Shown: positions 1 to 64,000, numbered from the stretch's first letter. The stretch: DNA of 64,000 nucleotides from Lama guanicoe (GCA_013239625.1 MU053810.1:2987518-3051517), one strand, 5' to 3'. Translations and numbers: made by a program. Notes: generated from the sequence alone by a model not told the origin.

Positions 1-13581: not shown

Positions 13582-14724
13582 CCATCTCATTGTGGTTTTG
13601 ATTTGCATTTCCCTGATGATTAGTGACGCTGAGCATCTTTTCATGTCCTTGTTGGCCATCTGCATGTCTTCTTTGGGAAAATGTTTATTCAAGTTACCTG
13701 GATTACTTGTTTTTCACTACTGAGTAATATGGGTACAACTCTCTCTCTCTCTCTCTATCTGTATATGTATTAATCTCATCAGACATATGGTTTGCAAATA
13801 TTTTCTCCCATTCTGCAGGTTGCCTTTTCATTTCATTGCTTCTTTTACTGCGCAGACTTTTTAGTTTGACGTAGTCCCACTTGTTGCTGTTTGCGTTTGT
13901 GCGTATGCTTTTGGTGTCATTGCCAAGACTGATGTTAAAGGGCTTTTTCCTCTCTTTTAGGAGTTTTATGGTTTCAGGTCTGAAATTCAAATCCTTCATT
14001 TATTCTGAGTTAATTTTTGTGAATAGTGTGAGATACTGTTTGTTTCATTCTTTTGCATGTGGCTGTCCAGCTTTCCCAACACTGTTTGTTGAAGACACTA
14101 TTTTTCCCCCACTGAGTGTTTTTGACTCCCTTGTCAAATATCAGTTGAGCTTATATTCATGGGTTTATTTGGGGGCTATCTGTTGGCTTTTTTGCAAGTA
14201 CCATACTGTTCTGACTACTATAGCTTTGTAATACAGTTTGAAATCTTCATGTCCAACTCTCCAGTGAGACTAGACTGTGCTGGCGTGGTTTCTAGGTCTT
14301 ACTGACTTCCCCTATCATCTGAGATAAACCTTGTTGCTCTCTCTTCCTTCCAACCAGAAAGGGCCTTATTAATATAATGAGTGTATGGAAGGGCACAAAT
14401 TCTTGTCCTATAGACTCAGAGTCTTAGAATGATAGGACTAAGAAGAATCTGAGAGGTTAAACCCATCTTCCAAATCAAGCATCAGATCTAATTATTATGT
14501 ACTACATCTGAACTAATATGTCAATTATACATAAAAACAGAAATAAAGTGGAGGTGGGAACCCAATGTATAAACAAAATTAAAGCAGAACTTCTGTGGGT
14601 GAAGCAGGAGTGGGCAGACAGGAACCCAGCTGGTCAATATTCCCTTTCTTCTATCCTAAGGGCACTTCTTGGAGAGCACCTCAAAAACTACTGTAGTCCA
14701 ATCCTGGTATTTTATTTTTATGAT

Positions 14725-15473
14725 TTTTTTAATTGAACTGTAGTTGATTTACAATATTATGTTAGTTTCAGATGTAAAGTCATTCATGAGATATATATTT
14801 CTATCTGTATATATTCTTTATCTATATCTATATTCTTTTTAAAATTCTTTCCATTATAGGTTATTACAAGATATTAAATATAGCTCCCTGTATTATATAG
14901 TAAATCCTTGTTGTTTATCTATTTTATATATAGTAATGTGTATCTGTTAATCCTATACTTCTAATTTATCCTTCCTCCCTCCTTTCCCCTTTGGTAACCA
15001 TAAGTTTGTTTTCTATGTCAGTAAGTCTGTTTCTGTTTTATAAATAAGTACAAATAATACAAAATAAGTTTGTATTACGTTTAGATTCCACATATAAGTG
15101 ATATTATATAATATTTGTCTTTCTCTGACTTACTTCCCTTAGTATGATAATCTTTAGGTCCATCCATGTTACTGTAAATGGAATAGTTCGTTCTTTTTCA
15201 TGGTTGAGTAATATTCCATTATATGTCTCTTCTTTATCCATTCATCTGTTGATGTATACTTAGGTTGCTTCTGTATCTTGGCTATTGTAAATACTGCTGC
15301 TATGAACATTGGGGTGCATGTATCTTTTCAAATTAATTTTCATTTTTTCTGGATATATGCCCAAGAGTTAGATTGCTGGATCATATAGTAACTGTTTTTA
15401 AGTTTTTTAAGAAACCTCCATACTGTTTTCCACAGTGGCTTCACCAATTTACAGTCCTACCAACAGTGTAGGA
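14725..15473 (-). mobile_element. L1 3' end
   Basis: 'aattgaactgtagttgatttacaatattatgttagtttcag...gaaacctccatactgttttccacagtggc' matches an L1 3'UTR/ORF2 end. Confidence 0.85.
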
Positions 15474-16074
15474 GCAACTCTAGTATTTTATAAATACGAC
15501 ACACATAAAATTAAATAACTTATCCAAATCCCTACAACTAGTTAATGTCCAGCAGCAAGGACTGGAACCCACTTACCTAATTCTTCCCCCAGAGTTCTTT
15601 CTACTAGATTCCATTCCCTTGAACCCATTATAATGGCTTCACTATCATAGTCCATAGGAGACCTTGGAAGGCATTACCAAGTATTTCTCTTCAGAAACAA
15701 TACATCACTCTCCCCAGTCACACTTTGCCCAGACAAGCCTAATATGAAGACTAGCTTCCCTCCTCTCTCAGCACAGTTCGAATGTTTGTTGGAAGAAATT
15801 ACACAAAAAGAATTGTGTAGTGTAAAAAAGTTATTCAAGGATTACAGTTTCATTAAGGTGCTAACCATAAGCAATCAGTTGAGAGAACTTTATTTCCAAA
15901 GATTTTTTAAAATTGCATAAATGTGTATCAAGCCTGTATACTCTCCCTTTAAGTAAACTAAATGGGCAGGTGTGATTTAGTAGTTGAAACACCGTCAGCC
16001 TTCTTCTTTATTGTTAAGAAACCCTCCATGTGGCTTTTTAAGCAGCACAACTAAGATTCTGATCAGTAGCTCTG

Positions 16075-16899
16075 ATGTGTATGTATGGGAGTGGGGAGAG
16101 GGGTTTCCCCACATATCACCAAACAATTCTCTGACACCAGTTGGGTGTCATACAGTTTGACTCAATTCTGACACTACCTACTCAGAGACAGCACCAGATC
16201 GCACAGGTGAAGGGCTCAGCTCCGCACCTGGGGGCTGCCCTCCACATCAGATGCCAATCGCAAGTCCAAGCTGTCACCTGTGCTTCTGACAGAACGGCTA
16301 TAAGAGGCTCCCACGACTCCCTTATTAGGTTTGGCTAATTTGCTGGAGTAGCTCACAGAACTCAGGAAACCAGCTTACTCACTAGATTACTGCTTTACTA
16401 CTTAAAGGATTAATAGCCATAGAAAAAGGTACATAAGATGAGGTCCCAAACAAAGGAGCTTCTGTCCCCATGGAGTTTGGGGCCCAGCACAATGGCACGT
16501 GGAAATGTTCTAATTCACCAACCTGGAACCTCTCTGGACTCCCTCCTTTTGGGGTTTCATAGAGGCTTCATTACATAGACTGATTGATTAAATCAGTGGC
16601 CACTGATAATGGATTCAACCTCCAGCCCGTCTTCCCTCTTGGAAATCAGGAGTTACGACTGAAAGTTCCAACCCTCTTTTCTTGGTTGGTTCCCTGGCAA
16701 CCAGCTCCCAACATCAGACACTTTCTAACAGTCACCTCATTAACATAAACTCAGGTGTGGTGGAAAGAGGTTTGTATGAATATTAAGGGAACTTTATTGC
16801 TCTTATCACTTCAGAAATTCTAAAGGTTTTAGGAGCTCTGTGCCAGAAATGGGGATGAAGACCAAATATATATTTCTTATTATAAATTACAGCATCACA
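16075..16899. mobile_element. MER21-like solo LTR
   Basis: 'accaaacaattctctgacaccagttgggtgtc...caattctgacactacctac' through 'atatatttcttattataaattacagcatcaca' resembles the MER21 family. Confidence 0.7.
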
Positions 16900-19800
16900 A
16901 CAACCTACACAAGATGAACTTCCACTCTAACTATCCTGATGCAGTTATTTTAAAGATTGGGAACAAAGCTGTATTTAAAAGCTAACTTTACAAAATAAGC
17001 TTTATGCTTTTAACTTTAAAAATTAAAAATTTTCACTCATTTAGGTTTTTCAAAAATACAGTATTATTTCAAACTAAAGCATAGGGAAGCATATAATTCT
17101 AAAATATTATAAATCTCATTATGAAAGTGATAAAAATTGTCTAATGTTGTCTAACAAGTTCCTTTACCACCAAAGCATGTGCAATTTATGTGACGACCCC
17201 AGACAAAGTAGATATCATTACAGTAAGTGACATTAATTAACAGAATCTCCTCCTGTCGTGTCCAGGAATATTTATTTCATTATCTAGAAATCTGTTTTCT
17301 TTAAATATATTTGACCTTAAAAGCTATAAACGCATGCAAATTGGCCCCAGTTGATTTCAGGGTGATCACAATAACGCATGCAAATTGGCCTCTTTGTGAT
17401 CACGTCTGATTCTAACCTTGGTACCTAGAGAGTTCTGCCTTTACATCCTGTAACAAGCTACTATATTGAAACATGGAGACCTGAAGTAATTCTTCTACTT
17501 AAGCCCCTGTTGGCCAGAATGTGAATCTTCTGAAGGCAAGAACTCTGCCTCATTCATCTTCAATCCCCAGAATCAAGGTTATCAATACCGATAATCGATG
17601 AATGTTGAGAGCTCACAGATGGGAAGCAGCAAGGGCCAAAGTGGACAGTCAGGAATGTTTAGTGGACAATTTTGTCGGCAAATCATAGAGGAAATAAAAG
17701 TTAAGGAATCATGTCTAAAATATAAAAATACAAGTTATTTTAAAACTTAGTGATAGATAACAATTGAAATTAATGAGCCATTTTTGATCCTAGAACAGCA
17801 TACCTTGTAGGTGGTACTCAGGATTTTTAATGAATAAATGAGAGAATATTAGATATAAAATAATATGAAAGCCCTCTTAGAATTGTGCAGGAAAGTCTGA
17901 TGGGTGGTCTGGGGGTGATTTCTTCTCCTCCTCCTTTTTTTTTTGGTATGAGATGTGGCCTTTTAAAGCACATAATTCAGAAGATTATGAATTAAGAAAC
18001 CAAAGTACTGCAAAGTCAGAAAACAATCCTGTGAGCATAGTTTTTTGCCTTCTTAATTAGTACACTGCTGGGTGGGGAAACAGGGCCAGAGTTTGAGATG
18101 TGCTCTCACCTGTTAGTGATTCTGATGGATGGAACCCATTGTTGAGACCCCCTAGAGAGCTTCTCTTAACCTGCCTTGGGTTTCCTCCCCATTATGCCTT
18201 ACAGAACTCTGTCATCAATTCTTTTTTTCCAAGTGAAAATATCATACTAATTTTTTTCAAAAACAAAGTCCTCACTATAAACACTCACACCATCCAGAAT
18301 AGCATTAGGAAGAAATCACAAACCCCTTGACATCCCATTGGAAGTCGTTACTAACCATATTTGTTTATGTACCTCTCTCCCAAGATAGACTGGAGTTGTT
18401 TAAAAGCAGTGCCTCTTACTTCTTAATTTTGTATCCATGATACTTTGTAACATAATAGGCTTTTAGTCAGTGTTTAGTGATGGAATAAATGAATGATCAA
18501 CTTTGTTACACTCTGGATGTGCAGAGCATAATTAGACAGAGTTGCTGTCCTCAGGGAATTTGCAGCCAGAGGTTAAGAAAACAATGAAATAGGCGAAATT
18601 CTGGCAATAGGAACACAGTGGTAATGGGTCAGCTGAGAGATAGTGATCATTTCTGTCTGGTAGAGTGAAAAAGAGACATTGAAGCTGGTCCTCTAGGACG
18701 ACTTGCATTTTGCTAACTTAAAAACAATCCCTGAAGATCTCTCAGAGGGAGGGTAGGAAAATAGACACAGAGCTGTTGTGAGCACAGCATGCTCTCATAA
18801 TCTGGTGTGTAGAGAATACAGGGCTCTGGAAAATAAGGAAATTAGCATTTGTGAAGTATTTCCTGTGTGTCAAGTACTTGGTACTTAAAAAACCTTCCTG
18901 TGAGAATATTGTGAGGCAGTAATGAGACACACAGAAGGCAGTTATCAGGTATAGAGCAGGAGGTGCCAGAGGGGGTGAGCCCATTTTGCAAAGAGCCTTA
19001 AGGTCATCCAGTCAGGGTTATGTACAGATTTTAGGCAGAGGAACGACATCATCAGAGCAGTATAATTTTTAAAGTTTAGAACCTCCTTAACAAGACACAC
19101 TTTTTCTATCACCATCAGTAGCTGAGTTTACCATTCTCCTCCCATAAATTGAGTCACCAATATCTCACATTGAGAAACGTGGCTTAATGTTATTTCATGT
19201 ATTATTTTTTATAGATGGAAAATATCCGTGATGATATAATGCCTATTCATCTGTGCTCCAGACCTGTTTATAGGACACCTGATAAATAGTAATATTTAAA
19301 TTTTGTTTTCTAAGCATCCACTCAGTTTTTTCCCTCTTCTTTTTTTTTTTTTTGAACTTCACCCATTTTATCCAGGACCTGTTATTTGTGTCTCAACTGA
19401 ATGAGTCCAGAAGCTTTTTCTTTTCAATTATTTTCTTTCATTCTACGATGAATCTTGCTCAAAGCCTTAAATTTCCATATTTATAATTAGAGTGCAGCTC
19501 TGATTCTATTTTTCTGTTACTCCTTTGTCTCTGCATCCGAACTCCACATTGTGTCATCTATTAGAACTTACAGGGCTTTTCATCATGGGCTTTGGTCATT
19601 CTAACTGTGTCTGTGAACTCACGTATAGTTATCTTTCATAAGAAGTTCCTCTGGTTTACTGTTTTCCTTCCCGCCTTCCTTTCTCTCTCTCTCTCCCGCT
19701 CTCTTTCTATGTTGTTACTCCAAGTTCAAGAAGATCTGCTTCTCTGTATAAGGCATCTTTCTTCATTGCTCATTTCTTCTGTTTACTTACTGACTTATTA

Positions 19801-20599
19801 TCTAAACGCTAAGGAACAAACTGATTGTGAGGGATTCACATTGCTCCTTGCTTCCTTCCTTGTAGGTGGCCACTAAGAGAATGTACAATCAAATTTTTCA
19901 TACAATTATCAAATGAATAGACAAAAGGATATAAAACATCTGGACTTTTGGGTAAGCATTTGGTAGCATATGCATTAAAGAAATGGAGATGAATTCCTTT
20001 AGTTACTGATACCATGAAAGGGATCTTAGATAAGACTGTAAACAATGGATACTTTAAAATGAAGCAGCATGTGAGTGAATGATCTTGGTTTAGATTAGCA
20101 GACCTGGTAGGGTTTAAGGTCAAACTCAGCTTTGTTTGACATCTTCGTAAATAATCTAGAAGACTGATTTTAATAGAACCCTTAATTACATGTTTAAGTG
20201 ACTTCAAGATGGGAGGTGTTAAACATGATATCAAGAAAAAAGACTAGAAGAGGTTGATGGAGGGAATGATAAACGTCCCCCCAAGCCCCCATTAATCAGG
20301 AAAAGTATAAAATGATAGCTTAGTATGAGAATAATTTCAAGTCATTAAAAGAAAAAAATAACAAAACCACAAGTAAAGGAAGGACAATGTTGAAAGAGGC
20401 CACAGAAAACAATCTGTAACACGGTACAGAAGTTAAAACGGTCATTATTATGTAGAGTTCTCTTAAAATGACTCTGTTTTCCATCAAGGGTACATACAAT
20501 TTGCTGACCTAAATGTTAATATGATATAGAATCATTAAGATTTTTATGCTAGTCATAAATCATATGCCCAAATTCATGCATTTTGAACTTAACTGTTGT

Positions 20600-21870
20600 T
20601 TATTTAAAAAAATTAACATTTAGAAAGATTGATTTTTAGGAGGTGAACAATGGAAAGAAATTTTAAGACAAGTGTAGACTCATGCACCCAGCACCATGCT
20701 TAGGTAACAGAAGACTTCCATCCCCCTGAACACTTCTGGCGCAGCCCTCTGGCCACCCCAAACCTCTGGCAACCACTTATTTTCTCTGCTACTATAGTTT
20801 TGCCTATTGAGGGTGTCATGGAAATAAAATCATTTATTATATACCTTTGAGGGGGGATTCTTTACATTGTGGTCAAAAACACATCACATAATATTTATCA
20901 TCTTAACCACTTTCAAAGGTACACTACAAGTGTTAACTATGTGCACAAGGTTACACAACACTCCTCTAGAACTTTTTCATCTTTCAAAACTGAAACTCTG
21001 TAAACAATTCTCCTTTCCTCCCTCCCCAAAGGCTCTGGAAACCACCATTCTACTTTCTAAGTATTTGACTACTTTAGATTCCTCACGTAAGTGGGATCAC
21101 GTAGAATTTGTCCTCTGTGACTGGCTCATTTCACTTAGTGTAATGTCCTCAAAAGCCATCCCTGGTGTAGCATATGACAGGGTTTCCTTTTTTTTTTAAA
21201 GCTGAATAATACTCCATTGTACGTATATTCCACATTTTCTTTATCCATTTACCTCTTGATAGAAATTTAAATTGCTTCCAATTCTTTTTCTAAGTACTGC
21301 TTTAGCTGAATCTCATAAGTTTTGACATGTGCTATTTTAATTATTTTTGAGTTCAAGCTATTTTTTTAAATTCAACCATGATTTCTTCTTTGATCCGTGA
21401 GTCACTCAGATATGTATTTAATTAATTTCCGAACATATGAAGGTTTTCTTTTTTCTTTTTTTTTGAATTGAAGTTGATTAACAATGTTGTTTTAGTTTCT
21501 GGTGTACAGCAAAGTGATTCAGTTTTACATATATAAATTCTTTTTTTATAATGGTTTATTACAAGATATTGAATATGGTCACCTGTGCTGTACTGTAGGA
21601 CCTTGTTGTTTACCTATTTTATATACAGTGGCTTGTATCTGTTAATCCCAAACTCCTAATTTATCATTCTCCCCACCACTTTCCCCTTTGGTAACGATAA
21701 GTTTGCTTTCTGTGTCTGTGAGTCTGTTTCTGTTTCCTAAGTCCCTTTGTGTCATATTTTAGATTCCACATATAAGTGATATCATATGATATTTGTCTTT
21801 CTCTGTCCAACTTACGTCACTTGGTTGGTATGGTAATCTCTCAGTCCATCCATGTTGCTGCAGATGGCAA
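20600..21870 (-). mobile_element. Cluster of L1 3' fragments of different ages
   Basis: Repeated motifs 'ctctggcaaccac...tattttct', 'ttagattccacatataagtgat', 'ccatccatgttgctgcagatggca'. Confidence 0.75.
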
Positions 21871-22974
21871 CTATCAACAAATATTTATTAACTGGCAACT
21901 TAGCTGGCAGTTGGTTGGGCATTGGTCCTACACAAGCGCACATACATTCCTGTCTTCAAGGAGTTACAGAGAGAGACAGACAAGTAAATAGGCCATTAGG
22001 AGTCAGTATAACAAGTCCTATGGCAGGGGCAGGTACCAGATGTTACATCTGTCAGAGAGCCTCCCCACTTAGGAAGCAGGGAAATCTTCATAGGAGGGGA
22101 CCTTCCAAATGGAAGATTCAAAGGAATCAGCCAAAAGGAGGGCTATTCTAGGAAGAGAAAACCACCTGTGCAAAGGCCCTGAGGCACGAGAGACTGGTGC
22201 ATTCCTGAAGTATCTTCCCTTCCCAGTAAACTGAAAGCCACCATTTCATCTTCCCCAGTTGTTTGGGTGTGTATTTGCATATTTGGAGCAATGGCACATT
22301 AAACACCCGTGCATAGTAGTCTTAAACCTTATACATTTAATTTTTATTCAACTTTTTTTTGCCGTATCTGTAAACAATGTAGGACTAAGTTTTTTATAAA
22401 TATCAATCCTAGAGTTTCTGATAGGGAAGTTCAATTTATTCACATTTACTGTAAAAAATTCATTTCATCTTAAATAAGATGCTTACTATTTATCATAGTT
22501 TACTTAAATTCTTTTTTTCTCTTTACTTTTTTTTGGAATTTATCATACTTTTTTTTTTAATCCTCCAGGTAATTTAGAAGATCTATATATTTGTATTTAG
22601 TGTGTAGTTATCTTATTATTTTTTTCTTAGAAGCTTACATATAAAGTTTTATCTTACTATTTTTAATAGTTATACTTAAATCATTATTTATCTAAAAATA
22701 TGACAGAATCAAATACTTACTCTCCAGCCCAAGTAGAAGATTTTTTTCTCCATCCCTTTCTGCACTGAGACAAGATTTTTGAACATTTTTGTTTCTTTAG
22801 TCTCTATTTCTGGTCTGATCACCTTCATCCAACACTCTCTGCCAAACAAACAAATGAAATCCCTTCTTGGTTTTTCTAAGATAATTCATAATGTGGGTCT
22901 CAGGCCTTCATAGAGTTTCCCTTGATTTACCAAAAAAAAAAAAAAAGAAACGTTGGTAGGCAACTTCTTCACTT

Positions 22975-23720
22975 AAACATTCATTTAGCAATATTTATTG
23001 GGCACATACTATATGCCAGTCACTGCTTTACATTCTAGAGATACAGCCATGTACAATATAGCGGGCAAGTTAGGTAAAAAACAAGTAAGCAAAATGGGGG
23101 AAAAAACAAACTTACAGGAAGTGTATGTAATAGGAGTGACAGGATTAGTGGATGCGTGTGGAAAGGGCAAGACTGGACTCTGAGACGACCTCATTGTAAA
23201 GGTTCATGTTAGGCTGAGACCAGAATGAAAAGAAACCATAAGGAGATTAGAGGACCGAGCACTCCAGACAGAGGGATCCGCACGTACAACAATCAGTGGA
23301 GATATTAGCAGTCAGAGTAAACATTTTGGAAATGATTAGCATGTAGATGGTGCTGAAAGCCATGAGGTTGGAAGATCTTACATAGGGAGTCAGCGTAGCT
23401 GGTACCAAGAAAGAAGGCACTATCCTAGCCCTAGTTCACGCTAACAAAGCAAGCAAAGAAGTCCAAGAAGCAGCCTCCTGGAGGTGGGAAGGAGGGAACC
23501 AGAAGAGGGGGGTGTCATGAAATCCAAGGGAGGGAAGTGTTTTAAGAAGGAGGAGCCGTCCATGTCCACAACTATGTCCAACACGACAGAGAGATGGAGT
23601 AAGATGGCTAAAGGAAGTAACCACTGGCTTAGACAACAAGGAGCTTATTAGCGACTTTCACAAGAGACATTGAAGCAGAGGGATGAGAGAGTGGGAGGTA
23701 AGGAATAGGACTCAGGGAGG
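22975..23720 (-). mobile_element. L2 fragments
   Basis: 'cattcatttagcaatatttattgggcacatactatatgccag' is the L2 3' end in reverse complement, followed by L2 body. Confidence 0.65.
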
Positions 23721-26700
23721 TCAAAGAAGAGTTTTAGATGTGAGATTCTCCAGCACATCTTACATGAAGCATCACAGAGGGAGAGCGGGGATCAGGATAG
23801 TAACATTTGTGAGATGCACCCTCACTGAATAGTTACTCTGCAGTCCTTAGACACATGACCACCATCCATTTAGTTTTAACTAAGATATCATGAGATTCAA
23901 AGCCCCTCCTATTCCTTGCATTTTTAAACTTCTTTCTCTCTTGAAATATGCTTTGACTTCATTTTTTTTGTTTGTTTGCAGTTCTCACCTGGGTAGATTC
24001 CTCAAAAAGAGACCATGGTTGTAAATTTTTCTGAGCTCTTTATGTGTGGAAAATGCCTTTTCTTTTGCCATCACTTGGCTGTGTAGTGGATTCTTGGATC
24101 TCTCACTTCTTCTAAATGTGATTTTACTATTTTCTAACTCCCAGTGTTAAAGATGAAAAGACTGATACTTAACGTGATTCTCTCTCCCTTATAAAGATTG
24201 CAAGAGATATCACTTCATCCTTGTGATATAAAAATTTTACCATGAGATGACTAACTTTTCTTCATCCTGCTGGCCTTTAACTTGATGATTTCAAGAGAAA
24301 AAGAAATGAAAAGTTCAAGGAATAGGAGGGGCATTGAATCTTACGATATCTCTAGTTAAATCTAAATGGACAATGATAATGTGCCTAAGGACTGCAGGGT
24401 AACTAGTCAACATTTCTACCTCATTTCTCCCTCTCCTTCTGTAATGCTTCATGTAAAGCATGCAAAGAATCTAAAACCTTTCAATTAAGCCTCCCCTGTT
24501 GGGCGCCAACTGCTTTGATGATTTTGGTAGCACACCTCCTTCAAACAACAGTATTCTCTTCAATGGTGAGTGGGCTTTTTGGCTGATTCATATCTTTAGG
24601 TGAAGACCTTAGCAGGTGAAGAACTGAGTTATATCAGCCAACGTTAGGAGTGAGGTGTCTACTCAAGGCAGCTGGTGCCCCTCACCCCAAGCACAAAGGG
24701 ATCTATTGTCCTTATCCCTGGTCCCCAGAGAAACAGCCTCTTACAGCTTCTGAGCCCTAATGTTGTATACAGTGGTGTTCTGAACCTGTAATTTCTGCCC
24801 CGGAACTCAAGCCCTCAGATGTATTTGGATGCTCCTCCAGGCTTCAGCAATAGTGGATGGTTATCTGAGTGGCCTTGGAATCACAAGGGAAAGGAGTCGG
24901 GAATCTGAGCTCGAAATCCCCTTTAATTTGTCTTGATTTGATTTTTAAGTCTGTAGCGTTTAGACCATTGCTCTGGAGAGCAATGAGAACAGGAACAAAA
25001 TGTTGGCATGTTAAACATATATGCTATGTCGTAATATAAGGTGATGTAACATATGATTGTTGGTATAGCTATTAAGTATACATAATTAATTGAGGTGGAT
25101 AATTAGTTGGTGTCATAATGACAACAAATTATGTTTTTTCAATAAACTGAATCCTAAATACATTTTTTCATTTTGAGTAAGAACTTCGCCATGAAATACC
25201 ACATATATCTTAATTATCTCATTAGGGATTAAAAAGTGTGATTACAATTCAGGTTAGAGTTTGAAGTTTGAAGTTACCACATAAAAGAACTTGTGTGTTG
25301 GTTTCCAAATGATTTTTACTTAAATTTAGCTAACCCCATCAATACACTAACACTGAGGGTGGAAATTTCATAGGTCAGGTGTTTGAACTCCCATAGATGT
25401 TTAGACGTATCAGAAAACTGCCGAGATGCTGGGGTACTCACTTTAAAACTCTGCTAGTTCAAAAGGCTTTAATCACCCTGGTTCAATGAAGTTCTCTAAA
25501 TAAAGTCTAAGTTGACAAAATGTTTGTCAGGCCAAACTCTGATCCAGGCCTGCCTTGGTGTGATGCAAACAGTGGCCCCAGGCCAAGGACGCGTCGTGCT
25601 CCCTGGCTGAAATACGAGCCGGGCTCCGCGGAGACCAGAGGAGCCTAAACAAACATCTGGGCCCTTCTAGCTGCTTACTATTTTCAGTTTTTAAAACAGT
25701 CCTCTCTGGATTTCTATATAAAAACAAGACATCCCGTATACTCTTCCTCAGAAGAGACAAGAAAATCCTCAGTCTGTAGCCATTGGTTTCCGTCAACAAT
25801 GACACTTGACTTTTTCTAACATCTTTAGCCTCAGCTGTCTCTCCCTCTTCCATGACCTCTCTTCTCTGTTTTGCTTTTTCTTTGTGCATTTTGATTTTTC
25901 ATCAAACCACTAAGAAGCGTTTCATTAATACCAAGTAATGACAACTCTAGGAATAGGAAGATCCATCTGTCCCAAGAGTAGCTGATGTGCTTGGATAACC
26001 AACAATTTAAGATCATACACAGATTCACTGTTGAGAACTAGAGCCCGGCTGTCTCACAGCCAGAGTGGACCCGTGGCCTGCAGATGGGCTGGGTTTGGCC
26101 AACTCAGTGTTCTTTTACAAAACTGAGTATGAATGACGTAAAGCGGAATGCACTTTTTCCAGTTGACTGCAGGCCAAGCGGGCTTAAACTCTCTCACATT
26201 TTCCCTACCTGCATGGCCTCTGAGTCAGCTAAGCTTGTACCTGGTTAGAATTTTCATGAAGAAAGACCCCCCCCCCCGAAGTGCAGCCCAGGGCTGTGCA
26301 TATTTAAGGAGCATTTCCAGTGATCTTGGGGTGTGATCTGGGGCCACAATGAAGAAACATCACTTCAGTGAATTTTCCAAACAGTCTGTGTTTGTGTGCA
26401 TATATGTGTGTGTGTGACCAGAAAATCAAATTAAATCAGAATAATTTCTACACTCCCAAGAGTAGTAGAGAAACCTGACAGAGTGGATAAATAAGAGTGT
26501 TGCATCTCACTCTTATTTATTGTTCTTGTTTGGCTAAATACATTGAAGTCTTTGTGAAGGCAAATCAAAAAAGTGAATATTTTTAAGTGAATTTTGTATA
26601 GAAAGCAGCAATTAAAACACCACGTATACATATGTAAGAGTGATAACGTTACCAAATTTGAACATAATTTTCTTTCCTAGTTCCCTCAAAGGTGACATAA

Positions 26701-26783
26701 TATTTTTTAAATTTCCTAAAAATTCATTTAATGGAAACAAAATTTTAATCATAGAGTTTCTTTTTTAAAAAAGCAAAATTCTC

Positions 26784-27553
26784 GGGGCCAGGAGCGGGTC
26801 GGGGCCAGGGGCCAGCCCCGGGCCTCCGCGGCCATCGCTGCCTGCGCAGTTCCTTGCCCTCGCCCGCTCCCCGCCCTCCCGGGCTGGGCGGACCTGGGTG
26901 GCGTCCGCAGCCTCGCCCCAACAGGCACCCCGGCTCCAGGGGCTGGGCCACCAGCACAGCGCAATGGCAGGCGCCGCGACAGCGCTGCGAGTCCGAGGCC
27001 GCGGCCGCCCGGGGCCACGGCGGCGGATCCGGGCCGGGTCCGCTCATGGTGCCGACAGGACACCATCGCGGGGCAGGAAGGCCAGGTGCGCTGAGTTCTT
27101 CACCTCCGTGTAGGCGCAGTTCTGCCAAGTTTTCAGGCAGTGCCTTTGAAGGTATCAGAAAGGCCTGTGAAACAAGACTGCAAATGGTGTGTGTATTTAT
27201 CATGAACCGAATGAATTCCCAGAGCAGTGGTTTCACGCAGCACAGGCGAATGGCTCTTGGGGTGGTTATTCCCCTACTTGTTGATGTGATACGGGTCGCA
27301 TCCTCAGAACTTACTTCGTATGTTTTTACTCAGTACAACAAACCATTCTTCAGCACCTTTGCAAAAACATCTATGTTTGTTCTGTACCTTTGGGGCTTTA
27401 TTATTTGGAAGCCATGGAGACAACAGTGGACAAGAGGATTTCGAGGAAAGAAAGCATGCTGCTTTTTTTGCAGATGTTTAAGGTTACTTTGCTGCTTGCA
27501 CAACAGATACAACCATGAATAGTTCTTTGAGTGAACCGCTGTATGTTCCTGTG
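26784..27553 (+). pseudogene. SLC35F5: Processed pseudogene of SLC35F5: GC-rich 5'UTR plus about 170 N-terminal codons, 3'-truncated with no poly(A)
   Basis: ATG at 27046: [21 protein letters not shown]...[72 protein letters not shown] matches recalled SLC35F5 N-terminus with no introns; 4-bp 'aaag' insertion near 27450 and TAA near 27478 disable it. Confidence 0.88.
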
Positions 27554-28164
27554 AAAATTCTCTCAATTTTGTAATAAAGGTTGCTAAATTAAGTTGAATT
27601 GTTACCTTTAATATAATTATTCTAAATTAAATTCTTGACTTGTTAGGTGATAATTATCTGAGCAAATCTACCATTAAATCCAAATTAGACAATGTCTTTG
27701 CCCTATAAAAAACACTATTTACTACCACCAGTAATCTGAAAATTCAGGATGGTTTTCTTTAAAGTTGGTGTATATATATATATATATATTTTTTAAGTTG
27801 GGAAAGTAGGCAACATTTCTCAATTTTTTTCTTCTTTTTCTTTTAAGAAAGTTTTCTCCTCTGATTTTTAAAAGTTACACATAAAGCCGTACAATATAGA
27901 AAGGCAGAAAAAGCAAATCATTATTTATAACTTCACCCAACTAGAGAGATAAACTTTTAAAGTCTAACATATTAAAGGTGATAAAGTCATATATATAACA
28001 ATATAAAATATTTATAAAATAAAATGAAAAGGCTACTTTATAAAATTAAAGAAATATTTGTGTACCACAAATAGCCACAGTTAAACAAACAAAATGCAGA
28101 TATCACAGAACTGCATAAAATAAAAGGTACATTTCTTCTTTCCCAGGTCAATCCTGACAGGGGC

Positions 28165-28170
28165 TCTTTT

Positions 28171-28210
<40 letters not shown>

Positions 28211-28217
28211 TTTTTTT
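28165..28217. repeat. (CTTT)n / poly-T microsatellite
   Basis: Directly visible. Confidence 0.95.
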
Positions 28218-28794
28218 AAGTAACAAAAAAGTAACACTATACCTTGAAATAGTATATTTAGTATGTTAATTCTTTTTTTTTCCTTTGAATTTAGGTATAA
28301 CCTGCATTGAGTAGTTTGCACACAAATCTTAAGTAGGCTCAAGAAATTGTATGTATGTCTGCAACCATGTCACTGTTATTACCTGAATCAAGCTACAGAA
28401 CATTTCAGCTACTATGAGACTCCCTCTTAACCCTTTCTGGTCAGTACTGCTCCCCCAAGATAATCACTTTTCTCCTTTATCACGTAGAGTTCCACAAGTG
28501 TTTGAATGTTATGTAAATGGAATCATATGGTATACACTTTTTGCAATCAGATTTCTTTCATTTACCATAACGTATATGAGATTCAGCCATGGTTTATTTT
28601 TCATTGCTGTGTAGTATTCCATTATATGACTATATCACAATTTATTTTTCTGCTGTATTGCTGATGGACATTTGTATCCTGCAACCTTGTTAAATTCTTT
28701 TATTTATTCTGATAATTCATTTGCAGATTCTTTTGGACCTTCTCTGTACAAGTCCTGCCACCTACAAATGACAGTCTCATATCAACAACTGTGA

Positions 28795-30100
28795 AGGGGA
28801 CAGCCACATGTAAAAGAATGAAATTAGAACATCTTCTCACACCATATTAAAAAATAAACTCAGAATGAATTAAAGACCTAAGCCTGGAAACCATAAAACT
28901 CCTACAAGAGAACATAGGCAGTACACTTTGTCATAAGCCTTAGTAATATTTTTCTGGATCTGTCTCCTCAGGCAAAGGAAACAAAAGTAATAAACAAATA
29001 CGACCTAATTAAACGTAAAGCTTTTGCACAGCAAGGGAAACCGTCAACAAAATGAAAAGACAACCTACTGAATGGGAGAAGATAATTGCAAATAATATGA
29101 CTGACAAAGGGTTAATATCCAAAATACATAAAAGCTCATACACTTTAACATCAAAACAAACAAACAATTCAATTAAAAAATGGGCAGAAGACCTGAACAG
29201 ACATTTTTCCAAAGATGACATACGGATGGCCAACAGAAAAGATGCTCAACATCACTACTGGTCAGGGAAATGTAATTCAAAACTACAATAAGATAGCACC
29301 TCACACCTGTCAGAATGACTACTGTCAAAAAGACAACAAATGATAAATGTTGGTGAGGATGTGGAGAAAAGAGAACCCTGTTCACTCCTGGTGGGAATGT
29401 AAATTGGTGCAGCCACTGTGGAAAACAGTATGGACTTTCCTCAAAAAGTTAAAAAATAGAAATATCATATGATCCAGCAATTCTACTCCTGGGTATATAT
29501 CCAAAGAAAAGAAAAACACTAATTCGGAAAGATGCATGCACCCCAATTTTACAGCAGCATAATTTATAATAGACAAGATATGGAAGTAAGCGAAGTGTCC
29601 AACAATAGATGAATGGATAAAGAAGATGTGAGAGAAATATATATATATTTACACATACACGCACAATAGGATATCACTCAGCTATAAAAAAGAATGAAAA
29701 TTTTACCATTTACAACATGGATGGACCTGGAGGGTCTTACGCTTAGTGAAGTAAGTCAGACAGAGAAAGACAAATACAGTATGTTTTCACCTCTACATGG
29801 AATCTAAAAAAATAAAATGAATGAATATAACAAAGCAGAACAGACTGAAGATGCAGAGAACAAACTAGTTACTAGTGGGGAGAGGGGTGAGGGAGATGCG
29901 AGATAGGAGCAGAGGAGACACAAACTGTTATGAATAAGAGAAACAAGGTACAAGGATGTAATATACAGCACAGGGAATGTGACCAGTATTTTATAGCTTT
30001 AAATGGAGTATAATCTATAAAAATATTGAATCACCAGGTTGTACACCTGAAACCAATATAACATTATAAATCAACTTATGCTTCAGTCAAGAGAAAAGAA
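28795..30100 (+). mobile_element. 5'-truncated L1 (ORF2 C-terminus and 3'UTR)
   Basis: [30 protein letters not shown]...[17 protein letters not shown] is L1 ORF2. Confidence 0.92.
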
Positions 30101-30102
30101 CT

Positions 30103-30490
30103 CTGAAGGGTCTGTGATTTTTACTCTACTTGCAAGGTGACAAGTTAGCTTGCTATGTCTTGCATGTTGACAGAGACACGAGACTCCTGGGTCAAAATGA
30201 AAGACTGTTTTGACTCCCAATAAAAGCAGAATCCAGAGTGTCAGCATATTTGTGTTGGTTCCAAGCCCCTGTCTGCACAGGGTGATGCGGAGGGGCCCAG
30301 ATGAATGCCCAGTGGGTTGTGTTACAGGAGAGGAGCACTGAGCTTGGGAAACCTTCTGTTTTATAGCAACCAGTAAGCAAGGCTTCTCCTTATCCTGGGA
30401 GCAGACATGATCTCATTCCTCAAGGCTGCTTGCTGCAAAGACAACCCTCAAGAGTGGTCAGGGCCTTGCATTCTGGGCACACTCAGCAAG
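30103..30490. mobile_element. ERV LTR remnant, family unassigned
   Basis: Begins 'tgaagggtctgtgattttactctacttgcaag...gagactcctgggtca', resembling an old eutherian LTR. Confidence 0.5.
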
Positions 30491-30629
30491 TGGTGTGGGG
30501 ACAGGAGAGCCTCAGGAAGGAGTGTCTTCCGACACTGCCCAAGTCTCGGTTTCACAGCATCTTGGCTTCTGGCCTGGCCAGGGCTCCACGGACATGGGCA
30601 GGCTGTGTCCCCTGCAGGCTTTACTTTGG

Positions 30630-30730
30630 GTTTTTATGGTTTTGTTTTCTAAATGGAGGTACTAAGGACTGAACCCAGGACCTCAAGAGTGCTAAGCATG
30701 CGCTCTACCACTGAGCTCTACCCGCTCCCC
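30630..30730 (-). mobile_element. vic-1-like SINE
   Basis: 'aatggaggtactaaggactgaacccaggacctcaagagtgctaagcatgcgctctaccactgagct'. Confidence 0.8.
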
Positions 30731-30982
30731 GGGTTTGTATGCGTGTATCGGCAAAGAGGCAGGCTGCCCCGTCTCAACTCCAGATGCCAAAATGAGGGCT
30801 GTTAATGGGCCATGGGAGGACCTGACTGGACATGTATTTGGGACAAAGCACCTTTAACCTTTTGTCCCTTCTATTATCCCTTGGGAGTTTAAGGATAACC
30901 CTTCTCCTAGAGTCATTTCAAACTGCTTTGCCTTTTTTGAGACCCCTCCCATATTAGGAACCCCAGCATGAAAATAACTGGC

Positions 30983-31107
30983 TTTGTTGTTTGTTTTGGG
31001 GTGGGGAGAGGTAATTAGGTTTATTAATTTTTTAAATGGAGGCACTGGGGAATTGACCTCGTGCTTGCTAAGCACATGCTCTGTCACTTGAGCTATGTCC
31101 TCCCCTC
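30983..31107 (-). mobile_element. vic-1-like SINE
   Basis: 'ggtaattaggttt...aatggaggcactgggg...gctaagcacatgctctgtcacttgagctat'; flanked by 'aaataactg'. Confidence 0.75.
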
Positions 31108-34100
31108 CTGTAAATAACTGTCTTTGGAGGTCCCTGTTCAGCCAAAGCAGGATGCTCCAGAAGGAGAAAGAGCAGGGCAAGGGGCAGGGCTCTCACTGCC
31201 AGGCGGTTCTAAGCGCAGGTCATCAGTGAATCACCCTGCAAGCTGCCGGCTCCCTCCCACCCCCTCTACGTGCTGGGGAGTCGTGGGCTGGAGCTGTCTT
31301 GGGAAGGGTTGTTCTCTGCTCTTTCCTTTAAGCTTCCGATCCCGCTGCTTCCTCATTCAGGATTGCCCCAAACTTCCTGTTCTAAGGTGACTTCCCTTCT
31401 TGTTTTCCTCTGTTATGTTTTCATTTATTAAAAAAAAAAAAAAGATTCTTGCCATTTCAGCGGGATCCTGGGAGACAGGAGAAGTCAATGGGAACTTCCC
31501 TGTCTTGAAATGGAAGCCTCCACTTTTCCAAGGACTCGGTATCATGACAAGAGGGCCACGAGATCCCTTGTCCCCACCCGCCCCGTGCTCCATTCACTTC
31601 CCTCCCTCCTCATCTTTACTTCCAGAGCCAAAATGCAAGTCAACAAAAACTATTCAAATAAAACAGAAAGAGAATAGCAGTTGTTTTCATGATGGTCACT
31701 CTCTCTCTCTTTCATAGATTTAAAAAACATTTGCTGAGTGTCTCAGTGTAGGCACCAGTAATATAGGAACCTCTAAATTCCTAACTTCCCAGGGGCCTAA
31801 GGACCAGGAGGGGAGAAAGAGGCAAACAACAGGCAGTGTGATTAAGGGTAAAATTCGCATCGTGCACTCCTTGCAGGGGAGGCCTGGGGTGGACGAGGAC
31901 TCTGACCCAGGAGGGTTGGGCAAAGAGGATACACTGAAGGCTTCTCTGTGGCACTCTGCACCAGCTCAGTCTTGTCCCAGACTAGGGGAAGGACACGTCA
32001 CACAGCACAACACACACAAAGGCAGAGCCCCGGGATGACAGGGCAAGGTGGGGAGGTTCTGTATTTCCAGAGCCCAATTGTGTACGGGGAAGAGTGACAG
32101 CAAGAAAGCCTTGAAGGGTCTTATGAATCGCCCCAAAGATTCCCAAAGCACTTCCCAAAGTGTGGTACAAAGATTATTTTAGTTCAGACATGGGCTTTTA
32201 GAAAAATAGTTTTGAGTTTATGATGTATGTTAGACACATGAACTAATACACCAAATCCATGATTTTGCAAATATTAACACTTAGGGCAAGGCGAGTAAGC
32301 CAGGCTGTTGGGCTCCACCTGAGGCAGGGCGAGGAACAGGTAAGCACTCAGACATAAATGTTCCAGGTCTTCGGCGACCACTAAACTTAGAGAAACTGGA
32401 ACAAAGAGCACCCCAGTAACGTGAAGGAGCTTGAAATAAAGGAGAAATACAGGCGGAATGGGTAACCTCTCTTTCATCTCCTCAATTCCTTGTCCCACTC
32501 AGTGTGTACCTATTAGGGTTTGAGGGATCTGGGACTGGTGAAAAGGAAGAGGGATGACTTCAAGAGGCAGGAGCACACAGCAAGATTCACTGGGTGATGC
32601 TCAGACAGAGATGCATGCGAGGAAGTCCCTCAAGAAGGAGTCTGTTGAGCGGCTCCAGCACGGAGTCAGGGGAGCACCACCCAGAAGGGAACGAGGGCAA
32701 GGGAAGCCCCAGCACAGAGGGAGGCCAGAGCGTGGCTCCTGCCTCTGGGCGATGTCCCTCAGCAGCCTGGCGGGGGTGTCGGCTCTGATATCCCACAGCA
32801 GCTGGGGGCCTTCTAACCACCAGCTCTGTCTCACCAACGACAGCAGATGTGGGGCGAGGTTTTGCAGGGTATGCAAAGGAGGTGGGCCCTCAATGGCTTG
32901 GAATCTGCTGCTTTGGGCTAATTTTAAAATAACTGGATGCGTAAAAATTTGAATTTGGCCCTGAGCTAAGAAGTCTCCGCCTGCAGTGAAGAAATAAACA
33001 ACGCTGGGGCCGAGGCACAGAGGCTCTGTCTGGCTCACTTCTGTAACGGCGTTTGTTCCACTGAGTTCCTGGATCTCGCAGTTGGATTTACAGTGATGCA
33101 TGCAAGTAAACGAACTCACATTACAACAAAACGGTTCAGCTCTCCTTTCAAGTTGTATTTCTTTGCATTTAGCATAATTCAAAATAAACCCAAACAATTT
33201 CATGTTATTTGGCTTCCAACAACTTGCATTATGTTTAAACTAAGGAGCCGAACTGGCAGTTAAGAGCACAGACTGGAGTCAAAAAGACCCGAATCCAACG
33301 TCTAGCTGGACAGCCTAGGTCACATCTCTCGGCGTCTGTGTCCTTGTATGTAACACCAGGATGACGGCGTCTGCTTCATTACGCCTCTAGGATTAAACAA
33401 GGTCACGCAGGTGGAACAGGATAGGAGACTGTTCCGGCCTGTATGTCAACCGAGGGACTATGCTGTGGAATCAGAATAGCCACATGAGTGAGAGACAAGG
33501 CAGCGTCCAGCCCACCAAGTGCAGAATTCACTGTGGGGACACAGGAGTTATTTATCGATGATTCTTAAACTCCTTCACCCACTCAGAGGACAAGGGCTAG
33601 AGTGTGGAAGAGAATTCTGCGGGGAGATGGTTGAAGAAATTTCTTTGGAGGGAGTGGCTGCAGAGCTTTGAGTTCCCAATCCACTCCTTTGCTTGGAGAA
33701 GTCAGGGTGTTACTTTCTAAGGCCGAGTTTAGTGGGGGCTGGGGGGGCAGGTCAGTGGGAACCCATGGAGAACCCTGAACCGTTTCCTGCAGTTGTGAAA
33801 CAAAGAGAACTGGGCCAGACCTTTGCCTAAAGTGGGCTGAGGTCAGACCAAGCCGTGGAGCCTGAAGAGAGGCTGACTGGCCTGTGGCTGTGATGGCCGA
33901 GCCAGGAGAGAGAGGGCTGCTGGGTCTGGGTTGGCCTATACTCCTAGAGGCTGTTGGACCGGGCATGCTGGAGGGTTCTCGGAGGACCGGATGGTGGGTC
34001 CTAGGAGAGAGCTGAGTCCTACACAATAGGGCTGCCTGAAAAGTGAGGATGCAGGTGAGGACAGCAGAGGTGCCCCGAGGGATCCACCCAAAGCGCACAG

Positions 34101-34329
34101 GTGCTTTGCCTGGCCCAACCCCGAGGCTCAGAGCTCAAGACCATTCAGCCAAGTAAGGACTGTGCTACCCTCTGACTTCCTTCCTTCCCGTAATCCCCAA
34201 CCGCTGGCTCCAGCAGACAGTGAAGCAGCAGTTATGCCCTGGAGGAGAGAGGGAGGAGTTAAGCGGGTGGGATGGCAAAAAGCAGTCTCTTTGTTGGCTT
34301 GCAAAATGTGCCAAAAATACTCTTTAAAT

Positions 34330-34595
34330 CTGCGCTGCCCAACACAGTAGCCACATTTCTGGCTATTGAGCCCTGGAGATGTGGCTCATTCAGACTGAAA
34401 TATACTCTGAGTGTAAGCCACATGCTGGACTTCAAAGACTTCACTATGAAAAACAGAAGGTAAGAAAATGTTTCACTATTAATTATATATTGATTACACA
34501 TTGAAATGGTAATATGTTGGATATACTTTAAAAAAATGTAGCTCCTAGAAAACTAAATTACATATGTGGCTAACACTATATTTCTATTGGATTGA
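34330..34595. mobile_element. MER33/MER3-like hAT DNA transposon (second copy about 39678-39943)
   Basis: 'cagtagccacatttctggctattgagc...aaattacatatgtggctaacactatatttctattgga'. Confidence 0.7.
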
Positions 34596-35859
34596 ACTAG
34601 TTAAATCCTGTGTGTTTTCCTCTTAGATGAATAATTTACTCTGAGATTTTTTTTCCAAACAAGTCTCATCACCAGCTTCATGTCTCCCTCAAAATACGAC
34701 ATTCTCAGCAAGACAAATTTTCTCCACAGTGTGATAAACATGGGCTTATCAGATGAATAACAGAAAAGAAAACGCCACTGCAAACTCCAGTAACACCTGT
34801 GTTTTCTCTGAATATCTGCCAACGAATGTTACCAAAGTCCCATGTCATGTAGCTCGCGAGACAAATCACTGCACAGGGCAGGATAAAATAAAATGAAAAG
34901 AGCATGTCCTATCCTGTAGATGAGAAATGGAATGAATCTTTGATTAGTATACTGTAGCAAGCTTTCAGATACTGGTGCTTGTTCAAATATGTGGTTTTAG
35001 AAATTTACAAAAAGCCAATGTGTACTTTATGGCTGGCAGGCAGTGCTATTCATACTATATATGAAGCTTTGAAGTTCATTGCTGACTCGGGTATCCTACA
35101 ATGGAGGTGAGTCTTTCTCCATCTTTGTGGTTCTTTCCCACTGCACGTCCATGTCTGTTGGTCACAAGGGAGACTGCCCAGGATGCAGGAACTCAGAGTA
35201 AAAGTTGAAGATCCAATTATGACACAGTTGATGGAAGCCCCACTGAACAAGACGCCACAGGTGATGTCAGGGTAGCCTCACTTCAAGGTGATGTGAATGT
35301 CTCAGAAGGTGGTAAGGATTCTGGTCCTGCCCAGGTAATCATGGCCCAACTCAGGACAACTCGGATCGGCAAGTTCCTCCCCAGTGCTTTCCTGCTGTTG
35401 GTCCAGGCTTTCTCAGCTGGCATTTGACATCTCCTTCTGCCCAATTCTTCTTCCCTTCCTTCCCCTCCACAGATGTTAACCCCTAAAAAATATCTTGCAC
35501 CTTGAACCTGGTCTCAGCACCTGCTCCTGGAAACAGGCAACCTCTGACATCCTGCAGCAGCCTGAGCTGGCGGCTTCCCCCTGCCCCACTCTCACAGTCC
35601 ATCAGCCTCCAGCATAGAAAGGCAACAGCAGACTGGGGACAGGGGCCATGCTGGTGAGAGCCTCAGCCCCCCACCCCCCGCACCCCTCCAGCCCCTCAGT
35701 ACACACACCGGGGGTAGGATGTGGTGTCTGTTGAGTTGGTGGCATGTCCTTTTGCTCACAGCACTCCTGGTTTGGGGATAAAACAGGTCACCTGGAAGTA
35801 CTTCCAGGTGCTTCTGGGAGGCTAGCCATGCTACTTTTTCTTGCTCTACACTTGGATTC

Positions 35860-35952
35860 TCTTTTTTTAAATGGAGGTACTGGGGATTGAACCCAGGACC
35901 TTGTGCATGCTAAGCATGCGCTCTACTACTTAAGCTATACCACCCTCCCCCT
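35860..35952 (-). mobile_element. vic-1-like SINE (second copy about 41208-41300)
   Basis: 'ggaggtactggggattgaacccaggaccttgtgcatgctaagcatgcgctctac'; flanked by 'cacttgg'. Confidence 0.85.
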
Positions 35953-36927
35953 TCACTTGGGACAAAAGCCTGTTCCAGGTGTCCCGAAGTGAAGCTTTCA
36001 CGATGTCAGCATTTCCTTCATGGCCCCTGGTCCCCTAAAGGACAGCTCCCTGTGTGTCTCTGAGGGAGTAGCCAAGCCCTCAGGTGAAGCCCATAAATGT
36101 CATCTCTAACCACCTCCCTTCCCGCCCCACCTTCAACATCCTTGAAGTTGGAGGACCTGCACACCTCCAGTGGCCAGCCTCCCAGGAGGGGGCTCAGACC
36201 CCCAGCGGTGTGTGTGCCTCAGGTCTCCTCCTCCTCCTTCCCCTTTCCCCGTACCTGGTGCAGCTTGAACTTGAACATGTTCCCTGAAGCTTCCCCAGGA
36301 CAGCAATGCTTAGTGAATGCATTTGGGCGGGAGCCAAGGAAATGTTTCAAGTCTGTCTTGTATTAGCAGATTTGGGAGTGGCAGTCAGAAGAGGTCCACA
36401 CCCTGGAAAATAACACTGTCCACTACTCTCCACTCTCAGGGGTCAGATCGGCTGCCATTACCCTCTGGTCCTCTGAGGAATAGTTACCTATTTATTAGCA
36501 CATTGACAACCATAATATTTATTTTAAAACACAGAACTTGGCCATGAAAGAACTGGGAAAATGGCGCTGTTTCCTGTCCGACCAGATCCTTTGCTCATGT
36601 CTATTTCCTTATTGGGAAACTGAAGGGACTCACCTGTCTCACAATAACAAAAAGGGAGATCCACTCAATTAACATCCTCTGGAGGAAGAACGAGGCAGAG
36701 GGCAGGAGCCACAGCTGGAGCCTGCTCGCTCGAGGTTAGCAAGGTCCAGGGACCCTCCTCACCCCTGAAAGGGGGGCTGGGGACCAGGAGCACAGGCTGA
36801 TGTTGAAAGCCTGGCTGTGCAGGAAATGCAAACATCTTCGTTGTTTTTCCACGCTGGCTAATTACGATAAATTCTGTTTGAAGCCACAGCTCCTGGCTCC
36901 ACTTTAAGAGGCCACTCTTATTTCTTA

Positions 36928-39900
36928 GCCCCGTGCTCCATTCACTTCCCTCCCTCCTCATCTTTACTTCCAGAGCCAAAATGCAAGTCAACAAAAACTA
37001 TTCAAATAAAACAGAAAGAGAATAGCAGTTGTTTTCATGATGGTCACTCTCTCTCTCTTTCATAGATTTAAAAAACATTTGCTGAGTGTCTCAGTGTAGG
37101 CACCAGTAATATAGGAACCTCTAAATTCCTAACTTCCCAGGGGCCTAAGGACCAGGAGGGGAGAAAGAGGCAAACAACAGGCAGTGTGATTAAGGGTAAA
37201 ATTCGCATCGTGCACTCCTTGCAGGGGAGGCCTGGGGTGGACGAGGACTCTGACCCAGGAGGGTTGGGCAAAGAGGATACACTGAAGGCTTCTCTGTGGC
37301 ACTCTGCACCAGCTCAGTCTTGTCCCAGACTAGGGGAAGGACACGTCACACAGCACAACACACACAAAGGCAGAGCCCCGGGATGACAGGGCAAGGTGGG
37401 GAGGTTCTGTATTTCCAGAGCCCAATTGTGTACGGGGAAGAGTGACAGCAAGAAAGCCTTGAAGGGTCTTATGAATCGCCCCAAAGATTCCCAAAGCACT
37501 TCCCAAAGTGTGGTACAAAGATTATTTTAGTTCAGACATGGGCTTTTAGAAAAATAGTTTTGAGTTTATGATGTATGTTAGACACATGAACTAATACACC
37601 AAATCCATGATTTTGCAAATATTAACACTTAGGGCAAGGTGAGTAAGCCAGGCTGTTGGGCTCCACCTGAGGCAGGGCGAGGAACAGGTAAGCACTCAGA
37701 CATAAATGTTCCAGGTCTTCGGCGACCACTAAACTTAGAGAAACTGGAACAAAGAGCACCCCAGTAACGTGAAGGAGCTTGAAATAAAGGAGAAATACAG
37801 GCGGAATGGGTAACCTCTCTTTCACCTCCTCAATTCCTTGTCCCACTCAGTGTGTACCTGTTAGGGTTTGAGGGATCTGGGACTGGTGAAAAGGAAGAGG
37901 GATGACTTCAAGAGGCAGGAGCACACAGCAAGATTCACTGGGTGATGCTCAGACAGAGATGCATGCGAGGAAGTCCCTCAAGAAGGAGTCTGTTGAGCGG
38001 CTCCAGCACGGAGTCAGGGGAGCACCACCCAGAAGGGAACGAGGGCAAGGGAAGCCCCAGCACAGAGGGAGGCCAGAGCGTGGCTCCTGCCTCTGGGCGA
38101 TGTCCCTCAGCAGCCTGGCGGGGGTGTCGGCTCTGATATCCCACAGCAGCTGGGGGCCTTCTAACCACCAGCTCTGTCTCACCAACGACAGCAGATGTGG
38201 GGCGAGGTTTTGCAGGGTATGCAAAGGAGGTGGGCCCTCAATGGCTTGGAATCTGCTGCTTTGGGCTAATTTTAAAATAACTGGATGCGTAAAAATTTGA
38301 ATTTGGCCCTGAGCTAAGAAGTCTCCGCCTGCAGTGAAGAAATAAACAACGCTGGGGCCGAGGCACAGAGGCTCTGTCTGGCTCACTTCTGTAACGGCGT
38401 TTGTTCCACTGAGTTCCTGGATCTCGCAGTTGGATTTACAGTGATGCATGCAAGTAAACGAACTCACATTACAACAAAACGGTTCAGCTCTCCTTTCAAG
38501 TTGTATTTCTTTGCATTTAGCATAATTCAAAATAAACCCAAACAATTTCATGTTATTTGGCTTCCAACAACTTGCATTATGTTTAAACTAAGGAGCCGAA
38601 CTGGCAGTTAAGAGCACAGACTGGAGTCAAAAAGACCCGAATCCAACGTCTAGCTGGACAGCCTAGGTCACATCTCTCGGCGTCTGTGTCCTTGTATGTA
38701 ACACCAGGATGACGGCGTCTGCTTCATTACGCCTCTAGGATTAAACAAGGTCACGCAGGTGGAACAGGATAGGAGACTGTTCCGGCCTGTATGTCAACCG
38801 AGGGACTATGCTGTGGAATCAGAATAGCCACATGAGTGAGAGACAAGGCAGCGTCCAGCCCACCAAGTGCAGAATTCACTGTGGGGACACAGGAGTTATT
38901 TATCGATGATTCTTAAACTCCTTCACCCACTCAGAGGACAAGGGCTAGAGTGTGGAAGAGAATTCTGCGGGGAGATGGTTGAAGAAATTTCTTTGGAGGG
39001 AGTGGCTGCAGAGCTTTGAGTTCCCAATCCACTCCTTTGCTTGGAGAAGTCAGGGTGTTACTTTCTAAGGCCGAGTTTAGTGGGGGCTGGGGGGGCAGGT
39101 CAGTGGGAACCCATGGAGAACCCTGAACCGTTTCCTGCAGTTGTGAAACAAAGAGAACTGGGCCAGACCTTTGCCTAAAGTGGGCTGAGGTCAGACCAAG
39201 CCGTGGAGCCTGAAGAGAGGCTGACTGGCCTGTGGCTGTGATGGCCGAGCCAGGAGAGAGAGGGCTGCTGGGTCTGGGTTGGCCTATACTCCTAGAGGCT
39301 GTTGGACCGGGCATGCTGGAGGGTTCTCGGAGGACCGGATGGTGGGTCCTAGGAGAGAGCTGAGTCCTACACAATAGGGCTGCCTGAAAAGTGAGGATGC
39401 AGGTGAGGACAGCAGAGGTGCCCCGAGGGATCCACCCAAAGCGCACAGGTGCTTTGCCTGGCCCAACCCCGAGGCTCAGAGCTCAAGACCATTCAGCCAA
39501 GTAAGGACTGTGCTACCCTCTGACTTCCTTCCTTCCCGTAATCCCCAACCGCTGGCTCCAGCAGACAGTGAAGCAGCAGTTATGCCCTGGAGGAGAGAGG
39601 GAGGAGTTAAGCGGGTGGGATGGCAAAAAGCAGTCTCTTTGTTGGCTTGCAAAATGTGCCAAAAATACTCTTTAAATCTGCGCTGCCCAACACAGTAGCC
39701 ACATTTCTGGCTATTGAGCCCTGGAGATGTGGCTCATTCAGACTGAAATATACTCTGAGTGTAAGCCACATGCTGGACTTCAAAGACTTCACTATGAAAA
39801 ACAGAACGTAAGAAAATGTTTCACTATTAATTATATATTGATTACACATTGAAATGGTAATATGTTGGATATACTTTAAAAAAATGTAGCTCCTAGAAAA

Positions 39901-42274
39901 CTAAATTACATATGTGGCTAACACTATATTTCTATTGGATTGAACTAGTTAAATCCTGTGTGTTTTCCTCTTAGATGAATAATTTACTCTGAGATTTTTT
40001 TTCCAAACAAGTCTCATCACCAGCTTCATGTCTCCCTCAAAATACGACATTCTCAGCAAGACAAATTTTCTCCACAGTGTGATAAACATGGGCTTATCAG
40101 ATGAATAACAGAAAAGAAAACGCCACTGCAAACTCCAGTAACACCTGTGTTTTCTCTGAATATCTGCCAACGAATGTTACCAAAGTCCCATGTCATGTAG
40201 CTCGCGAGACAAATCACTGCACAGGGCAGGATAAAATAAAATGAAAAGAGCATGTCCTATCCTGTAGATGAGAAATGGAATGAATCTTTGATTAGTATAC
40301 TGTAGCAAGCTTTCAGATACTGGTGCTTGTTCAAATATGTGGTTTTAGAAATTTACAAAAAGCCAATGTGTACTTTATGGCTGGCAGGCAGTGCTATTCA
40401 TACTATATATGAAGCTTTGAAGTTCATTGCTGACTCGGGTATCCTACAATGGAGGTGAGTCTTTCTCCATCTTTGTGGTTCTTTCCCACTGCACGTCCAT
40501 GTCTGTTGGTCACAAGGGAGACTGCCCAGGATGCAGGAACTCAGAGTAAAAGTTGAAGATCCAATTATGACACAGTTGATGGAAGCCCCACTGAACAAGA
40601 CGCCACAGGTGATGTCAGGGTAGCCTCACTTCAAGGTGATGTGAATGTCTCAGAAGGTGGTAAGGATTCTGGTCCTGTCCAGGTAATCATGGCCCAACTC
40701 AGGACAACTCGGATCGGCAAGTTCCTCCCCAGTGCTTTCCTGCTGTTGGTCCAGGCTTTCTCAGCTGGCATTTGACATCTCCTTCTGCCCAATTCTTCTT
40801 CCCTTCCTTCCCCTCCACAGATGTTAACCCCTAAAAAATATCTTGCACCTTGAACCTGGTCTCAGCACCTGCTCCTGGAAACAGGCAACCTCTGACATCC
40901 TGCAGCAGCCTGAGCTGGCGGCTTCCCCCTGCCCCACTCTCACAGTCCATCAGCCTCCAGCATAGAAAGGCAACAGCAGACTGGGGACAGGGGCCATGCT
41001 GGTGAGAGCCTCAGCCCCCCACCCCCCGCACCCCTCCAGCCCCTCAGTACACACACCGGGGGTAGGATGTGGTGTCTGTTGAGTTGGTGGCATGTCCTTT
41101 TGCTCACAGCACTCCTGGTTTGGGGATAAAACAGGTCACCTGGAAGTACTTCCAGGTGCTTCTGGGAGGCTAGCCATGCTACTTTTTCTTGCTCTACACT
41201 TGGATTCTCTTTTTTTAAATGGAGGTACTGGGGATTGAACCCAGGACCTTGTGCATGCTAAGCATGCGCTCTACTACTTAAGCTATACCACCCTCCCCCT
41301 TCACTTGGGACAAAAGCCTGTTCCAGGTGTCCCGAAGTGAAGCTTTCACGATGTCAGCATTTCCTTCATGGCCCCTGGTCCCCTAAAGGACAGCTCCCTG
41401 TGTGTCTCTGAGGGAGTAGCCAAGCCCTCAGGTGAAGCCCATAAATGTCATCTCTAACCACCTCCCTTCCCGCCCCACCTTCAACATCCTTGAAGTTGGA
41501 GGACCTGCACACCTCCAGTGGCCAGCCTCCCAGGAGGGGGCTCAGACCCCCAGCGGTGTGTGTGCCTCAGGTCTCCTCCTCCTCCTTCCCCTTTCCCCGT
41601 ACCTGGTGCAGCTTGAACTTGAACATGTTCCCTGAAGCTTCCCCAGGACAGCAATGCTTAGTGAATGCATTTGGGCGGGAGCCAAGGAAATGTTTCAAGT
41701 CTGTCTTGTATTAGCAGATTTGGGAGTGGCAGTCAGAAGAGGTCCACACCCTGGAAAATAACACTGTCCACTACTCTCCACTCTCAGGGGTCAGATCGGC
41801 TGCCATTACCCTCTGGTCCTCTGAGGAATAGTTACCTATTTATTAGCACATTGACAACCATAATATTTATTTTAAAACACAGAACTTGGCCATGAAAGAA
41901 CTGGGAAAATGGCGCTGTTTCCTGTCCGACCAGATCCTTTGCTCATGTCTATTTCCTTATTGGGAAACTGAAGGGACTCACCTGTCTCACAATAACAAAA
42001 AGGGAGATCCACTCAATTAACATCCTCTGGAGGAAGAACGAGGCAGAGGGCAGGAGCCACAGCTGGAGCCTGCTCGCTCGAGGTTAGCAAGGTCCAGGGA
42101 CCCTCCTCACCCCTGAAAGGGGGGCTGGGGACCAGGAGCACAGGCTGATGTTGAAAGCCTGGCTGTGCAGGAAATGCAAACATCTTCGTTGTTTTTCCAC
42201 GCTGGCTAATTACGATAAATTCTGTTTGAAGCCACAGCTCCTGGCTCCACTTTAAGAGGCCACTCTTATTTCTT
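36928..42274 (+). repeat. Tandem duplication, copy 2 (5347 bp)
   Basis: Matches 31580-36926 apart from at least 5 substitutions. Confidence 0.97.
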
Positions 42275-42814
42275 GAATCTGTGCCCACAATGTGTAAGTT
42301 TTCTGCATGGGTTGTCTGGCTGGGTGACTCTGGACAATGTTTTCAGGAGCTGTCAGGCATGTGCAGCCTTGAAAGAGGCAACTGTGTATGTGCAGAAATT
42401 GCATACAAATGGCAGCATCTCACAGGCCGTAGACAGTACAATTTTTCCAAAGACCCTAAATAGAAGGCTTACACTGGGGAACCTGGGGACATGGTTTAAG
42501 TGTCAAATACAAGGAGCTGAGGGCTGATGAGATCATGTCTCAGAACCCCTGTGAGTGTCCTAATTTACACTGATTTTAAGGGTGGGTTTTGGAATTAAAT
42601 CACTGGAGTTGGTTTGGCCACAGTCCTACTCAAAGCCAAGCACTGCTCAGGCAACAGGAGGAGGTGCTGTTATAGTAGAAGGGGATGATGGTTATTTGTT
42701 ATCCCAGAAGTTCTTTCAGACCAAGATGATCTCTCCTGGTAGTTTAGGGTGCAGAATTCAGGGTTTTCATCCAGGTACCAATGAGACTCTGAGCAGAGTC
42801 AAAGATGATTCCCA

Positions 42815-43072
42815 AAATGGTGAGCCACTATGGAAACCAGTATGGACTTTCCTCAAAAAAGGAAAAACAGAACTACCACATGACCCAGCAATCCCACTCT
42901 TGAGTATATACCCAAAAGAGATGAAATGACTATCTGAAGGAGATATCTGCACCCCCACGTTTACTGCAGCATTATTCACAGTTGCTGAGAAATGGAAACC
43001 ACCGAAGTGTCTCTCAACAAAAGAGTGGATAAAGGTGTGGTGTGTGTGTACGTATATATATACATACACATA

Positions 43073-43105
<33 letters not shown>

Positions 43106-43315
43106 TTTTTTTTAATGGAATTGCTACATTCATAGAAAAGTGGTTGCCAGGCGCTAGGGGGTGGAGGAAGTAGGAAGACGTTGATAAAAGGGTACAAACT
43201 TTCAGGTATAAGATGAATAAGTTCTGGGGAGCTACTGTAAAACCTGGCGACTATAGTTGATGACACTGTATTATATAATTGAAAATTAAAAATAAAAAAC
43301 TAAAAACCAAAAAAA
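42815..43315 (+). mobile_element. L1 3' fragment
   Basis: PLWKPVWTFLKKGKTELPHDPAIPLLSIYPKEMK followed by 3'UTR and an A-rich tail. Confidence 0.85.
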
Positions 43316-44065
43316 GAGATGTTTCCTAAGCTGAGTGCTGGCAGGACCACCCCAAGCCTCTTCACTCGAAATAGTAATACTCAACCCTGTCATTTACCTA
43401 GCCAGTCTCTAAAGAACCCATGGCCATCCTTCCAAGTGACCACAGGGACTCCCTGTACCCAGGTTCCTCACCTGTAACAGTGATGATGATAATAAAACTG
43501 ACCTCCACCAGGGAGGGGGCTCTGTAGGAGCAGATGAGAGGACACATGGAGACCACTTAGAACTGCATCAGGCAACTGGCTGTTTATAGTACTCATCTTC
43601 CTTGCTCTGTTATCCAGCATGTGCAAATGACAGTGGCCACAAAGCGTGTGCTCTCTAACTCTGGCCCAAACTTCATCATCAGTATTTGAGAGATATATAT
43701 CAACCAGTCATGCCTTGGTTCTCTAGACCTAACTCTTTATTTAGATAGCCAAACAACCACATACTTGGGCAAACTGTTTTGACTGCCTGTATTTAATTGT
43801 TTCTACTCTACCTTATTCTACCACGGATTTGAAACCACATATGTATAATGAGAAATAAGTTTTAAAAATTCATATCCAGGGAAAATCTAGATTGAGGGGG
43901 GAGATAAATTATATATGCACACAATATGTAATAAAATTTATGTATATCTTATATGTAGTACAAATTGTCTAATTTATTGACGTTATAAACAAAAGTGAGT
44001 GTGAAAATAAATACTACATAGAAATGATGGATCTACAGACGAGGCTGGGGTGCAAATTTGCTTCT

Positions 44066-44256
44066 TTAACATTTTTTTTAAATTTTTAATATTGTTTTTA
44101 CTTTTTTTTGTTTTAAATTTGGGGGGGGGTTAGGGATTTTTGCTTTTCTGAGGGGAGAGAATTAGATTTATTTATTTTAATGGAGTGCTGGGGATCAAAC
44201 CCAGGACCTCATACATGCTAGGTATGTACTCTACCACTGAGCTATACCCTCCACCC
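44066..44256 (-). mobile_element. vic-1-like SINE with 13-bp TSD
   Basis: SINE core plus T-rich tail; 'caaatttgcttct' at 44053-44065 and 44257-44269. Confidence 0.88.
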
Positions 44257-46486
44257 CAAATTTGCTTCTAGGTTTCCTGGAAACCAAAGAAAAAAAGAGA
44301 AATATAATTAGCTACCTATCTACATTGTCCAAAAGAAGAAAGCATAACCAGTTCTTCAGAAAAACAAGAAAACAAGTACATAAAAAGCCTTTCCTGATAC
44401 TTGGGTATTTTTTTAAAAAATGTTTTGCCTGGTTTTTCATGTGGGAATACTGAGAATTCCAGTGGCTGGTGTCCTCCCCACACCCGGTCAATGAATGTGG
44501 CAGCTGATTATTATGAGATTATGAGATCACTGTAATGGACTCAGTGTACTCCAGGTGAATAAGGTCAAGTGTGGTGATGGCAGCTGTGGAAGCTGCAGAC
44601 GAGGTGTTCCAGTGGGAGACCTCTCTTTCTGATCAGGTAGAGGAAAACATAGTCTCTGGAGAGAAATGGAGAGGTCTGTGAGTCCTTCAAACTCTCTTCC
44701 ATTTTATATAGCTTCTCTCAATTGTTTTGACCAACCCCCCCCACCCCCACAAAGACAGCAGCAGACCACCTGAAATTATATTTTAGGGGAAGGGGCTAGC
44801 CTGAATTTGGTATTTTGAATTTTGCCCTGTATTGGGATTTGGTATTTGGTAATTTATGATAAAACTGCTGCGTCATTTAAAAACTGCTTTAAAAGACTTT
44901 CATAATTTTCAACAGCCCTTGATTAGGTACACGAGACTTTTTTTTTTTTAACTGTGTGTTAGGAAGAAATTGATACATTGGTATGGTTTCAGGTGTTAGG
45001 TAACCAGAGTTTGGTGCCAGAAACTCAAGAGGTAAATTTTAGATTTAACATCAGTAGCTCTCCTTCACCTAGTTTTTTCTGGAATAACTGTCTTTCCCTT
45101 GCTTTACTTCGATCATATCCTGCACCACGGTTTGAATGGTCCTGTACTATCTGTGCCATTTATTACAAGCTACCTCAGGACATTTTTTTGAAAGACGACG
45201 AGGCATGAGTTTCAAATTAAATGCACAACCACACTTTACGATGCAAAGGGGGAGTGGTTAAAATTTATCCACTAAATGTATTCATCAATATTGTTTTTGG
45301 CTGGAAGTAATACAGAACCTGACAGAACTATGGCTTAAAGCCTTTATCCCAGACATCAGGAAGTCTAGAGAATGCAGTCCAGGGCTGATAAAGGTACTTT
45401 ATGATAGAACTAAAGATTCAGGGTCTTTCTATCCTTTTTTCCACCATCTATATGGGTAGCGTTCATCCCCATGGTCAAAGGTAGCTCCTGTTCCCCTCAC
45501 CCTCAACGTATCTTATCTACATCCCTGACAGGAAGACGAGGGAAGGGTCAGAAGGCTACAAATGAAATGCCAGCTGAGCCTGTTCTTTTAAAAGCTTTCT
45601 CAGAAGCCCCACCCCCACCAGCAACCTCTCCTTCCGTGTCACCATCTAGAACTGCATCACGTCACCACTCCCAGCTGCAAAGGGCTCCAGGAAGGTGAAA
45701 GTTTTAGTTGGAAATATTTCTCCTTAAACAAACTCCCGGTTCTGTTAGTAAAGAAGAAGGGAAGGGTGGATGTGAGGAGGCATTTAAGAGTGTCAGCCAC
45801 AGTAAGTACTAGGGTGTAATGCGCAGCTCGGCAGATGCAATTCACACTGCTATATGTTACGTAAGATAGTTGTTAAGAGTAAATCTTGGGTTCTCATAAC
45901 AAGAAAAAATGTTTAATTTCTTTAATTTTTGTATCTATATGAGATGATGGATGTCCCCTAAACTTACTATGATAGTCACTTCCTGCTGCATGTAAGTCAG
46001 TCTTCTACACCTTAAACTTCTACGGTGCTGAGTGTCAATTATGTCTCAGTAAACTGAAAGGGAAAAAAAGAAATCACAAAAAACCAGCGTCAACTACAGA
46101 AAATGTCTGTAATATAATATCAACAGAAAAAACAGAGAACAAATTGTCTCTTGTGTACGACCTCGATTGTAAAAACCAACAGAGACAACATGAGAAAAAT
46201 CACCAAAATTTAAGAGTAATTGTGGGTGGTGAAATTACCAGTGATTTTTTTAATATATACTTTTCTATATTTTCTTTGTTTCATTAAAATAAGTGTCTGC
46301 CAGCTTATAATAGAAAAATAAACTAGTATTTACAAAACAAAACATATTTTCTACTTCTGTCTATCTTATTGTTACACTTCTCCAGTCGGTCATTCACAGG
46401 ATCATCGTGAACATGATACAATAATATCATGTACCATTATTTATGGACACCAATAGGTTGCATTTAGTCTTTCTTATCTAGTTTAA

Positions 46487-46487
<1 letters not shown>

Positions 46488-46519
<32 letters not shown>
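46488..46519. repeat. (CA)n microsatellite
   Basis: Directly visible. Confidence 0.95.
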
Positions 46520-46521
<2 letters not shown>

Positions 46522-48806
46522 CCTTGTCTTTAAGAGCTTAAATGTGGTGCATTATAGATTACATTACATGACAATCAGGAAAGTGACAAGACAGCAGGGT
46601 TCAGTTCAGCTGAAAGAACACTCAACCAGGATGCAGAGATAAAATTACATGGGTGCACCTCAGTGTCGGTGCTATCTTGGGTAGAAAAACTAACTTCTTT
46701 GAGACCCAATGGCCTCATCTATAAAATGAGGGCTTGAACTATGTGATTTCTTTTTTATTTATTTTTTGAAATACGTGATTTCTAAAAGTCTTTTTGATCT
46801 CAGCATTTTGCTTATTCTAGCCACATACTGACTTTGGTTATTTATCCTCACACTGAGACCGTCATCTCATGAGTGATGTTACCTGCCCCATTTCTCCCCC
46901 TACTTTTTTTTTTTCTCTCTCTTCTTTAGTGATTTACTAGCCTCCATCAGACTAGGAAGAATCAGCCTTGTTCCCATTTGCTCTTCTCTGTGGTCCCCCT
47001 GAACAATTCATCTGCTTTGAGAGCCTCTTTCTGGATGAGTCCCAAGTCTATGTCTCTGGCTCTGACACCTCCAAGCTTTAGAGTCACTTCCACCTGCCTA
47101 GAGCCCTACCTTGTCTGGATAAATGATATCGCTGAAAGTCAACCTGTTTAAAATTAAACTCATCTGTTTCCCTAGGTCCACGTCCTTTCCCATGCCTTGA
47201 TTTTCTTGTTATTTCTCTGCTTGGCACCATTCCTTTCTTAGTTTCCTAGGCTTGAAATCTTAAAGGATGTCTTTGACTCCTTTCTCCAGCTTAGTCCTCT
47301 TATAAAATCTAGAGGAAGTCTTTTTGGTTCTAGTTCAGATGGCAACATAGGAAGATCCTGAACTCATGGACACACCAAGTCTATAGCTACATATGGAACA
47401 ATTTCCTCAAAAGAAAAAAATTCCCTAAAAACTAGCTGAGCAACTTTTACACACCGGCCAAATGAGAAAAAAGCAAAAAAAACCCAAACCCCACACTGAA
47501 GTGGGTAGGAGAGGTTGAGACACATTCTTGCCATTAAACCCTACTCCTGGCACATCCAGGAGGGAACTCAAATCCCAGAGCTTCTCCCTGAGGAGCAGAA
47601 GGTTTGAACCCCACATCAGGCACCCCAACTTGTGAGATCTGCGCCTGAGAGATGAGTCTCCGAATCACCTATCATAGAAAACCAGCAAGGTTCACATCCA
47701 GAAGACCCACGGGCTATAGTGAACAGAAAGTCTCTTAAAGGGCTTCTGCACTCAGACTCAGTGGCTCCAGGGACCAATGCCCAGACTTTGTGAAAGAGGC
47801 TTTTTTGCTTGTCTTAAAGCATTGGCCTGAGGGGCAGGCATCTAACTGAAAACACATCCGGGGACCTGCTGGAGAACTCTCTGGGGGCAGAGGTTGGCAG
47901 TCACCATCCTTACACTCTCCCTCTGCCTCACTCCAGCTCACTGGTGTCTCCTAAATAGGAGCTTGTACCCTCCTCTGGCACCCTGATTTTTTTTGCAGCT
48001 GCTGCCAGGAAACATCTGTTAAATTGCCTGGCTATGGTGGCCAGCAGGCCTGACATCTGTACTCCCCCAGCACTGTATATATATTTATATATTTTTTAAA
48101 GCTGCTGCCTGAGGGTCTGACTTCCAATCAGCCTGAATCTAGGCGCTGACTGAGATCCTGTCCTCTGGGACACTGACAGGTCTTGGCACACCCTGAACTA
48201 TTGGGAGCCACTAAAAACAAAATAGGCTACTTGGACAGTCACGTAGGTTTGAGACACAACCAGGGTTGAATGAAGCCACTCCTTAAAGACTGGGACAGGT
48301 GGCTGTTAAATCTAATGCATAGAAAGCAATGCAGAGAGTCAAGAAAATGAAGAGCTAGAAGAATGGTTACAAATGAAAGAACCAGGTAAAACCACAGAAA
48401 AATATTCTATTGTAATGGAGATAAGTGATTTACCTGGTAAAGAGTTCAAAGTAATGGTCATAAAAATGCTCCCTAAACTTGTAATAAGAATGGATGACCA
48501 CAGTGAGAACTTAAACAAAGAAATAGAAAAGTATAAGAAAGTACCAACTAGGAGTCACAGAGCTGGAGTACAAAACCTGCACTGAAAGGTACACTAGAGG
48601 GCTCAACACCATATTAAATGAAGCAGAAGAAAGACAGGGCAGTGGAACTCAACCAATTAAAGCAGCAAAAAGAAAAAAAATGAAAAAGTAAAGATATGGT
48701 AAGAGACTTAAGGGACAACATCAAGTGGACCAACATTTCTACTATAGGAGTCCCAGAAGTAGAAGAGAGAGAGAAAGGAGTAGAAAATTTGTTTGAAGAA
48801 ATAATG

Positions 48807-48913
48807 GCGCTTGCTTCGGCAGCACAAGTACTAAAACTGAAACGATACAGGGAAGACCAGCATGGCCCCTGTGCAAGGAGGACGTGCACATTCGTGAAGC
48901 GTTCCATATTTTT
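48807..48913 (+). pseudogene. RNU6: Full-length U6 snRNA retrocopy, 5' part of a chimera
   Basis: 107 nt 'gcgcttgcttcggcagcacaagtactaaaactgaaacgatacaggg...catggcccctgtgcaagg...ttcgtgaagcgttccatattttt' colinear with U6; several substitutions; upstream is L1 ORF1, not a U6 promoter. Confidence 0.95.
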
Positions 48914-49558
48914 GAGCGTGGGAGGAAAAGCACACAGAGTCAGACCCGGTTTGGATTCTGTCTCCACTCTGGGCCGCTCTACCTTTCTGGGAGAGCATCT
49001 ACATGTTGCTGAGCCTGTTTCCCAAAATAAGATCACAAATCCAGCTGGCAGGTACCAGAGCAGGGATTTGAACCCAAGTCGACCAGATTCCAGGGCTGAT
49101 TTTTCATACTCCACCCTCCTGATTTTTTTTAATGTATCCATTTCATTCATTCATCCATCCACTTAGAAACTGTTTCTGGAGACCTGCTATGCACCAGGCA
49201 CTATTCCAAGCTCCATAGATACAGCAGTGAACAAGGCAGACGAGGCCCTCCCCTTGGGGAAATTATATTCTGAAAGATGGAGACAGACAGTAAACAAATA
49301 AACAAATAGGACAGGAAGTACTCTGACGGAACTGTAATAGAGGTGGATGGAGTTGGAGGTGGATGCCTTAGCTTATGTAGTCAGGGAAGGAGATGACATT
49401 TTTGATGTGACACTGGGCAAAGAGCCTGGAAAATTAATTCAGTTCACTGTGAAATGTGGGGCTATCTCAGACAGGGATGGGTGATGCAGCCCAGCCCTTT
49501 GGGGTATCTGCACCCCAGGTGGGTCAGGGTCTCCCCCTCCGGCTGCCCTGTCTTCCAG
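48914..49558 (+). other. Retained 3' part of an SGSM1 intron (MIR and L2 fragments) ending in a 3' splice site
   Basis: MIR-like 'cagggatttgaacccaagtc', L2-like 'tcattcattcatcc...gacctgctatgcaccaggcact'; ends 'ggctgccctgtcttccag' directly before GTG AAG CAG (VKQ). Confidence 0.8.
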
Positions 49559-50843
49559 GTGAAGCAGATCATGGAGGAGGCCGTCACACGCAAGTGTGCC
49601 CATGAAGACAGCAGCCACATCGCCTCCTTCTGTGCAGCGGTGGAGGCCTGCGTCCTGCATGGACTGCGGAGGCAGGTGGCTGGCTTCCTGTGCAGCAACA
49701 AGATTGCAGCTCTCTTCATGATGGTGGGTGTGAGCTTCCTGCCAGCCGAGGAGCTGAGCTTCAAGGCCCAGGACCTGGAGCAGCTGATCGAGAGTGCACG
49801 AAACCAGATCCAGGGGCTCCAAGAGAATGTGTGGAAGCTGCCAAAACTGCCCAACCTGTCCCCACTCGCCATCAAGCACCTGTGGATCCACACAGCCTTG
49901 TTCAAGAAAGTCCTGGACAAAATTGTGCATTACCTTGTGGAAAACAGCAGCTGAGAACACTGAAGATCAGAGAGGGTGGTCACCTGTCCGGGGACACACA
50001 GCAAAGGAGGGTGCAGTAAGTATTATGAGAAGGAGGCTCTCCTGATGGACCCTGTGGATGGCCCCATACTTGCGTCTTTGTTGGCGGGGCTCTGTGCCCT
50101 GGGGTACACCAAGATGAAAACTTCAGATCACTTCTGGACGGATCCCTCAGCCGATGAGCTGGTCCAGAGGCACCACACCCACAGCTCACACCTGTGGCAG
50201 GACTCACCCACCAAGTGTCCTGTCCTCTGCATCCAGAAGAGGCATTCGAGTGGCAGCATGGAAGACCAGCCGTCTCTCTCCACCTGCGACTATGTGGAGT
50301 CCCTGCATTGGAACTCCCGGGCCACCCTGCTCTATGGAAAAACAATGTTCTGGTTCAGCCGAGGGATGACATGGAGGCTGTGCCAGGGTACCTGTCCCTG
50401 CACCAGGCGGCTGACATCATGACCTTGAAGTGGACACCTAACCAGCTGATGAACGGGTCTGTGGGGGACCTGGAGTATAAGAGTGTCTTCTGGGACTACG
50501 CCATGACCATCCGCCCGGAGATCGTCTACCTGCACTGCCACCAGCAAGTGGACAGTGGCGGGACAGTGGTGTTGGTCAGCCAGGATGGGATCCAGAGACC
50601 GCCTTTCCGCTTCCCCAACGGAGGGCACCTCCTGCAGTTCCTCTCATGCCTGGAGAACGGGCTGCTCCCTCACGGGCAGCTGGACCCACCGCTCTGGTCT
50701 CCGCAGTGGAAGGGCAAAGTATTTCCCAAACCGCGAAAGTGGAGCCCTCAGGGTTCATCCGAGTCCACGTCCTCTGACAAGGAAGACGACGAGGCCACGG
50801 ATTGTGTTCAGGATCATCTACCCTGGCATGCAGTCTGAATTCG

Positions 50844-51020
50844 TGAGAGGTGTCCTGTGCATTGTGGGATGTTGAGCACCATCCCTGGTCTCCTTTCACG
50901 AGTGGCCAAGTAGCAAATCCACCCCCACCACCACGCTGAGTTGTGACAACCGGAAATGTCTCCAGATATTGCCAAGTGGCCTCTGGGGGCAAAACTGCTC
51001 CCGGATGAGAACTGCTGGCT
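50844..51020. mobile_element. MER20 DNA transposon fragment in the extra segment of the SGSM1 retrocopy
   Basis: 'tgtcctgtgcattgtgggatgttgagcaccatccctgg...gttgtgacaaccggaaatgtctccagatattgccaa...tgagaactgctgg'. Confidence 0.8.
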
Positions 51021-53821
51021 TAGGGAAAGAACACATCACTTCTTTCAAGTCTGCCACTGCAATGTGGCCAAGTGACTTGCCCTCTCCAGGGCTGTAGAAT
51101 GGGGATCACAGCACCTCCCACCCAGGATCATATTCTTTAGAGTGGCTTCTGACTCTGGGCAGCACTTCTCCCGTCTCTGTGGGCCCTGCGTGGATGGTGG
51201 TTCCTGCAGGCCGGTCCATGTTAGTGGTGGCCAGGGACAGTCGGTGAGTTCAGACCAAGTGGGACACCACCCTCCCCATATTCTGCCTGAAGCCTCAATC
51301 CCTCATACCCCATGACCTGATAGATGTCTCTGTGAGCAACCTGCCACCCCTATGGCAACCGGCCCCCGGAAATCCTCCTGCTTATCCTGCTCAGAGTGGC
51401 TCGGCTGATGGTGGCTCAGCCAATGGCTGCAACCATGAGAGGGCTCCCTTGAAACTTCTGTGTGACAATATGAAGTACCAGATCCTTTCCAGAGCCTTCC
51501 ATGGATGGCTTGCCTACTGCAGACACTTGTCCACTGTGAGGACCCACCTGTCAGCCCTGGTCAGTCACATGATTGTGTCTCCAAACTTGCCTGTGATGCT
51601 GGACACGGGCTGACGGCCGGGATCTGGGAGCAGTACCTCCAGGACAGCACAAGTTATGAGGAGCAGGAGCTGCTGCGTCTCATCTACTACGGGGGCGTCC
51701 AGCCGGAGATCCGCAACGCCGTGTGGCCCTCCTGGGCCACTACCAGTTCGGGATGACAGAAACAAAGAGGAAGGAGGTGGACAAGCAGATTCATGCCTGC
51801 TACGCACAGACCAAGTCCGAGTGGCTGGGCTGCAAGGCAATTGTGTGTCAGACGGAGTGGGAGTCCCACGCGGCTGCCCTGGCCAAGTGCTCATCAGGGG
51901 CCAGTCTGGACAGCCACCTGCACTGGCTGATGCACCGGGACTCCACCATCAGCAGTGAGTCCTCCCAGAGCTGCAGCTCAGGCCGTCAGAACATCTGCCT
52001 GCACAGTGACTACAGCAGCAGCACACAGGTCTGTGGACGAGGTGGAGCAAGTGGAGATAGAAGGTAGACTAGAGGAGAAACAGCCCAAGATCCCCAGTGG
52101 AAACCTGGTAAGTGGGACCCGTTCCCCAGACTCTGGCCATCCTTCCTCCCACAACTTCTCCTTGGGCCTCTTGGAGCACTCGGAACCCAGCCTGAGCACA
52201 GAAGACAGCATCATGGATGCCCAGAGGCATGCCCCCCTGGTACTGTGACCCAGTAGCAGCGTGGATGACGGGCAGAGCAGCAAGGCCACCACTTCCCGGG
52301 ACGAGGTCCCCCGTGAGGAGCTGGCCGTGCAGGACAGCCTGAAGAGCGACCTCCTCGCCAACGAGAGCATGGGCGAATTCATGTCCATCACTGGCAGCAT
52401 GGACGTGGCTCTACTTGAAAAGGAGGGCACCGGGATGGAGGGCTGGAGGGGCAGTGAGGCGGAGAAGCACAGCCAGGTGGGCAGTGAGGACAACCTCTCA
52501 GAGGAGCCCGAGATGGAAAGTCTCTTCCCTGCCCTGGCTTCTCTGGCTGTGACCACATCTGCCAACAACGAGGCATCCCTGTTGTCTTCCAGTGGTGCCA
52601 GCTACTCCCCGGAGCTGCAGGACCTATACACGGTGAACCTGCACCCATTGAGGGGGACGTGCAAAGGTGTGACCGCAACTACTGGTACTTCATGCCCGCC
52701 AACCTGGAGAAGCTACGGAACATCATGTGCAGGCAGATGGGAATTCCAGACAGAGGGAACTGCTGGGACAAAAGCACAGTGGCACGAATGTGTTCTTTAC
52801 TTGTACAAAGCTATCTCTGGCAGCACACTGAGATCAGCTATGTCCAGGGTATGTGTGACCTCCTGGCTCCACTGCTGGTCATTCTGGATGACGAGGCCCT
52901 CACCTTCAGCTGCTTCACGGAGCTCATGAAGAGGATGAACCAGAACTTCCCCCATGGAGGCACCATGGACACACACTTTGCCAACATGAGGTCACTAATC
53001 CAGATCCTGGACTCAGAGCTCTTTGAATTGATGCATCAGAATGGGGACTACACTCACTTCTACTTCTGCTACCGCTGATTCCTGCTGGATTTCAAGTGAG
53101 AGCTCCTCTACGATGATGTCTTCTCCATCTGGAAGATCATCTGGGCAGCCAGACACATCTCGCCTGCCCACTACGTGCTGTTCATTGCACTGGCGCTGGT
53201 GGAGGTCTACCGTGACATCATCTTGGAGAACAACATGGATTTCACAGACATCATCAAATTTTTTAACGAAATGGCCAAGCGACACAACACCAAACAGGTC
53301 ATGAAGCTGGCCCGGGACCCCGTGTTCAAGGTGCAGACCCTGATTGAGAACAAGTGAGGGCCGCATCACCCAGGCACCATCAGCGGAGCTGCCGCCCACC
53401 TGTCCCGCCCGCTTCTCCTCTTGGCCGCCGGGGAGCGGAGGTCCCGGTGTCTGCCCATGAGCATGGACTTCCGTGCAAAGAGAAAGTACCCCAACTTTAG
53501 CCACTGGACAGGTGGGGTCAAGGGGTTGCCCCTTCAGTTCAGCCTTACATTTTCCTGTTTGACCAAAGATTGCCCAAGTCTGGGATTTCTCTTTTGTGGG
53601 AGTTGGGGGTTGTTGGTGGACCAAGGGAACATCTTCGTTCATGGTCCCCAGAATGGTCTCCTCTCTTTTTCTCTCTCCCATCCCTCCACATTGTCTTGCC
53701 AGATGAGACTTAGGGAGGGAATTTTTTTGGGGAAACTGGGGTAGGAGGGGTCTGCGGGACTCTGTATTCTGAAGGGAGCCTTTGGAGATGTTCCAGAAGA
53801 TGGCTGGAAGGTTGGGTGGGA

Positions 53822-54012
53822 GCATAGCACTGTTGACATTTGGGCTGGGTAATTCTTTTTCAGGGGACGCTGCCCTTGGGCACCGCTGGATTTTTAGCAG
53901 CATCCCTGGACTCTACCTGCTCGATGCCAGTAGCACACTCCTCCCCACCCCTTTGTGACAAGCCAGAACACCTCCAGACGGTGCCAGCCCCATTTGAGAA
54001 CAGCTGGCCTAG
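53822..54012. mobile_element. MER20 in the copied SGSM1 3'UTR
   Basis: 'gcactgttgacatttgggctgggtaattct...tttagcagcatccctggactctac...gatgccagtagcac'. Confidence 0.75.
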
Positions 54013-57000
54013 AGGTTCCCAGTGTATCTCCTTCCCCACTTTCTTTGTACCTGAGCTGCCTGTATCCTGAGATTCCTCCCATTTAGCAAAGGCACATGGA
54101 AGTCCCTCACTCATCTCTCCTGGGGTCTGGAATTCCAATTATTGTATTCTCTCATTTTCTCTCCTCCACCTGGCCCTGGAAGAGACTTTTCTTCTTTTCA
54201 AGAAGGATGTCTGCCTGTGAGAAGTGTCTATAGGCGTGAGATTGGCTTCTATGGGGTCCTGTCCCAACCCCCACTGGGCAGGGCAGAGTCCACACCCCCT
54301 TCCTGTCTTCCTAGGGAGGACCTCGCCTCTCCTTCCACACATTGGGTCTGGTGTTCCAGAAGCTTGGAAGGTGTATGTTGGTCCAAACCACTTGTTCAAG
54401 GAGGCTTTCCCCCAAGTGCCCTTGCTCACTCAGGACAAAGGAGGAAAAGGAGGACAGAGGTTGGCCAGGGTGGGTGTGTGGGGGTCTTCCCTGGGAAAGA
54501 AGCATCAGCTGATGAACTGGCACCAGAGTCACAGCTAAGCCTGGAAACAGTTGCTTCTACGTCTTGACACAAAGGGTCACCCATCCCCGAACAGACCGTA
54601 AGTGAGCTAATCTACCCTGCTGACCTGCCCTCGCAGGAGAGCAGGGCTGCCAGCTCTTCTGTTCTGAGACTGCACTAGAATCAGGAGAAACAGGAGAGTC
54701 AGGGACACATGCTCTTCCCAAGGATGCCAGGTAGGATTTTGGAGAGGGGAGGAGACTGGGAAACTGCACTGAAGCATGTGCAGAAGGGGTGCGTTTGTCC
54801 TCCGCCCTGAGTAACCCAGGAAGGGGAGCGATTCCTGCCCATCATGCTTGTGAAGTCTCTTCCCTCTGACCGAGCACCTTCCGCTACATCCAACCCTTCA
54901 ACTTCCGTCCAAGTGGGGTCTCTTGGGCAGAATGTAAGAGACTAGACGTTCCTTGAGAGTTGCACCTCCTCGCCGTGGTCCCCCAACTTCCCAAGATGGG
55001 AGAAAAATGTATGAAAGTCCTGTCCAGATAAACGTTTATTTTGCCACTCAGTTGTTCACTACAGAGGACGTTATTTTGGCAAGACCCAGGACCTTCCGAT
55101 TCTTACTTATTTTTTAACAGACCAGTCTGAAAAGTACAGCATAAGATCTCTCCTCTGCCTTTTCTCGTGGTGTTCCGGAGAGCACTGTGGTTGTGATTTG
55201 GAATAACTCATATTTATTCTGCTTGGTGTGTTTATTTGGGTCTCTGGGCGGGTCTCCATGCATCGTGTGTGTCCTTGTGTCCCAGCATCAAACGTGTGGA
55301 AGTCACTCCATCTGTGGAGTGCCTTCTCTTTCTCAGCGTTGCCAACATATCTTGTAACTGTTTACAGAAGAGTCATGTCTATATATAGAGAATATATATA
55401 TTACATATATATAATATATATGTTATATATATTATAGATATATAAACAGAAAAAAAAGAAATAATGGCTGAAAACATCCCTAACATGGGGAAGGAAATGC
55501 AGAGAGTTCCAAATAAGATGAACCCAAAGAGACTCACACCAAGACACATAATTAAAATGTCAAAAGTTGAAGACAAGGAGAGAATCTTAAAAGCAGCATA
55601 AAGAAAATGACTTCTTACATACAAAGGAACCCGCATAAGATTATCTGCAGATTTCTCAGCAGAAATGTTACCAGCCAGAAGGGAGTGGCATGATACATTT
55701 AAAATACCGAAAGAAAAAATCTTCCAACCAGAAATACTCTACCCAGCAAAGTTATCGTTCAGTGTAGAAAAAGAGGTTTCCAGACAAGCAAAAGCTAATG
55801 GAGTTCTTCATAACTAAACCAATCTTTCAAGAAATGTTAAAGGGACTTCTTTAAGCTGAAAAGAAATGGTACTAATTAGCAATAGGAAAACATATGAAAG
55901 TATAAACTTCACTGGTAAACCTAAATAAATAATAAAATTGAGAAAAATCTAATGTAAAGGTGGTGGATTCATCACTTATAAAGCTGGTATGAAGGTTAAA
56001 AAACAAAAGTAGTAAAATATCTATGAAAACAACAATTACACGAGATAAAAAGATATAAAATGTGTCACCAAAAACATAAAACTTGGTAGGGAGTGTAAAA
56101 ATACAGAGCTTTAGAATGCATTCAAACTTAAATGGTTAATAATTTAAAACAGACTGTTACAAATATAAGTTGTTATATGTAAGCCTCATGGTAACCAAAG
56201 AACAAAAAAACCACAGAGCAAAAAACTCATAGCTTTTGCTATATTCAAAAGAGGGGAAAGAAATCTAAGCATACCACTAAAGAAAGTCATCAAACCACAA
56301 AAGAAGAAAGGAACAGAAAGGAACTATAAAACAATCAGGAAACAATGAACAAAATGGCAATAAGTACATATTTATCAATAATTGCTTTAAACGTAAATGA
56401 ACTAAATTCTCCAATCAAAAGACACAGAGTGGCTGAATTATTAAAAAAATATTAAAACCCCTCTGCCTACAGAGATGTAAGAACACACACAGACTGAAAG
56501 TTAAGGGATGGGGAAAAAATATTCCATGGAAATGAAAACCAAAAGACAGTTGGAGTGGCTATACTTACATCAGACAAAATTGACATTTAAATAAAGATTG
56601 TAATTAGAAACAAAGAAGGACATTACATAATGCTAAGGGGTCAACCCAACAAGAAAATACATTTATAAATATTTATGTGCCCAACATAGAATATCTAAAT
56701 ATATAAAGTAAATGTTAACAGACCTAAAGGGAGAAATAGCAATACAATAATAGTAGGGCACTTCAATACCCCACTTTCATCCATGGATAGATCATTCAGA
56801 CATAAAAATCAATAAATCAATTAGCCTTAAGAAAAAAAATTAGCCTTAAACAACACATTAGACAAAATGGATTTAGCAGATGGATACAGAACTTTCCATC
56901 CAAAAGCAGCAGAACACATAAAAAACATCTCCCAGACTTCAGACAATACTATAGAGCTACTGTCATCAAGACATCATGGTATTGGTACCAGAACAACACA

Positions 57001-57408
57001 TTAGACAAAATGGCTTTAGCAGATGGATACAGAACTTTCCATCCAAAAGCAGCAGAACACATAATCTCAAGTGCACGTGGAACATTCTCCAGGACAGATC
57101 ATGTTAGGCCATAATACAGGTCTCAATAACTGTAAGAAGACTGAAATCATATCAAACATCTTTTCTGACCACAACGGTATCATACTCGGAATCAATCATA
57201 GGAAGAAAACTGGAAATTCATAAACATGGAGCTTAAACAACATGCTACTGTACAACCACAGGTCAAGAAGAAATCAAAAGAAAAATTAAGCAAAACCTTG
57301 AGACAAATGAAAATGGAAACACAATATATCAAAATTTGGGAAATGCGGCAAAAGCAGGTCTGAGAGGGAAGTTCATAGTGACAAATGCTTACATTCAGAA
57401 GCAAAACA

Positions 57409-58982
57409 GAGGCGCGGGAGCACAAGGGCGCCCACCCCAAGGCCGAGGCCGAGCCCGCCGAGCCTGCCGGCCTGCCCCGCCCCAGGGCCATGGCAGCACC
57501 CTCATGATGGCTTTGCAGGACATCACCGTGCAGATCGCCAGCCAAGCCTGCCGGCCCACCCCGCCCCAGGGCCATGGCAGCACCCTCATGATGGCTTTGC
57601 AGGACGTCACCGTGCAGATCGCCAGCCAGAACATCTCTGTCTCCTCCTCCACCGCCGTGTCGGTGGCCAACTGCCTGTGCGCGCAGACGGCCCCGGCCCC
57701 GGCCGAGTCCGCGGCTGGCACGGTGGAGCAGGGCGAGCCCCGCGGGGCAGGAGGCCCCGGAGGCCCCCAGCGCCGGCCAGGGGCACGCGCCCGCCGAGAA
57801 CGCGAGCACAGAAGACGGAGTTGGGGGTGATCGGCGCGCCAGCCCGCCCGGGGCTGCGGGGCCAGCGGCGGAGGATGGGGAGGGCGGGAAAGGGGCCGAG
57901 GCCGAGGCCGCAGACAACTTGGAGCAGCTGAGCAGCAGCAGCAGCATGTCCACCAAATCCGCCAAGTCGGGCTCTGAAGTGTCGGCTTCGGCCTCCAGGG
58001 AGGCCCTGCAGGCCACGGTCCTGCGCCTGCCCCGCTACCACTGCGAGAACCCGGCCAGCTGCCGGTCCCCCACGCTCTCCACCGACACCCTGCGCAAGCG
58101 GCGGTACCGCATCGGCCTCAACCTCTTCAACATAAACCCGGACAAGGGCATCCAGTTCCTGATCTCGGGAGGCTTCATCCCCGACACCCCCGTTGGAGTG
58201 GCCCACTTCCTGCTCCAGCGCAAGGGCCTCAGCCGCCAGGTGATCGGAGAGTTCCTGGGCAACAGCAAGAAGCAGTTCAACCGCGATGTGCTGGACACGT
58301 GTCCACCCGTCAAAGACCCATCTCAAAAACTAGTGCCACCAGGCCACCAGGAGTTCCAGCCCGAGCTGAGACCCGTCGCTGACTCCTTTTCCTCATCACC
58401 GCCCACATTCCAGCCGTCACCTTGTCCATCAATTCTTCCTCTTGGGTGTATCTCAGGTTGTCCCTTCAGTTGGTCTCCAACTTAGCCCGGGGCCCATCCT
58501 CTTGAGCTTGGACTTCTACAGGTGCATCCTAACTGGGCCCCCTGCCTCACCCTTGTTCCCTGCCCTTCCTTTTTCATTCATCCTCCCCTACACCCAGAGA
58601 AATCTCCTTAAAACAAACTGGATCACATCACTCCTCTGATCATACCCTTCTACTACTTCCCACTGCATTCAGGATAAAGCCCTCACACTCTGCATCCATC
58701 GCAGCCTCGTTGGCCCTTTCTGTTCCTTGAAAGTTCTTTCCTACCACAGGGCCTTGGCGTATGCTCTTCCCGAACACCCTCCTGCCCTCTCCTTCCTTTG
58801 GTCAGCCCTTACTCATCTTTCAGGCCTCTGCTCAAATGTCACATCCCCAAGAGGCACTTTCTGGACACACCAATATAAAGTATGTCTCCTTCATCCTCTC
58901 ACAAAACCCTGTCCTTTCCTTACACTGGACTTGTCACAATTATAAGGAAATAATTATTTTTAGCTCTGCATTAAAAAAAAAA
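57409..58982 (+). pseudogene. IQSEC3: 5'-truncated IQSEC3 (SynArfGEF/BRAG3) retrocopy: pre-Sec7 region and Sec7 N-terminus joined to an L2-derived terminal segment and A11
   Basis: [34 protein letters not shown] and [90 protein letters not shown] match recalled IQSEC3; frameshift near 57740; TSD agaagcaa(a/g)aca at 57397-57408 and 58983-58994. Confidence 0.9.
58350..58945 (+). mobile_element. L2 fragment forming the 3' part of the IQSEC3 retrocopy
   Basis: 'ctggatcacatcactcctctg', 'ccacagggccttggcgtatgctcttccc', 'caggcctctgctcaaatgtcacatcccca' are L2-like. Confidence 0.75.
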
Positions 58983-61504
58983 AGAAGCAAGACAAATCTC
59001 AAATAAACAACTTAAATTTACACTTCAAACAACTAAAAAAAGAAGAACCAAGCCCAAAGTTCACCCCGGGGGAAGGTGAGGAGGCTGGTGGTGACCATGC
59101 AGCTCTCAAGGTCAAGATCTACACCCCACAGCTGAGTCATGAGGGCACTGCCCACCCAGGGCTAATTGAACCTACCAGAAAAGCGCTCAGGAGGAGCCGA
59201 CTGCTTGGTCCCCTGGAGCTGTGACAGGTGGGAGAGGAGGAGTGGGCCCGTCTGAGAGGAAGCCCTGTGTTTCCTCTGCTGTGTTTTTTTCAGAGCCTCA
59301 AACTTAGAAGGAAAAATTTGATAAATATATTCTCTTCTGAATTTCCTGCCTGTGCTTAGCCAGCTCTCAGCAAGGGAAGCCAGGCCCTCCTAACCTCAGT
59401 GAGGAAGGCCAATGGGCTGACAGCTGGATTTCAATATTTACATTCTGTTATCACATCTGTTGAGGAACCCCAGGCCTAAGTAGCTAAACTGAGTTATTCT
59501 AGTTTTATCTCCCGACTGCTGGGTTGTGAAAAGACACTTCCTCTTTTTGAAAGCACAGGCTTTCTTAAGGTCTATATATATATACATATATACATACATA
59601 TTCTTTTCTCTAACATCTCATCAAGACCTCTCACCCGAAGAGTTAAACCTTCTGTAGCTGAGCTGGCACTCAGAACATCTGTAGTGCCAAACGGACTGAC
59701 ATGGCTTGTTCTAAGCCAACATGACAACCGTCTGCCAGCTGGGAGACACATCTCCGATGCTTCGGTGCACAACGAGGAAAACAGACTTTAAGTGACCGCT
59801 GACACGAGTCAGCTGTGAGCAGCCGCAAAGAGAAAACACGTGAAACGTCTGGGAGGCCTTTGGGGGACTTAGATTTTGTGAAAAAGCAACTGCAAGTGAA
59901 ACTTTAGGAGAGTTGGCTGACCACCCAGTGTAGAGACAGTGCCCTAGAGACATTCCACAAACCACGGGGAGGCTGCAGATACACACTTTCACTGGAAAAA
60001 AACAAACAAAAACCTCCAAGACAGATACACGTGGCTAGATATCACCCATGGTACCAAACGGCGGACAGCTTACATAGTTTATCTTTCTCCTGAGTCATAC
60101 TTTTTCTTTTCTCTATTTTCCCTTTCTTCTCCCATTTTAATCTTTATGAGACATGCATAGATGCAGTTTGGAACACCCCAGGTTGATTAAGTGTGTCCTC
60201 ACGGTCTGCACTGTACATGGGTTGGTTTACGTGGGGGCAGTGCTTAGCAGGTGGCCCTGCTGAAGGACTTCTTTCTCTTGCAAATAATATCACATCCGTA
60301 TGTCTGGCCTACAGGATGTGAGGATGGAAGGAAACACCTTTGGTGCTTTAGTCTGGCTTTTTAGTGAGTTTCTTCTTTGCACTAAGAACTGAGTGGAACT
60401 TGCCCAGGGGCTGAGTCGCAGGGTGTGGGGTGGTGTGTGGCCTGACAGGACGAGGTGCGGCTGTCCATGGACCTGGAACTGCAGAGTCTCTCTCTCACAC
60501 AAAAGCTCATGGCATTTGCTGGCATGAAGTCCCACGGCTTCTTGAACACCAGTGCAGAATTCAGACTCATCCTTTCTGTCTGTAGATGGGAAGAGGGGGA
60601 ATTTCTTTATCGGCAACCATGGAGTTTGAACACAGTTTGATGGGAACTTTTCTCCCATTTTAAGTTTGGCAGCAGTTAACTGGTTAACTACATTCTGCAT
60701 CTGAAGCCTGGTGTATGGTGGACATTTTTTTTAGGTTATTTTTGTGTTTTGGTTTTGTTTTAAAAGCCCAGCATCCGAATCCTCCTGGGTGAAGAATTCC
60801 CTATCTTGTGAGCTTTTGAGGGGAAACATGGCTAAAAAGTCCAGATTCCCAAGTTCTTAGTCTCCTTTGCAGTCGGGGGCAGATCAACAGAGCCACCATG
60901 GATATGAATCAAGTGCCAGGGCAGCCCACCAGCACCGGGGACAGCAGCCTGGGCTGGGCAGTGCTGGGCTTGGGGCACTGAAGGCACAGAGAGGGCACTG
61001 CAGGGACACCCACTGCCCCGCAGCCTGGCTCCCTGGTAGGATTCAGAGCAGTTCCTGCCTCTTCGTATCTTCCCTGGTTCCACTCATCCCCCAAGGCTAG
61101 CACTCCAGCATCCGCAGCAGTCATAAGGGCTTCCCAGTATCATTTCAACACTTTAAAAATCGTCCAGAGTCAGTCTCTGTTGTTCATCATGGGTTAGGGA
61201 AGTGAAAGAGCACACCACGCTGGTCAGTGGTCCAAATCCGGCGTCTTCCTAGGAAGCCTGTCTTGGCACAGACACTAGATGGACCTCAAGGTCTTACCTT
61301 AGCCACGTCTCTTTATCACCAGCACTGGGCTCCTGTCTTCAAAGGCAGCTTGATTCCTACCACAGTTCTTTTTGATGGCAAACCAGATCAGAAACACCAC
61401 CACTCAAAAGAAACAACACAAAATGAAACACTAACTCCCATCGTTCATTCTAAGCTCCCCCAAGATGAGAGCAGATCTGCCAGAGGGTGTAAGGAAAGAT
61501 GCAT

Positions 61505-62215
61505 TTTTTATTTTATTTATTTTTTATTGGAGTATAGTTGATCTGCAATGTTGTGCTAGCTTCAGGTGTACAGCAAAGTGAGTCAGTTATCTGTCTATCT
61601 ATACAGATATATTCTTTTTCCACTATAGGTTATTACAAGACATTGAATACAGTTCCCTGTGCTATACAGTAGGTCCTTGCTGTTTATCTATATATTATCT
61701 ACATATAGTAGTGTGTATCAGTTAATCCCAAACTCTTAATTTATCCCTCCACCAACCTTCCCCTTTGGTAACAGTAAAACTGTTTCCATGTCTGTGAGTC
61801 CATTTCTGTTTTGTAAATGAGTTCATTTGTATCATTTTTTCATATTCCACATATAAGTGGTATCATATGATTTTGTCTTTGTCTGATTTGATAATCTGAC
61901 TGATGATAATCTCTAGATCCATCCATGTTGTTGCAAATGGCAAAATTTCATTCTTTTTCATGGCTGAGTAATATTCCATTGTATATATGTACCACAGCTT
62001 ATTTATCTGTTGATCTGTGGATGGACATTTAGATTGCTTCTGTGTCTTGGCTGTTGTAAAATAGTGCTGCTATGAACATTGGGGTGTATGTATCTTTTCA
62101 AATTAGAGTTTCTTTTCTGGATCATATGGTAACTCTATTTTTAGTTTTTCAAGGACTCTCCATACTGTTTTCCACAGTAGCTGCACCAATTTACATTCCC
62201 ACCAATGGTGTAAAA
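61505..62215 (-). mobile_element. L1 3' end
   Basis: 'ttggagtatagttgatctgcaatgttgtgctagcttcaggtgtacagc...gcaccaatttacattcccaccaa'. Confidence 0.88.
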
Positions 62216-63079
62216 ACGTTCCCTTTAAGAGATGCATTCTTGATGCTCAAACTGTACGATTCCATTTCTCCTTAATCCCTCACCAATAAAGCTTTTGTAC
62301 TAGCTTATAAATAACATATATGTGTGCATTATATAGTCTTCGCTGTGTTCTTTTAGGGAAATTCTGAAAGCTGCCACCTCTTTTCTCAATAGCTAACTTA
62401 AATTATCATAAAGATTTTCTGAAGCAGTGCTCCAAGCACTATGTATTTATTCTGAAATGTAATTTTCACAACACAAACAGAACACGGGGCTAGGTTGCCA
62501 CAGTGGTCATCTACTCAGTAAAGGGAGCTGTAGAGGGTAGAGGAAGACTTAATCATGGCCCTCTACCTGTGCATAGACTTATAACCAGATTCCGCACGCC
62601 TCCTTTCTAAGTGTGAAGAAGGCTTTTGTAACCAGCTGCCACAGATGCTATTGGATGGAGGTATGAATTACACCCTTGAGTTGTCAACAGAGGTGAATAA
62701 GCAATCTGCTTTGTTTGGTTTTCAAGCTTGAGCTTCTGTAAATATGACCTTTGTTTCCAGCGGCGTTTTACTCTACTTTTCAAAATAATCATTGTTCGGG
62801 TGGGAAATGTATTAAGACAACAATACAGCCTCCAGCAAATCTCCTGAAGAGACTTCTGGGAGCTCCTAGGGGTGTTTCCTCAGAGTTTACAGCCTTGTCT
62901 GGGTGGCTGTCTCGTGAGTTCTGTCATTTCTCCTCTTTTCCCCCTTGTCTCCTTCCTTGGGCAGGGCTGTGTCCGCCTGTCCTGCTGGCAGGAACTACTG
63001 CTTCTCGATGGGCCCCGCAACACCGGCTCACCTTTCCTCTCAGTTTTCTAGATTTTTACATGTATAATATTCCACTGGG

Positions 63080-63885
63080 AATTTTTTAAATTGAATTACA
63101 ACTGATTTACCATATTATATTAGTTTCAGGTGTACAACATAGTGATACACTGTTTTTATACATTACAAAATCATCGTAAGTCTAGTTACTAGGTGTCATC
63201 ATACAAAGTTATTATATTATTGACTGTCTTCCCTGTACTGTTCATTACATTCCTGTGACTAGTTTATTTTATAACTGGAAGTCTGTATGTCTTACTCTTC
63301 TTCACCTATTTCACTCATCCCTCCCACCAGTTTGTTCTCTGTATCTACGAGTCTGTTTTTTATGTTTGTTCATTTTTTTTTTTAGATTCTACATATAACT
63401 GAAATCATACAGTAATTATCTTTCTCTGTCCGACTTATTTCACTTAGCATCATACCCTCTAGGTCTATCAATGTTGTGGAAAATGACAAGACTTCATTCT
63501 TTTTTATGGTTGAATAGTATTCCATTTTAAAAGATTCCACATAAAAGTAGTATCATATCATATTTGTCTTTGTCTGTCTCACTTACTTCACTAGTATAAT
63601 AATCTCTAGGTTCATTCATGTTGCTACAAATGGCATTATTTCATCATTTTTATAGCTAAGTAGTATTCCATTGTATATATACCACATCTTCTTTATCCAT
63701 TCATCTGCTGATGGACACTTAGGTTGATACAATGAACCTAAAGGTGCATACATCTTTTTCAATTAGTTGTTTTTGTTTTCTTCAGAAAAATAGCCAGCAG
63801 TAAAATTGCTAGATCATGTGGTAGTTCTATTTTTAATTTTTTGAGGAAGCTCCATAGTTTTTCTCAGTGGCTGCACCAATTTCTA
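63080..63885 (-). mobile_element. L1 3' fragments (two nested or adjacent)
   Basis: 'ttagtttcaggtgtacaacatagtgat...', with 'agattc(c/t)acata' and downstream blocks occurring twice. Confidence 0.8.
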
Positions 63886-64000
63886 TTGGGAACGTTTTAA
63901 AAATAACAGTAAGAGCTAGATGAAAATTCAGTTTACATCATCTAGATTAAATTAAAATATGCTATTGTGTTTTTTAACTCATAAGTATTTGGAACTGTTC

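Follow-up and report, generated by a model that had tools for sequence, protein, structure and literature searches.

A U6-SGSM1 chimeric retrocopy inside ORF1 of an old L1 element in Lama guanicoe

Retrotransposition can leave behind copies in which two unrelated RNAs are joined. In a 64-kb stretch of Lama guanicoe DNA (GCA_013239625.1 MU053810.1:2987518-3051517, hereafter the window), a U6 snRNA copy stands directly in front of a spliced copy of SGSM1, with intron sequence between the two, and all of it lies inside ORF1 of an old L1. Did these pieces arrive together, what RNA was the SGSM1 part copied from, and how did it come to be joined to U6? Our combined findings suggest a U6-SGSM1 chimeric retrocopy formed in a single event, with a probability of roughly 0.86; this figure covers the chimera and not the route by which its parts were joined. 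All window coordinates below refer to the plus strand.

A single insertion into ORF1 of an old L1

The L1 flanks are continuous on either side of the 6.65-kb insert. The left flank (48400..48795), with the open frame ...GVENLFEEIMA, is 69-76% identical to 11/11 genomic L1 copies up to the insertion point. The right flank (55469..55860) aligns to genomic L1 copies too, and the Pfam domain Transposase_22 was found in 55446-55601 (31.8 bits). Between the flanks, the whole U6-SGSM1 unit is enclosed by a 13-bp target-site duplication, AAGAAATAATGGC; the 64-kb window holds exactly two copies of it, 48796..48808 and 55456..55468, identical at 13/13 positions. With up to one mismatch allowed, 0.16 matches to this sequence are expected, and two were reached in 1/100 shuffles. 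The overlap of the flanks at the insertion point was exactly 13 bp in all five informative L1 copies among the 11 examined, a copy being informative when its left and right flank alignments both extend to the site; the remaining six say nothing about the overlap because their right-flank alignment begins 36-45 nt in or is fragmentary. The finding of the duplication twice, together with this 13-bp overlap, bears out an earlier note on this DNA, which had claimed a single insertion into L1 ORF1 flanked by a target-site duplication. The L1 endonuclease has the consensus TTTT/AA on the nicked strand; here the nicked (bottom) strand reads TTTCTT/CA, which is T-rich and only a partial match.

The 3' end of the insert is that of a genuine polyadenylated transcript. 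The SGSM1 3'UTR (53358..55449; 89% identity to C1858:3755418-3753289) runs to the parental poly(A) site, where both copies end ATATAAACAG, followed by AAATGTG in the parent and by an A-run in the retrocopy. This tail is short (6-8 nt). It had been described as A8, and an A-run is indeed present, but direct reading places only six A (55450..55455) outside the duplication, the other two being the duplication's first two bases.

The 5' end of the insert is occupied by U6 in sense orientation (48807..48913; U6 positions 1/3-107, ending TTTTT), the sole Rfam match within 47000-57000 (RF00026, 88.4 bits, cut-off 44; model 1-105 of 105, not truncated). Its alignment to the genome's canonical U6 spans positions 3-107. 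Since the closing GC of the 5' duplication coincides with U6 positions 1-2 (GT), the copy is complete to within 0-2 nt, and the description of a complete U6 ending in TTTTT holds to that extent.

The U6 TTTTT directly abuts intron sequence on the same strand, the join reading ...CCATATTTTT/GAGCGTGG, whereas parental SGSM1 reads ...CTGAGT/GAGCGTGG at the breakpoint. Thus, the 5-T tract of U6 is joined precisely, its final T could equally be the parental T, and the overlap amounts to 0-1 nt. Reading the join directly revealed neither an A-run nor a second duplication between the U6 TTTTT and the intron sequence. A search for the 21-nt junction string in metagenome contigs gave 0 matches.

The SGSM1 transcript and its parent gene

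An intact parental SGSM1 gene lies on another contig, C1858. Its 23 canonical blocks add up to an intact ORF of 1073 codons, which is named SGSM1 and is 98% identical to camel proteins. The sequence that follows U6 (48914..49558) is the last 645 nt of the intron preceding the VKQIMEE exon: it maps contiguously, with 91% identity, to G000:C1858:3805478-3804826 (minus strand) and continues into the exon, its 3' end reading ...tcttccag/gtgaagcag. This is the contiguous match to the parental intron that the earlier note had predicted. Classical processed pseudogenes are without intron sequence; the present copy keeps these 645 nt at its 5' end. The intron is numbered 1 according to camel isoform P0002, and the number rests on this isoform because exon 1 was not found in the upstream contig. 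The whole-genome protein search did not report it, and a tblastn search with the first 24 residues of P0002 over the ~33.5-35 kb upstream to the contig end gave chance-level matches (best E 0.6). Intron 1 is probably longer than 35 kb. The interspersed repeats within the insert are arranged collinearly with those of the parent gene and are thus cargo carried over from it, as had been proposed.

Downstream of the intron tail comes the first SGSM1 coding exon that the copy contains (76 nt, VKQIMEE...; 49559..49634), where the RUN domain begins, and then a degenerate spliced coding region, blocks 2-27, extending to the stop codon (49635..53357). Together these form 27 collinear blocks on C1858 with 26 exon-exon junctions; the parental acceptors are AG in 26/26 cases and the donors GT in 25/26. 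The Pfam domains RUN and RabGAP-TBC are both found in the coding region.

Four of the blocks show which isoform was copied. Block 4 is an unannotated 66-nt exon (49951..50016; C1858:3796768-3796703) with a TGA right after ...VENSS, so that the ORF terminates at 49954; in the present-day parent it has an AG acceptor and a donor that is not GT. Block 12 (299 nt; 50844..51142; C1858:3785433-3785135) and block 22 (78 nt, in frame, inside the TBC region; 52733..52810; C1858:3762930-3762853) are likewise unannotated, both with AG and GT sites. Block 12 is largely interspersed repeat, and many other places in the genome match its segment 50847-51026 at 73-76%. Each of these three exons was found in 0/120 SGSM1 proteins. 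Block 13 (51143..51305; 165 nt or 55 aa in the parent), on the other hand, is a known alternative coding exon present in 68/120 of them, corresponding for example to residues 431-485 of the 1149-aa isoform P0002. The source RNA is an unproductive isoform with three unannotated exons, one of them bringing an immediate TGA, and one known alternative exon. The earlier characterization of this part as an otherwise spliced mRNA is therefore right for the 26 junctions but inexact for the isoform. The RNA sequencing runs listed for the parental stretch show small shares only.

Age and decay of the two parts

Compared with the parental frame, the retrocopy carries eight frameshifting deletions and three new stops, and its non-CpG differences amount to 2.6%, 3.4% and 5.6% at codon positions 1, 2 and 3, respectively. 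In the intron tail, non-CpG divergence is 5.9%, the neutral rate. The SGSM1 retrocopy has decayed neutrally since insertion.

The U6 part differs from the genome's canonical U6 by 13 mismatches across positions 3-107. Its non-CpG differences (9/89, 10.1%) exceed by ~3.3-fold the ~3.0% that the SGSM1 part would predict (P≈0.0014), whereas its CpG-site decay (4/16, 25%) is close to the ~22% expected for one lineage of that part. Because this CpG decay and the identical duplication are compatible with one age for both parts, the non-CpG excess stays unexplained. The earlier note had held that clearly different ages would speak against a single event, and on this point the evidence is divided: the non-CpG differences of U6 point to unlike ages, while the CpG decay and the identical target-site duplication fit a single one. 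A variant U6 subfamily was rejected as the source, the nearest genomic copies being 88-90% identical with canonical U6 among them. The best genomic U6 copy has 5/14 of the retrocopy's differences, two of these CpG, and no double variant was found among the matches listed (100 of 178 motif matches). A source U6 gene that has since been lost could conceivably have been the origin of the excess differences.

Possible origins of the U6-SGSM1 join

We propose that one L1-driven, target-primed reverse transcription event placed a single chimeric copy into ORF1 of the old L1. The copy consists of a full-length U6 snRNA with five terminal U, positioned head-to-tail with a polyadenylated SGSM1 transcript. 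This transcript was an unproductive isoform that had lost the 26 downstream introns and whose 5' end lay within intron 1, 645 nt ahead of the second coding exon. It is highly improbable that two insertions were involved instead, with an older A-tailed U6 pseudogene in the L1 receiving a later, 5'-truncated SGSM1 retrocopy between its TTTTT and its A-tail. The sequence TTTTT/AAAA is a preferred nick site of the L1 endonuclease, and the ~3.3-fold excess of non-CpG divergence in U6 is in line with such a history. However, the later insertion should have left its own duplication, starting with an A-run, between U6 and the intron tail, and none is present. The CpG decay of U6 also suits the younger age, since a U6 3.3 times older should show 56% (P=0.013), and identity at 13/13 positions of the duplication is likelier at the younger age (0.28 vs 0.03).

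For a single event, three routes to the join can be weighed. Our tentative preference is for ligation. A cut in intron 1 of the SGSM1 pre-mRNA may have detached the intron tail from the 5' splice site and created a 5'-OH, to which RtcB would have ligated mature U6 through its 2',3'-cyclic phosphate; the resulting chimera would then have been copied over its full length. The U6 copy ends in exactly five T and is joined precisely. According to the account in Moldovan et al. 2019 (PMC6789731), the predominant form of U6 carries five terminal U and a cyclic phosphate, and RtcB joins U6 to L1 and non-L1 RNAs that bear a 5'-OH. Template switching is also a realistic possibility: reverse transcriptase would have been primed on the poly(A) of an SGSM1 RNA retaining intron 1 and, after copying 6.5 kb, would have changed template at a point 645 nt inside that intron, moving to the 3' end of U6 and continuing through to the 5' end of U6. 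The U6 copy is full-length and sense-oriented and the 5' end of its partner lies at an arbitrary internal position, a combination that Doucet et al. 2015 (PMC4476161) describe as the classical signature of U/pseudogene chimeras. The premature-stop exon and the intron tail would suit an immature or nuclear RNA, and the join has a possible 1-nt T overlap, which is nonetheless at chance level. More demanding for this route is that it needs an RNA that was polyadenylated and spliced at 26 junctions, yet retained an intron of probably >35 kb. It is unlikely, but less so than two insertions, that transcription started within the intron, where a cryptic promoter gave rise to a capped SGSM1 RNA beginning 645 nt before exon 2, and that reverse transcriptase jumped to U6 on reaching the true 5' end of this RNA. 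Exon 2 would then merely be extended upstream, and neither a broken nor an unspliced pre-mRNA would have been involved. Non-LTR reverse transcriptases are known to jump from the end of one template to the end of another, and the intron tail contains an ATG in frame with exon 2 that is the start of 2/120 SGSM1 database models (P0001 and P0003). These two models, however, resemble ab initio predictions prolonged to the first ATG, and the breakpoint has no CpG island (GC 0.34-0.41, CpG observed/expected 0.29-0.36). The parental bases upstream of it are old repeat and microsatellite, the join holds no additional untemplated base such as a cap often leaves, and the neutral divergence of the intron tail also argues against such a start.

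The sequence by itself does not separate ligation, template switching and an intronic start, because the two parts share just 0-1 nt where they meet and a 5'-OH leaves no trace in DNA. The earlier note had hoped that the join would favor one mechanism, T-microhomology speaking for a template switch and a blunt join being compatible with ligation; with at most one shared base (T), it supports neither template switching nor RtcB ligation over the other. Its reading of the partner as a nuclear pre-mRNA or splicing intermediate likewise went further than the sequence does, given that an intronic transcription start is also conceivable.

Three other explanations of the breakpoint were rejected. A U6 already resident in the parental intron does not agree with the parent, in which old repeat runs unbroken through the breakpoint. 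For an alternative 3' splice site there is an AG 1 nt upstream; its pyrimidine tract is weak, however, and an upstream exon, not U6, would then be expected in front of it. A halt of reverse transcriptase at a lariat branch point is unsupported, with an offset of 2 nt and no suitable downstream 3' splice site.

The breakpoint lies 1-2 nt within a motif of the parental intron that resembles a 5' splice site (CTGA/GTGAGC), the retrocopy beginning GAGC or TGAGC. This is a post hoc observation on a single case. It would be a long shot that U6 was engaged on a cryptic 5' splice site, in a stalled or discarded spliceosome of the unproductive SGSM1 pre-mRNA, when it was joined or when reverse transcriptase ran into this obstacle and switched to it. 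If this were true, U6 chimeras would record proximity to the spliceosome rather than chance encounters.

Semi-processed retrocopies are gene copies that keep part of one intron while their other introns have been removed. The SGSM1 copy resembles them in this respect; unlike them, it retains the last 645 nt of the intron alone, at its very 5' end, preceded by U6 rather than by upstream exons. Closer relatives are the U6/processed-pseudogene chimeric retrocopies (Buzdin et al. 2003, cited in Doucet et al. 2015, PMC4476161). As described there, these share the full-length sense U6 with its oligo-T end fused to the 5' end of a trans-mobilized cellular RNA, the poly(A) end, and the one target-site duplication enclosing the whole unit. 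In contrast to that description, the partner here begins within an intron, has three unannotated exons and is very long (6.5 kb), and the U6 is unexpectedly diverged. The U6/L1 chimeric pseudogenes, as presented by Moldovan et al. 2019 (PMC6789731), also have a 5-T U6 end precisely joined to a 5'-shortened RNA, and for them, as for the present copy, the candidate mechanisms are template switching and the ligation of U6>p to a 5'-OH by RtcB. They differ, on that account, in their partner, which here is the transcript of a cellular gene, with L1 only as the insertion target and presumed source of the enzymes.

The U6-SGSM1 copy is thus a dead but well-preserved example of a known L1 by-product, the U6/pseudogene chimera. 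Such chimeras are the main natural record of L1 enzymes picking up or joining other RNAs, and two mechanisms are under debate. While this copy alone does not decide how U6 was fused, it is an unusually complete fossil, with intact ends, an intact parent for comparison, 26 junctions and a preserved intron tail. Its partner was an unproductive and probably immature SGSM1 RNA, not a normal mRNA. The copy is useful as a clean case for a survey of where U6-chimera partners start (in introns or exons, and near splice-site-like motifs or away from them), and it offers camelid phylogeny a dated marker.

Insertion of a U6 and SGSM1 copy into L1 ORF1

The 13-mer AAGAAATAATGGC occurs in only two places in the window, 48796–48808 and 55456–55468; at up to one mismatch, 0.16 matches are expected and two were reached in 1 of 100 shuffles. 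Both copies are surrounded by L1 ORF1-like sequence, with the left frame terminating in ...LFEEIMA and the right frame opening with EIMAENIPNMGKE. The right flank matches Pfam Transposase_22 (31.8 bits), and the 41-aa left piece has no Pfam match. The two flanks were aligned singly, unjoined, against 11 further L1 copies from this genome. Both alignments reached the site in five of these copies and overlapped there by exactly 13 bp in all five; the remaining six were uninformative, with the right alignment broken or starting 36–45 nt in. Because of this overlap, the 6,647 nt separating the 13-mers are a single insertion with a 13-bp target-site duplication, as the earlier note had proposed.

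The sole Rfam family found in 47000–57000 is U6 snRNA (48807–48913; 88.4 bits, gathering score 44), which spans positions 1–105 of the 105-position model and is not truncated. Its positions 3–107 align with the six best-scoring, mutually identical U6 copies in the genome with 13 mismatches and the same five-T end, in agreement with the initial description of a complete U6 ending in TTTTT. Positions 1–2 (GT) fall on the final two bases of the duplication (GC), giving a 1–2 nt overlap at the 5' junction, and the copy is thus complete to within 0–2 nt.

Parental gene and RNA template

We searched the window's own genome (2.05 Gb; the window lies on contig C1724) for the source of the 645 nt 3' of U6 (48914–49558). 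They have one full-length match elsewhere, on the minus strand of contig C1858 (3805478–3804826; 91% identity), the seven further matches being short repeat pieces (69–84%). This alignment continues unbroken across ...TCTTCCAG/GTGAAGCAG from the intron tail into the exon encoding VKQIMEE, which bears out the predicted contiguous mapping to an SGSM1 intron. The entire insert forms 27 collinear blocks with C1858 (3805479 to 3753289; 88–97% identity). The repeats within it are also collinear with the parent and are therefore cargo of the parental gene, as had been suggested. In the parent, AG stands ahead of the downstream block at all 26 junctions and GT behind the upstream block at 25 (junctions 8, 19 and 26 were placed by hand, since small retrocopy deletions shift the automatic call). 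The sole non-GT donor belongs to the 66-nt block 4 and is AT in the present-day parent (GCAC/ATGAGC at C1858:3796703); the parent may have lost the use of this cryptic exon after the copy was made.

When joined by script, the 23 canonical parental blocks gave an intact 1073-codon frame closed by a stop. A protein search with the large exon returned 619 proteins at E<=1e-20; among the 120 listed, nearly all were named small G protein signaling modulator 1 or SGSM1, the best being from camel (98%). The retrocopy carries RUN and RabGAP-TBC Pfam domains. The camel isoform P0002 (1149 aa) has 21 residues ahead of VKQIMEE, and what the retrocopy retains is therefore the 3' end of intron 1. A search with the N-terminal residues of this isoform did not recover the first exon in the 33.5 kb that remain before the end of C1858; either intron 1 exceeds about 35 kb or a gap interrupts it.

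Four of the 27 blocks are not part of the canonical frame. One of them, block 13 (51143–51305), is an alternative exon already known from 68 of the 120 listed proteins; none of the 120 contains block 4 (49951–50016; 66 nt), block 12 (50844–51142; 299 nt, for the most part an interspersed repeat that has many 73–76% copies elsewhere) or block 22 (52733–52810; 78 nt, in frame). The absence of these three from the listed proteins, together with the TGA that block 4 supplies immediately behind ...VENSS, shows that the RNA template was an unproductive SGSM1 isoform. The earlier view of an otherwise spliced SGSM1 mRNA thus holds in that 26 introns are gone, but needs amending for the type of isoform. 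Where the large exon begins (52028/52029), 8 nt between direct GTCT repeats are missing from the retrocopy, more probably through later deletion by slippage than through use of an alternative acceptor.

Parent and retrocopy share the terminus ATATAAACAG, which is followed by AAATGTG in the parent and by eight A in the retrocopy, and the SGSM1 3' end is genuine. The A8 tail described previously is present, but its last two bases belong to the target-site duplication. In the retrocopy, a TA-rich microsatellite directly 5' of the poly(A) site (55380–55449) exceeds its parental counterpart by about 45 nt. A 417-bp contig (C42941:1-417) matches the retrocopy's 3' end (54987–55403) at 100% identity; rather than a second copy, it is probably a haplotig or a leftover of assembly.

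Ages of the two parts

Non-CpG differences between retrocopy and parent were 5.9% in the intron tail, 5.8% in the 3'UTR, 5.2% in the four extra exons and 3.8% in the canonical coding sequence, with 2.6%, 3.4% and 5.6% at codon positions 1, 2 and 3. This codon-position pattern means that the retrocopy has decayed neutrally, by about 3.0% along its own lineage, while the parent stayed under constraint. The parental frame is broken in the retrocopy by eight frameshifting deletions and three new stops. Mammalian substitution rates are 1–2×10^-9 per site per year, which suggests an age of roughly 15–30 million years. In one camel SGSM1 protein model (P0005, source name Camelus ferus), a patch of about 30 residues with parent-like flanks (window about 52350–52440) has the retrocopy substitutions at 6/6 consecutive discriminating sites, a hint that the retrocopy may also be present in Old World camels and be blended into this gene model, or of gene conversion.

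The U6 part should carry only the copy's own changes. It has 9 non-CpG differences at 89 sites (10.1%; P≈0.0014 at 3.0%), and in this measure the two parts do differ in apparent age, which the earlier note would have taken against a common origin. No variant U6 lineage accounting for the excess was found: the nearest genomic copies are 88–90% identical, the best has 5 of the 14 differences in common (two of the five being CpG), and none of the first 100 of 178 genomic motif matches carries the paired variant. CpG decay and the duplication, on the other hand, fit one age. Decay at U6 CpG sites is 4/16 (25%) vs about 22% for one lineage, derived from 82/211 sites in the neutral SGSM1 parts; a U6 3.3 times older would be expected to show 56% (P=0.013). 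The probability of a 13/13 identical duplication is 0.28 at the younger age vs 0.03 at the older. As both favour the younger age, we tentatively read the surplus U6 differences as having been in the U6 RNA before it was copied, or as having arisen during copying.

The join and its origin

The join reads ...CCATATTTTT/GAGCGTGGGAGG in the retrocopy and ...GTTGACTGAGT/GAGCGTGGTAGG in the parent, with an overlap of at most one T and no extra bases. T-microhomology had been proposed to favour template switching and a blunt join to be compatible with ligation; both models predict the join observed, and this comparison therefore does not discriminate between them. Neither an A-run nor a second duplication separates U6 from the intron tail, and across the breakpoint the parent is a continuous old repeat without U6 and without a CpG island (GC 0.34–0.41; CpG observed/expected 0.29–0.36). 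Post hoc, and in this one case, we noticed a 5'-splice-site-like CTGA/GTGAGC in the parental intron (around C1858 3805478–3805485), with the breakpoint (window 48913/48914) 1–2 nt inside it. A single insertion event for U6 and SGSM1 is well supported; a two-step history would require a later insertion to have hit the very end of U6 without making a duplication of its own.

The route by which the two RNAs met we infer. Moldovan et al. 2019 (PMC6789731) describe a major U6 form with a five-U end and a 2',3'-cyclic phosphate, and report that RtcB can join U6 to L1 or other 5'-OH RNAs independently of retrotransposition. We slightly prefer such a ligation (probability about 40%), in which the SGSM1 pre-mRNA would have been cut in intron 1 and then joined to U6; such a cut would separate the intron tail from its 5' splice site, which would account for its being the sole intron piece to survive in an otherwise spliced RNA. 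Template switching, of which U/pseudogene chimeras are presented as products by Doucet et al. 2015 (PMC4476161), is a route only slightly less probable and would have acted on an intron-retaining SGSM1 RNA. Transcription of the SGSM1 RNA from a start within the intron seems less likely than either: its one hint is an ATG in the intron tail (49480–49558), in frame with exon 2, at which two camel models (P0001 and P0003) begin the protein (MQPSPSG...), but these starts are probably an ab initio artefact.

In the full-text literature searched we found no description of a U6 chimera with an intron-starting partner, although supplementary tables may contain such cases, and none of the papers listed by a further search mentions SGSM1. 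U6 joined to trans-mobilised cellular RNAs is a class described by Doucet et al., to which the retrocopy, whether its RNAs met by ligation or otherwise, belongs as a further case.
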